Part shown: positions 1 through 64,000 of the stretch, one piece after another
How positions within the stretch are numbered: position 1 is the stretch's first letter
How the letters are laid out: each line of letters opens with the position of its first letter
Assembly: GCA_964016885.1 (NCBI GenBank)
Contig: OZ024742.1
Span: 42,284,001 to 42,348,000, forward strand
Direction of reading: 5' to 3'
Length of the DNA stretch: 64,000 nucleotides
From: Eledone cirrhosa
Taxonomy: Eukaryota
The notes under the pieces: generated by a model
What the model saw: the letters and a program-made list of their open reading frames with translations, nothing else
Told to the model about the DNA's origin: nothing
The model's database searches: none
Made by a program: the position numbers and the translations under genes

Positions 1-990
1 TATTTAATTGTCAAAGCTCTTTCATCACACAATGTTTGACTCTGATAATGACTCTTTTTGTTCTTCTTTTTCTCTTTTATTTATTTCATCTTGGACAAGA
101 TATACTATTGATAGGCTTGATAAATAAAACAACTGGACCAGTGTTCAAAAAGACAATATATGATGTGAGAATGATTGGAGGCATGAACATGACAGCCAAC
201 TATAAATATCATATATCTTTATTCATACTGTTCCAAACAATTGTTTCAATGTTGCACAATATAATATATATATATATCCCAGACTTTGTCAAATTGGACC
301 GAGGAAACAATGTTTCCATTAGTCTTTCCAATTGCTGATAATATCAACAACATGAAATAAAGTGTCTTGCTCGAGGACATAACGCATTGCCCGGTCCAGG
401 AATCAAACTCACAACCTCACGATTGTGAACCCAATTCTCTAAACACTGAACCACGTGCCTTCATATATAGGTTTGACTATAATTAATTTATCAATTACAA
501 AGAAACAAGGGTGTGCTTGCAGATGGCCAGTCTTTTGAACATTTAATGTAATGATATAAACTTAAATGAATTAGTTATGTATTACTTTTGGAATAAAGAT
601 TAATATTACTATGGTTTCTTTTTAATTCACATTTCTTATCAGTAAGCTAGTAAGCTAATTACGGCCTATCTTGTATATCCAGCAAGATATGCTTATTTCA
701 AACTCATATTACAGTAGCTGTAGATGTTTATTTGTATCTGTGAAATAGTTGGTATTTGAGCAGATTTAAAAGGATTCATAAATTCTTTTATTTAAATTAC
801 TGTTATCTTAATCATATCAATTGTCTAAGATTTAATTCCCAATTTCAGTTACCTAGCTCTCATGATATTAATAATAACAAACTATATTTATAAGGTATTA
901 TGTATTTCAATATTAATTTATCTACATGTATTTATTATTTTAACAACAATTCTTATATATTCTTATAATATTTTTATTGTTAAAATATAG

Positions 991-1090
991 ACAGAAGTTG
1001 TATGATGACTACTGTGCTCATATGAGCAATATTTTTCAACAATGGGATGTTGATCTGAACAAATCAAAGGAACAAGAAGAAAAATTACTG
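991..1090 (+). CDS. SYCP3: SYCP3 (synaptonemal complex protein 3, Cor1/Xlr coiled coil), internal exon; upstream exons not found in window
   Basis: ag|A CAG...CTG|gtgag; translates QKLYDDYCAHMSNIFQQWDVDLNKSKEQEEKLL, resembling vertebrate SYCP3 [33 protein letters not shown] (recalled). Confidence 0.9.
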
Positions 1091-1411
1091 GTGAGAAATG
1101 CAAGATTAAATTTCCATAAAGATCTTTAGTAATTTAGGTTACTGAAGATACTAGAATCCTTTCCATAGTTAATAGTTTCATTAAATATTGTTATGTTTTA
1201 TGAATAAGAGACGCGTTACTATACTTACTGTATATATCTGGTTTAGAATAAAATAGGTACACTATAATCATGTCTGTCACAAGAAGTGACAAAAAGGGTT
1301 GGTGCCAGGAAGGGCATCTGATCACAAAATATTCTTTTAAAAAAAGACTACATGATGAATATGAAGTCTGCAAGGCTGGCCTCTGCTTTAGCAGGAATAA
1401 AATGGCATTAA

Positions 1412-1595
1412 CCCTTTAGGATTTACATTACTCTATATTTACTATTATATATTCATGATAAAGTCTTTATCTCACATAATATCGTATCTATGAGTTTTTG
1501 ATATTTATTTTAAGAACAATACCGGTTACAGCCAGTATGAACAGAAAGAGGTGAGAGAATTTTGGTTGGATACGGTTGGTTTAAATGCTAAAGGG
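1412..1595. mobile_element. TTAA-specific (piggyBac-like) MITE, ~150-220 bp family
   Basis: TIRs CCCTTTAG(C/G)ATTTA / TAAATGCTAAAGGG flanked by TTAA on both sides. Other full or partial copies at ~5631-5829, 7828-8029, 12962-13147, 15440-15635, 19906-20025, 41043-41287, 41718-41915, 48276-48495, 48892-54324 (interrupted), 54679-54860, 58979-59120, 60910-61097, 62722-62869. Confidence 0.85.
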
Positions 1596-1692
1596 TTAAA
1601 ACACACTTGCTGCTGTTGTACACTTTACTATACTGGCTTCAGTTTTATGTAGAAGCAAGATCCACATTAAATGAGAATGATTTAAAATTACT

Positions 1693-1909
1693 CACTGGAA
1701 GTAACATTGACATCATGTAAGCAGAAAGGGAAGACAAGAGGATCTATTTCCTCATGGGAATTTGATGTGAATGGTTGTGTCTGTGACCACCTGTGAAACC
1801 TGGGATTTTTTTCACACAAGCTCACAGACATCAGATCACCACAAGGAAAGAGATCCTCTTGTTTTTCCCTTCCTTTCATGTGACATTGTTGCTCCTGTTA
1901 CTTCCAGTG
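1693..1909. repeat. Long imperfect inverted repeat (foldback/MITE-like)
   Basis: Perfect 14-bp ends CACTGGAAGTAACA / TGTTACTTCCAGTG plus internal complementary blocks (ACAAGAGGATCT / AGATCCTCTTGT); no clear TSD. Confidence 0.7.
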
Positions 1910-2179
1910 CACAATTCATAACCCTACAATTTATTTATAAGTTAGTTTGGGTAAAGGTGCAGTGTCCATAGAGCTTTTCAAGTATCCTTGGTCGGAGCAG
2001 AGGGATAACTAGATAAAGTTGGTGTGATTAATTTTTAAACATTAGTACCTGGAGAGAAATTACAGATTGGAAGAGAGTTACAAAGACATACTGTAAAAAA
2101 GAAAAGATTTAGGAAAATATTTAGTATGGCTGATGGAATTTAAGATGAGTGATGGGAGGAAAGAACACTGGTTTTAACC

Positions 2180-5100
2180 TGTAGTGCTCTCTAGACAAGG
2201 GAAGTAGCTAATGGTGACCCCGAACACGCAGCAAAAAACAAATCCATTTATTCACCATCGCCTAAAAGTGGTGACAAATATTTTCATACACTATTACAAT
2301 TTATTGCTACACAAACTATTGCTAAACAATTCACTAAAACGGTGAACCCAACAACAACACAGAAAAGAATTGTTCTCGACTCTAGGAAGTTCATTTTATT
2401 TCAGTCAGTTCGTGTGGGGCAAACAAAATAAAAAAATTGAAGAAACAAATCGTCATGTTGACAGCGTGATACTACACCAAAATAAAAAAAATAAAAAATG
2501 TCCCTCGCGTTTTCGGTTCAACCAAGCTTTCGTTTTTTTTTAAGTCACCATCTTACTTGCTTGGTGCTATATTTTTACTTCAGCTATTCATGGTACTACC
2601 ACGTGTGCGGTAGTTACCCCCCCCCCCCCGCATTATGGAATTTTCTCGTGTGCCTACTTCAGCAGTTTCAGTCGTCACTTCTTCTGCTTTCAAAACCCAG
2701 CCTGCTTCACCTCGTGAGGACTCAATGTTGAGAGTCATTGATGTGTTAACTCGGCATCTCTATCCCAGTTATTTCAAGGTTTTCGATCATACCAAGTCAG
2801 AATCAACCCAGCTAAATGTGTGTTTGGTACAGGTTCACTGGAATTCCTTGGACATCTTATAGATTCGGAAGGCATTCGACCTCTGCCATCTAAGGTGGAA
2901 GCGATTCAGCGCATCGCACCCCCACCTCCCTGAAACAATTACGTCATTTCTTGGGATTAATTAACTTTTATCGTCGCTTCATTCCTAACAAGTTGTTTCC
3001 CTTGACACAGTTTTTAAAGGCTGTGAAAAAGAAAGATGCTCCTATTTCACTTTCTGCTGATGCCTTGGAGTCTTTTGAATCCGTCAAGTCCAAGATAGTT
3101 TCCTTCCTCGCCCATCCTGTTGCAAACGCGAGGCTTTCTTTAACTGTTGATGCATCCGATCATACTGTTGGAGCAGTTTTGCAACATACGATCGACCACC
3201 AGGTTCAACCACTGGCATTTTTTTCACGCCAACTTAAATCAACTGAACAGAAATACACACCTTTGACAGAACTTTTGGCAGTTTATCTTGCCGTGAAGCA
3301 CTTCCACCATTTTTTGGAAGGGCGGGAGTTCACGATATTCATGGACCATAAACCGCTAACATTCGCTCTCCAATCCAAGTCCGACAGGTACTCTCCGAGA
3401 GCATATAGTCATTTGGATCTCATCTCCCAGTACACCAGTGACATTCGTCATATAGCCAGAGCTGCCAACATACCCACGGACGCACTATCTCGACTTTCTG
3501 TGTTCTCTTGCGTCTCCTGCACATATCAATTTGGTTGCCATGGCAACTGACCAACCTACTTTGGATTCGTTGGACATTTCATCTGACCAGTTCTCCTGCT
3601 GCAAATTGGAATATTTACCTCTTCCATCTTCTGAAGGGAAAATTCTCTGCGATATTTCTACTGGCTCACCCAAACCGCTCGTTCCAGATTGTCATCAACG
3701 TACTGTGTTTGATGCACTTCATTCCTTGTCGCATCCCGGCATATCTGCCACGGTGAAGCTCATCATGGCCCGATTTTTCTGGCCTAATATGCGTCGTTTA
3801 ATCACCGGCTGGGCACGTTCTTGTTTGAAGTGTCAGCGTTCTAAGATTTACCGACATGTCTGTACTCCTCTTGGCAAATTCAGCCCGCCAGACGCCCGTT
3901 TCAGTCATATTCATATGGATATTGTTGGTCCGTGGCCCGTTAATCGTGGGTTCACATATTTATTGACCTGTATCGATCGTTTCTTTCGGTGGCCTGAGGC
4001 CATACCACTAGTGGACATAACAACTGAGTCCGTTGCTCGAGCTTTCATTTCCAATTGGATTGCACGCTTTGGTGTTCCTTCTAAAATAACTACGAATCGC
4101 GGACGACATTTCGAGGCTTCCTTATTTCGTTAAATATCACGACTCTTGGGTGCTCATCACATTCATACGACCACCTATCACCCAGCCTCCAATGGAATGG
4201 TGGAGAGGTTTCACAGAGATTTGAAAGCTGCATTTCGTGCTACTCCTGATCTGCAACGTTGGACCAAATTTTTGCCAATCGTGCTTCTTAGTTGTCATTC
4301 TGCCATTAAGACAGATTTGGGTTTCTCTTCTGCTGAACATCTTTATGGTACCACCTTGACTCTTCCTGGTCAAATGTTAGCACCGGTGGATTCATCGCAT
4401 CTTGACCCAGCATCATATGTCACCAGTATTCGTTCGTATTTCTCGGATCTTCCACCAATGAACCCTCGTAACCAGTCTATTTCTTCTGCTGTTCCATCGG
4501 ACATCTCTATGTGGACACACATTTTTGTACGGAATGATTCTGTCAAGGGACCTCTTACGTCACCCTACAATGGACCTTTTCGTGTGCTTTCGCACACACC
4601 AAAACATTTCACAGTGGTTGTCAATGGTCGAAAAGAGACAATATCCATTGACAGAGCAAAGAAGGCTTTCTCTGAAAGTCTCATTACAATGCCTGACATA
4701 CCTTGTACATACACTCCCACACCAACACCTTCACCTCCACTACAAACACCACATACCACACAACCTTATGTCACACAAGGTGGCAGGACAGTAAAATGGC
4801 CACGTAAACTCTCAAAAACAATATACATTTAAACCCTAGTGGCATTAACAAACTTCTTTTTTCAGTTTCAGATAGAACTAATCAGAAAAGTCTGTACACT
4901 AGTGATGTATGAACTATTTGATTTTGAAGAAACTTTGAACTTACCATTGAGCATTAATTTTTCTCTGCTCCTTTATATTAACTTTGAATTATTAGTTTGT
5001 TACATTCACATTTTTTCTTTGTAAAATGCATTTACTTGTTTTGTGCTTTTTTTTTTGCTATTTGCTTCAGTTGCGAGCTCATGTTTTATTCATGCACTTT

Positions 5101-5440
5101 CTTGTACTTTTTGCTTTGCTCCTCATTTCTCACGGGTTCTCGCTACAATGACCTTCGGTTGGTTATTCGACTTCTCGTCTGAGAGGGGAGTCTTGTAGCG
5201 CTCTCTAGACAAGGGAAGTAGGTAGAGTTACTTTCCGTTGAATTTCTAGAACATTCCTTAAACTTCCATTCCAGGGATTATAAAAAGCCATCTTCCTCTC
5301 TTTTGGCGGCTAGTTCTTAAACTGATCACATCGAGCACAAACATGTTAAGCTTTTTCCAACCATATCTTATAATTCAGGATTACACCTCATCATGCCATG
5401 AGGTACGTTTTGTTACCACATTTGTAATACACGGACTACA
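2180..5440 (+). mobile_element. Ty3/Gypsy LTR retrotransposon, internally deleted, in SYCP3 intron
   Basis: LTR start TGTAG(T/C)GCTCTCTAGACAAGGGAAGTAG at 2180 and 5194; PBS TGGTGACCCCGA at 2212; PPT GAGAGGGGAG 5181-5190; pol order RT-RNaseH-integrase. The 3' LTR end is placed at CTACA (5440) from the terminal inverted repeat; no TSD found, so this boundary is uncertain. Confidence 0.9.
2740..4832 (+). pseudogene. Gypsy pol remnant (RT C-terminus, RNase H, integrase), frameshifted and stop-interrupted
   Basis: LGLINFYRRFIP; TVDASDHTVGAVLQ...PLAFFSRQL...ELLAVY...DHKPL (RNase H); H..SHPG...CLKCQ (zinc finger); HMDIVGP, RFGVPSKITTNRG, YHPASNGMVERFHR (DDE integrase); GPYxV-like SPYNGPFRV. Confidence 0.92.
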
Positions 5441-6240
5441 ATAAATGCAAGTTATTTTGATACTCGTTTTGAGAAACTCTTCATGCCTCAGTTATTACTT
5501 CGAATGTAGAGAGAGACAATTCTCACAAAAAAGAAATTGTATGAAAGTTCTTCTATATCTATTAAAATTAGCAGTTGGGATCCGGTGGTACTTACTGGAG
5601 TAAGTAACTCTGGGACCAACTCCCTAAAAACCCTTTAGCATTTAAATCGGCCATATCCAGCCAGAACTCTCTGACCTCTTTCTGTTCAAACTGGTTGTAA
5701 CTGTTCATACTTACATTAAGGTATTCACAAAATAAATGTCAAGATTCGACATGTGAGATAATTATGTAAAATAAAGCCTTTACTGTGAAAATACAATAGT
5801 AAATATAGTGTAATGTAAATACTAAAGGGTTAAGTGGAGCTAGTCAGTATATTGTCAACAAGTCATACAATGCAGGCACCATTGCTATCATCATCATTCT
5901 TGCTGTTGCCAGCATGATTTTAAAGTTTGTTTTCCATAGTTTGGACAAGACTTTTCAAGACAGTTATCCTATGGTTGGAAACCCTTCTTGATTCCAGCAC
6001 ATAGTTTATTTCAAGTATGACATATACCATAATTGTTGAACCACTACACTATAGGGCATATTGTTTATGGAGGGCATAAACAAACATTGTCATTTTCCTT
6101 TAATAGTGTTGATATGAAGACGTTCATGATGACTGAAATGTACATGACAGGCTCCCTCGTAATTTCCATTTACCAAATTCACTTGCATTGGCATTCAACA
6201 ATCTGAGGCTTTTGTAAAATACAGTTGCCCAGGGTTTTAC

Positions 6241-6420
6241 ATAATTGTTTCTACTTTTGGCACAAGGCCAGCAATTACCCAGTGCATTACTGGTACTTTA
6301 TTTTATCGACCCCGTAAGGATGAAAGGCAAAGTCAACCTCGGCGGGATTTGAACTCTGATCATAAAGGGACGTAACTATGCTGGAAAGCATGGCGTCCGA
6401 CCCTCTACCGATACTGCCAA
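6241..6420 (-). mobile_element. tRNA-derived SINE family A (Meta-domain-like core)
   Basis: Sense strand: A-box-like TGGCAGTATCGG, B-box GAGTTCAAATCC, core GCCTTTCATCCTTACGGGGTCGATAAAATAAAGTACC, tail TAGAAACAATTAT. Copies at ~10405-10585(-), 12150-12325(+), 19445-19625(-), 19670-19820(-), 36596-36775(-), 39030-39190(-), 45016-45200(+), 47722-47940(+), 48660-48760(+), 53967-54153(-), 56357-56540(+), 63227-63640(+). Confidence 0.85.
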
Positions 6421-7514
6421 CCCTAATGGGACTGAATCTGAAACGATGTGGTTCGACAGTGAACTTCTTAACCTTACAACTATACTACCAAATTAGGCTA
6501 ATTGGCATAGTTATTTGTTCCAGCCCTGTGCTCTTTTAAATCTAGACATGGTCAACTTCATGTTTCATCTTTTCAAGGGTGATAAAAAAGTATCAGTCTA
6601 GTACTGGGGTTGATTCTTCCTCCCTATATATCTCTCTCACTTCCTCTTGGTCACTTTCTCTCCTGTTCAGGGAAAAAATCAGCTGTATTCAGGAGTTACA
6701 GGTTCTCACATTATCAGTGTGATGTGTATAAAGTGTTTGAATAGTTGTTAGTAGTTTAAAGTTTGCTTATCATGCAGAGTACATTTTAATGGATGTAAAC
6801 AAGGATGTTTGTGTGTATGTGGTATGTATTTTGTCTCAACCATATCCTGTCTCAAACATGTCAACAGAACTGATAGTATTTTCATTTAATTAGATAAATA
6901 TCTCTTGATTATCTAAATATCTTTTAAACTGTTAACAGTAACTGGTTTATTCTGGCTGCAACAGTGTATTATGTCAATATTTCCTTCATACCCTACAACA
7001 TGAAATGCCTTATATATTTCTTGTCTCCCCACTCAGATATTGAAATAGAAATTATATAACATCCATTTTAACCCTTTTCTTAACAATATTTTTTATGAAA
7101 TATATTGTCTATGATTTTCAATTAATTTTTAAAATAATAAAAACTTTTTCATTATCAAGCTTGTACATGGAGCATAACATAACAAAAGTTCTTAATAAAA
7201 CTACAATGGAAGGTTTTTACATAAGTTTTATATTGTAGAACAAGGTGCAGTTTCAGGTGGTTCGGGTTCAAAAATGTAAATCAAATGTTTAGTGTCTAGT
7301 TTCTGTGTAACATTAAAATGTTTTTTTTAAAGAATTCTTAATCTATTTAAGTTTTCAGTTTAAATTATTTGGAACAAAGACTAAAAATTAAATTGCATTT
7401 TACTTACTCAAGTTAACAAAATATTTTTGAATGCTGAAAAAAAAGTGAAATCTTAGTGAACTAAGTTTATGGCCTGTTTTACCATATTTTCGATATTTAC
7501 ATTTTTTTTCACAG

Positions 7515-7613
7515 GTTCTCTTTAAGCAGCACCAAAAGATGTCTCAGCAGAACTCTTTAAGTCAGCAACAGAAGTTGGTGACACTTCATGATCTTCATGA
7601 CCAATTTTGTAAA
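7515..7613 (+). CDS. SYCP3: SYCP3 exon
   Basis: ttttttttcacag|GTT...AAA|gtaac, 99 nt, phase 0/0; VLFKQHQKMSQQNSLSQQQKLVTLHDLHDQFCK. Confidence 0.9.
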
Positions 7614-8217
7614 GTAACTATTAATAAACTTTTATTTTTATTTTGGTTCATTTTGTAATGTTTTAGAATAACACTGTGTTTAATTGACTTCTATTTCTAG
7701 CAACTATGTAGAAGCTCAATTATTGGTTCATAGCAATTACAATGTTCAGCTGGTGTTCATAACAAAATTAACCAAGACAAATGCTTACTAACTTAAAAGT
7801 TATCATTCATGTAATAGAAAGATTTAACCCTTTAGCATTTAAATTGGCCCTATCCAGCCAGAATTCTCACCTCTTTCTGTTCAAACCAGCTGTAACTAGC
7901 TGCACATACTGATGTTAAGGTATTGTTCTCAAAATAATATCAAAGTCTCATAAATTCGATATTATGTGAGGTAAAGCCTTTACCATGAAAATATAATAGT
8001 AAATATAGAGTAATGTCAATGCTAAAGGGTTAAATTTAAGTATTAACACTTTAATACAAGCAGTTGATAACAAATAACCAGGAGTATTCTCAGGTGGGTT
8101 GGTACCAAAAGTAACAAATACAACTGTAACTATATTATTATATCAGTTTACATGTCATTACTGGATATCTGTTCTATTCATGTTGTCACAAACTAAATTA
8201 AGGTAAAATATTTTCAG

Positions 8218-8322
8218 GGAATAAAAGATTTAGAAAAAAACCACCAGGAACAGCAATCAACAGTTCTGGCAGAATTAAAGAAAGAGATGGCTTTGTTACA
8301 GAAGAGAATTTTAATGGATACA
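8218..8322 (+). CDS. SYCP3: SYCP3 exon
   Basis: ttttcag|GGA...ACA|gtaagt, 105 nt; GIKDLEKNHQEQQSTVLAELKKEMALLQKRILMDT contains the conserved ExKKEMAxLQKxIxMxT motif. Confidence 0.93.
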
Positions 8323-9112
8323 GTAAGTGTACATTTTACTTTTATAAATTATACAATTAGACAATATTATAAATGAGTGAGTGTAGATGTGGCTGAGTGG
8401 TTAAGAAGTTCACTTTGCAATCATAACATCCTGTGTTCAATCCCATTACATGACTTGAACAAGTATTTTTACCATAGCCTCAGGTTGACCCAAACATAAA
8501 TGGAAAATATGTGGAAGCTTCTCCCATGGATTGTATATATAAATCAAAGGTCCATTCTAGTCTCTGATTTTGCCTAAGAATTATATTAAGGGTACACATT
8601 TGTGGGATACTCAACTACTTACATGTTAATTCACGAGTCAGACATTGAGTTTATTGAACTACAAAATATTAATTGTTGAAACCAAAGGAGGACCCATGCT
8701 ATGTTTTTAGAGTTGTTGTTCAATCACTTTTGAAATATCATCTGGTCTTTGGTGGAGTAGGGCTGGTTTAGAGTTAGCTGGAGGCTACAATGCTATACAT
8801 GTGTTTATGTTTGAATATAATATCTACAATTCTGTATTCATTTCAATAATGTGCTTTTAATTGCAGTAATTTCTCTATAAGTCTATTAACACAGTTTGTG
8901 AAGTTTTAGTTTAATGGTGAGTTCATGATGACATGAAGCAGTATATGTTAAAGTTGACAACAACAATTATTAAATGCCATGTTTAGGTACAGGCATTGTT
9001 ATGTGGTTAAGAAGTTCACTTCACTACCACATGATTCTAGGTTCAGTTCCACTAAGCAGCACCTTAGGCAAGTGACTCCTACTATACCTGTGGGTTGATC
9101 AATGCCTTGTAA

Positions 9113-9580
9113 GTGGAAACATCTGATGTGTCAAACTTTTTTCTCTCCTTCCAAAGCATGAAACTAATAAGACTAATTTTTTTTGTATCTCTGTGTTTGT
9201 CATGTTTTAAATTATATTATCCATGCTTACACGGCACTCCTTGTAATTTGGCCCTTGAAATTTACATGGCACTTGGGAACTGCGACCTTCTACTATTCTG
9301 ACTGGTCATGGATCACCAGCAGATTACCTGGACTTCAGATTATGGGAATTTTTCTACTGTTCACCACACTAATCTTCTGCGAACTTTTCTCCTCCTTTAT
9401 CTTTCTCTTCTATCTCCTTATTGTTCCTTTTCTCAACTCTCATGTCAATCACTGAACCTCTGTACTCCGGATGAAGGACTAATATCCGATACATTGAAAT
9501 TTTTTGTCTCCTTCCTCCAAAACATGAAACTAATAAGTCTAATTGTTTTTGTATCTCTGTGTTTGTCATTTTAAAAATTA
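9113..9580 (+). mobile_element. Probable Penelope-like element terminal-repeat relic
   Basis: ~85-bp direct repeat (about 9134-9218 vs 9498-9582: CATGAAACTAATAAG.CTAATT.TTTTTGTATCTCTGTGTTTGTCAT), pyrimidine-rich tract, and a degenerate hammerhead-like motif CCGGATGAAGGACTAATATCCGATACATTG near 9467. Confidence 0.45.
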
Positions 9581-10932
9581 TATATATCATCATCATTGTC
9601 GTTTTAACGTCCGCTTTTCCTGCTAGCAAGAGTTGGACAGATCCATATAAACCAAGTCAGTACTAAAGTGGAGCTAAAGATCTCCCAGGCAGGCAAGGGA
9701 CCTCTGCGCTTATGTATGGTCTCGTGCTCAGGAGAGGTTGTCATGCCTTTGACACAACGTTTATTATTCCGCCTGTTGTTGATGTATTTGTTTGTTGCTG
9801 TTGTCAAGGTAGTAAGTAGATGTTGTAAAATGGTTGGTGATAGGAAGGGCATCCAGCCACAGAAAACTTGCCAGCGAGAAACTTAAATGGAATTGAAAAC
9901 TCTACGCATCACGAAAATAATATTTAAAATTAAGTGCACATATAAACATTTTTGTGTAAGGCACATTCAGTGATAATGCCCGTGGGAGTATATACATTAA
10001 ATAGTTATGTATTTACACGGAATCCAATGAAAGGAAGAATGCTTATATGATCAAAAGAGTGAGTTCAGAGACTAAGTAACTCAAGATCTATATTTTCTGA
10101 TGATATGAGGGGAAATGTTTTGTGTCAAATAAATAATTGATTAACTGATTAATTCATTCATTTGACTGGTACTACATCTACCTTTATAGAAACAATTGTA
10201 GAAATAAAGGATTATAATTGAACAACTACCTTTGTATTCCTTCTGAATTGACTATTTATCCTCTGTGGCTTCCATTGGCTTCATCTATCAGTATCATATC
10301 CCTTTGGACTTTGATTCCTGCACGTTTTGACCTGAATAATGCATTGAACTTAACACACTTTGCTAAAATATTAGAGGATTCCTTCACTTTCATTTACTAT
10401 ATATATAATTGTTTCTACTTTTGGCACAAGGCCAGCAATTATCCAGTGCATTACTGGTACTTTATTTTATCGACCCCATAAGGATGAAAGGCAAAGTCAA
10501 CCTCGGCGGGATTTGAACTCAGAATGGCAAGGGCCGTAACTCTATGCGTCAAAGCATGGCGTCCAACCCTCTACCGATACTGCCATGTATATATAGTGTG
10601 TGTGTGTCTGTTTATCTCCAGTAACTTAGGGGTTCAACAAACAGATATTGATAAAGTATCAAAATTTAAAAAAAATAAGCAGTGGAAGAATTGATATGAT
10701 TGACTAAATCAATGCTGTGCCCCAGCATGGCTGCATTCTAATAACTGAAATTAATTTTAAAAATGTATTTATTTAAACTCTACTACTGCTTATTCAAATT
10801 GATTGAAATCTGGACATTTATCTTAGTTTATACACTGTAAGGTAAAAACAACTCTAAATCTGTTATGAATAAATCTACCTATATATAATACTAATGTGTT
10901 TATAATTATTCTATCCTTTCTATTTTTTTCAG

Positions 10933-10986
10933 CAACAACAAGAAATGGCAAATGTTCGCAAATCCCTCAAATCGATACTGTTTTAA
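10933..10986 (+). CDS. SYCP3: SYCP3 terminal coding exon
   Basis: tttttttcag|CAA...TAA; QQQEMANVRKSLKSILF*, matching the SYCP3 C-terminus QQQEIASVRKSLQSMLF; AATAAA at 11080-11085. Confidence 0.93.
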   Translation, partial: QQQEMANVRKSLKSILF

Positions 10987-13147
10987 TATATCAGATGAAA
11001 TTATTTCATCTTCATGAAGTTACTGTTCAATTGTCTTTTGTTAATTATAATGACCCTTCCAATATTATTTATTATATTTAATAAAATTAATTGTATGACT
11101 ATATCAACTTGAATGTATTTCTTCTCAATGATGTTTAGTTAAGTGGTAGATGAGTGAAAGAAATTTGGACTTAAAACTTTTCAGCATTCTGTACTCTGGT
11201 TTCAAATTCCACTTTGGTCAACATAGTATTTCGTCCTACCAGGATCAATAAAAGAAAAATCAGGAAAATGGAAAAGAGAAGTGTGTTTTTTACTCTCTGG
11301 CAGAGGCTATTTGTATGTATAAAAGGTGGCTTCTATTTGAGGTGTGGGATGAATTTTATTCCAATAGCTATCATCAAGGTGGTAAGCAAGAGATATACTT
11401 ATGGACAAGTCACAGCAGTTTACCTATGTAACTACTCAGTCTGAAACACTGTGAACTATGCCCCTATAAAATGCACTCTGTACACTTTGTGAAGTGCATA
11501 ACATCAAACTGGTAACAACAGCATAGGATAGAGAGGTATTTTAATCAGGTAAATGACCCGACAACCTTCCCAGTACTGGTGTAATAGTAAATTGCTCCCA
11601 GTGCACTCTGTAAAACTATTGGTTTTAGGAATGGCATTTAGCCATAGAAACCATGCTAAACAAAGAGTTGAGAGGACTTATCAGTTGTCAAGGTTATGAT
11701 AAACTCATCAGTGCTGGATTCACACTGTAAAATGGTTGGTGTCAGAAAGAGCAACCATTTGTAGAAAACATGCTCAAATCAGGATTTATGAAAATGAGAA
11801 GTTCACTCCAGTTCATCTAGGTCAGTAGCTATAACTAAATACCGACTTGGTCTATAATGACGTGTCTAACTCCTGCCAACATGAAAGAACAGAAGTTAAA
11901 TGATGATAGTTATGATAAAGCTATATGTCATATTCTAAGCTGGAGAAATGCAAGTGTGGCTGGAGTGTTTTCTAGAGAAGTAAAACCTAGTCCTTATTAA
12001 TCTCTTTAATTTTATATTTCTGGCAGTCTGAAGTAGGGAGGATTTATTCAAGTGACAATGTCCTGAGGGTTGATGCATTCAACTATAATCTTCTCCTACA
12101 GAATAAATAGCATTATGTCATTATTACAAATGGCCATAATTCTATGCCGCTAATGGCATAGAATTATGGCCCTTTACATTCTGAGTTCAAATCCTGAGGT
12201 TAGCTTTGCCTTTCACCTTTATGGGGTCAATAAAATAAAGTACCAGTAATGCACTGGGGTTGATTTAATCGACTTTCCCCTCCCACAAAATTGTTGGCCT
12301 TGTGCCTAAATCAGAAACCATTATTACAAAATAATGTTTAGCTATTTATATCTTTTTATGTCCAGTTTCTACACTGGCATGGATTGAATGGGTTGGAGCG
12401 ACTAAAATCCCATATTTGACATGGTTTGTATGGCTGGATGTCCTTCGTAATACCAACCACCTTTCAGTGTGTGCTTTTTTTTTTTTTGCACCAGCTTACC
12501 ACTTTACACAGTGGACTGGGTACATTTTATTGTGATTGTCACACTAGTTCAGACTGGAGAGTCTTCAACAATATTGTCTCGTTTTGGTTTCAATTACCAA
12601 ACTCTGTAGCCTTCTGCTCTGTCACTATGTTTAATTTTAGTGTCACAGTGCTTGTACTGGTAGCTGTGTCTTTTGCTTTAGCTATTTATAATTTTGTTTT
12701 ACTATTACATTTGGTGAAAATAACAGTTGGTTATAGGTTTCCAATGAATCAATCACTGGTTCATGGCATTGCCGATGGCAAAAATGACAAGTGAGTGTGT
12801 GGAACCTGTGTTGAACAAATACCACAAGATATTTTTCTTCCACTGTACTGGTTTATCAGTTTTCTCATTAATGTGTATATTTTTTGCTGAAAGATATACA
12901 CATACATGACAGGCTTCAGTAGTTTCTGTCTAGCGTTTTAATAAGAAATTGGTCAACTTAACCCTTTAGCATTTAAACTGGCTATATCCAGCCAGAATTC
13001 TTTCACCTCTTTCTGTTCAAACTGGCTGTAACCGGCCACTCATACCAATGTTATGGTATTGTTCTCAAAATAAATAATATCAAAATCTCATAGATTCAAT
13101 ATTATGTGAGGTAAACCATGAAACTATAATAGTAAATATAGAGTAAT

Positions 13148-15403
13148 ATATGGCCTAATGCCATAAAAAAGTTGGATTTTCTTTGCTCACTGTATGAAGA
13201 GACTGACTAATGCATAGTACAATTTCAAGGAAATCGGTCTGACGTAACGGCTCAAAAAACCCCTAAAAAGCTGGAAAGTTTTTCACCTAATGCGGGCCCT
13301 AGGGGATCAAAAAGTTGAATTTTTTTATGTGCATAACACTCCCTGAAATATAAGTAATACACTTGTAAAGTTTGAAAAAGATCAGTTGGGTACTTCTCGG
13401 GGTTTCACACACATACATCCTTCCTCAGTTTTATATATATACATATATAGATTAAAATAACAGATTAAAGTTTAAGCAAAGAATCGTTGTTTTCACCCTT
13501 AACGGAATCTTCTGAAACTAAAAACATCAATCTGTGAACGCAGAAGTAAATATTTCGAAAAACGTTGCAACCGAAGGAAAACAGGAAGACGATACTTTGG
13601 TTCATGAAGACGTTCTCAGGGAATGAACGGATAATAATGAACATAATATGTCATCAATGGTCGTCAGAATGTTTTAATGCAGACAGCCAGGCATACAGAC
13701 AGATGATATAAGAGCACAACGGAGATGAATAACAGGCGCCTAACAACAGAAAATTGAAAAATAAAAGCTGTAGTTAATATCTTTAGACTGCAGGGAATAT
13801 ATAAATGCAAGTTTGAAGTCAATCGGAGTAGAAATGTGGATTTGTAAAGACTTTGCAAAGATGAGGACACACACACACAGACAACATCAGTTTTATATAT
13901 ATAGACTAGCAGAAAACCACCCGGTGGGCAGTTTTCTGCTAGCAAATCTACTGTATATACTGATATTGTTGAGATTTGGATGAGAAATGTTTTCTGCACC
14001 ACATGTTCACCGTCTCTCGGTGTGTCTTTTATGCATGTATAAATATATATTTTATCTATACGGTGAAATCTTTGAAATAAATATATGTTAAAACGAAAAA
14101 GGAGAAAATAAATAACTGGCGGTTATAAAAAAATATTCCTATGAAATTTTAATCATACCATTAGGTGTGAATAAGGAAATATTTTTTTATTCTCAAAACA
14201 AATGTTCAAAAGTTAAACTTCAATTTTTTGAATTATTTCCAATTTTTTCATGAAATTGAACACTGGCTGCTGGAAATGGAAATTAAATCGTATTTAATTG
14301 TATTTAAATTTCTCACCTTATTTTATTATTTATATTTTTTCAATAAGAAATTAAAAAAAACAAAAAAAATTGAAGAAAAACATTGAACAAATCAAACGTA
14401 GGTTATGGAACTGCGCAATCTGATTAATAAATTACCTCATCAGCAGCAACCTTCTTCAAATGGTCCTTATTATCAGCAGCAACAACCACATTCAATGGCA
14501 AGCTTCTTCAAACCACAAATTCAATGGCAACCTTCTTCGCATGGTGTCAAGTCAGAACCGCCTCGAACTGGTTACTTCTGGCTTGTGCAAGGTGTCTCTA
14601 TAGCAACCAGCGATTCCCTCGGCCTCAGTGACCAAAGTCAGTGGAGAGGGGAAGGTAATGTTTCTATAGCGACAGTGTTTCTCTTGGAGAAAGGAAGGGG
14701 AAGGTAATATTTCTGTAGCACGTGTTTTAGCGTCTATTCACTCTCTCTCTCTCTCGCTATCCTCCTCTCGTAGTCTGTCTCTTTCTTTCACTCTCACTCT
14801 CTCTCTACGCACGTGTTTCCACTGTCGGACAGACAGACAGACAGAAATTGCTGGTTATATATATAAGTAGACTAGCAGAAAACCACCCGGGGCGGTTTTC
14901 TGCTAGTCTATATATCTAAAACAGAGAATGTCTGTCTGTCTGTCAGCTCACTAAAACTTGAGAACCATCCAACCGATTGTTTTCAAACTTTAGACATGTA
15001 ATACTTATGGTCCTGTGAGTGTTTTGAGCAAAAATTATTTCAAATTTTCAATGCCCTAGGGACCGCATTAGGCGATTTAGCGTTCTCTCTATATAATTCT
15101 TAGTCTTTCTTTTTAGATAGATACATAGATATAACATTGCGCCCTTATAATATCTGTCTGGCTGTCTGCATTACGTCATTATGACGCGCTCAGCGCGATT
15201 CCCTCAGCCTCAGTGACCAAAGTCAGTGGAGAGGGGAAGGTAATGTTTCTGTAGCACGTGTTTTAGCGTCTATTCACTCTCTCTCTCCCCCTCCCGCTAT
15301 CCCCCTCTCGTAGTCTGCCTCTTTCTTTCACTCTCACTCTACGCACGTGTTTCCACTGTCGGACAGACAGACAGAGAAATTGCTGGTTATATATATAAGT
15401 AGA
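13148..15403 (-). mobile_element. Cluster of non-autonomous Helitron units
   Basis: Minus-strand 5' ends TCTA(TATA)n...(CTGT)n at 15403, 14871, 13905 and ~13451; CTAG 3' ends with terminal hairpins at 14872 and 13906; one plus-strand 5' end at 14907; internal sequence shared with the Helitron at 48957-53964; 14610-14871 is duplicated at 15195-15403. Confidence 0.75.
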
Positions 15404-17344
15404 TGATGGAAAGTTTTTAGATAAATACAAATACTTTAACCCTTTAGCATTTAAACCGGCCATATCCGGCCAGAATTCTCTCACCTCTTTCTGTTCAAAC
15501 TGGCTGCTCATACTTATGTTAAGGTATTCTTCTCAAAATAAATATCAAAATCTTGTAAATTTGTAAATTATGTAAGGTAAATCCTTTACCACAAAAATAC
15601 AATAGTATATATAGAGTAATGTAAATGCTAAAGAGTTAATATAAACTATGTTGTATCAAGCAGGTATCAAAAGGGTTAAATAAGGTACCAAAAACAATAA
15701 ATCAGCAAATAAGGAAAAACAAAGTTTATTTTCTTCTGTTTATACAAAAAACACAGCAATGTTAATGGTAGTAAAAGTGGAAATATAAAGAAATATTTTG
15801 TTTATCAACAATAATGGTCCGAATAATAATTTACAAAAATATACATAAAATGGTTTAACAAAGAAAAAAACATTCTAAATTGATGTTTAGAAACAAAGGA
15901 AACCTTGCAAGAGTTCAATATATATTACTGAAAACATTTTATTGATTATTTCCTATATGTCTGTCCTTAAATTTTGAAAAAAATATGATTAATAATTTCT
16001 ATTTTAGGCACAAGGCCAGCAACAAAAGGGATTGTTTTTTTTTAAATATCCTGCATTTAAATTTTCCTTTCTCTAAATTTAAGCTGTTTTATCTATCGGC
16101 TTTCTTATTTATTTTTTGTATGGTTGGGGTGTTAGTTTCATAGGAAATATAAAATATAATAGTAGGCTAATTTTGTTAGAATTACTCCACAAAAAATAGA
16201 TACCAAAGAATACATACCAAAACATGGAAAATAAATTAATCTATTCAATTGCCAGTGAAAAGAGTTAAAATAATGAAACAATTCCTTAACTCATTTAATC
16301 AGTTTCATATATTACCTTGAGAATAAATATCTATGTGTAATATAAAGATTTTTTAAATAAATATAGTGTGTATATTCAAATAAATCTATCCTTAATGTAG
16401 TATGTATATTGAAATGTTTATCCTTAAAATACACAAGACATTTGATCTGTAAAGGATATTGCTTTAGTGATTTATAAGTTAACAGGTATCACTAATTAAA
16501 TGTGACCTGTTCCCTCCACTCTTATTTTTATCATTATCACTCTACCCCTTCTTCTATCCCCACCATCTCCCTTGTAGCATCTATCAACACTTTCTTCTCA
16601 ATGTGGCTCAGTCAACCTCATCATGCTCCAGCTGTTAACTACTCAATCCCTTAACCAGCATGTAACCCCTCTGTCTTTCACCACTACACTGCTCATTTTA
16701 GCCCCCTCTCTATCCCCACTATTATGTTTCTTTGGAATGAAGTGGCTCCCTCACATCCTTCCAGTCTCTATTTGATCAGAGAAAGATACCTCCCTATTGA
16801 AAAATAAAAGCATTTATACGGTAACAGAGTAGAGAAGATTCTTCAGTCACATCAGTGTCAGTACCACAATAAAAGTGGTTGGTGTTAGGAAGGACATATA
16901 GTTGTAGAAATCATGTAAAAAGTATTGAGAGAACCCTTCAGTTGTGTCAAAGACAAGACAATCTCTCTCAATATAAAAAAATAGAATTAGCTTTTCTTTA
17001 TGAAGAGCAGTGCCTATGACCTTTTTCAAACCCTTTGTGACTGTTGGGAGTAAGGTATGCTCAAACCAGAGACCTGGTCCAAAATGCTTGCAACAGAGTG
17101 GACTCTTAAAACATCCAGGGGCCAGCTGATGGTGACAGTAAGATATTTCCAGAGAGACCTACCTACATGCAAATTGTAAATAATATAATATATACTATGT
17201 ATAAATAAATATTATATATTTTTTATTTTACTATATTTATATATATGTATCATTTGATATTTAATATACTACTATATCATCTCTACCGCCCCTGGACCGA
17301 GGAGCATCCAGATGTTGTAATGAAGTACCACTGGTAATATAAAA

Positions 17345-17660
17345 CACCCAGTTCACTCTGTAAAGTGGTAGTGCTGGTGCCATGACAAAAGGCACCCAGT
17401 TTACTCTGTAAAGTGGTAGTGTTGGTGCCATGACAAAGGCACCCAGTTCACCCTGTAAGGTGGTAGAACTGGTGGTATGATAAAAAGCACCCAGTTCACT
17501 CTAAGGTGGTACCACGTGTGACATGATAAAACACCCAATTCCCCCTATAAGGTGGAAGTATTGGTGCCATGACAAAAAGCACCCAGTCCACCCTGTAAGG
17601 TGGTAGTGGTGTTGCCACACAAAAAAAAAAAACGCTTCCAGTACACACTATAAAGTGGTT
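17345..17660 (+). repeat. Minisatellite, 6-7 units of ~47-48 bp, derived from a SINE internal module
   Basis: Unit CACCCAGTTCACTCTGTAAAGTGGTAGTGCTGGTGCCATGACAAAAGG; followed by the SINE segment TAGGAAGGG.AT..AGCTGTAGAAA and an ATG-repeat tail near 17810. Confidence 0.85.
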
Positions 17661-18020
17661 AGCATTAGGAAGGGTATTGAGCTGTAGAAAACCAAGCCAA
17701 AAACAGAGTATGCGCAAGATGTGATCATCTGACCTGTCCAGCCAGAGAATGTGACAATTCATTTAACCCATGCAAATATAGGAATTAAACATAAAAAGGA
17801 GATAATGATGATTTATATCATACTTATTGGAATATGTACAAGAACTCTGAACTTCAGTAAAGTATAGATTTGTGGAATGAATTTCCTATTGAGACATAAA
17901 CATTTTATAAAAAAAACAAAAAATTCATATTTTTCTGTCAATAACAAAAATACATAAAATAAAAAAAATATTAAGAGGCAAACAAATAATTTATTACATA
18001 AATACAAAATTTGTACATTC

Positions 18021-18110
18021 TTATCTTCCACCACCTCCACCACCGCCACCTTGAGGATCAGAATTAGATGCTAACATCAATACAATGACAAATGGAACTA
18101 TGTACATCCA
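18021..18110 (-). CDS. EMC10: EMC10 exon 7 (terminal): TM segment and Gly-rich tail
   Basis: ttttcag|TGG...TAA; WMYIVPFVIVLMLASNSDPQGGGGGGGGR*, matching the EMC10 C-terminus (KYWMYIIP...GGGG). Confidence 0.95.
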   Translation of the reverse strand, partial: WMYIVPFVIVLMLASNSDPQGGGGGGGGR

Positions 18111-20191
18111 CTGAAAAATAAATGAATATACGTACAAGGAAAGCAATGGTTTTCATTAATCAATTTAACTCTTAATATCCTGTAATGATTTAGCAGAAAA
18201 TATTTATAAACAAAGTCGGTTAATTCAAATCTTAACTATAACAAAGAAAGGAGTGCGGGACTGCATCCAGAATATATTTTTTTAATCCCGTTTGTAAAAT
18301 AAGTTGGATTACTTTGAATAAATAATGAATATTACATAATTTATGTTCTAAATTTTGTAACTTTTGATTAAATATAAATAATTTTATTGCTTATTTTAAG
18401 ATTCACTTCTTTGAAATTTTCAAATGTCAACACTTCCGGTTAGTGATCGCTTATATAAACATTCATACATTTCTGTCACTAATTTTTTTCCTAATGCAGT
18501 TTATATATAATATTTTTTAATGTCATGGATTACTTTACTGATTACATAAGACAGTGTAATGCAGACTTCGTTCAATTTCTGTGCATATTATCAATTATGA
18601 TTTCATTTGATGTATCATATCTATATGTATTTATGTTTGTGTATAACATCAATATGCACACTACACATGCTAGCAGAAAACCACCCAAAGGATGGTTTTC
18701 TGCTAGTGTTTATAGTATCTTTACCAGTGGACTGACCATTGTGAAAATTTGCAGTATTAGAGTAATGACTTTGATTTTTAATGTGATACAGTTATAGTAC
18801 TGTTTTGTACTTTTCAAGAATGTTTTATAAATGTGGTTTCATGTGGTAGAGAACATTAATCAGTTTAATGTATTTGAAAATATATTCATTTAAATAATCT
18901 TTTTGTTTATGCGTGTATTGTGACAACAAACAATATTAGAAATATTGTCTCCTTTCCATCACATCCTCCTCTACCAAACTTTCATCCCATCATACATGCT
19001 TCTTTCATTCTCTCGCCCAAGTTCACATTCGTTTATATTGTTTTAAACAAATGGAGACAATATAGAATACTTTTACAGACCCCTTTTAGTTACACAAGTC
19101 TGGGTAAGGTTGTTTGTGGAAGACAAGCTGTCACCCATGCATATTAGTCTCCCCTCTCCACACCACCAATGTCATCCAAGGGAAAAGCAAAGGCTGATGA
19201 TACAGCTTGGCACCAGTGATGTCGCAAGTGACGGCTGAGTGAACTGAAGCAATGTGAAATAAAGTGTCTTGGTCAAGAACACACCACATCACCTGGTCTG
19301 GGAATTAAACTCACAATCACATGATTTTGAATCCGACACTCAAATCACTAAACCATGTGCTTTCACAGATGATGAGATTAATGTTCAGCTATTCACATAT
19401 CAATATATTTAGGCATATACATAAGATATGATTTTGAAAATGATTTTTAATTTAGGCACATGGCCAGCAATTCGAAGAAGTGGAAAATCAATTAAATCGT
19501 TCCCAGTACTTGACTGGTACTTTATTTTAACGATCCCAGAAGGATGAAAGGTAAAGTTGACTTTGGTGTGATTTGAAACTAGAATGTAGAGGACCATAAA
19601 ATACTGCAATGCATTTCAGCCCAATCTAACAATTCTGCTAGTCCACTGTCCTTATTCTTTTGATAATCAGAAGGGGAAAGTTGATCAAACTGATCCCTAT
19701 GTGTTACTGGTACTTTATTTTATTGCCCCGTAAGGATGAAAGGCCAAGCTAACCTTGGTGGGATTTGAACATAAAGGGGCGTAACTATATGTCACAAAGC
19801 ATGTTGTCTGATGCTCTACTGTCAATCCATTTGCCCTTATACTTTTGATAATAATGATAAAAAACAAAGCAGATAAATCTACCACAAGCACAATTTCATC
19901 TTAACCCTTTAGCATTCAAACCAGCCAGAATTCTCTCATTTCGTTCTGTTCAACTGGCTGCTCATACTTATGTTAAGGTATTGTTCACAAAATAATGTTA
20001 AAATCTTATAGATTCCATATTGTAATGTAAGGATTAAAATGTTTTGTCTTTCATATTTATATGTATTTACTGTACTTGCTAATAACAGTCATCATATATA
20101 CACTTGTCCTGTTTCTTCTGCATATATATATATATATGTAAATTATATCTTAACTTTCATAAAGATAGAAGCAATTGAACACTTGACTTAC

Positions 20192-20288
20192 ATATTTTGC
20201 AAAAAATGACCGATTGTCTCCTTGTTGACCTTTCTGCTTATCATGTTCCTCTCGTTTGAGTTTGTCAATGTAGAGCTGTGTTTCTGGT
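20192..20288 (-). CDS. EMC10: EMC10 exon 6
   Basis: gcag|A CCA...TAT|gtaagt; (V)PETQLYIDKLKREEHDKQKGQQGDNRSFFAKY. Confidence 0.95.
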
Positions 20289-20705
20289 CTGCAATGACAA
20301 ATAGCTTACAACTTAGATTTCATGGACCAATAAAATACACAATACTAAAAGATCAATGAAAAAAAACAAGCAACTATGTCATAGCATTTTGAACCAAACA
20401 GCTCCAAATCATATTGACTCCAGTATTTGTTTTATCATGCTTTATTTGCAGAAATGCTACATTACAGGACATAAATGAACTCAACACAAGTTAACCAGTA
20501 TGGGCATGGACACACACAAACATATATGTATATAACATATTTCTGTACAGTTTCTATTAACCAAATTATATTCATGTGGCATTGGTTAACCTGAAGTGAC
20601 AGTAGAAGACACTTGCCTGGAATCATGTGGTTGTCAAGCAAATTTCTTAACTACATGGCTATGCCCAAGTCTATCAGGTATCAGGGTAAACTCTCTTTCT
20701 TTCTC

Positions 20706-20727
20706 TGTGTGTGTGTGTGTGTGTATG

Positions 20728-20782
<55 letters not shown>
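20706..20782. repeat. Compound (TG)n(TA)n microsatellite
   Basis: Direct read; similar tracts at ~27070-27100, 27562-27587 (GA), 29714-29750, 33830-33862, 35896-35948, 38272-38298, 44505-44551, 56152-56221 (CT), 58945-58968. Confidence 0.95.
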
Positions 20783-20788
<6 letters not shown>

Positions 20789-21077
20789 ACAAAAATTGTC
20801 ATTATTGCAGCTTTTAATTTACATTGATCATTTGGTCATAGTCTATTGAATTATTGCCATCCTCACCAAATTAAACAGATGGTTAGCTTCATAGAAAATG
20901 TTGTATAATCTTGTTTAAATATATTATCAGCTCAATAAAAGAAACCAAACTGTATGAGTTTAAGTTATATAACACATTCAAAGCAATTATAATTTTCTTG
21001 AGTAAACACAAATGCATATAGTGAAGGAAAGTAAAACAGTTAATGGACAGATTATAAAAGCAAAACTGATTACTCAC

Positions 21078-21259
21078 ACTGGACCTGGTACCGTTTGGAC
21101 AATTTCAATAGTTGTGTTCCAGTTACTAATTGCATCCTCTGGCATAGTGAGATCCACACACTGGCCTACAGTAGATGACATCGAAATCCCTACAACTTCA
21201 CCAGATTGGTCAACATTCAAGGTGAGTAAATCGGACAGGCCAGATTCATACAGTTGGCA
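21078..21259 (-). CDS. EMC10: EMC10 exon 5
   Basis: tttag|TGC...CCA GT|gtgagt; CQLYESGLSDLLTLNVDQSGEVVGISMSSTVGQCVDLTMPEDAISNWNTTIEIVQTVPGP. Confidence 0.95.
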
Positions 21260-22401
21260 CTAAACAAAAGACAATAAACAATGCATATTAATAGGTTTGT
21301 TAACACCTCAATAGTCATATCTAAAATTTTCTTTAATATAATAAGCATTTTATCCTTTTCTTGAATGTTTCTCATGAAAGACACTGTAAATGATTTTCTA
21401 ATCATTTTGAAAATAATCAAGACTTTGGAAAGATTTAGTAATATACCTTTCTTATTTTTAAGCTGACATTTGGAACACAGTTTAACAAAACTTCTTACAT
21501 AAACTTATATTAGAAGTATTATGGATAAATATAAACATTTACAAATGAATAGCCCCCACCCCATAAAACCTGGGACACTTTAGTATCTAAAGAATTAAGA
21601 CTATTTTCCTGCAATAGCAAGGGTTAACCTTGCAGATTCCATGACAGGTTTTATATTCATCCTGTGGTTCAGGATGCCCTTCCTAGTGGCAACACTTTTA
21701 GTTGCCTCAAATAACATGCAGTGATACAGTGTAACTATTCTAAGACAGATATACACAGTAGTCAAATTATGTTTTAGTTTTAGCTTTGGGATTAAAAAAA
21801 TTGTTTGATAAAAGTCCTGTATATAAAAAGTGAAATTTTACAATTCATTTTCATTCAATTTTTCAAATTAGCTTGCGATTCAAATTTGATCTAACTTTAG
21901 AGTAAGATATTTTCAAATCTGATCATTTTCATAATATGTATAAAAAGTTATTTTTTCTGAAATAATAGATATTTGGTGTGATACTTTAATGCATCCCCAC
22001 TCTTCTCATTATTTTTCTGTCTCCATTCTCTGTACATTTTTATAGTTTACAGCCTACAAGTTCAGTTCTTAACATTGGGTTTATTTTCCTCTCCTACAAA
22101 CTATTTTTTTATTTTTCATTGTTCTCAACATTCTTGGCAACAACTATCCACTTCCCTTCCCATCTTGTTTGTACATGCACCAATGGGTGTTTGGCTACTA
22201 CCTTTAATCATACAATACTCCCTCCCAATCTTTGACATAACTTTTTTACTCCTGTCATTTTCTCTATTTTTATTCTTGCCTTCAAAGTAATAAGACCAAA
22301 ATTTACAAAAAAAACAAACAAACATAAAAAATAGAGTATAAATGAAAATTTCTCGAAAGAACCAAAATTAAGAAATAAGAACTATAATCTAATATGCTTA
22401 C

Positions 22402-22509
22402 AGCAAGTATAAAAGTAGAAACATATTTTTGAGCTTCCTCTTCATGTGCAGGACTGACTGGACGCACAGGGATTTTAATTCGATAAAAATCATTTCGTCT
22501 AGCAGCACT
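22402..22509 (-). CDS. EMC10: EMC10 exon 4
   Basis: tttcag|AGT...GCT|gtaagc; SAARRNDFYRIKIPVRPVSPAHEEEAQKYVSTFILA. Confidence 0.93.
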
Positions 22510-23375
22510 CTGAAATGAACCCCAAAAAAAACAACTAAGCACATGGCTATATATGCTTTAAACAATTTTTTTTTTATTTGTTTCAATCATTGGATTGTGG
22601 CCATGTTGGGGCACCACGTTTTGGGAGTATGGTCACTTACAATTATTTCGGTACTTATTTTACTATCACAGGCTGGGTGAAAGGCAAAGTAAACTTGAGA
22701 GGAATTTGAACTCAGAATGGAAAGGGATGTAATAATAACCACAAAGTATTTTGTCTTACAATACTAATTCTGCTATTCACTCATCTGATCAATAATCAGG
22801 ACATAAGAAGTGGCTTAAAAAATGTTTTTAGGTAGGGGGAGGGGTTATATCATCATTATCATCACATTTTAATGGTTATTTTTCATGCTTGCATAGGTTA
22901 GACGAGTTGTCACATTATCAGGCTAGACAGGTCAGATGACCATATCTTGTTCATATGCTCCATTGTTTTTTTGGATGCCCTTCCTAATGCCAACTACCTT
23001 ACAGGGTGGACTGGGTGTTTTTGTCAAGCATATGTGTATATATTTATACACGTTGGTGCAATCTTGGTTACACATTCTGTATTTATACAGATATAACTTT
23101 ATCATTTTCTAATTATTCTGTCTTGTCATATGTATGAAAAAGTATAATTATCTTTTCCATAATAATATCATGTGAATATGCTCAAGAATATGATTTTTTT
23201 TGCATCTAATTTCCATTGAGCTTTTATAAAAAATAAAATCAAGATGATTTTATTTCAATTTATTTATGTCTGTTATATATATATATATGACATTTAAAAA
23301 AATAGTTATATGCAAAAAGAGTATGAGATATAACTAAAGTTAATTAATAAAAACTACAGTGAAGTTTATACTCAC

Positions 23376-23491
23376 TTTTAACACTTCTTTATCATGAGGA
23401 GTCAGTTGCCCAGCTGGTGAAAAATGAGCTTTATTCATTTTAAACGACCGGATGACAATGTTACCCCTTCGAGTGAATGATGAATCGGGAC
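23376..23491 (-). CDS. EMC10: EMC10 exon 3
   Basis: tacag|GT CCC...AAA|gtgagt; PDSSFTRRGNIVIRSFKMNKAHFSPAGQLTPHDKEVLK (FxxRG motif). Confidence 0.9.
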
Positions 23492-23603
23492 CTGTAATAA
23501 TAGAGAGAAATGTTAATTTCAGATAAGACATGTAATCATATTTCTTATATAAAAAGGTCTTGTCTAAAGATGTCAAAATAGATGGTATGAGATAGAAATT
23601 TGC

Positions 23604-23745
23604 TGACAGAACCTCTTGTTTTGTCATCAGTCTGTTGTCATCACACTATTTTTTATAGACATTTGATGACAGAACCTCTTGATTTGTCATCACACTATTT
23701 TTTATAGACATTTAATGACAGAATCTCCTGTGTTGTCATCACACC
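23604..23745 (+). repeat. Short tandem repeat, about 3 imperfect ~50-60 bp units
   Basis: TGACAGAA(C/T)CTC.TG...TGTCATCACAC(T/C)ATTTT recurs at ~23604, 23667 and 23716. Confidence 0.75.
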
Positions 23746-24715
23746 ATTTTGAACCTATTTCTGTAATATCTACTTTATTAATGCTGCGCAATCTTTCTTC
23801 ACTTCACATTACATTAATCACCAGCAACTTTCTATTTCTTTCTCTACCCGTCCTTTCTACACTCTCTACTCTCCTTCTGCAGTTCTCTCTTCCGTCCAAT
23901 GGTCAAATATGTTCCTCCTCTTTTGTTACTTCTGTTTCGACTGCTTTCTTTCTGTCTACACACAGCTGTCCAACCATTCAGTTATCCTCTGACCTCTCTT
24001 CAAAGTCTCAATACCATCAATCATTTTGCTTTCTAGCGTTAACTTGTGCACACCTACTTTTTGGGGGTTCCAGCTAACAGCTATATTTATACATTCATCA
24101 TCATCATCACTGTTTTACATCTATTTTCTATGCTTGCATCGGTTAGACAAGTCAAATGACTGTGTCTCACTTATGTTTCACTCTGGTATGGATTCTGCAG
24201 CTTGATGCCCTTCCTAATGCCAACAATTCCACAGTGAGTACTGGGTACGTTTTATCATGATACTGCCACTACCACTTGACATGGTGGACTGGGTGCTATT
24301 TATCATGACACCAGCACCATTACATTACAGCATGGGCTGAATGCACTTTGTCGTTTAACGTCCATCTTCCACGCTAGCATGGGTTAAACGGGAGTTGTCC
24401 CAATTTGAGGCAAGGTTGGTCGGGTGACCGTGTCTTGCTCACATAGGACTATCTGGCAGGTTTTCTATGGGTGGGTGCCCTTCCTAACACCAACCACATT
24501 TACAGTTCATTCATATAATACCTGAACAATGTTAATCTATGCCTGGTTTCTACAGCTAGATGCCTTTAGATGAGGAAAAATGGATATTAAAGGATGATGA
24601 TGATATACATACATACACATATAACTTTGATAGGTTTCGGCCAGTATTGGCACAGGCCATGTTTAACTAAATAGCACCAATAAAGATATATAAAAATAGA
24701 AAAGGTGTTACCTAC

Positions 24716-24770
24716 TAGATTGAAAGCTATGATCAACTGGAAGAGATTGGAGACCCTCAAACTCATCATC
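24716..24770 (-). CDS. EMC10: EMC10 exon 2
   Basis: ttctttttag|GAT...TCT A|gtaggt; DDEFEGLQSLPVDHSFQS (HSF motif); phase-1 donor chosen to fit exon 3. Confidence 0.85.
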
Positions 24771-25396
24771 CTAAAAAGAAGTAGAAAAACACAGTAATAA
24801 ACAGTAATGATGATGATGATGATGATAATAATAAACTGCTTCTAACATCGGGTCATGACCACCAACACTTGACTGGTACTTATTTTAACAACTGCAGAAG
24901 CTAAGACATTCCAAAAATGATGCTTTAATAACTCCTGAGATCACTGCTGTAAAATATTATATAAATTAGCAATAGAAACTTGATTGCTATAAAATAATTT
25001 TACAAATTTACATTGTTTATTTTAAAAGTGATTATTTAGGTGAAAATGTTTTTTCGAATCCTAAAATCTTGAATTAATTCCTATCTTTGCCTTTATATTT
25101 TACCTATTTCTATTGAAAGACACTGCCTATAATTTTTAAATAATTCTGTAAATCATCAAGAATTTGGAGTGGTTATATTATATAACTTTCTTATTATTAA
25201 GCAGGTGTTTGGTACACTACTTTACAAAGGTTCTTATATGAAATTATAATGGATGGTTTAAATTACAGTATAAACTCTTTAAAACAAACAGTTTTGTATC
25301 ATAGAGCCAGGGGCAGTTTCAATGGTTTGCTATCAAGGGTGAAAAAAATTCTTGCATTGAATTATGAAGGGAGAACATTTTTTAGATTAATGTAAA

Positions 25397-25550
25397 CATG
25401 GGTGGAGGTGGTGAGAGCAGACCTCAGATCGCTGAAACTCACGAAAGAGATGACAAAGAACCGTGACAAGTGGAGAGATGCTCTGCTGAATAGGACCCGT
25501 CCAATCCTTGCAAGCAGGGAAAAGTGGACGTAAAATGATGATGATGACGA
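25397..25550 (+). mobile_element. RTE LINE extreme 3' end
   Basis: Closely matches 60755-60906 (TWxEVVRADxRSL...RDKWRDALLNRTRP) and ends in a (ATG)n tail. Confidence 0.85.
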
Positions 25551-27068
25551 TGTAAACAGCTTTGTATCATAGAACCAGGTGTGGTTTGACATCAAAAGGT
25601 GGTAGTGCTGGTGCCGCAAAAAAAAAAGAACCTGGTCTTCCCTGTAAGGTAGTTGGTATTAAGAAGAGCATCCAGTCACAGAAAACTGATTGACACCTGC
25701 ATGACCTTATAATGTGATAACCCATGCAAACATAGAAAATAGACGTGATGATGATGCTGTAGATCAACTGTTTTATAGGAGACTAATACTACCATCATTT
25801 GGTGCAGTCCACATAACATCTGCAATTGAAATGTGAAAAATAGTAACTAAGAGTACTTGAAAGTTCATATGCCAAATTTACTGATGACACATGCAACTAG
25901 TCACATGATATTGTCATTTAACTATGACCTTTGACACAAGTGACAATGATAAGGTCACACCAAAAATACAATAACTGTAGATCTGTATTTTATCATGTTT
26001 CTCACAGCTCTATTTATAAGTAACTGTTTAATGGATGCAGACAAGTCTTTATGGTTAAGAAAGTTACTCGGCAACCATATTGTCCTAGGTTCAATGACCT
26101 TGGACAAAGTCTCTCCCACTATAAGTTTTAGGTTGACTAGTGCTTGCTGTCAGTGGAATTTAGAAGATGGAAACTGTGCAGAAGTCTGTCATATACACAT
26201 ATGCTTTTTATTCTTTTACAGGTTTCAGTCATTAGACTGTAGCCAGGCTAAGCCTTGAAGGGATTTAGTCAATCATTGTACTTATTTTTTTTCAAGTCTA
26301 ATACTTATTTTAGCAATTGCTTTGTGACTGAAGGGAGTCTTTTTATATATATATATATATATAAATTATATATTATAACGACTTATAAATTATATATATA
26401 AATTATATATTATAACGACTTATAAATATTTATATAAATATATATATATATGTCTAACCCATCCAAGTGTGGAAAGTGGATCTTAAACGATGATGAGATA
26501 TATATATATGATATATAAAAACCTCCTTCGATCACAAATGACCATGCAGTTTTCACCTAGAAAGTTCCTCTCAAAGACACAAGACCAGCAGTCACCCATG
26601 CATACCAGTCTCCCGTCTCCACACCACTGATGTTGTCCAAGGGAAAGGTAAAAGCCGATATAGCTTGGCACCAGTGACATCACAACTCATTTCTATAGCT
26701 TAATGAATTGGATCAACATGAAATAAAGTGTTTTGCTCAAGGACACAACACATCACCCAGTCTGGGAATCAAACATACAATCTCATAATTGTGAATCTAA
26801 TGCTCTAACCACTAAGCCACGTGAGTCCACATACACCTTCCCCACCCATGTCCCCAGCCCACACTGTAAAGTGGCCTTGTAGGTGTCAAGGCAAGAAGTG
26901 CCCAGCCAAAACTGTAAATGTGATTGGCATTAGGAAGGGCATCTAGCCATAGAAACCAAGCCAGAACCAGTTGTTTGAGCAAGACAGAGACACCTGATCT
27001 GACTTGTCTTACAACAGGACAACTCATATAACCCATGCTAGACATTAAATGGTGATGATGATGATGAT

Positions 27069-27102
<34 letters not shown>

Positions 27103-28510
27103 CCAGACTCTTTTGCTATCAGAAATGCAGTGAAACAGTGATTAACCATTAGAAATGTGCAACTAACGATGCTATTGTTTACTAATTGTAATATAAAATA
27201 TAATAAATACTAAATAATAAATCTCAGAGCTAACAAAAATACAAAAAAGATACATTTTTTTGTATACAAAATAGTTTTCCATACATCTACTTCCAACCTA
27301 CATAAAAATGCAGATGTTCACAAACACACAACTGAGGTGAAATAAAATAAGAAATATTTCAGATTATGATTTACTATTTTCAGATCTACTAGTTGTCTTA
27401 TTAATTCGACAAAAAAAAAATGATATTTTTAGTCTTAATCACAAGGATTTGTTGGTGTTATAAATCGGTATCTTGGTGATTGAGTTTCAGTCGTTAATTA
27501 AGCAGATTATAAGATTATAAACCTTATGTGAGAGGTTGAAATTAAAAGCTTGAGGGATGGATGAGAGAGAGAGAGAGAGAGAGAGAGTATAATGCAGGCT
27601 TATTAGCTTATACCTAACTGTAAAAGCAATTGGCCAATGTATAAATATAATGGATAAGGAATATATAGGAAATCTCTGTAATGAATCTGTAGCAGAATTT
27701 AATCTTAAACAAACAGAATAATGAAAATATAGAACTGTCCAAGTAACCAGAGGCTTTAGATTTTAAGTAGCAGCTGGATCTTTCAAATTTCTAAGGAGAT
27801 AATCTTCTCAGTGTGAAATATTCACGCTTATCTGTATGGAGAGAAGAGTATGCAGTAGAACAAAGGAAATATGAACTGAACTCAATCTTAAATTATTGTA
27901 AGCATTAGTGTGCATGAAATAATTCCCTATATACTTATTTACTATGTAATCAATCCAGGTATTTGATGACTGAAAATGATACACAATGGCCAGTCAATTC
28001 AAAGGCAATCTATAATCTGATTTCCCTGCAGGTTCAGATGATTTTGTGTGGGAGTGATTGAGGAAATGTTTTATATTGTATTGTAGTCATCTGATCAGAC
28101 TAGCTTCAAAATGTGACAACCCATCTAATCCATGCAAGCATGGAAAATAGATGTTATATATACACTTCAACAGCATTCTAATAAATATTATCTGTAAAGG
28201 TAATCAAAGTCATCATCATCATCATCACCGTTTTACGTCCGTTCTTCCACGCTAGCATGGGTTAGACGGGTTGTCCTGTTGTGTGCAGTGTCTGGTCGGC
28301 TGACCATGCCTTGCTCATACAGGAACTGATCTGGCTTGATTTCTACAGCTGGATGCCCTTCCTAACACCAACCTCATTTACAGTGAGTGCTGGGTGCTTT
28401 TTCGTGGCGCCTACACGTCCACTTTACAGTGTGGGCTGGGTGCTTTTTTGCCGTGGCACCTCCACGACCACCTTGCGGTGGGGGGTGTGGGGGCATATTG
28501 TTTATATGCT

Positions 28511-29677
28511 TCAGCATGTACCCATGGGAGGTCGGGTACTCTGTATTACTGCGTGACGCCAGAAGTCACGGTTGTGTGTCATTGTCTTTGAGAGGTGTAA
28601 TTGGGTAAGGTCGGCTTTTATCACCTCATCCCAGGTCATCTTGGGTCTCCCCACTCCGCGGTTTCCATCAACTTCTAGTGCTCTGCACCTTTTTATGCAG
28701 CTGTCATCCTTCATACGCATCACATGTCCATACCAGCGCAACCGCCTCTCCTGCACACAGCATTTGATTCCTCTTATGCTCAGTCTCTCTCTCAATTCAT
28801 TTATGCTTTGTCGTTCACGTATATTACTGTTACACATCCATCGGAGTATGCAGGCTTCGTTTCTCTCTAATCTACGTAAGTCTTCCACCTTCAGCACCCA
28901 GGTCTCACTACCATGCAACATCGGTGTTCGGATACACGCATCATACAGTCTGCCTTTCATTCTGAGGGAGAAGCCTTTTGCAGCTAGCAGTGGTAGTAGT
29001 TCCCTAAACTTCTTCCATCCCGTTCTTACCCTAGTTATTGTACTTTCTGAACACCCACCTCCGTTGCTAATTCGGTCACCTAGGTAGCAGAAGCTGTCTA
29101 CTGTTTCTACAGGGCCCTCCCAGAGATTGGTGGTACTTGTTTCCTGTGGCTGTTTGCTGCTTGCTGTTTCAGCACAGCTGCTGCATGTGAATCCTACATT
29201 CTTAATTAAGCTTCCTGAGATCCCGCTACATCTCTTGTGTACCCATTGTTTGCATTTGGGGCAGAGAATGGAGTTCCTACCTACACCTTTCCTACATACT
29301 GAGCAAGGCCATTTCCCTGAGGGGATCTGGGTTCTGCTTTCTCGTCTACTTACAAGGACCTTAGTCTTTGTCATGTTGACTTTGAGACCCTTTCTCTCTA
29401 GTCCCTGCTTCCAGGTTTGGAATTTATTCTCTAGTTCTATCATAGATTCAGCTATGAGTGCGAGGTCATCAGCATACAGGAGTTCCCATGGGCATCCGGT
29501 CTTAAATTCCTCCGTTATTGCCTGCAGGACTATGATGAACAGGAGAGGGCTAAGAACAGAGCCCTGGTGGACCCCAACCTGTACGCTAAATTCCTCGCTA
29601 TACTCATTGCTCATCCTAACTTTGCTGACTGCTCCCCTATACATGGCTTGTACCGCTTTCACAAGCCATTCATACAT
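28511..29677 (-). mobile_element. 5'-truncated RTE-clade LINE with an open 388-aa RT and C-terminal ORF, in EMC10 intron 1
   Basis: GVHQGSVLSPLLF, LLYADDLAL, GLKVNMTKTK, Cys-rich insert CSVC...CPKC..WVHKRC...CSSC, FCYLGD, GSETW, RRLRWYGHV, GRPKMTW. Adjacent 28210-28480 is a SINE body with a (CAT)n tail. Confidence 0.92.
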
Positions 29678-29713
29678 ACAAGTATGTATACATTTTTGGA
29701 GGACAACCTATGT

Positions 29714-29750
<37 letters not shown>

Positions 29751-30269
29751 CAATGATATTAAATAAATGGAAACTATATTTATAAAACCATATTTATTTT
29801 ATTATATATATTTCAAGGGTACCAAAAAACTTTGGTACGCTTTCTTCAGATAAAATACAAAATTTGTTTTATAAATAGAGACATACCCAGGAAAATCATA
29901 CCTTATCAGTTGATCCAACTGATAAGGTTTGATTGCCATACCTTGCTCATAAGCAGATCCGTATTTGGAAGCTGAGTGGAGTCATTATGATGAAGGTCTG
30001 GCCAGTTGGCCACGTCAAACCTTGCTCATAGTGGAACCTGTGTTTTGACTGGGATTTTTACAGCTGCTGGATGAGGCAAATCTGGCCAGTTGGCCACGCC
30101 ATGATGTCCGTCTTAACACCAACCATGTTTACAGTGTGGAACTGGGTGGTACCGTTATGGGAGAGGTCCGGCTAGTTGGTCGTGCTATACCTTGTTCGTA
30201 ACAGGATCATGTTTTGGCTGGGTTTTTATGACTGATGGATGCCCTTCCTCAGAACAAACCATGTTTTTA

Positions 30270-30810
30270 TACAGTTGTCATCCTTCTTGCACATCACATG
30301 CCCATACCATTGCAGTCTTCTCTCAGGCACACAGCATTTGATCCCTCTTATGCCCATTTTCCCTCTCAATTCATTCAGGCACTCTACTGTTACACATCCA
30401 AGCTTTATTTCTTTCTAATCTATGTAGATCCTCGGTGCACAATGCCCAGGTTTCACTTCCACGTAGCATTGCTGTTCACACACAAGCATCATACAGCTTG
30501 CCTTTTATCTTGAGTGAGAAACCTTTTCTAGTTAGCAGTGGCAGCAGCTCCCTGAACTTTTTCTATCGTGTCCTTACTCTGGCAACTGTACTTTATGAGC
30601 TCCCACCACCACTGCTGATTTGGTTTTCCAGGTAGCAGAAACTATTAACTAGTTCTATGGAGTCCTCTGTGCATTTAAAAGAGCTTGTTTCCAGTGGGTT
30701 CTTGCTTACTGCAACATCCACATATGAAGTCTATGTTCTTTGATAGCCTTCTTGATTTCCTGTAACATCTCTTGTGTATCTGCAATTTGCATTTGTTTTC
30801 CAGATGGTGT
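30270..30810 (-). mobile_element. Degenerate RTE LINE fragment
   Basis: Colinear similarity to 28715-29330 (e.g. CTAGTTAGCAGTGGCAGCAGCTCCCTGAACTT, AGGTAGCAGAA). Confidence 0.75.
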
Positions 30811-32988
30811 GGGACAGAACAAAGGACACAAAATAACAACAAAAGTAGTCACTGAGGAGTCACAGAATGTGTGATGAAAAAGTTTTGACAATTAATAACT
30901 AAACAACCATCAGGTTATTAAACTAATCAAATGGGAAATTATAATAATAAACTGAAGTGAAATCCAACAAGTGCATGTGTTTTTTATTGGCAGCATGACT
31001 CTCTCAAAGTATAACAATCTATAACAATAATATATATATGCATAAATATGTGTATGTGTCTGTCTGTCTGTCACTTCTCACCCACTTTAGAGCATGTGGT
31101 GATATTTGTTTACGTTCTGCGTAAACAGGTTCACCGGTTAGACATGTGAAGATCTGAATTGAGTCTACCACCTATATAGGCCATATCAGGATTTGAATTC
31201 AGAATGAAAGAAACCAAAACAAATTCGACAATCCACCATCCTGGACTGGTACTTTATTTTATTAAGCTGATCTACATGATAAATGTACCCAGTACACTCT
31301 GTAAAGTGATTGATGATAGGAAGGACTCTTCAGTTGTGTCAAAGACATAACACAACAACTAGTGCTGGTGCTATGACAAAATGTACTCGGTAGAGCATGG
31401 GAATGTATGAGATGCGAGCCCTGGTTTCTGTGTGAGCACTTAGTAGAGTGAGGGGAGATATGTAAGCGAGATGCAGGACATAGCCCATTTGCGAGGTCAC
31501 TAACTTTGCTTGAGTGCTGACATGGTCTGTTCAACCCTTACTAACAGAGAAAATGGATGCTAAATAATAATGATAAAGATGACCTTGGCTGGATTTGAAC
31601 TCAGAGTGTACAGGGTCAGAACAAACACTACAAAATAGTTTTGTCCTACCCACTAACAACTCTGCCAATTTGGCTTATTTCAGAATTAGTGAGACATCAC
31701 ATTGATGAATTGGCAGAAAATACCAACAGTAATCTCGTCACCTCTACTTACGAGTTCAAATTCCACTGAATTCGATTTTACCTTTTACCTTTTCAGGAGG
31801 AGGGGCTCAATAAAATAGGTGTCAAGTATGTATTAGAGTCGATTCAAATCAACTTTGCCTAACCACTAAAAATTAATGGCCTTTCTTGTACTAGTATAAG
31901 AAAATATTATTAATGAGATGTCGTTGGGGTTTTATAATACCACAAGGGTTACTGCACACTGTATTGGGATCGAGTTGTTTTTTGTTTATTCCTTGGTGAG
32001 CTTTGAAAAAGTAGACCTATATGCAAAAATGTTTAGCTATGCTCATTCCATCTTTTTGTATATCTAGAAAGAACTACATTATGGAATGATTTAAAACAAA
32101 CTGTATGATGTGACTTGGGGAAGATTCAGTTACTATTTCTAGCAGCTAGAATGACACCGTACAGGCTTGTTGGCTCATATTCTGTTAATATTGAGCTATT
32201 TTTTTCCCAACTATTTGAAAATAGGTATTACAAGCTAGTCGTTTGAGTAATCTAAGTTGTGTATTGACTCGAAGCTTCGAGCTTATCGTAAGAAACCTAG
32301 CCTACTTACACACACACCCATCAATTTATCTTCCGTTTGATCTTGATATCTATTTTATATAAAAAATTTAATTCAAATATTGTATTTAGAAGCTCCAGAC
32401 TTATAGAGTAGGCCTAGTATAAAATAAATTTTCTAGACAATGTTAATTACTATCATTTATTAACTTTACATAACTCTTGTATTCACCTACTCGTGGTTTG
32501 GCATCAAATTGGTTTTATAAACATTCACGAATTCATAATAATAAATCATTTGATCAAATTGCATTATTTAATATTTAATCACTTTATCTATTTAACATTA
32601 ACTTATATGAATATACATATATATATCATTATTTAATGTAGAAATGGCTTCTACAGGACTAAAACTGTTTCATTCATATGGAATCATCAGGAATATATAT
32701 ATAATGAGATTAACACAACAATCAATAATTGTCATTTGATTGATTTGTAAATAGGTGAATAACATTTTAATCATAGAGTGTTTAGAGATTTATAAATGAT
32801 GCAATTCTTCAAAACGTTCAGCATATTCAATTGCAAATTCCATGGTATAAAGAATATGCGATAAGGATGCCGGTTTGAACACTTTTTAAAATACTATCAA
32901 ACAGAGTTTTTCTTGTGGAAGGGAAATGTGAATTGCTATACGTGAAATAGAAACCAAAAAAAAGAGCATCAAGTAAAAATTTACTTAC

Positions 32989-33060
32989 AAAGGATGATAC
33001 TGAAGCTACAGAAAATATTAAAAGAATACAGAGCATGTTTACATCTAAGTAAGCTGCCAT
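32989..33060 (-). CDS. EMC10: EMC10 exon 1 (signal peptide)
   Basis: ATG GCA...TTT|gtaagt; MAAYLDVNMLCILLIFSVASVSSF, hydrophobic signal peptide; seven exons total 720 nt = 239 aa + stop. Confidence 0.88.
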
Positions 33061-33367
33061 CTTGATTTGTGCAGCCTACTTTAATGAACCAATCAAAGAA
33101 CCTGAAAGAGATAAATTAAACATTTTCGACTAATCAACGTTGACGTTACAAAAGCTTAATTTTTCAGCTGTAAAGGATGGATGAGAAGGTTCCATAGACA
33201 TTCGTTTGCAAGTGCCCTCCGACTAGTTTACCCAAAGATGGTAGCGACAATACCTAAAAAACCCACGATGAATTCGAATTAATTCATTTATTTTTTATTG
33301 GTTTACGATTGTACAATAACATTTAGCAGAGCAAGAAGTTGTTATTATTTGATTCAATTAATCCAGA
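33061..33367. promoter_or_regulatory. Putative bidirectional promoter and 5' UTRs shared by EMC10 and the SDR gene
   Basis: Divergent ATGs 307 bp apart; repeat-free; CCAAT near 33089, ATTGG near 33297, TGACGT at 33141, YY1-like AAGATGG on both strands (over the EMC10 ATG and near 33235). Confidence 0.7.
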
Positions 33368-33662
33368 ATGGATTTCGATCTAACAGGCGAAAACAGTGAT
33401 TACATGTTTTACTCGTTGCTCTACTGCAGTGTCACCATCGTTTTTGCTACGGCAGTACTGACTAAATTCCTCACCAATGAGATACGTTTCGGTTTCCGCT
33501 CTTTTTTAAGTTTGGTCACATTGTTTCTCGGTGAACCATTGTGCCAATTCCTTGTCAAAGGTCCTCATGGAGTTGGAACCTTCGCTTTGGCATGTATGTT
33601 GGTCTACTGGATTTTACCAGCGAGCCGCCTACCCGCTAAAGACAAAGCTGTCCTTATCACTG
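33368..33662 (+). CDS. SDR9C-like short-chain dehydrogenase (17-beta-HSD2/RDH/BDH1-like), exon 1 with N-terminal hydrophobic segments
   Basis: MDFDLTG...LPAKDKAVLITG; ACT G|gtacgt donor; joins exon 2 to form the KAVLITGCDSGFG Rossmann motif. Confidence 0.9.
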
Positions 33663-33828
33663 GTACGTAAATCAAAACTCATTTCGACTAATTACTTTGA
33701 AACATGCACTCACTGATACCTTATTAATGCGTGCATCGTTATGTAGTATTTTACTTCTTACTACCGTATATATATCTTGAATATCTATTTCTACTCTCCT
33801 TCCAGATTTGATTATATTCTTCCACTTT

Positions 33829-33865
<37 letters not shown>

Positions 33866-33949
33866 TGAGTATTTCAACTGTGAGAATTAAATATTGTTAG
33901 AGAACGATCAGGGAACATAAACAACAATCTTCAAGTTACATATTTTTAA

Positions 33950-34600
33950 TGAAATTTGAAAACAAATTGCGTTCTAAATAACCCAAGTAAACATTAATAT
34001 GGCTTCTCTCGACAACACTTCTGTTGTTCTGTGTTTAACATGCATTTGTTTTATCGGGTATACTCAGAGTATGCTTTATTTTCAGGGGTTAAACTTTACA
34101 TGGTTCCACATAACTATTATATCTTTTGCATCATGAAATTTTTTGGGAATTATATGGGCTGTACAGCTTGTAGAAATCCCATAGCTAGTTAGGAATTGTT
34201 TCAACTCGGTAGACACGAAGGAGCTCCCTTCCCCATCTAAATAAATAAACGATGGCATTCCAAACATAGAAGAGGTGAATTAGGCACTTTCTAAGTACTT
34301 GTAGTACGGCATAAATAGGCGAATGAAAAACAAGAAAATCCGTTGATTATAGTTGATATATATTCGCATCATTAGAACGAAGAAGTGTCCTTTCAAAGTT
34401 TATTTACTAACGTTCAAATGGATGGGTATTTTGTTTTTCTTAAGAGTTTTTCGGACGATCAAAGTTAGGTGTAATTTCATTACATAGTAATTGGTGCAGA
34501 CTCGTATTTCTTCAATAGAACACGGAAGGATACGTACCCTTGTAAAACGAAGCATTCTTTTACAAGTGTCTAAACTAAGACATAAATAGTTGAAAAGGAA
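33950..34600 (-). pseudogene. Highly degenerate Gypsy-type integrase relic
   Basis: MFGMPSFIYLD..GSSFVSTELKQFLTSYGISTS resembles the rve core (FGxPxxIxSDxGxxF); upstream PFER..INF remnant. Confidence 0.65.
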
Positions 34601-35894
34601 AAGAATGTTTAAAACTGCTGATAGATACTTTTACCTGAACAATTGGACTTTATATTTTAATCCTTACACACACATGTTGTTTTGTTTTGTTATTGTTTTA
34701 ATTTCTTGAATTGCTTATTTCAGACCTAGAAATCATGTAGATTTGTAGTTGTCGAAGGAGAACTTTTGATTCTCCAGCGTAGGATTTTCTCATCCTCCTC
34801 GTCGGGGTTTTTATTGTTGAACATGAATGAAACAGAACTTTGATTTGTCACTAAAAATATTTTATGAGAAAATACTCTTATTTTATCTCAGTTTATGTAG
34901 TTGCATGAGCTTTTTCGACCATGTGAATATCTAGTTTTTTTTTCTCCATCATTATCTAAGGATCTTGAGAAAAATACCACTAGTCTACTACCGTGTTTTA
35001 ATGTTGCAGCAATAGTTTCGCTGCTATCATCATCATGATTTAGGTGCTGCTGCAATATTACCATACGGTGGTTGACCTGTAAACATGCTTTGATGGTTAG
35101 GTGGGCAGTCTAATTCCCTAGCGAATGTTTTTACTAACTTCTTTGGTTAACTTTTTAAAAATTTATTTTTGTTCTTATTTTGGTGAAGAAAAGTAAAATC
35201 AAGATTTCAAGGAATGTATTTTGGTTTTTATAAACTCCATGAAAAAATAAAATATGAGGGTGCCCCATTGAAAAGTAATGGGTCAGTCTTATCCACGGAC
35301 CCGCCTCTATTATCTGTTTTAATAACAACAGCTGCCTTATTTAATATAATTTTAAATAGAATTAGTAAATTTTATAGCGTCATCAAAAAGAGAAATTTGC
35401 ACCGACTGTAATTTTCGGAGAGTAGGAAGAGATCCATTTGGCGAAGTACGCGAACAACCCAAACACCCGTTGTAATTCTGAGTTATAGATAGCTATATCT
35501 AGCTCCTCAAGAAGTCAAAGGCCTCTTGGACCAGGACATAATTCTTCATATAAAACTAGTTGATTCAAGAGGTTAATAGGTGTTAAATTACATTTATATT
35601 TGTTTGTTTATGGTCATATAACTGCATTAGGCAACTTTAAAAGAAAACCTTTGAAAGGTTGGTATTGTGCTCTGATTTTATTTCATCACAAAGTAGAAAG
35701 AAAAAAATCCATCGCTGAATAGGCACATGTAAAATTATTTTCGTGGATAAATTCATTCACGACTCGCCAAGGTCCGTGGGAAATAAATAGAATTCAAGCT
35801 GCTGCTGCTTGGAAAGCTAGGTGTATGGCCTTCCGCAGGTGTTATAGTAACTTGACAAGTGTTACTCAGATCAGTTGTACTATATTTGTCTTAA

Positions 35895-35948
<54 letters not shown>

Positions 35949-35959
35949 GAAAGATCAAC

Positions 35960-37680
35960 AAAAGAAGTATTGTCAGACCTTCTGCCGACTGCATAGTAAG
36001 AGGTCTCCGCAACGCCTGTTATCAGGAACTTGTCTGGGGTTCTTCTCTTTGAAGAGAGGTGCATCTTCGCAAGGCGGAAAGAATACTTTACTGATCCCCT
36101 AAATCTGATTACAACAATATCTGAAGATGCTGAGGTCACCAGAGCAATGAAAGCGATCAAATATTGCATCTGGGGAAGATGCTATTTAGTCCGAGATGTT
36201 AAAAGCCTTAAATAGAAAAGGTATGCTCTGGCTGACTCGTGTGCCAAGTGGCTTGGATCTCTGGAAAGGTACAAAGCAATGGTAATCGAGAGGGATAATC
36301 CCAAATTTTAAAAAGGGAGACGAGAGACTGCTCTAATCATAGAGGAGTCTATGTTAAGTGTCTGGCAGAGATGTAAAGATTTTGTCGAGTCCAAGCTAGC
36401 TGATGAACAGTATGGTGTTCACCCCTGTTGTAACACAGCCAACCAAATATTCACATTGCGGCAGTTATTTGAGAAGTCGTGGGAGTATTGCAAAGAGGTA
36501 TAAGATTGTTTTGTGGACCTCAAAAAGGCATATAACTGCGTCCCACGGGACTTGTGGAAGGTTTTGCAGAAGTATGGGATCGACAGATAAATAATTGTTT
36601 CTACTTTAGGCACAAGGCCAGCAATTACCCAGTTCATTACTGGTACTTTATTTTATCGACCCCGTAAGGATGAAAGGCAAAGTCAACCTCGGCGGGATTT
36701 GAACTCAGATCGTAAAGGGACGTAACTATGCTGGAAAACATGGCGTCCGACCCTCTACCTACTCTGCCAATCCACCGACAGATAAATAATGCTAAGTCGT
36801 AACAATTCAATGTTGGACTCCACCTAAGGTGCATATTGTCACTTCTCTTGTTTATAATTTTCATGGATAGGATTCATATATGCAGCTGGGTTGGAAGTTG
36901 TGTCAAGACTGGCGGATGTAGGATTAATTGGCTGGAATTTGCAGACACAGTATTACTTAACTCGTAGGAAGGGGATCTGTGACATGCACTGGGTTGGCTT
37001 GCTGACAAGTGCTATACGACAGAAATGAAAATCAGTGCTATGAAAAGCTTGTGCAGTGCACCCTACATGTGAGTGGGATTCTTCTGAAGAAGATGAAGTT
37101 AAAATATCTTGTGGCCATTTTGACGGGTGACAAAAGGCAGGAGACTAAATTAAATGGAAGAATTGCTAGTGCTACTGTTGTAATGTGCCAGCTTCCGCAT
37201 TACAGTTATCAGAAGGGAGAAAGTTATAAAAAGCCAAACTAGCTAATTTCAATTCCGCATCCATGTTTGCTCTTACTTATTGTAATGAATTTTGAGTAAT
37301 GACCAGCAAGTGGCCTAAATGGGGTTCTTCCAAAGGGTCTTTGGAGCAATGTTACTTGATAGGGTATGTAGCTCGGAGATCAGAGAGTCACTCCAAGTAG
37401 AACTGCTACTTCTCCGAATTGAGAGATTACAGCTCCGATACTGCGAGCATGTGGTTAGAATGTCTCAGGAAATAATCTCTTGACAAATTTTATAGGTGAA
37501 ACCAACTGGCTGGAGACCTACGAGTTGACCCTGAGTAAGATGGTTGGATAACATCCATAAGCTCCACTAGTCCTGCTTGGGGATCCAGCTGGATCATTTA
37601 GAGACAGTTACTTCTGATAGGACCTTCTGGAAGATGTGTCTAAGGACTCTGCCTCCACAACCTTCCTAAGAATAGTGGGT
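35960..37680 (+). mobile_element. Degenerate RTE-superfamily LINE interrupted by a family-A SINE
   Basis: Broken RT motifs (DEQYG, QIFTLRQLFEK, CFVDLKKAY, KYL, LRYCEHVVRM, RWLDNI); SINE at 36596-36775 flanked by a 15-bp TSD CGACAGATAAATAAT (36581-36595, 36776-36790). Confidence 0.75.
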
Positions 37681-38267
37681 GAAGAAGAAAATATATTAAT
37701 CTCAAATGCAAAAAAAGAACTAAGCATAGCCTGTTGCTATAAATCAGACAAAATACTCCAATTGATGGAGAAAATCAGACAGAAAATCAGACAAAATACT
37801 CCAATTGATGGAGGGGGGGGGGGGACATTTAAGCCTTGTGGAGCTGATCCATCTTCAGGTCTGAACAGAGCTAAAAGTTTTGATGTTTTTGTTTCTGTAA
37901 ATTCTCCTTTCACATTGTTTCTGCAGAGGTTGGTTGCAACAGGTTTGGAGTGAGATTTAAAAAAAAAGTTTAGCACATTCCCCTTAGCATGTATATAACC
38001 ACAAATTAAAAAGTTATAAATCAATAAAAAAAAGTTCTGATACATAATAATTCAAATTTCTTTTATGTACCACACACACACAGTTGAGTTAATCATGTAA
38101 TTTTGACAAATGACATTTTCTGATGAGCCTGTAATCTATGAGAATTTCAACTACCTTGCTTCTGAGTTTCGTCATTATCATAGGATGTCGATGAAGCTCA
38201 GGGACAGAATATAGATTTTCCAGAGAAATACACCTGTGTTGATTCACTGGACAAGTTGTTTTTATTA

Positions 38268-38302
<35 letters not shown>

Positions 38303-38531
38303 AATAACATTACAAATTGCTCTCAATTCTTTCAGAATAACATTATGAAATATGTTGTTGATAAACACAAATATAAACTTATATAACATAGTTAACTATT
38401 GCTAGGAACCTCACAAAAACAACGCACCAAAATATATGACCAGAGCAAGAGAAAGAAAAAAGGAGGAAAGAAAAACGACCATCAATTCACCACCAGGTGC
38501 AACAATCAGCCACACATCACAAGGGTAAGAT

Positions 38532-39000
38532 TGTTAGAAGGGTATTGTTTACACCTTCAACAATCTGCAATTTTAATTGAACTCAATTACGGAATGAAAA
38601 TAAAGCAAAACAAAATCTTCTTATTTTAGGGTTTACTGCAACAGATTGTTCAAATTTAACACTCTCCTTGTAAACATCAGTTGGAATTATAGGAGTTACT
38701 GGCATTTGATAGGGTTCTACATTAGATTCAACTAGTTTGAAAGACCTAGCATGTTGGGGAGATAACTAGACTAGTATAAAGCTTGGTGCTTTATCCAGCT
38801 TAACGTATAGATGATCTGCTCGGTGATAATGATGATGGATCCTCCATTGGTTTCGATGATGAACATTCAGTTGTTTGCTCATCTGGGTATGAGGTAGATG
38901 TCTCATTTGGGATGCACAGTCAATGACTCTTTCGCTTCTTCCCACATCCTGGATGCTATGGTACATGTCACTGCTTCCGTAACCAAACGGAGTAAAATTC
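38532..39000 (-). mobile_element. Possible LTR-retrotransposon 3' relic (PPT + ~130-bp LTR)
   Basis: Minus strand: purine run AAGGAGAG then TGTTA (38661) ... TAACA (38532); upstream GRSERV-like peptide typical of pol C-termini. Confidence 0.4.
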
Positions 39001-39589
39001 TAAAATACTGGGAATTATCGACAAACTATCTTTTCCATTAAATCGACCCCAGTGCATTACTGGTGCTTTATTTAATCAGCCTCGTAAGGATGAAAGGCAA
39101 AGCTAACCACAGTGAGATTTTAACTCAGAACGTAGAGGGCCATAACTCTATGTTGCAAAGCTTGGTGTCTGATGCTCTACCAATACTCTGATAATAATAA
39201 ATACAAATTTCTGCTTGGTGTTTTTGCTTCTGCAAATATATAAGTATTGTACTTAAATATTCAAATAAATAAACCATAAGATCAAATATTACAAGTTCAT
39301 ATCATTCCACTTTCATAAAAGAAATTATACCTCTCAACTATAAGCAATTTGCTACACTGCGTGCTCCTACAGTAATAGCTAAGAGTTGATAAAAAAATTA
39401 TTTGAGAATCAGTACTGATTTGAATCTCATCAAAGGTGCTGGTGCTATTTCAATCATCCCTCTGCTTATTACTGATTCATATTCCATCTTTGCTTAAGTT
39501 GTGAGGTCATCATTTTGTATAGAATAAGCATAGTATTAAATATGTTGGTAAGATAGACGACAAATTGGAAGAGGACATGGAATTTGAGG

Positions 39590-40520
39590 GAATCCTTAAC
39601 TGACAACAAATTCAAGGGTGTTTGCTTGATGCTTATGACAATAAAGAAGAGTTAAAAACTGCCAGTATGGAAGAGCAGTGAAGTTTTTGCATGATAACCT
39701 GCTGAAGGTTACCTGCTGTGGCTGGTACAAGGTTCCTGGGAGATGAAGAGTGACATGATGGTAAAATAGTAGGGTGGATGAGACAAAGCTAAGAAACAGA
39801 TATGAAAAGACTGGCAAAATGGGTGAAATGGAATATCAAGAAACCAGAAGTTTGAGCATATTTTATGTTATGAAGATGAAAGGTTTGAGAGGTTTAGGAT
39901 TGCAAGGCAGTATATAAGAAAAGATGACGTGAGAGAGAAGTACATTCATATTCACAGTGGAGCACTTTCACCAATGCTGAAATGAAAGAAGCATGGCAGT
40001 GCCATTATGAGAGATTGTTGAATGAGAAGAATGTATGGGAAGAAGACAGTCTGCCCTAAGCTGGTCCAACAGAGGGGACTGGCCATCCAAATTAACGGCA
40101 GAATGGTAAGGATATGAAGACCAGTGAAGTAGCTGGTCCTCTATGAATAATTGATGAGATGCTGAAAGCATCTGGTGCAGTGGGGCACAAGTTAGCCACT
40201 TGTATAGTAAACCAGGGAATACAGGTTTCATGCCTAATGACTGGTATAACAGCATTATAGTCAATTGTTACATGGGCAAAGGAGATGTGCTGAACAGAGG
40301 AAAATATAGAGGCATCAAGTTAAGTAAGTCATGAAAGTTAGTGAAAGGGTTATAGTACTACTGATTAGTGATCCAGTAAACCTAGATGATGTGCAGTTTG
40401 GCTTTGTGTCTGGTAAATATACCACTCTTCATTGTGAGACAGCTGCAGGAGAAGTATCTAACTAAGAGTAAGCCCCTTTACTTAGCATTCTTTTACATGT
40501 AGTAAACATTTGACAGTTAC
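39590..40520 (+). mobile_element. Degenerate RTE LINE fragment (region N-terminal to RT)
   Basis: Broken motifs AWQCHYERLLNE, MPNDW..SIIV, KGD....GKYRGIKL, QFGF, RQLQEKY..K.KPLYLAF. Confidence 0.7.
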
Positions 40521-43500
40521 CAAAGACCTGGTCCAAATTCTTGCAACATAGTGTAATTTGTTGAAGGTGCTCAAGAGCTAGATGGGGGTGTTAAACAGCA
40601 ATTAATACATCATAGGATTTGATTGAGAATGCACACAACTGGAGTTTGGTACCTTGTCTGCTGCTCTGACAATTCTGCCAATCCATCATTCTGAACCTTG
40701 CATCTGGTTTAGAATAGGTACATCATATCCATGTGTATCATAAGAAGTAATTAGAAGGGTTGGTGTCAGGAAGAGCATTTGGCTGTAAAACATTACCTCA
40801 AAAAGTCCTGCCCAAACCATGTCAGCATGGACAAAACGATGTGTGTGTTTTTCTTGATCTTTTTATCTTGATATGTATACCTTACTTTCAGAGTGGTGAG
40901 ACCCTGGCCATCTTGACAGACTACTGTATTTGTGTGTGTGTTTTCCATGAGTCAATGAAAGACATTGTTTAGTATGTCAGTCCTTAAATTATTTAAAAAA
41001 CAGCAGGCGCTAATATACATTCTTTCTCCCAAAAATATTTAACTCTTTAGCATTTAAACAAGTCGTATCCAGCCAGAATTCTCTCACCTCTTTCTATTCA
41101 AACTGGCTATAATCGGCTGCTCATACTTATGTTAAGGTTCTTAAAATAAATAATATCTAAATCTCAAATTCAATATTATGTGAGATAAAGTGTTTACCAT
41201 CATCATCATCATCATCGTTTAACGTCCGTGTTCCACGCTTGCATGAAAATACAATTGTATATATAGAGTAATGTAAATGCTAAAGGGTTAATCTACCTAC
41301 TTTTTTTTTTCTCTAAAAAAAAATCATTTTCTCTTTCTGTTTCCCTTTCATTCCTATCAGCTGAAGGATTAGTGTTTGAAATATTAAAAATATTTACATT
41401 CTTTCTTTGTAAGCATTATAGCAGTATACTGTTGTTAATTTATATTTTTTTTAAAACTTTTTGTTAGTTAACTCCAAAATGGTAGAATATCGTTTTTCTT
41501 TTTCGTTTTTTTTTTTCGAATTCATGAAACACTTAAAAGTATGACAAAATGCTGAAACTGTTGCTGCAAAGAACAGCCAGTAATATCTAATGCATCAGCC
41601 ATTACATCTCATAAGCTTCTTTCTCAGGTGAAATGCTCTCTTCCCAGTTTGGTGGAAGAATACATCATACTGGAGATTTCAATGGCAGCTGGCACAAAAA
41701 AGAATCAATCTGACAAGCCCTTTAGCATTTACGTTACTCTATATTTACTATTATATTTTCACGGTAAACACTTTAGCTCGCATAATATTGAATCTACAAG
41801 GCTGATGTTATTTATTTTGAGGACAATACCTTAACATCAGTATGAGCAGCTGGTTACAGCCTGTTTGAACAGAAGGATGTGAGAGAATTCTAGCCAGATA
41901 TGGTCGGGTTAAATGTCTTGTATTTGGCCATCTTCCATTCCTTTGTGGCAGTGCCTTGGTTTATAGTTGAAGCAATAGGGTTGACATTGGAGCAAGTGTC
42001 ACATCTACTATATCTACTTTACATCCACTCTATTGATCTCCTCCTCCTCTCTTTATTTTTACATACATTGTTTTGATGTTACTATTACAGAAACATCACA
42101 ACATTGTGAACCTTTTATGATGATATATACTGAACAGAATAGCTTTGCCACATAGACATACACTGGTATACATGTAAGTGTGTGTGACTATATGGTTTCC
42201 ATCTGACAGTTAAAATCAATTACCATGAACAGTACAGAGTTAAGTTAGTGATAGGGGATAGGTTACTTGTTTACCTGGTCTCATTTACTTGACTTCTGGT
42301 TTTGAAATAATGAGCTAGTGTAAAAAAATAGAACAACAAAAAACACTATCATACATGTAATGATTTAGCAGAAAATGACAAAAAAAAAATGGGTATATTA
42401 ATTCATGTTTAGTTGATATTATTGTAGAAATCTGCAGTATTAGATTAAAGATTTCAATTTCTAATGTTATACAATCGTGGTCTTGTTTTGATTGTAGTTT
42501 CATGTGGTACAGCTGTTAAGAGTTAATTAGACAGAGCTACAAACTTCTAAAGGAGAGGCTATAGTTGAATGCTTTGACCCCATTACATAGTATTTATTCA
42601 ATTGACCCCACCTATCCAGAGGTGATTAAATATTGTAAGCCATTTAGATGGATTTTCTATACTCCCTGTTAATAATTAGTGGGAAGATCCATGGAAAGTT
42701 CATATTTTATAAACGTTATTTTTATTTGGATCTATAAATTTTAGGTGATCTTAACATTGTTTTATATCTTCAATTTCGTTTCATAGTTAATGTCATTTAA
42801 CCCTTTATGTTTTCATGGAAATATCTTGCCTATATTTTTAATTAATTTTTAGAATAATCATAGATTTGAAGAGATAAAATAACCAAGTTGGTGTCTGGAA
42901 TAAAACAAAATATTTTTATGTAGAATTATGATGAGCAGTTATAATTTATATATGAACATTTTAAATTGGAAAATTGTCTATCAAAGCTAGGGATGTTCTT
43001 GGGCAGGCTGGTATAAAAAGGATGAAACTGTTTCATTGTATTAAAAGATTTTAATAGTCAGTGATTTTGTTCAATAGGTAAGGTTTATTACCAGATTTTT
43101 AATGAAATACACTGCCTACAAATTTCAAATTATTAAGAATTTGAAAGAATTTAGTAATATAATTAACTTTCCCATTATATATCTGGTGTTTGAAGCACAA
43201 TCAAACCAAGGTTTTTAAATAAAATTTTGATGAAAGGCATTTAGATAAATATAAACATTTTAAAACAAATTTATATTATGGAACCAAGGGTGGTTTGGTA
43301 TCATTCAGACTTGCCAATGTTAAAGATTTTGATAGTCTGATTTTATTTCAAAGTTATGGTTATTATAGGTGTAACACTGAGGCATATATCATGACAAGAA
43401 GAGGAGGAGGGGATGTCTTGAAGAGCTTGGTGGTGGCATAGGAATAGGGCAGCTTAGAGGTTCATTGTTTAGGACAGAGGTTCTCAAAGTGGGCACTACC

Positions 43501-44504
43501 ACGTCCCGGGGGGCAGTGGGGTTATCAGTAGAGACGATATAATAGTATATATTATATTATTTATTATATATAAATTAACGTTTTTATTATATATTATTTA
43601 CAATTTGCGTGTAGGTAGGTCTTTCTGGAAATAGGCTTGGCAGGTGCTGAGGATATTATGTGGTTGGGGAGGGGTGCAAAAGTTTGCAGGGTATTATGTG
43701 GTTTAGGATGATGGTATGAATGAGTCTTGTTGAACCCGACAGGGTGATAAGGTTGTCATTAGTTGAAGTCTAATTGTGTGTGGGAAGTGTGAAAAATGAG
43801 GCAAAATAAATAGCAAATGTAGCTTGCAGAGAGATTTCTGACAAAATAGAATTTTAGATAATTTGGCAAAGTTTGAGGAAATTCACCTGGCAACATAGCA
43901 ATTGAGTCAAGCTGAAAACATACAGGCCACAAGCTGTGCATTGCATAAGAACATTTGGCTGCATAGGAAAGCTTCTTAGTTTAAGGTAATAACAAAACTA
44001 TGGTGGTTGTTGTTGTTGTTGGTGAGTTATAGCAGCTTTAGTTGAAGCTTTATTTGACTTGCAAGCTATGAAATTAGGAATACTTCCAGACCAATATATT
44101 TCTCTGACTCATTTCTTTCTCCAGGTCAATGGCTTTTTTTTTTTTATCATCAATCAAACAATGCTATTACAGTAATAACATCCTTTTTGCATTCTTCTCT
44201 AACTTTCTCTGAGCAAACATCTTCTATGAAATGGGAGTTTGTAAAACCTCATACAATGAGGATTTCGGTACTTATTCTTTCATTCTGCAGCACTACAATG
44301 TAGATTTTATTTACCTTGAGATATCGCAGCCATACCAACTAACTCACTGTACATGTCAATAATAGACTATAGAAATATTTGAATGTTTGGCTGTATGGTT
44401 ATGAGTTCGCTTCACAATCTTCTACCTACTATAGCCTTAGGCTGACCAATACTTTGTGAGTGGAATTTGGTAGACAGAACCTGCAGAAGCCTATTGTGTG
44501 TTTC

Positions 44505-44553
<49 letters not shown>

Positions 44554-44730
44554 GTAAATGTGGTTGGTGTTAGGAAGGGCATCCAGCTGTAACTAGCCAA
44601 ATTGACAGTCCTCGCCGGACCAATGTGCAACACAAGGCCAACTCTGATCCAACTTGCCTCCTGGCATGGACGACCCATCTAACCCATGCAAGCATGGGAA
44701 ATGGACGTTAAACGGTGATGATGATATATA

Positions 44731-44808
44731 CAGGGCGTCCCAAAAAATGTATACATACTTCAACAGCATTCTAATAAATAGGTGTGTATATTTTGGAGGG
44801 ACACCCTG
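44731..44808. mobile_element. 78-bp Tc1/mariner-type MITE
   Basis: TA|CAGGGCGTCCCAAAAAATGTATACA...TGTGTATATTTTGGAGGGACACCCTG|TA; the internal spacer is also seen at ~28163-28187. Confidence 0.75.
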
Positions 44809-47800
44809 TATATATATATTTATTTGGCAGTATGTGTGTCTGTATCTTAGAGGTTTGACAAAAAAGTGATCAATAAAATGTGCCTGGCATGAAAAAATAA
44901 GTATCGGTGTCGATATGATTGACTAAAACAAGATGGTGCCCCAGCATTCCTACAGTCTACTGACTGAAACAAGTAAAAGAATAAAAGAACAACTAATGCA
45001 AACCTGACTGGCTAGGTGGATTGGCAGTATCGGTAGAGGGTCGGACGCCATGCTTTGACGCATAGTTACGGCCCTTGCCATTCTAAGTTCAAATCCCGCT
45101 GAGGTTAACTTTGATTTTCATCCTTACGGGGTCGATAAAATAAAGTACCAGTAATGCACTGGGTATTTGCTGGCCTTGTGCCAAAAAGTAGATACAATTC
45201 ATTAGTGATATCATTAATACAGCATGATTCAGAATAAAGGCATATAAGAACCCATATTATACCAATTTACAATACCTACTATATGTTAGAGAGCACAGGT
45301 TAAGAGCTGTTGATTGCTTGTCTGATTAAATAGAAGCCTTATCACCTCAGCTGTCCACATTTTCCCACTGACTACTAACCTGTAGTATTTCAAATTTAAT
45401 ATCAGCCACACTAACTTCATCAAGGTATTATCATATTCTGCTTTCCTTCTAAAGCAAAATGGCTATGAGAACAACACCATTATAAGCCAATGATACAGCT
45501 TCTATATTGTTGCTTTGCTTGCTAAAAAAAAACCCAGCTAAATCTTCCTCAAACAATATCTTACCATTGTAAAGATGAAAGGCAAAATTAACCTTGGCAG
45601 GATTTGAACTCAGAATACAGGGGTGGAACAAATACTACAAGGCATTTAATCCGACACTCTAACATTACCAATTCGCTATCACATGAATTTTAATATCGCA
45701 AGGAGAAGAGGAACTGGATGTTTTACATCTGTCCTTTCATCTGAGAGTGAGAAGTAAAAGGCTAAATTGGGGTGGGGAAGATTTCTTTTATTTTTCTTAA
45801 CACCAGTTATCTTTTTTCCTCATGGTGTATGAACTTATCTGAACTCATGATCGTCTCTGCAAACAACTAAGCTTATATTCTGTAGGACTCGGTTAAAAGA
45901 AATTTTATGTATCATTATAGTTGGCATTGTTTTTTATGCCCACTTTTCCTTGCTGGCATTGGATGGATGAGACAATTCTACAGCCAGATGCTCTTCTTCA
46001 TGCCAACTGTTATTTTTATAAGTGTGGCATTATTCCACTGATTTTCAACTTTTAAACTGCTTAGCTGCAGGACATAAATAAATGGCACAAAATTTTAAAG
46101 CAGTGTCAGTACAGACATGTAGAGACATGCATGCATGCGTATATATGTATATATTAAAATTTACTGTTCTCCATCTACCCACTCTCGTTTCTCACCCACC
46201 ATAACCAAATAACATGTATATAAAACAAACACAGGACATGTCTACAGTTGGATGGGACCATCCATGTAAACTCGCATATCTGAAGAAGTATCGATTAAGA
46301 GTCGAGATCCGATTGCTTGATAAAACCCAAGCTGATCGATATATAGACAATTGTAATATGCAATAAAGTTTCATAACAAGCTGCAAATCTGACTTCCTAT
46401 TGTCACTATACACATACACACACACACATATATGCATGTGCATGCACACACACTATGACAGGCTTCTGTCCATCTAACTTCATTCACAAGGCATTGGTTA
46501 ACCCAAGGCCTCAGCAGAAGACAACCACTCATCAAAGTACCATGCTGTAGGTGCAAGCCCCAAAACCACACAGTCACAAAGGAAGCAAACCTCTTAACCA
46601 TGCAGCCATATCTGTGCCTGTATGTATTCATTGAAATGCCAATCATATCTCAGTTTGAATGACAGTTATTCTTATCTGAAATTCCATTGTGAAACTTCAG
46701 GAATGCTTCCTGCTTCAAATCCATTGCTAATAGTTATTGTAGAGAATAGAGCATCTCTCAGCAGTTCAACATTTACTGAAACTTCAAGGTCTCTTTATCT
46801 CTGTAACATTCTTTAACACCAACGTTTTTACTTCCTTGTTTTTTTTTTTTGTTACATTTTCACTGATATGTAAAATATTTAAATTTGATTCAGTTTATAA
46901 ATAATTTATGGTGGTGAGTTGGTTGAGTTCTTAGAGAGTGTGGAATAGAATGCTTTGCAGACGTGGTTTAGGCTTTCTGCATTCTACTCTGAGTTCAAAT
47001 TGCTCTGGGTGGTCAGTTTTGCTTTCTATCCTTTTGGAGTCAATAAAATACTAGTCAAGTACTAGGGTTGATTTTTCTCTCTCTAACGCTCTCCCTCTCT
47101 GTGCTTCTCTCTCTGCTTTTCTCTTGATTCAAGAGTTAGGTTAAAAGATTAAATTTACAACTCGCACTTATGCAGATTTAGCTGGCTTCATATGAGGCAG
47201 CTTCTCATGTTTCTTTGGAGTTTTAATAATAGGGGCCCCCTAAATAAAGTGTATTGATCAAAAACACTATGCATGATTGGGAGTCCAACACACTAACTCC
47301 TAGGCCTTCACTTCAAAAGTTGGCAGTTGCAGATGATTAGGTAAAATTGCTTTAATAGTTTGTTTTTATTGAAGCTATCCATGTACTACATACACTAGTG
47401 TGGGAAAGCCTGAAGTAAATAAGTGCTGCTTCTCTTTCAACTAAAGATAACAATGTCTTTGTTTTATTTGACATTAAGTCATATATGTGAAAAACAGACC
47501 TTCCCAAAGTGGGGGAATTCTTTAAAAAGTTTGTTTTTTTTATGTTATGTCTTTTAGAAATGATTATTTATTTTTGACACATTGTGTAAATCAAACCTTC
47601 CCAAAATGGGAAGGTCTGGTGTAAATGATGCAAGATATTTTGTATTGCACTCTACTGATTTTGCTGTTCATCAGCTTCAAAATGATAATAATTGGTGTCA
47701 TTATTAGGGCAATAAAGGGCGTTGGATTAGTAGTATCGGAGGAGTGTTGGACACCTTGCTATGCAGCATAGAGTTAAGGCCCTTTCGGTTCTGAGTTCAA

Positions 47801-50800
47801 ATCCTGTCGAGGTTAGCTTTGCCTTTCATCCTTATGGGGCCGATAAAATAAAGTACCTGTCATGCCCTGGGGGTTGATTTAATCGAATTTCCCCTCCCCC
47901 CAAAATATTGACCTTGTGCCTAAATCAGAAACCATTATTAGGGCAATGGCTTGGCAAAGTTGTTAACACATCAAAGAAAATGTTGTATGGTATTTAGTTG
48001 TGCCTCTTTACATTCTAACTTAAAATTTTGTCACGGTCAACTATTCCTTTCATCTTTGCACGTTCAATAAAATAAAGTAACAATCAATTAATAGTCAATT
48101 TAACCATTCCATTGCCATATTTCTAATGAAAGAAACTGCCTATGATTTCAAAACCATCTTGAAAATAATCAAATGTTGTCCAACCTTTGCTAACAAGGAA
48201 AGCCGATGTTAAATGATGATGCTGGGGATGAACTAACTTTCTCATAATTAGGTTAGTGTTTGAAGCATAACTTAACCCTTTAGCATTTAAACTGACCATA
48301 TCTGGCCAGAATTCTCTCACCCCTTTCTGTCAAAACCAGCTGTAACCGGCTGCTCATACTTATATTAAGGTATTGTTCTCAAAATAAATAATATCAAAAT
48401 CTCATAGATTCAATATTATGCGAGATAATTATATGAAAAAAGTGTTTACCATGAAAATACAATAGTAAATATAGAGTAATGTAAAGGCTAAAGGGTTAAA
48501 GGTACTGACAGAATTATGATAGAAAGTTTTTAGATAAATATAAAGTCTTTAAAATTTATCATAGAACCATAGACAGTTTCAGTGGTTTTGTATCAACTTT
48601 CTTGTCCCTCCAAGTGACTGGCTTTGTGTTTAATTTAGAAGCCATTATTATGAGGGCGATCGATTGGCAGTATCGGTAGAGCATCGGACAACATGCTTTG
48701 CAGCATAGAGTTAAAGACCTTTACATTATGAGTTCAAATCCCACTGAGGTTAGATTTACCAATAATTCATTTTATTGATCTTAGAGTAGTGGATCCCAAA
48801 TTTTTGTTGCAGATCTCTTTTATGATTTTACAAAAATCACGGAATTCATATTCTTTGGAGAATTCCAACCACACTAATTTTAAGAGATTAACCCTTTAGC
48901 ATTTACATTACTCTATATATACTATTGTATTTTTGTGGTAAAGGCTTTATCTTATACTAGCAGTGGTACCCGGTGTTGCACGGGATAAGGTATTTTGGAA
49001 CGCGGGCCCCCCAACAGACCTAATCGTGGAAAAACTGCATGCCAGGACAATATGTAAAGAAAATAAACCGAATACTCTGATGGCTGGATAATCTTTAAGA
49101 TTTTCCTCGATGAAGCAGGAAAAATGCAGGTTTTCACCTAATGCGGGCCCTAGGGCAGTGGTCGCCAACATGGGTTCCGCGGAACCTTGGGGTTCCGTAA
49201 AACAAACTCCGGGTTCCTTAAAAAAATAAATATTTACATTACCATTAATATTTTGGGTTTTCTGAAAAAGGTGCAAAGAAAATGCCAAAGGTGCAATGTA
49301 TAAATGAACAAGTACTATTGTAGTGTACACAGGTTCTCCACTCCAATTCGTCGAAAACACTACTTTCAGTTTCTCACTTGAATTAGCAGAAAAACACTGT
49401 TCTGAGATTCGTGGAAATTGAATACTTTCAATTTCACATCAATTCTTGAAAAGACATAGTTTTCTGAATTCCGAGGATTTGACTACTACTCATAATACAC
49501 TATTTGAACTTAGAAATTGACCAATCACGAACAAGTAAATGTTGGTCGATGACAGCATAACTTTAAACTGAAAACTTCAGTTCAGCGAGGTCTCTCAGCC
49601 AAGAGGCAGGGTCAGTTCGCTGTTCTCACAACGTAAGTTCAGTAGAATGTTTTCAATAGAGAACACGTTTTAATCTGCTGCCCTCACAAAAGCTTTAAAG
49701 TCGTCTAAAGTTTCCTCACTGAGTGAACTCGCTTACTAGTCGTTTTCAACATGCATCCAGTTCCACAGACAATTCTAAATAAGAACACGTTACATTCTAT
49801 TGTACTTTGCACAGAAAATATAATGCCTGTAAAGTTTTGACTACTAACAAAGGTAATTTTGTATTCCATGCATACACTATAAACTTTTCCACACAATTAT
49901 GTATTCATTTAATGACATCTGCATTCACAATTGAGAAATTACTTTATACAATAAATATATATGTCCATAAACATTTGACTAAACTTTATTTGTTCCAATC
50001 TAATATATGTTTAACGCAGCCTAAAGCCTTCTTATATTATATCTAACTTTGAGTCAAAATAGATAGAAGATATCTGAATTAATTTCCAATACCATCGTCA
50101 CATCTACACTATCAGCTGATTTGCATTTTTTGCACCTTTTAGTATGGCGGATATTTAAATATATTTACATTACCAATAATATTTAATACAACCCTAAAGT
50201 AGTATATGCAGGAAGTGCTGGACTCTGAAAAAAATTTCTTCTAATTGTTCATAAATTTGCACCTTTTTCAGTAACCCTTAATATTTTAATATTATTATAA
50301 GACTTTAAATAATATGTTTGCCATCCTAAAATGGAGAAATTTCAATTTTTAAAAATTAAAATTTTTTTTTAACTAGTTAAGTTTTTCCAAATATCTAAAA
50401 TTAAAGTTAATTTAAGTACTTTTTGTAATTTAAAAAACTGTTAATTTCTCTTGTTTATTAATGTCATATTAAAAATGTTAACTGTAGATAAATAACATTG
50501 ATATAATGTCTACTGCAAAGAAGCTGAAGTTAGATACCAGCAGTAAGGTTAGACAGTGGTGTGATGATTGTTAGATATGGATTTCAAAAAGTTGACACTA
50601 AAAAAGATACACCAGATCAGCCCATGTGTTTGCTATGTTCAAAAGTTCTATCAAATAGCTGTTTAAATCCTGCTAAACTTAAGACACATTGATACTAATC
50701 ACACCAATGATAAAAACAAGTCACTGGAATACTTTACTTCGCTGAAAAACAACATTAAAAAATCACAAGCTAATATGTATGACTTGTTTTATAAAAAAGT

Positions 50801-51760
50801 CAGATAGAAATAAAGCTTTAACAAGAACATCTTTTGAGATTTCACATTAGGAGAACAGTTAATTCTGCCAAGTATAAAAATTGCTACAGAGAATCTTTTT
50901 GAAAGCTGCAGTATTAAGGACAAAGAAAAATTAAGCCAGTTACCATTGTCAGCAAATACCGTAAAAAGAAGGATAATTGATATTTCTTCTTATATAGAAA
51001 ATCAGATACTAACTGCACTAAAGAAAAGCCCATGTTTTGGACTGTAAGTGGACGAAACTACGGATATTAATAACAAGGCTCAATTAATTTGCTATGTACG
51101 GTTTGTAGACCTTGATAAAAAAGAATTAGTAGAAGAGTATTTGTTTTGTCTGGCATCACAACTAAAGGTCAAGATATATTCAATAAAATTGAAGAGTATT
51201 TTTTAAAAAATGGTGTATCTTGGAGCAAGTTGACTTCAATAACAACAGATGGAGCAGCTACAATGACTGGTAAAAATTCTGGTTTGATTGCAAAAATTAA
51301 AGAACAGACTCCAAATTGTATTTCAATTCATTGTATGATTCATCGAGAGGTTTTGTGTTAAAAAAAAATTCAAAGACAGAGCTGCTCAAATATTAAATGA
51401 CCAGCTGAAAGACATTGTCAAAATTATCAATTTGATCCATGCAAGAGTAAAAAATTCTAGAATGTTTGAATCTATTTGTGAATCTTCTGGAAGTAATTAT
51501 AATAGATTGTTATTGAACAATGATGTGCGTTGGCTGTCTTTTGGGGATGCTATGAAGAGAGTTTTTGAACTGAGAGAAGAAATAATAGTTTTTCTAAAAA
51601 AACAATGATGAAAGAGCAAGTGTATTAGAAACCAATGAATGGAATGTGCAACTCGCTTATTTAGTAGACATTTTTGGTGAACTGAACAAACTAAATAAGT
51701 GTCTTCAGGGTAACAATGCAGATATTTTTACTTCAATCAATTTTATTACATATTTTCAAG

Positions 51761-52105
51761 GAATGCCCTGAAGAATTTGTTGACAATACAAAGCCAGATA
51801 ATGATAAAATAGATAGGAAAGCTAAAGATGAAATCCATCAATTCAAAGAAGCCATCTTTCCCAGTGACTACAACCCAGATAACAAGAAGAAGCGAGCTTC
51901 AGGAAGTGATGCATCACATGAATCTAGCAAACGTCCACTTACTGACCAAGACTTGAAAGTATTGTGCATGGAGGGAAAGCTGGAAAAACTTAAACTGGCT
52001 GAACTAGGAAAAATGATGAGAGAAAATGATATCAAATGTTTTGCAAAGAAAAAGAAAGAATTAATTGATGCCATCAACAACCATTATGGTGTCAGTGGCA
52101 CATAG
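51761..52105 (+). pseudogene. XRCC6: Ku70 C-terminal gene fragment (linker + SAP domain), stop-free, 5'-truncated copy
   Basis: ECPEEFVDNTKPDNDKIDRKAKDEIHQFKEAIFPSDYNPDNKKKR...SKRP...EGKLEKLKLAELGKMMRENDIKCFAKKKKELIDAINNHY resembles human Ku70 [41 protein letters not shown]...SKRPK...[38 protein letters not shown] (recalled); 3' UTR with AATAAA 52180-52185. Confidence 0.85.
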
Positions 52106-52197
52106 ATCACCAAAACAGTTAATATATAATAGACATTACAAGCAATGAATGTCAAAGATTGAATTAAGTCTGGGTAAAAAATAAAATAATACACACA

Positions 52198-52535
52198 TGG
52201 AGGCACATGGCTTAGTGGTTAGCGCATTGGCCTTGCAATCGAAAGGTTGTGAGTTCAATTCTCAGACCGGGTGATGTGTTGTTTCCTTGAGCAAGACACT
52301 TTATTTCACATTGCTCCAGTTTACTCAGCTGTAGAAATGAGATGATAGGGACTGGGGCCCATATCATTCCACTGCAAAGTGGTCGTGGAGGTGCCACGGC
52401 AAAAAAGCACCCAGCACTCACTGTAAATGAGGTTGGTGTTAGGAAGGGCATCCAGCTGTAGAAATCAAGCCAGTATCAGTTCCCGTCCCACCCTTGCAAG
52501 CAGGGAAAAAGCGGTCGTAAAATGAAATGATGATT
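52198..52535 (+). mobile_element. Full-length tRNA-derived SINE family B (CORE-like centre, RTE-derived tail)
   Basis: A-box TGGCTTAGTGG, B-box GAGTTCAATTC, CCTTGAGCAAGACACTTT core, tail CCCTTGCAAGCAGGGAAAAAGCGGTCGTAAAATGAAATGATGAT. Near-identical copy at 57168-57516(-); older or partial copies ~340-463, 19090-19365, 26550-26825, 61130-61220. Confidence 0.9.
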
Positions 52536-55099
52536 TTCAATCAAAATTAAACATCTTTATAAAAAGAATTGAATTGGACAATTACTTTCAAACCTTGAAA
52601 TAGAGCTTAAAGAGAGAAAATTTTGACTCCAGCAATCTAAAGAAGATTATTCTTTCTCATTTAAATGTGCTTTCCACAGGTTTTTCAGATTATTTTGACT
52701 TGATGGAAAAAATATTGTTAGCAGAAATTTATGGATAAAAACCCGTCCACCGAGATCGAGCAGTTAGTGTCAGAAAATGACGCTGGAAATTGTAAAAATT
52801 TACTACCTGCACAATGCTTACATCAGTTGATGGATTTGAATTCAAACGAAGACCTGAAAGTGATATTTGAAAGCAGAAAGAAAGAACTATGGATCGACTT
52901 ATTCTTGATTGGGGAGTTTAATGAAATCAGCCAACTTGCATTGAAGTATTTGACTTTATTCCCATCTAGCTACTTGTGCGAAGGGTTTTCGCAGTTGGTG
53001 GAAATCTGCACAAAGAGGAATAAACTGTCAGCAATTGACGAGTGTATGAGACTGGCATTAACTAGTGTTGAACCTCGATTTTCTAAACTCACTGATGAGG
53101 CGCAGCAGCAGAAAAGCCATTGTGTTCGATTACATACACACGCATGAAACACTAAAATAAATAAATACTTTATTTTTTTTGAAAAGTTTTGTATTGTATA
53201 GGTTCCGTGAAGAATTCAAAATATTTAGAGGGTTCCTCGGTTTTAGAAAGGTTGGCGACCACTGCCCTAGGGGATCAAGAAAATGAATTTTTTTTATGTG
53301 CATAATATGCCTTGAAATTTCGGGAAAATCGGCTAGACGTAACGCCTCAAAAAGCCCTAAAAAGCTGAAAAAAGGAAGTTTTTCACCTAATGCAGGCCCT
53401 AGGATTTTCTTTGCTTACGGTATGAAGAAGAGACTGACTAATACATAGTTACAATTTCAAGGAAATCGGTCTGACGTAACGCCTCAAAAAACCCCTAAAA
53501 AGTTGGAAAAAAACGCAGTTTTTCACCTAATGCGGGTCTTAGGGGATGAAAAAGTTGAATAACACTCCCTGAAACATAAGTAATACACATGTAAAGTTTG
53601 AAAAAAGTCGGTTGGGTACTTCTCGAGTTTTAGGATTCAAACTCACACACACACAGACAGACACAGGGAAGTGACGTAATGCAGACAGTCAGACATACAG
53701 ACAGATATTATAAGGGCGCGACGTTATATTTATGTATCTATCTAAAAAGAGAAAGACAAAGAATTATAGAGAGAGATCGTTAAATCGCCTATTGCGGTCC
53801 CCAGGGCATTGAAAATTTGAAATTGTTTTTGCTCAGAACACTCCCTGAAACATAAGTATTACATGTGTAAAGTTTGAAAACAGTCGGTTGGGTGGTTCTC
53901 GAGTTTTAGGGATTCAAACTCACACACACACACAGACAGACATCCTCAGTTTTATATATATAGATAATTGTTTCTACTTTAGGCACAAGGCCAGCAATTA
54001 CCCAGTGCATTACTGGTACTTTATTTTATCGACCCCGTAAGGATGAAAGGCAAAGTCAACCTCAGCGGGATTTGAACTCAGATCGTAAAGAGACGTAACT
54101 ATGTTGGAAAGCATGGCGTCCGACCCTCTACCGATACTGCCAATCCACGACACTTTATATATATAGATACTTATCTCACATAATATCAAATCTATGAGAT
54201 TTTGATGTTATTTAATTTTGAGAATAATACCTTAGTGTCCATATGAGCAGCCAGTTACAGCCAGTTTGAACAGAGAGGGGTGAGAGAATTCTGGCCGGAT
54301 ACAGCCGGTTTAAATGCTAAAGGGTTAAATGGAACAAAAATATATTTAGTGAGAGAATATATCCACATAAAGTTTTATAAAGTTTTATTAATACACCTTA
54401 TCTCATGTGTTCAATTCCTGGCCACATCATTTCATATTGTTTTTCATAATACATAAAACACCCAAGGAACCTTCTTTGATATGCAATCTCACATGAAGGT
54501 AGCTAAACCTGCACAGGTGTGAGCTGTAAATTTAATTCCATTTTTTTTTATCTTGTATGTAGTACTACTCACTTATGGAAATACTGATTTAGAACAAATA
54601 AAAGTATTTGGTGCACTCTGAGCATATTGTTACAAAAATGTATTTATATATTTTAGCCTATAAATATAAATAACTTAACCCTTTAGCATTTACATTACTC
54701 TATATTTACTATCATATTTTTATGGTAAAGGCTTTATCTTACATAATTACCTCACATAATATCAACTCTATCAGATTTTTATATTATTTATTTTGAGAAC
54801 AATACCTTAGCATTAGTATGAACAGAAAGAAGTGAGAGAATTCTGGCCGGATGGCCGTTTAACAGGAAATTATTTTGTGCTTATTTTTTCAGTTTATATT
54901 TTTTACATTTTTTAAATATAATTTTATTCTCTGAGTGTACTTAACTATATTTTGTAGTACACCTAACCACATTTTGTACTGCAATGTTTGGGAGGCCTGA
55001 TCTAGAGGGACGTAAATTGGTATAACTAAATACTGCAAATATTTGGTCTCATTTTGAATTTTTACTAAATTTGATGAATCCCCCTTTTTCTCTTTCAAG

Positions 55100-55226
55100 G
55101 TTGTGATAGTGGATTTGGTTTTGCAATTGCTAAAAAATTGGATAGCATTGGTATGAAAGTGTTAGCTGGCTGTCTGGATCAGTTTGGTACAGGAGCAACA
55201 GACTTAAAAACATCTTGTTCAGAAAG
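55100..55226 (+). CDS. SDR9C-like dehydrogenase exon 2
   Basis: tttcaag|GT TGT...GAA AG|gtgaga; (G)CDSGFGFAIAKKLDSIGMKVLAGCLDQFGTGATDLKTSCSE(R). Confidence 0.93.
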
Positions 55227-55596
55227 GTGAGATATTTACTTATTTCTTTCCATAGACTTTTATCATAAATTAGAAGGTGAATGTGTTTCACCCATGTGTA
55301 ATATTCTTCAAAGCAGCTGTTTTTTTTTCCCAAATTTCCTTTGCTGGAAGCTAGCTGTCAAACCTTATTATCCCTCAACACTGTATCTCATCTAAAATTC
55401 TCTTCCATTCGATATTTTCCATTCATCTACTAACTTTCGGTAGATCAAATTCAATATGGACCACACAAACCATACACAATACAATTCTGATATTGCTTTC
55501 TTTAACCAAGGAATATCTAAAAGCTATGAAAACTGCTTATGCTTTTCAGATTAATGAATAAAAAGCAACTCCCTGATGGTAAGAGTTTCTGTAGGA

Positions 55597-55890
55597 CAGA
55601 GGTTCTCAAAGTGGATGCTACCACCCCTGGGGGCATTGAGCAGGTTCAGATATTAAATATCAAATGATACATATATATAAATATAGTAAAATAAAAAATA
55701 TATAATATTTATTTATACATAGTATATATATTATATTATTTATTATTTATAAATTAAAGATTTTATTTATTATATATTATTTACAATTTGCATGTAGACA
55801 AGTCACTCTGAAAATAGGGTTGGGGGCGCTGAGGGTATTACATGGCCATGGGGAGGGGGGACAGTAGCCCCAAAAGCTTGAGAACCTCTG
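55597..55890. mobile_element. hAT/Charlie-like MITE
   Basis: 13-bp TIRs CAGAGGTTCTCAA / TTGAGAACCTCTG; TSD not preserved; related partial copies at 43475-43690 and ~17155-17300 (inverted). Confidence 0.75.
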
Positions 55891-56148
55891 GCCATTGGAG
55901 CACTGCTGTAGACATTGTCTCATCTATATGAAGTAAACCAAGAACAAGTTAATGTTTAGCTCCAGTTAAGCATGTTTAGCTGCATGTTAATGAAACATTT
56001 GTCAGTTTTACAAGCTTTCTACTGGGATAATTGTAAACTATATCAACTGTTCTGTTGAGAGTAAATATTTAATACTGAAAGTACTGTTGATGTAACCCAA
56101 ACTTCCATCTGTTTGATAAACAGTACCTAATTGAATCAACTGACAGCA

Positions 56149-56225
<77 letters not shown>

Positions 56226-56829
56226 GTTCTTATTTAGTCTTATTTTGTAAGACTGTCTTGTACCCAACTACTGAAATTTTGAAAATATTTTGTTGAAATT
56301 TATATAATTTAATATCAGGTTCTTTTAAAACCAATATGGTAAACATTTTGGTAATGATTGGCAGTATCGGTAGAGGGTCGGACGCCATGCTTTTGACGCA
56401 TAGAGTTACGGCCCTTGCCATTCTGAGTTCAAATCCCGCCGAGGTTAACTTTGCCTTTCATCCTTATGGGGTTGATAAAATAAAGTACCAGTAATACACT
56501 GGGTAATTGCTGGCCTTGTGCCAAAAGTAGAAACAATTATTTTATGTGGTGAGTAACTGGCAGAATCAGTAGAACACTAGACAAAATATTTTGTGAAGTT
56601 TGGTATCATCTCTGTCTGTTTTGTATTTCAGCTCCACCCACGTTCACTTTCTCTCATCTTTCTAACGTTGAGTACTGTGGTTGATGAAACCAGTAAAAGA
56701 ATGTATTTTTGTGTTGTTATATTTGGAGATGGTCATTTTGCCAATAAACACACACACACACACACACACACACACTTTTTTACTTTTACTTTAGCTTTAT
56801 TATCTTTAGTTGTTGGTTATTTTGTCAAA

Positions 56830-57622
56830 GGAATGTATCATGTAAATAGAATTTAATAAAAACAGAAAATTTAGATTGAGAAGAAAGAATGGAATCTAAA
56901 ATAGGAAAATATAAAGAAAAAAGACAAAAAAAAAACCCAGAAAAGGGAGAGAATGGCAATGACTCTAGTATCACAGAAGAGTGGGGAGGGGAGGATGATT
57001 GGACCTAGGGCTCAGTGGTAAAAGGGCTGTGCCCCATGGACAAGACCACAGAAGCATTCCCACAGACAATGGCCAGTGATACCTGCTGCAACAGCCACCC
57101 TATCTCACGGGGCTCCTTCTTCAGATGGGCCGCCGACATTCTGATCTTGCAGAGGAGCTCAGTTGTATCATCATCATTTCATCATTTCATTTTACGTCCG
57201 CTTTTTCCCTGCTTGCAAGGGTGGGACGGGAACTGATTCTGGCTTGATTTCTACAGCTGGATGCCCTTCCTAACACCAACCTCATTTACAGTGAGTGCTG
57301 GGTGCTTTTTTGCCGTGGCACCTCCACGACCACTTTTGCAGTGGAATGATAGGGACCCCAGCCCCTATCATCTCATTTCTACAGCTGAGTAAACTGGAGC
57401 AATGTGAAATAAAGTGTCTTGCTCAAGGAAACAACACATCACCCGGTCTGAGAATTGAACTCACAACCTTTCGATTGCAAGGCCAATGCTCTAACCACTA
57501 AGCCATGTGCCTCCATGGGGGTCCAAATACGTCTGAGGTCTTGACAGTGACTGGTGCGAAGAGGAAATGGCCAGACAATCCCCGGTATTTGTTTACCTTC
57601 TTTTCCTCTGCAAGAAGGGCTG
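56830..57622 (-). mobile_element. 3' fragment of a CRE-like (RLE-type) non-LTR retrotransposon, split by a family-B SINE
   Basis: Minus strand ALLAEEKKVNKYRGLSGHFLFAPVTVKTSDVFGP [SINE] TTELLCKIRMSAAHLKKEPREIGWLLQQVSLAIVCGNASVVL..*, fitting the AExxKxxKY / FxPxxxET / QRxSLAIxRGNA pattern of CRE-clade endonuclease C-termini. Confidence 0.7.
57168..57516 (-). mobile_element. Full-length SINE family B
   Basis: Reverse-complement match to 52198-52535 over its whole length. Confidence 0.9.
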
Positions 57623-60606
57623 TGTTTTTCATCACATATTCTGTGATTTATTTGTTTTTCTTCACAGAGAACAACAACAAATAGTGATTGAGGAGGTCAC
57701 AGAATATGTGGCGAAAGAGTTTTGATAAAATAACCAACAGCTAATAATAATAAAGCTGATATGAAAGTCAAATAGTGCATGTTTTTTATTGGCAAAATGA
57801 CTATCCCCAAATATAACAATATCCGTTTCAACACATGGTTCCACATCAAGAATCTTGCAAAACAAATACATTTTATATTGTCTTTTTTTTTCAAGCCAAT
57901 GATATTTATTTTAAGATGTAGTTACCTATAATTCTCTCAAATGTTTGTCATTATTTTCTCCAGGTTAGTAAGAAGGCAAATAAAAGCTAACTTCATAGCT
58001 CAAATGTTAAATAGCTAAAGCCATATATCAAAACTGAATTATGTACATGATATGTCTACTTTCCCATGGTGGTATGAGATAGATGAGACTTTCTCAAGCA
58101 GTATATTTCTATGACCAAACCATGCTTTATTTTCAATTATCGTATATACACTCTAAACCCATGCTAGCATGGAAGATAGACATTACATGATGATGATGAT
58201 GATGACACTGCTGACATTGTATTCTTAAGCTGTAGTATTGTTTATGCTGGACCTCAACAAGTCTCACAACTCCAAACAGCTTTAATATGAAGATGCCATG
58301 TCGAAACACAAGCATGCACGCGCATCATCATCATCGTTTAACGTCCATATTCCACGCTTGCATGGGTTTGGACGGGGGTTTTCCCACTTGAGGCAAGAGT
58401 GGTTGTCTTGCTCGCATAGGACTGTCTGGCGGGTTTTCTACGGCTGGATGCCCTTCCTAACACCAACCACATTTACAGTGTGGAACTGGGAGGTTTTTAC
58501 CGTGTTACCTACACGGCCACATTATAGCGTGGACTGTGTGTTTTTTTGTTGTGACACCTACACGACCTCATTTGTTTCATACATTGGGCATTAGTCTGCT
58601 GATCTACATATCTTCAGGAATACAAATCTTGCCATAACCATCAACATAAAAACATGCAAAGAGGTAAAAAGTAACTTCATATTACAATATATATATAATT
58701 GAAGTATTTCCGTAGGAAAGGTAAAGGAAAAGAGTGCTCTTATTTTTCCCCTTTGCATTATGTCCAGTATTTTATTTCAGCCTCGCTTTCATTTATACTA
58801 GAATCTGTTTTGAAATCCATATCTCACTTCCATTTTAATAAAATTCATTTCATTCTGATGATTGAAAGCAGACGTATGTGCCAAGCTCGTCTATCTTCGT
58901 GAAACCTTTGGTAAATGAAATCTTATGTTGTTTATTACATAACTATATATATATATATATATATATATAAAAGTTTAACCCTTTAGCATTCACATTACTC
59001 TATATTTACTACTGTATTTTCACAGAAAAGGCTTTATTTAACATAATATTGAATCTATGAGATTTTGATATTATTTATCTTGAGAACAATACCTTAATGT
59101 CAGTAAGAGCAGCTTGTTAATCATACAACCATGCTTGCATTTACATTTTGCTTTATTACAATTATACATTGCTTTTATGTGAGACATTCTACTTGCTTCA
59201 GTTCTCTTTAGCTAAAAACAAACACCATTTTGAGCTGATGATGTTTTGTGGAGTTGGGCTATGTGATTGCTCAACCTCTCCAAACTTGTAACCAAATTTT
59301 TCTCAAATTACATTCTATCATCTTAAAAAAGTTGAACACATTGGATGGTATTGTTCTGTGATGGTCATGGCTGAAAAATCTTTGATCATAAGTCTGCTTG
59401 ATCGGAGCTGATCACCACCATGATAATGACATGTACCAGCAAACCAACAATGACACTTTATATGGTCGTTTTACCTGCTAGAAATAGCAGCTGAATATCC
59501 CTCAAATTATACTCCACCCTTGGCATAAGGAAGGGACACATTTGTTCATGTAGTCCTCCATGCATCTAAAAAGACGATGGTCATGGCTGGAATGCATTCA
59601 ATCTTATGTCTGCTTGATTTGAGTTGACCTGGGGCTAAATAACATTGCTTTTCGTCCATTTTTCCATGCTGGCATGGGTTGGATGGGTTGAGACTGGACA
59701 GGTAGGAGAACCTTGTTTTACTTATGTTCTATTTTTGGCATAGTTTCAACAGCTGGATGCCCTTCCTAATGCTAACCACTTTACAGAGTCTACTGGGTGC
59801 ATTTTATCATGGCACCATCACTATGTTGAGTGTAATTGGTTTTAGGAAGTTTCCACTTATAAAAACTGCTGTTCCAATAATTTATGCAAATATTCATGTA
59901 AACAATTTATTAGTGGGGGAAAAAAATGGTCAAAATATATTTTATAAAACAAGAGCAAGTATTAAGTTCTTAGAAAGTTTTATGTCAGGTATCAGTGTAA
60001 CAGTAAGAACATAAAATTATTACATAATGTTATGGTGATTGTTAAAATTGGCAACTTCTCTCAAATTAATAAGGAAGCTTCTTTGTAGTTGCTCAGGATG
60101 TTAGAAATAGCAGCCAAATTCCCTTAAATCACACTGTACTGTTTTAAATAAGGAAGGAAGTCTTATGTTAAGATTAGCAACTTCTCTCAATCCAACAATG
60201 GAGCTTCTGTGCAGTTGTTCAATCTGTTAGAAATAGCAATTGAAAGTACTGAGGGAGTTTCTTCCTTAAAACAGGAAGAACACATTGGATAATGTAGTTA
60301 TAGATGTTTAAAAAATAGGATGGTCATGGCTGCTAAGATTCTACTATACTAAGTTGTTTATTTTAAAGTGTGTATGTTTACCTAAAAACCTTCCTTGGTA
60401 ATTTTATGTAAGAACATCAGCTTAATGATGAGAAAGTTCATTATATTACTAAATCTCTTAATTATTTTCAAAATTCATTAAAAATCATAGACATTTTATA
60501 TTTTTTATTAGAAAAATTAATGAAATGAAATTTAAGCTTACACCTATGTAAATTTAGCTGGCTTCCTACAAGCTTTTATCTCATAAGTTTCTCAAGTGTT
60601 TTAACC

Positions 60607-60906
60607 CTTTTGGGTATAAGAAGGATAAGTTGTGGTGTGCAGGAGAGAAGGCTGAGATGGTATGGACATGTGATGCACATGGAGGTTGACCGCTGGGCAA
60701 AGAAGTGCCAAGAAATCCCAGTAGAAGGAAGACGCAGTAGAGGTAGACCACGTAAAACATGGGCGGAGGTGGTGAGAGCAGACATCAGATCGCTGGAACT
60801 CACCAAGGAGATGACGAAGGACCGTGACAAGTGGAGAGATGCTCTGCTGAATAGGACCCGTCCAACCCTTGCAAGCAAGGAACAGCGGACGTAAAATGAT
60901 GATGAT
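60607..60906 (+). mobile_element. RTE LINE 3' end
   Basis: GIRRISCGVQERRLRWYGHVMHM...VEGRRSRGRPRKTWAEVVRAD...; ends GGACGTAAAATGATGATGAT. Confidence 0.9.
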
Positions 60907-61384
60907 TATTCTATATATACTATTATATTTTCACAGTAAAGGTTTTACTTCACATAATATCGAATCTATGAGATTTTGATATTATTTATTTTGAGAACAA
61001 TACCTTAACGTCAGTATGAGCAGCCAGTTACAGCTGTTTTGAACAGAGAATTCTGAAAGAATTCTGGCTGGACACAGCCAGTTTAAATGCTAAAGGGTTA
61101 ATGATAGGTGCCTCACTCCTGTCAAGGAAAGCAACGTGAAATAAAATTTCTTGCTCAAGAACGTGCCATCCAGTCCACAAATTGAACCCATGACCTGATG
61201 ATTTTAATCCATCACCCTAACCAGTAGGCTGCATACCTTCTTTAACAATGTGGTAACATAATAGTTAAATGAGATTTTTTCTCTTATCTCAGATGTTTGG
61301 TTACTTTTAATGATCTATAACTGTTTATTCATTGTAATTAACAATTGGAGTGATTATAATTAAACATCTATCCTGTCTGTTTAG

Positions 61385-61470
61385 GTTAGTAATATTACAA
61401 TTGGATGTTACAAACCATAATGATATTGAAAAAGCAAAAAGCTATATACAGGAATTAGTTGGAGAAGATG
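61385..61470 (+). CDS. SDR9C-like dehydrogenase exon 3
   Basis: tttag|G TTA...GAT G|gtaagt; (R)LVILQLDVTNHNDIEKAKSYIQELVGED (LDVT motif). Confidence 0.93.
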
Positions 61471-63904
61471 GTAAGTATTCCTTTAGGTTTTTGCATTTAA
61501 TTTTTCTGTTTCTTGTTGTTTAGACTAAGGTAAGCCCTGATTGAAGAAACCTGTGATAAAATGCATTTCTATCTGACCATCTCATAATTTGTTTTTCCAG
61601 ATATAGTGTATCTCATGTAACTGCATGTATTAAGAGATGACTAAAAGGGTTGGGGCCAGGAAGGGCATCTGGCTGTAAAACATTGCTTCAAAAAGGACCC
61701 CATAATGAATATAAAATCTATCATGGGGCTTGCTACATAAATCCCTATTTTAACAAATGTAGTGTATATGGGACGATATTATCCAAGATGTCTTTCGATT
61801 TTTTTTGATTTTTTTATTTTTTTAATTTTTTTTTTTTAAATAGAAGTGTGTGTGTGTGATTTGAGGGAGAATTGGCTGTTAATTTTTGCAGGTCAAGTGA
61901 CCGTGTAAGCTCCTGTATTGTTGTTGGCTTTAGTCATTCGTAATAAAGGAAATATCTCACATCATCCTACTGCACAAGTAATGATGCTATCACCCAGTCC
62001 ATGTCAGTTCAGAAAAAACATCTTTTTAACAGTTTAATCAGCGAGGTATGGCAGTGCTCAGGACATTTTTCAGGGCCTTTGAGACTGGTAGTGGAGAGGG
62101 AGAAAAGTATCTTGAAACTGCACTCCACCATAGGCACTTAAGGGCCAGCTGGTGATGCTAAACTGGACAACATATTAAATCTACTATCCAATAAACCACA
62201 GCGGAATTTAGTTAGAATACAAAGAGCTGAAATAAATACTGCAAGGCATCTCATCTGATGATTTAACTATTCATTACCATGGATTGGTATTTCATTTTAT
62301 TGACCCCAAAACAAAGTTGACTTTGTTGGGATTTGAAGTCAGAGTACAAATAGCTGGAAGAAGCACCACAAAGCATTTTATCCTTCACTTTTAATGTTGG
62401 TAAAATAAATGTTCTTTGTATGCTTTGCTTTTTAGTATCTAAACATAAATCTCTTTCTTCTAAAGATAGTGCTGTTTTTCTAAATTATTAATTTTCAGAT
62501 AGAATTATTAGGGTGTCGGAGAACTGCTTCATGGTATTTTTTTATAGCTTTTTACATTCTGAGTTCAAATCCTGCTGAAGACAACTTTGTCTTTCATTGT
62601 TTTGTGGGGTTGATTAAATATAGTACCAGTCAAATTCTGGGATTGATTTATTCGACTTTCTTCCCTTTTCCCCCTCTCCCAAAATTACTAGTCTTGTGCT
62701 TAAAGTAAAAATAATTTTTAACCCTTTAGCATTTACATTACTCTATATTTACTATTGTATTTTCATGGTAAAGGCTTTATCTTACATATTGAATCTATGA
62801 GATTTTGATTATTATATATTTTGAGAACAATGCTTTAACATCTGAGTGGCTGGTTTAAATGCTAAAGGGTTAATTGAAAGGCAAACCCTGGTAAATATGA
62901 CTGTCAACCACATATGTCTTTGTTTTTATCATATTTTTTTTATAACTGAACTGTCCTGTGTAATACCATTAGTTTTTTAAAATGCTAGAGTTGTAGGAGT
63001 GGAATGCCTGTGTCTGTTTATCATTAGGTATGCGTAACACAATATGGTTTTCCTAAGTTGGTGCTTGTGGTGGGGGTGCAAAAGGGATTGGTTTAAAGCT
63101 TCTGCAAGTTTAAATTATACTTGTGAATGCATTTCATCCTTTTCAAACCTAACTTCCTGAAACCACTCCTAGTTATATGATACAATGTTGTTTATTTTAA
63201 AGTATTTTTATCAGTATAAAATCCTAGGGTCGGACGCCATGCTTTGCAGCATAGAGTTACGCCCTTTACGATGTGAGTTCAAATCCCTCTATGGTAAAAT
63301 TTGCCTTTCATCCTTACGGGGACGATAAAATAAAGTACCAGTAATGCACTGGGATAATTGCTGGCTTTGTGCCAAAAATAGAAATAATTATTTTGAGTTC
63401 AAACCCTGCCACGGTTAACTTTGCCTTTCATCCTTATGGGGGTAAATAAAATAAAGTACCAGTAACACACTGGGGTTGATTCAATTGACTTTCTCCTCAC
63501 CCAAAATTGTTGGCCTTGTGCCTAAATCAGAAGCCATTATTTTTGACTTTGCCTTTCATCCTTATGGGGTCGATAAAATAAAGTACCAGTAATGCACTGG
63601 TTAATTGCTGGCCTTGTGCCTAAAGTAGAAACAATTATTTTATGTAAAAGCCTTTGTTATGCTCCTAGCACCATCTTAAGAATAAGGAAGTTAGTTATAT
63701 TACTAAATCTCTCTAATTTCTTGATTATTTTCAAAATAATATGAAAATCATAAGCAGTGTATTTCATTAGGGATATAGTGAAAGAGTTAGATAAATATGG
63801 ATACGTAGAAAATGTCCAATTTGTTTTGTTTTTTTCTCTCTTTTAGTTGATAGGAAATTTAAATAAATGGTTGTTGTAATAACATATTTCTCCTTACTCT
63901 ACAG

Positions 63905-64000
63905 GTCTGTGGGGTCTTGTTAACAATGCTGGAATTTCATACTTTGCTGAGACTGAAATGACGTCTGAAGAAATATTCCAGAAAACAATAAATGTCAATC
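63905..64000 (+). CDS. SDR9C-like dehydrogenase exon 4 (truncated by window end)
   Basis: tacag|GT CTG...; (G)LWGLVNNAGISYFAETEMTSEEIFQKTINVN (GLWGLVNNAG motif). Confidence 0.93.

What the first reader, a model, noticed from the sequence alone, without database searches (positions are those of the whole stretch)
49156..53264. hAT transposon with intact ends carrying an NHEJ-gene (Ku70 SAP) cargo
Seen: perfect TIRs and a perfect 8-bp TSD around a transposase with many frameshifts, while the Ku70 segment inside has no stop. The cargo is out of frame with the local transposase frame (codon starts 51715 vs 51716) but has an upstream ATG at 51716 giving a 129-aa ORF. Known: Ku70/80-dependent NHEJ repairs cut-and-paste excision sites, and the Ku70 C-terminus carries a basic NLS region and a DNA-binding SAP domain. 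Inference: intact ends with a dead transposase suggest mobilisation in trans, so the element could have spread this cargo like a Pack-type element; any effect of a free SAP peptide on repair is speculative. The simpler reading is that the cargo is just a younger one-off insertion.
Basis: partly seen in the sequence, partly recalled or inferred. Interest (0 to 1): 0.7.

Follow-up and report, generated by a model that had tools for sequence, protein, structure and literature searches.

The report
SINE-tailed Ku70 fragment inside decayed transposon
A recent copy of the tail end of an octopus DNA-repair gene, joined to a short mobile element, landed once inside an already broken DNA transposon; it looks like an ordinary RNA-copying accident, not a transposon that spreads a repair gene.

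Summary
The hAT is real: 49156-53264, perfect 14-bp TIRs, 8-bp TSD CCCTAGGG, broken transposase. The Ku70 piece and the 129-aa ORF are real too, but the insert was mis-drawn. Contigs of three runs bridge the insert-free transposase at 51751->52533, so the insert is 51760-52532 and has its own 8-bp duplication, ATTTTCAA. It consists of a 5'-truncated Ku70 3' end (346 nt CDS, 93 nt UTR with AATAAA) joined to a full-length young SINE. The SINE tail matches a LINE 3' end and abuts the duplication. The cargo matches a probable parent mRNA contig at 440 of 442 nt, so the lack of stops is expected (P about 0.92). Intact ends are also expected at this copy's roughly 1.4% divergence (P about 0.54). Best reading: one LINE-driven retro-insertion into an already decayed Buster-type hAT, most likely from a Ku70 transcript ending in a SINE. 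No evidence for spreading in trans, selection or expression was found. Copy number could not be counted (no genome), and intron loss is not shown.

The parts
49148..49155 (.). Left 8-bp TSD of the hAT, CCCTAGGG (palindrome, central TA as in Buster-family targets), inside a high-copy host repeat
   Evidence: empty form in paralogous repeat 13277-13349; joint 49146->53264 in X1 and X4 (may come from paralogous repeats)
49156..49169 (+). Left TIR, 14 bp
49156..53264 (+). hAT DNA transposon copy, 4109 bp (3328 bp without the insert), non-autonomous
50506..51759 (+). 5' part of the decayed transposase (stop at 51045, several frameshifts, a missing block near 50848); its frame stops 5 codons into the insert
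   Evidence: DUF4371 E 0.0027, below cut-off
51716..52105 (+). 129-aa chimeric ORF: 14 codons of out-of-frame hAT DNA plus the Ku70 C-terminal arm, basic linker and SAP-equivalent domain
51752..51759 (.). Left copy of the insert's own 8-bp duplication ATTTTCAA; its last 3 nt also match the parent Ku70 contigs (5' microhomology)
   Evidence: (contigs align from 51757)
51760..52105 (+). 5'-truncated Ku70/XRCC6 coding end, from the equivalent of O. vulgaris residue 484 to the stop
   Evidence: 2 differences in 442 nt to X4 contig 10, 0 to X1 contigs 5 and 6
52106..52198 (+). Ku70 3'UTR, AATAAA at 52180-52185, ending 13 nt later with no poly(A)
52199..52532 (+). Full-length young SINE, tRNA-like head, 3' tail shared with a LINE RT remnant, ends in ATG-type repeats
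   Evidence: (98% to 57179-57514; tail 87% over 54 nt to 60857-60907)
52533..52540 (.). Right copy of the insert's 8-bp duplication; transposase resumes here
52533..53147 (+). 3' part of the decayed transposase, including the hAT dimerisation-domain region
   Evidence: feature score 0.97 to clusters carrying PF05699 in 13-34% of members
53251..53264 (-). Right TIR, 14 bp
53265..53272 (.). Right 8-bp TSD of the hAT

Best explanation
Three steps. (1) Shown: a Buster-type hAT copy inserted into a host repeat, making an 8-bp TSD, and then decayed. (2) Strongly inferred: later, one non-LTR retro-insertion placed the Ku70 3' end and the SINE together, as a single unit, into the dead transposase. A LINE reverse transcriptase would have primed at the SINE tail, which it shares, copied through the SINE and the Ku70 3'UTR into the CDS, stopped at about codon 484, joined by a 3-nt microhomology and left an 8-bp duplication. 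(3) Inferred, less sure: the template was one read-through RNA from a Ku70 allele carrying the SINE just after its poly(A) signal (about 60% of this explanation). A template jump from SINE RNA to Ku70 mRNA takes about 30%, and two nested insertions about 10%. The cargo is a young neutral passenger; the 129-aa ORF is a chance by-product and is probably not translated.
For: Insert-free joint 51751->52533 in X1 (depth 558), X4 (9.5) and X5 (34.5), with 8 letters fitting both sides and no hAT base lost. The frame test agrees; chance of the 8-mer at a fixed place is 6.5e-5. The SINE tail abuts the duplication, and the SINE has no flanking repeat of its own. The tail is 87% identical to the 3' end of a LINE remnant whose ORF is 53% identical to an RVT_1-bearing ORF. 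X4 contig 10 (2064 nt) is gap-free over 51757-52198 and has 1483 nt further upstream, against 1448 nt needed for a 600-aa parent CDS, so it is probably the spliced parent mRNA (X4 is not on record as RNA). Age order: hAT copy 26 substitutions in 1821 nt plus 7 frame-changing indels among the 12 indel rows shown; cargo 2 in 442 (X4) and 0 in 462 (X1). One of the two X4 differences (51927) is not in X1 or X5, so it is probably that sample's allele. 26 ATGs lie between the transposase start and 51716; an in-frame upstream ATG occurs at 184 of 952 possible junction positions. For the read-through variant: X1 contig 6 (depth 40.7, about twice contig 5's 22) runs unbroken from the Ku70 UTR into the SINE; the 5' part is truncated and the 3' part is full-length, whereas in the chimeras described in PMC2104539 and PMC13174262 (passages) the 3' LINE or SINE partner is typically 5'-truncated.
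Against: Intron loss, the classic proof of an RNA route, is not shown; the only hint is that X1 contig 6 starts at 51891, at an AG that could be a splice acceptor. There is no poly(A) tail. The age difference is not significant against the independent sample (Fisher p 0.15 for 26/1821 vs 2/442; p 0.046 if 51927 is set aside; p 0.005 against X1, which may include this very copy). X4 contig 10 continues 139 nt past 52198 in sequence unlike the SINE, so that sample's retained transcript lacks the SINE, which counts against a fixed SINE in the parent. X1 contig 5 crosses 51892 and also continues 171 nt upstream in unlike sequence, and I cannot tell whether it is the parent, a second processed copy or a graph-simplification product. 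Up to 5 of the 8 duplicated bases could be donor-derived microhomology.
Confidence: 0.78

Rival explanations
1. Single-copy Pack-TIR by DNA gap-filling: a break in the dead hAT was patched by copying genomic DNA from the Ku70 last exon and an adjacent SINE. Still a one-off passenger, but with no RNA step.
For: Microhomology at both junctions (3 nt at the 5' side, 2 nt at the 3' side). Most single-copy animal Pack-TIRs form this way (PMC8277862 passages). Intron loss is not shown.
Against: No hAT bases are lost and 8 bp are duplicated. The tract ends exactly at the SINE's LINE-like tail. No parent Ku70 lies in the 64-kb window (tblastn), whereas 160 of 281 Pack-TIRs lie within 15 kb of their parent; the window reaches only about 11 kb on the right side.
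Confidence: 0.11
2. One reading: the dead hAT was mobilised in trans with its Ku70 cargo and has spread it as a multicopy Pack-type element, possibly expressing a free arm+SAP peptide.
For: Ends are intact. The family is young, and high-depth contigs lack this copy's lesions, so an active helper may exist. The ORF is open and its C-terminal part models as a SAP fold.
Against: Intact ends and an open ORF are both expected by chance at this age. Contigs bridge the insert-free form in three runs, at depth 558 against 22-41 over the cargo in X1 (the tool warns that depth is no copy number, so this is a rough pointer only). Only 4 of 281 animal Pack-TIRs were multicopy. The ATG lies behind 26 others.
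Confidence: 0.06
3. Assembly artefact: a chimeric join of the Ku70 locus into a repeat.
For: X1 holds 0.89, not all, of the sampled words of 51600-52200. This hAT copy has many small indels relative to the high-depth contigs.
Against: A mis-join would not make an 8-bp target duplication at a frame-preserving point and end exactly at a SINE tail. The cargo itself has no indels against X1 or X4 contigs.
Confidence: 0.05

Closest known systems
NUKU: LINE-1-made KU70 retrocopies of primates (PMC8496227; passages seen)
   Same: A retro-inserted copy of Ku70 mRNA sequence with a target duplication.
   Different: Here only the last ~115 codons, no poly(A) tail, ends in a SINE, lies inside a DNA transposon, in a cephalopod. 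Intron loss, expression and selection are not shown.
Retrocopies aided by 3'UTR-embedded SINEs (Alu/B1; PMC5199112, abstract and outline seen); SINE tails shared with the partner LINE (PMC4758252, passages)
   Same: Host mRNA 3' end continuous with a sense SINE whose tail matches a LINE 3' end.
   Different: Here the copy ends at the SINE tail itself rather than at a poly(A). Whether the parent allele carries the SINE is unresolved: X1 suggests yes, X4 no.
Template-switch chimeric retrogenes (WEIRD-MgSINE, PMC2104539; mRNA/Alu-L1 chimeras, PMC13174262; passages seen)
   Same: Two RNA-derived parts inside one target duplication, same orientation, retroelement part at the 3' end.
   Different: In those the 5' partner is usually full-length or a first exon and the 3' partner is truncated; here the 5' partner is truncated and the SINE is whole.
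Pack-TIRs of animals (PMC8277862; passages and Methods section seen)
   Same: Host gene fragment between the two ends of one TIR element; single-copy cases arise without transposition.
   Different: That study excluded retroduplicates and parents with flanking TEs. Here the insert duplicates target bases instead of filling a gap and carries a SINE tail.
Buster family of hAT transposons (PMC3517528; passages seen)
   Same: 8-bp TSD matching nnnTAnnn, short TIRs, under 4 kb, hAT-type transposase remains.
   Different: One decayed copy; not placed on a transposase tree here.

Membership tests
hAT superfamily | 8-bp TSD | tested here: met
   criterion from PMC3517528
hAT superfamily | Short TIRs (5-27 bp) and length under 4 kb | tested here: met
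   14-bp TIRs, 3328 bp without the insert
hAT superfamily | hAT transposase | tested here: met
   Atlas feature score 0.97, 21 of 30 hits in clusters with PF05699 (13-34% of members in the rows shown); Pfam DUF4371 only E 0.0027, below cut-off; no direct Pfam hAT hit; no hit at E<=0.001
Buster family | TSD consensus nnnTAnnn | tested here: met
   CCCTAGGG; one site only, so weak
Buster family | Transposase falls in the Buster clade | not tested
   no tree built; no reference transposases were retrieved
Retrocopy / non-LTR retro-insertion | Own target-site duplication | tested here: met
   ATTTTCAA at 51752-59 and 52533-40
Retrocopy / non-LTR retro-insertion | Colinear with the parent mRNA, 5'-truncated | tested here: met
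   X4 contig 10, 440 of 442 nt, no gaps; that X4 is RNA is inferred, not on record
Retrocopy / non-LTR retro-insertion | Introns lost | tested here: inconclusive
   X1 contig 6 starts at an AG at 51891 (hint only); gene models do not place an intron in this span
Retrocopy / non-LTR retro-insertion | Poly(A) tail (L1-type) | tested here: not met
   longest A run in 52150-52545 is 6; a SINE tail stands in its place
tRNA-derived SINE | 3' tail shared with a LINE | tested here: met
   87% over 54 nt to 60857-60907
tRNA-derived SINE | tRNA-like head | tested here: inconclusive
   Rfam tRNA 18.5 bits, E 0.38, below the gathering score of 29
Pack-TIR (Tan et al. 2021) | 100-5000 bp host sequence, at least 90% identical to a parent, inside one TIR element | tested here: met
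Pack-TIR (Tan et al. 2021) | Not a retroduplicate; parent without a TE in the flanking 100 bp | tested here: inconclusive
   anatomy points to retroposition, but intron loss and the parent's flank are unresolved
Multicopy Pack-TIR | Cargo-bearing copies at several loci with different TSDs | not testable with these tools
   no genome held; contigs drop rare variants
Ku70 SAP domain | Homology and fold of the Ku70 C-terminal domain | tested here: met
   phmmer to 1jjr E 0.0024; model pLDDT 87-92 over residues 81-120; Foldseek to 1jjr rmsd 1.2 A over 48 columns, prob 0.97, but E 0.92; Pfam SAP not hit

The most novel reading that the evidence does not exclude
A SINE newly inserted at the Ku70 poly(A) site let LINE machinery copy the Ku70 C-terminal arm and SAP domain into a hAT that still has perfect ends and belongs to a young family. 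A helper transposase has since moved this cassette to further sites, and some copies express a 129-aa arm+SAP peptide that could interfere with Ku at excision breaks. This would be a two-step RNA-then-DNA relay that loads a repair-gene fragment onto the transposon whose breaks that gene repairs.
Probability: 0.04. Interest if true: 0.7.

Novelty: new member of a known kind. Interest (0 to 1): 0.24.

Why it matters
As it stands it is a clean, young example of nested mobile DNA in an octopod genome. It warns that a gene fragment inside a TIR element need not have been captured by that element. Its modest value is mechanistic: if the parent allele carries the SINE at its poly(A) site, it shows how a SINE tail can license an ordinary mRNA for copying by a tail-specific LINE. 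That can be tested genome-wide in cephalopods, where SINEs make up 11.6% of the O. vulgaris assembly (PMC13282606, passages). It would matter more only if cargo-bearing copies or the peptide were found.

Tried and rejected
Whole genome: none held, so no copy count, no parent locus and no dN/dS; with at most 2 differences in 442 nt dN/dS would be uninformative anyway. My first guess of a 9-bp duplication at 51732/52536 was wrong: it is an internal repeat of the hAT and shifts the frame when excised. Sequencing runs: 9 listed, no RNA holder listed; 4 of 9 were laid. In the bin 51646-51792 the listed contigs account for the whole depth (X1 407.9 vs 407.9; X4 15.2 vs 15.1), so no hAT-Ku70 junction contig was laid in either run. 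Contigs drop rare variants, so this says nothing about presence or expression of this copy. Most table rows were hidden (403 letter rows, 68 indel rows, 247 joints, 1410 loose ends, 116020 pieces). X6 gave no cover over the cargo. Protein searches: no cargo-sized homologue among 5 candidates; no transposase relative at E<=0.001 among 258 candidates; 32 Ku70-like representatives, none informative on octopus introns. A weak tblastn hit at 46253-46351 (E 0.054-0.14; no Pfam hit) was treated as chance. ARAGORN found no tRNA. The Atlas hit for the LINE remnant was weak (0.91, recognition 1976), and the LINE clade was not determined. Literature: searches listed nothing on this locus or on an octopus Ku70 copy; two searches returned no papers. 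SAP papers were seen only as listings. No supplements were read; the Pack-TIR supplementary list (PMC8277862) may hold comparable cases. Earlier scan findings: nothing by sequence, place or first word set.
Full report
1. The observation. The element runs from 49156 to 53264, with a perfect 14-bp TIR and an identical 8-bp TSD, CCCTAGGG, on both sides. The TIR occurs nowhere else in the window at up to 2 mismatches. It sits in a high-copy repeat; a paralogue at 13277-13349 shows the single-TSD form, and contigs of X1 and X4 join 49146 to 53264 (these may come from paralogous repeats). The transposase is scattered over three frames. Its 3' piece scores 0.97 by features against clusters carrying the hAT dimerisation domain, while Pfam support is weak. 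The central TA of the TSD fits the Buster consensus nnnTAnnn (PMC3517528, passages). The Ku70 piece is 61% identical to Octopus bimaculoides and O. vulgaris Ku70, so the host is probably another octopod (inference). It covers part of the Ku_C arm and the SAP-equivalent domain (Pfam SAP itself is not hit).

2. No genome was held, so 4 of 9 listed public runs were laid on 49000-53400 (all are contigs). In 3 of the 4, a contig joins 51751 to 52533, skipping 781 nt with 8 letters fitting either side. Of three trial excisions only this one keeps the transposase frame open. The insert is therefore 51760-52532, between two copies of ATTTTCAA (chance 6.5e-5 at a fixed place), and no hAT base is lost. 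It consists of 346 nt of Ku70 CDS, 93 nt of 3'UTR with AATAAA at 52180, and a 334-nt SINE that starts 13 nt after the signal. The SINE is 98% identical to a copy at 57179-57514. Its last 54 nt are 87% identical to the 3' end of a LINE remnant at 60857-60907, whose ORF is 53% identical to an RVT_1-bearing ORF in the window. Sharing a tail with the partner LINE is a known SINE property (PMC4758252, passages). The SINE has no flanking repeat of its own, so Ku70 piece and SINE most simply arrived together.

3. The parent and the age. X4 contig 10 (2064 nt, depth 34) matches 51757-52198 with 2 differences and no gaps. It has 1483 nt more upstream, close to the 1448 nt that a 600-aa Ku70 would need. 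In X4 the cargo is deeper than the hAT (34 vs 9.5), the reverse of X1 (22-41 vs 558). I read X4 as an RNA run and contig 10 as the parent mRNA; this is inference, since its kind is not on record. Parent-like contigs align from 51757, three bases into the duplication, which is a 3-nt microhomology at the truncation point. The hAT copy differs from the high-depth X1 contigs by 26 substitutions in 1821 nt, and 7 of the 12 indel rows shown change its frame. The cargo differs by 2 in 442 from X4 and by 0 in 462 from X1. The order 'hAT first, insert later' follows from the nesting. That the hAT had already decayed is likely but only weakly supported by counts: Fisher p 0.15 against X4, p 0.046 if the X4-only letter at 51927 is set aside, and p 0.005 against X1, which may contain this copy.

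4. With 5.1% of point changes creating a stop, the CDS stays open with P 0.92 at 0.5% divergence. The 44 end bases stay unchanged with P 0.54 at 1.4%. The ATG at 51716 lies in hAT DNA, behind 26 ATGs counted from the transposase start, and 184 of 952 possible junction positions would have had such an in-frame ATG. The transposase frame itself stops five codons into the insert. The insert-free hAT is the form that contigs bridge. The X1 depth ratio of 14-25 points the same way but is not a copy number. No junction contig was laid, which is uninformative because contigs drop rare variants.

5. Mechanism. Best supported (0.78): target-primed reverse transcription by a LINE that recognises the SINE tail, giving one 5'-truncated insertion into a dead hAT. 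Shown: the junctions, the duplication, the parts, the tail homology and near identity to a parent-like contig. Inferred: the RNA step, because intron loss is not shown and the only hint is that X1 contig 6 begins at an AG at 51891. Also inferred is the template. For one read-through RNA from a SINE-bearing Ku70 allele: X1 contig 6 (depth 40.7) runs unbroken from UTR into SINE, where a SINE-less parent should have forked the graph (my inference about contig building); and the 5' part is the truncated one, unlike described template-switch chimeras (PMC2104539, PMC13174262; passages). Against it: the X4 transcript continues 139 nt without the SINE, so the SINE would have to be polymorphic. X1 contig 5, which crosses 51892 and continues 171 nt upstream in unlike sequence, remains unexplained. 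Rivals are DNA gap-filling (0.11), spread in trans (0.06) and mis-assembly (0.05).

6. Comparison. It works like a processed pseudogene helped by a 3'UTR SINE (PMC5199112, abstract) and recalls the primate NUKU copies of KU70 (PMC8496227, passages), but it has a SINE tail instead of poly(A). It looks like a single-copy Pack-TIR, yet that class was defined to exclude retroduplicates, and only 4 of 281 were multicopy (PMC8277862, passages and Methods section). An earlier, unchecked note of this scan describes SINE-tailed WEE2 retrocopies in a shark (e1-8038773); I did not test it, and it is a lead only. That Ku-dependent NHEJ repairs excision sites is recalled knowledge; SAP papers were seen only as listings. 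My searches listed nothing on this locus; no supplements were read.

7. Verdict. A real and well-formed nested insertion, a new member of a known kind. That the cargo is an NHEJ gene looks coincidental. Interest 0.24; the relay-and-spread reading has probability about 0.04 and would deserve about 0.7.

Noticed in passing
window 28319-28431 and 28511-29707 (-): A LINE remnant with an RVT_1 and PHD-like ORF; just 3' of it lies a stretch 92% identical to the middle of the SINE (52370-52486), so the SINE body may be partly LINE-derived or a SINE piece sits there.
   Followed up: partly
window 60529-60907 and 25496-25545: Two LINE 3' ends that share the SINE's last 54 nt (87%); candidates for the partner LINE family.
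   Followed up: partly
window 48439-48499 and 48888-48948: A 61-nt inverted repeat (90%) whose ends read TTAA-CCC, like a piggyBac-type MITE (recalled), with a SINE-like piece inside; related arms at 48272-48388 and 54212-54328.
   Followed up: no
window 49434-50685 (X4 contig 8): A contig of the probable RNA run joins 49434 to 50685 and also bridges the insert-free transposase; the ends are not GT-AG, so it may be an internally deleted hAT derivative that is transcribed.
   Followed up: no
window 50844-50848: This hAT copy lacks a block of about 26 nt that X1 and X4 contigs carry, and has many 1-8 nt deletions relative to its few substitutions.
   Followed up: no
window 13277-13349, 49113-49155, 53273-53700: The host is a very high-copy repeat containing the palindrome CCCTAGGG in several units; it may be a MITE family and a preferred target for this hAT.
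   Followed up: partly
window 2894-4832: An LTR-retrotransposon pol remnant (RNase H and integrase pieces).
   Followed up: no
window 51891-51893 (X1 contigs 5 and 6): Contig 6 starts exactly at an AG and has about twice the depth of contig 5; this may mark the parent's last intron or a second processed copy.
   Followed up: partly

What the first reader, a model, noticed from the sequence alone, without database searches (positions are those of the whole stretch)
51732..52544. Ku70(XRCC6)-SINE chimeric retrocopy: a host mRNA 3' end apparently mobilised through a SINE's RTE-type tail
Seen: a ~795-bp insert (51741-52535) bounded by a 9-bp direct repeat TTCAATCAA (51732-51740, 52536-52544); removing it rejoins the transposase (LQGNNADIFTSI|KIK). 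The insert is ~20 nt of AT-rich junction, a stop-free Ku70-like linker + SAP coding segment, a 3' UTR with AATAAA (52180), then ~12 nt later and with no poly(A) a complete same-strand SINE ending in (ATG)n. One TSD pair encloses both parts, which points to a single integration. Known: RTE LINEs recognise their own 3' tail rather than poly(A), and template switching produces bipartite retrogenes such as U6-L1. Inference: either RT primed on the SINE and jumped to the 3' end of Ku70 mRNA, or the parental XRCC6 locus has this SINE just past its poly(A) site and a read-through RNA was retroposed. Either is a SINE-assisted route to gene-fragment duplication without L1-style poly(A) capture.
Basis: partly seen in the sequence, partly recalled or inferred. 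Interest (0 to 1): 0.9.

Follow-up and report, generated by a model that had tools for sequence, protein, structure and literature searches.

The report
Ku70–SINE retrocopy riding a DNA transposon
In an octopus-like genome, an intron-free piece of the DNA-repair gene Ku70 is fused, with no poly(A) tail, to a short jumping element inside a cut-and-paste transposon at six places, most likely because the copying enzyme started on the short element and dragged the gene piece into one insertion, which the transposon then likely spread as dead cargo.

Summary
The fragment is the 3' end of Ku70 mRNA with three introns removed exactly (parent 3.8 Mb away; 2 differences in about 440 nt), fused to a full-length young SINE whose tail matches RTE-like LINEs. 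The 9-bp 'TSD' already occurs twice in empty transposon copies. The true TSD is 8 bp (ATTTTCAA), and the insert is 51760-52532. The parent has no SINE after its AATAAA, and a spliced Ku70 contig runs 139 nt past the junction, so the join is not at that transcript's end. The host hAT element (49156-53264) carries this identical cargo at six loci, four of them with their own target duplications. Best reading: one SINE-primed insertion with a template jump onto Ku70 mRNA (0.5). Rivals: a lost SINE allele in the parental 3' UTR (0.33), or sequential insertions (0.1). The cargo decays neutrally, and no second chimera turned up in 86 screened loci. Each step has a precedent; I did not find the combination in print. 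The scan noted similar SINE-tailed retrocopies in other genomes.

The parts
49148..49155 (.). Left 8-bp target-site duplication of the host hAT element (CCCTAGGG, TA at positions 4-5)
49156..53264 (+). Host hAT DNA transposon (Buster/Charlie-like) with 14-bp perfect terminal inverted repeats at 49156-49169 and 53251-53264; about 3.3 kb when empty; transposase broken by stops and frameshifts
   Evidence: DUF4371 E=8e-8 with weak zf-BED and hAT-dimer hits; relatives named SCAND3-, FAM200A-, ZBED5- and GTF2IRD2-like
51752..51759 (.). True left TSD of the retro-insert (ATTTTCAA); its last 3 nt (CAA) are also microhomology with the Ku70 mRNA
   Evidence: single copy of this 8-mer at the site in the empty hAT copies; parent exon sequence
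51760..52196 (+). 5'-truncated spliced Ku70 (XRCC6) cDNA: end of the C-terminal arm, linker and SAP region, stop codon at 52103-52105, 91 nt of 3' UTR with AATAAA at 52180-52185; exon joins after 51791, 51892 and 51979; out of frame with the transposase
   Evidence: differs from the parent only at 51927 and 52195
52195..52198 (+). mRNA-SINE junction: one mismatch to the parent, then CAT matches the parent, with AT shared with the first two bases of the SINE; no poly(A)
52197..52532 (+). Full-length young SINE: tRNA-like head (52208-52265), 117 nt shared (92%) with the 3' UTR of an RTE-like LINE (52370-52486), about 50-nt tail shared (86%) with another RTE-like LINE end, ATG repeats
52533..52540 (.). 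True right TSD of the retro-insert (ATTTTCAA); its first AT continues the SINE's ATG repeat (priming microhomology)
53265..53272 (.). Right 8-bp TSD of the hAT element (CCCTAGGG)

Best explanation
A spliced 3' piece of Ku70 mRNA and a full-length RTE-tailed SINE sit inside one 8-bp target duplication in a hAT transposon at six loci, most likely because an RTE reverse transcriptase primed on the SINE tail, ran to the SINE's first base and jumped onto Ku70 mRNA, after which the loaded transposon likely spread by cut-and-paste. Steps. (1) SHOWN: the SINE tail is shared with RTE-like LINE ends in this genome, and the 3' junction has AT microhomology with the target. (2) INFERRED: the enzyme copied all 336 nt of the SINE, then switched template through 2-3 nt of microhomology to a point 11-13 nt after an AATAAA in the Ku70 3' UTR. 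The acceptor was either a tail-less minor 3' end or an internal site. (3) SHOWN: it copied about 440 nt across three exon joins and stopped at a 3-nt microhomology, leaving one TSD. (4) SHOWN: identical junctions in 6 of 6 copies point to one insertion event. (5) INFERRED: a transposase acting in trans moved the disabled element to new sites, with some exchange with empty sister copies; one copy is a local inverted duplicate. (6) INFERRED: the cargo is a non-functional passenger about 1.5-3 million years old (rough borrowed clock).
For: Introns removed exactly. Empty-site-defined 8-bp TSD. Exactly 6 matches to the SINE-tail/hAT junction, the same 6 loci that carry Ku70, so no SINE-only or Ku70-only form was seen. 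No young SINE at or within 15.5 kb downstream of the parental junction, and the X4 transcript contig reads parental sequence through it. The SINE is complete to base 1, as expected if the enzyme ran off the template. The junction lies in the window after the only AATAAA of the UTR. Template-switch chimeras by stringent RTE/L2 LINEs and their SINEs are documented for U6 (PMC4476161). Distinct hAT TSDs at the window, L016, L018 (perfect) and L020 (6 of 8). The window copy and L020 share private changes absent from the empty copies 1.3 and 1.9 kb from the insert, yet sit on different contigs with different TSDs. Read depth at the spliced joints is 40-54 against 5-13 for unique DNA. Decay: 6 missense, 1 nonsense, 1 frameshift and 2 silent changes among copies; 2 of 6 copies are broken.
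Against: The switch itself is not observable. The junction is not the end of the one transcript seen (X4 runs 139 nt further, to an ATTAAA region), and no poly(A) remnant was copied. A lost SINE allele predicts the same final structure. Partner-LINE clade naming rests on architecture and recall, not on a tree. The filled hAT backbones do not form one clade in the trees (AU p=0.033 on 1,124 columns; p=0.31 on 2,449 columns), and the window/L020 left arm shares variants with empty copies L023/L034. Part of the spread may therefore be gene conversion or gap repair rather than transposition. None of 8 fetched hAT copies has an intact transposase.
Confidence: 0.5

Rival explanations
1. SINE-handle 5' transduction from a lost allele. 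A polymorphic SINE once inserted at this base of the Ku70 3' UTR. The spliced mRNA of that allele carried the SINE inside it, and the RTE enzyme primed at the embedded tail and copied on into the exons. The allele has since been lost or is absent from this assembly. Spread by the hAT as in the main reading.
For: The junction lies inside the UTR of the transcript seen, so such a SINE would be part of mature mRNA. The family is young and huge (17,489 exact heads), so transient alleles are expected. The founder differs from today's allele at 2 sites. No template switch is needed, and the lack of poly(A) is explained. Unchecked scan notes describe this route in other genomes.
Against: No SINE at the site in the assembly or in the X4 transcript. 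Only one event arose from the supposed allele (6 of 6 copies share one 5' end). Landing 8-20 nt after the single AATAAA would be a coincidence of roughly 6% (about 23% if the three ATTAAA variants count; my estimate).
Confidence: 0.33
2. Two sequential insertions. A tailed or tail-less Ku70 retrocopy entered the hAT first. A SINE then inserted at its 3' end and deleted the rest up to the target duplication (or the reverse order), before the element spread.
For: Many SINE copies of this family have no clear TSD (for example L094, L109 and L115 among 27 other loci), so the absence of a separate SINE TSD is weak evidence. An older independent Ku70 processed pseudogene exists on C2. A scan note reports a tail-less retrocopy in this genome (unchecked).
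Against: It needs a second hit within a few bases in a short interval. No intermediate among 6 filled and 29 empty copies or in the exact-pattern genome search. The SINE tail abuts a clean 8-bp duplication with the AT priming microhomology typical of this family.
Confidence: 0.1
3. The two RNAs were joined before reverse transcription (RNA ligation or trans-splicing), or a cDNA of Ku70 was captured during repair of the SINE's 5' end.
For: Ligation and trans-splicing are proposed for human L1 chimeras (10.1101/2025.02.02.635956).
Against: No splice donor at the parental junction. The SINE is intact to base 1, which (from recall) should be a 5'-triphosphate end and a poor ligation substrate. No chimeric contig in X4 (contigs drop rare forms).
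Confidence: 0.07

Closest known systems
U6-RTE, U6-L2 and U6-SINE template-switch chimeras of Anolis and opossum (Doucet et al. 2015, PMC4476161; passages seen)
   Same: A cellular RNA copy fused 5' of a stringent-LINE or partner-SINE 3' part in the same orientation; attributed to template switching.
   Different: Here the 5' partner is a spliced protein-coding mRNA, 5'-truncated and cut inside its UTR; the SINE is full length; the host is an invertebrate; a clean TSD is proven by empty sites.
Helitron-amplified nested retrogenes in Myotis bats, e.g. RPLP0 in HelibatN424, six copies (Thomas et al. 2014, PMC4224331; passages seen)
   Same: An mRNA retroposed into a DNA transposon, empty exemplars exist, and the loaded element was then amplified.
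   Different: Those are L1-type, poly(A)-tailed copies in rolling-circle Helitrons. Here the copy is SINE-tailed and the carrier is a cut-and-paste TIR element whose transposase the insert interrupts.
Multicopy Pack-TIRs such as frog Pack-hAT-N8_XT (Tan et al. 2021, PMC8277862; passages seen)
   Same: Host gene fragment inside a hAT element at several loci with distinct TSDs; rare in animals (4 cases, 1.4%).
   Different: Those are DNA-level captures; that survey explicitly discarded intronless captures of multi-exon genes, so this class was filtered out.
mRNA/lncRNA-L1 5' chimeras in human, 17 cases (Law and Burns 2025, 10.1101/2025.02.02.635956; abstract and section 24 seen); WEIRD-MgSINE of Magnaporthe (PMC2104539; passages)
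   Same: Gene-derived RNA 5' of a retroelement within one TSD, with no such element at the parental gene; the same ambiguity about a lost allele is stated there.
   Different: Human cases are mostly first exons ending at splice donors joined to L1; the fungal 5' partner is non-coding and its SINE is 5'-truncated.
SVA 5' transduction (MAST2-SVA F1; search listing only; details recalled)
   Same: A spliced host transcript carried 5' of a non-autonomous retroelement; the model for the lost-allele rival.
   Different: There the source element is identifiable and the chimera spreads by retrotransposition; here all copies share one insertion site and spread with the hAT.
NUKU retrocopies of KU70 in primates (PMC8496227; abstract seen)
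   Same: Repeated retroposition of the same gene.
   Different: L1-made, poly(A)-tailed, long copies, one under positive selection; here a short decaying fragment.

Membership tests
Processed retrocopy | Introns of the parent removed exactly | tested here: met
   3 of 3 introns (811, 1046, 1680 bp; GT-AG) absent
Processed retrocopy | Flanking TSD and 5' truncation | tested here: met
   8-bp TSD defined by 29 empty sites; starts inside an exon
L1-type processed retrocopy | Poly(A) tail at the 3' end | tested here: not met
   The UTR runs straight into the SINE in 6 of 6 copies
Template-switch chimeric retrogene (U6-L1/U6-SINE type) | Two RNA copies fused directly in the same orientation inside one TSD, the 3' part ending in a retroelement tail | tested here: met
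Template-switch chimeric retrogene (U6-L1/U6-SINE type) | The two parts are not adjacent at the source locus | tested here: inconclusive
   Not adjacent in the assembly or in the X4 transcript; other haplotypes could not be examined
Template-switch chimeric retrogene (U6-L1/U6-SINE type) | The 5' partner is joined at its natural 3' end | tested here: inconclusive
   Join is 11-13 nt after an AATAAA, but the one transcript contig continues 139 nt; internal switches are described for U5
Template-switch chimeric retrogene (U6-L1/U6-SINE type) | The switch happens during reverse transcription | not testable with these tools
   Needs a retrotransposition assay
5' transduction (SVA-like) | Source element present in or after the parental gene | tested here: not met
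   No young SINE within 15.5 kb downstream of the junction; a lost allele is not excluded
RTE-partner tRNA-SINE | 3' tail shared with a LINE of the same genome | tested here: met
   86% over about 50 nt with LINE ends at window 25496 and 60857; 92% over 117 nt with a LINE 3' UTR
RTE-partner tRNA-SINE | Partner LINE belongs to the RTE clade | tested here: inconclusive
   RVT_1 (+PHD) ORFs whose relatives are single about 1050-aa endonuclease-RT proteins; ends in ATG repeats; clade label recalled, no tree built. The CR1-like LINE that dominated one search has a different (ATT)n tail
RTE-partner tRNA-SINE | tRNA-derived head | tested here: inconclusive
   Rfam tRNA 18.5 bits, E=0.31, below the 29-bit cut-off, at 52208-52265
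hAT superfamily, Buster/Charlie group | Short TIRs and 8-bp TSD | tested here: met
   14-bp TIRs; perfect 8-bp TSD in 3 of 6 filled and 5 of 8 empty copies examined
hAT superfamily, Buster/Charlie group | Transposase related to SCAND3/ZBED5/FAM200 (Buster-derived) | tested here: met
   SCAND3 C-terminus tied to Spin/Buster in PMC3575427 (passages)
hAT superfamily, Buster/Charlie group | TA at target positions 4-5 (definition recalled; paper not held) | tested here: met
   Seen in all 5 distinct filled-copy flanks and in the 6 empty copies with a matching TSD
Autonomous hAT | Intact transposase ORF | tested here: not met
   0 of 8 empty copies fetched, nor the window copy
Pack-TIR (Tan et al. 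2021) | Host sequence inside a TIR element at several loci with distinct TSDs | tested here: met
Pack-TIR (Tan et al. 2021) | DNA-level capture (intronless captures excluded) | tested here: not met
   The cargo is spliced and has its own TSD

The most novel reading that the evidence does not exclude
In retrocopy-poor octopod genomes, a tail-specific RTE enzyme duplicates host mRNA pieces by using its SINE as a primer handle and jumping onto mRNA, and cut-and-paste transposons then multiply the product: a recurrent three-element relay (LINE enzyme, SINE handle, hAT carrier) for exon duplication that needs no L1 and that Pack-TIR surveys filter out.
Probability: 0.25. Interest if true: 0.72.

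Novelty: new variant of a known kind. Interest (0 to 1): 0.52.

Why it matters
Tail-specific (stringent) LINEs are thought unable to copy host mRNAs in trans (PMC5470649, section 5), and this genome shows no retrocopy for two ribosomal-protein probes. This locus is an unusually clean, young fossil of a way round that limit, with parent, empty site and both junctions known to the base. It also shows a retrocopy at six loci inside a cut-and-paste transposon. The bat study claimed first report of such amplification for any DNA transposon, with Helitrons, and the animal Pack-TIR survey excluded this class. The two main mechanisms make opposite, cheap predictions (SINE allele at the parent or not). 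It is one event with dead cargo, so no host function is implied.

Tried and rejected
Rejected: the 9-bp TSD and the '20-nt junction as parental intron' (both are hAT sequence); read-through into a SINE present at the parent; an in-frame transposase-Ku70 fusion (the transposase frame stops 4 codons into the insert); selection on the SAP fragment (2 of 6 copies broken, mostly amino-acid-changing differences); assembly artefact (read depth and spliced joints in DNA runs); the abundant CR1-like LINE as partner (different tail in the 30 loci examined). Generality screen: of 291 SINE heads with an upstream AATAAA I fetched 90 (4 were the chimera). I scanned the 149 nearest of 241 non-chimera open frames (71 loci, up to 828 nt upstream) plus one positive control with Pfam (counts). 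The control was found. Hits at L160, L207 and L138 were ordinary GT-AG exons with the SINE in an intron; L162 was a weak zinc-finger hit and L200 a LINE. This screen misses long UTRs, short frames and junctions without AATAAA. By eye, 0 of 27 other closest SINE copies had an mRNA-like flank. Ribosomal probes S3Ae and S2 returned only intron-containing genes (2 of 3 and 3 of 5 candidates matched). No RNA holder was listed by the run search; X4 is not on record as RNA, and I infer that from its spliced contig. X4 shows parental and empty-hAT contigs only, which is no evidence on expression of the chimera. Tail hairpins were not significant against shuffles (z -0.5 and -1.2). RAD runs X16-X18 gave only 1-2 reads each over the first exon join: weak. 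The trees did not establish monophyly of the filled copies.
Full report
OBSERVATION. The window holds a stop-free frame at 51695-52105 that matches human Ku70 residues 500-607 (E=2.5e-9) and Pfam Ku_C. Its closest full-length relatives are Octopus XRCC6 proteins at 61% identity, so the host is an octopus-like cephalopod. A search of the own genome with 51741-52195 returned 11 of 11 candidates: six contiguous copies at 99-100%, four exon-sized pieces of a parent gene at C3:38560573-38564547(-), and one 72% match on C2. The parent's three last introns (811, 1046 and 1680 bp, all GT-AG) are missing exactly. The window copy differs from the spliced parent only at 51927 and 52195. It is a young processed retrocopy.

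BOUNDARIES. A search with the transposon arm found 138 candidates, 40 scored and 30 fetched. All 29 non-window loci lack the insert yet carry both TTCAATCAA 9-mers (27 of 29 with both exact) and the AT-rich stretch between them. Comparing empty and filled sites gives an 8-bp TSD, ATTTTCAA (51752-51759 and 52533-52540), and a 773-bp insert (51760-52532). The 5' junction has 3 nt of microhomology with the mRNA, and the 3' junction continues the SINE's ATG repeat into the TSD's AT. Short TSDs that start with AT, or no TSD at all, are usual for this SINE. An unbiased flank search picked this 8-mer in 4 of 4 chimeric loci. The empty transposase reads through the site. In filled copies that frame stops four codons into the insert, and Ku70 lies in another frame.

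THE SINE. It starts at 52197, is 98% identical to dispersed copies, and has 17,489 exact 22-nt heads in the genome. The head is tRNA-like but scores below the Rfam cut-off. Bases 52370-52486 match the 3' UTR of a LINE in the window at 92%, and the last about 50 nt match other LINE ends at 86%. These LINEs have RVT_1 (+PHD) ORFs whose relatives are single endonuclease-RT proteins of about 1050 aa. That fits the RTE clade known from octopus (PMC9115989, passages), but I built no tree and the label is partly recalled. The CR1-like LINE that filled the 30 loci has a different tail.

THE JUNCTION. The parent has no SINE after its AATAAA; the nearest same-strand copy downstream is 82% identical and 12 kb away. 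In run X4, which is not on record as RNA but holds a spliced 2064-nt Ku70 contig, the sequence is parental at both junctions and runs 139 nt past the SINE join, to just beyond an ATTAAA. The join is thus inside that transcript's UTR, 11-13 nt after the only AATAAA, with 2-3 nt of microhomology and no poly(A). An AATAAA at that distance precedes 291 of 17,489 SINE heads (1.7%; background 1.2-2.4%), so it is not enriched genome-wide.

The insert lies in a hAT element at 49156-53264 with 14-bp TIRs and an 8-bp TSD. Its transposase hits DUF4371 and relatives named SCAND3-, FAM200A- and ZBED5-like (SCAND3 is tied to Spin/Buster in PMC3575427, passages). All six Ku70 copies lie in this element with identical junctions, and the exact SINE-tail/hAT junction occurs at those six places only. 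The window copy, L016 and L018 have perfect and different hAT TSDs, and L020 matches at 6 of 8. L019's left end was not found, and L017 is an inverted duplicate of L016 that shares about 930 bp of flank. DNA runs X1 and X3 (one sample, perhaps the assembly's own) show the spliced joints at depth 40-54 against 5-13 for unique pieces. The window copy and L020 share private changes far from the insert, which supports transposition of the loaded element. Against a pure transposition story, the filled backbones are not one clade in the trees (AU p=0.033 on 1,124 columns; p=0.31 on 2,449 columns), and the window/L020 left arm shares variants with empty copies L023 and L034. Some conversion or gap repair between sisters is likely. 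None of 8 fetched empty copies is intact, so the mobilising enzyme is unidentified.

AGE AND FUNCTION. Mean pairwise differences among five copies are 1.0% (Ku70 coding), 0.9% (UTR), 2.6% (SINE) and 1.5-2.0% (hAT arms). With the Octopus vulgaris scale of 0.065 per 18 million years (PMC13282606, passages) this is roughly 1.5-3 million years, an inference with a borrowed clock. The changes are 6 missense, 1 nonsense, 1 frameshift and 2 silent, and 2 of 6 copies are broken, as expected for neutral decay. An ATG at 51716 could start a 129-aa arm-linker-SAP peptide in the four intact copies, but nothing shows that it is expressed.

MECHANISM. A single integration has about 0.9 support overall. I favour SINE-primed reverse transcription with a template jump onto Ku70 mRNA (0.5): the SINE is complete to base 1, the parent is SINE-free, and the join sits just after the AATAAA with microhomology. 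A polymorphic SINE allele in the UTR, since lost, gives the same product (0.33) and cannot be excluded from one assembly. Sequential insertions (0.1) need a second hit within a few bases and left no intermediate. Ligation, trans-splicing or cDNA capture: 0.07.

GENERALITY. I fetched 90 of the 291 AATAAA-flanked SINE loci (4 were the chimera) and scanned the 149 nearest of 241 other open frames plus a positive control. The control was found; the other hits were intron-flanked exons, a weak zinc finger and a LINE. Two ribosomal-protein probes found no retrocopies. An older processed Ku70 pseudogene joining at least five exons lies on C2. Retrocopies seem scarce here and this chimera looks rare, within the limits of a Pfam-only screen.

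COMPARISON. Template-switch chimeras with RTE, L2 and their SINEs are known for U6 (PMC4476161, passages), for a fungal non-coding RNA with Mg-SINE (PMC2104539, passages), and for 17 human mRNA/lncRNA-L1 insertions (10.1101/2025.02.02.635956, abstract and section 24; its supplementary table was not seen and may hold closer cases). Stringent LINEs are said not to retropose host mRNAs (PMC5470649, passages and section 5; PMC3747384, passages). Tail-less retropseudogenes are known (PMC5322556, abstract). Amplification of nested retrogenes by a DNA transposon was reported for bat Helitrons (PMC4224331, passages). Multicopy Pack-TIRs are rare, and that survey dropped intronless captures (PMC8277862, passages). 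KU70 retrocopies are known in primates (PMC8496227, abstract). PMC4758252 (passages) gave only background on mollusc SINEs. Ten searches of the held library showed no mRNA-SINE chimera in an invertebrate and no retrocopy spread by a hAT; most subscription journals are not held, and no supplements were read. Unchecked scan notes describe SINE-tailed mRNA retrocopies in other genomes, one with the SINE still in the parent's UTR. That raised my odds for the lost-allele rival slightly.

VERDICT. Observation partly confirmed, interpretation partly supported; a new variant of known kinds. Interest 0.52: a clean, testable fossil that combines two rare routes, but a single event with dead cargo and an undecided junction mechanism.

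Noticed in passing
L021 (G000:C2, about 292.4292-292.4300 Mb, minus strand): Older (72%) processed Ku70 pseudogene joining at least five parental exons. A same-strand RTE/SINE-like 3' piece follows about 220 bp later and ends in ATG repeats; such pieces occur at about 0.18 per kb per strand, so this may be chance or an older chimera.
   Followed up: partly
L016/L017 (G000:C1:247.500-247.520 Mb): Inverted duplication of the loaded hAT plus about 930 bp of right flank, 10 kb apart, with a different left flank; possibly aberrant transposition.
   Followed up: partly
window 52370-52532, 28000-29707(-), 60529-60906(+), 25400-25546(+): The SINE looks composite: its middle matches the 3' UTR of one RTE-like LINE and its last 50 nt match the end of another.
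   Followed up: partly
L210-L217 and the window hAT: All fetched hAT copies that show this region as a long frame stop at the same place (after ...HREVLC), so this 138+ copy family may have spread as a non-autonomous element.
   Followed up: no
hAT copies window, L020, L023, L034: Mosaic sharing of variants between filled and empty copies suggests gene conversion or gap repair among sister transposons.
   Followed up: partly
window 48950-49155 and 53265-53950: The hAT is itself inserted in another repeated element with internal tandem subrepeats.
   Followed up: no
window 55099-55227 (+): An AG-GT bounded exon encoding a GCDSGFG motif, recalled as typical of short-chain dehydrogenases; no Pfam hit at E 0.01. 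The hAT may lie in or before this gene.
   Followed up: partly
window 2894-4832 (+): Broken LTR-retrotransposon pol fragment (RNase H and integrase domains).
   Followed up: no
L058-L087: A very young, abundant CR1-like LINE with many open 945-aa frames and an (ATT)n tail.
   Followed up: no
L090-L117: This SINE inserts preferentially into (TA)n microsatellites, with AT microhomology at both ends.
   Followed up: partly
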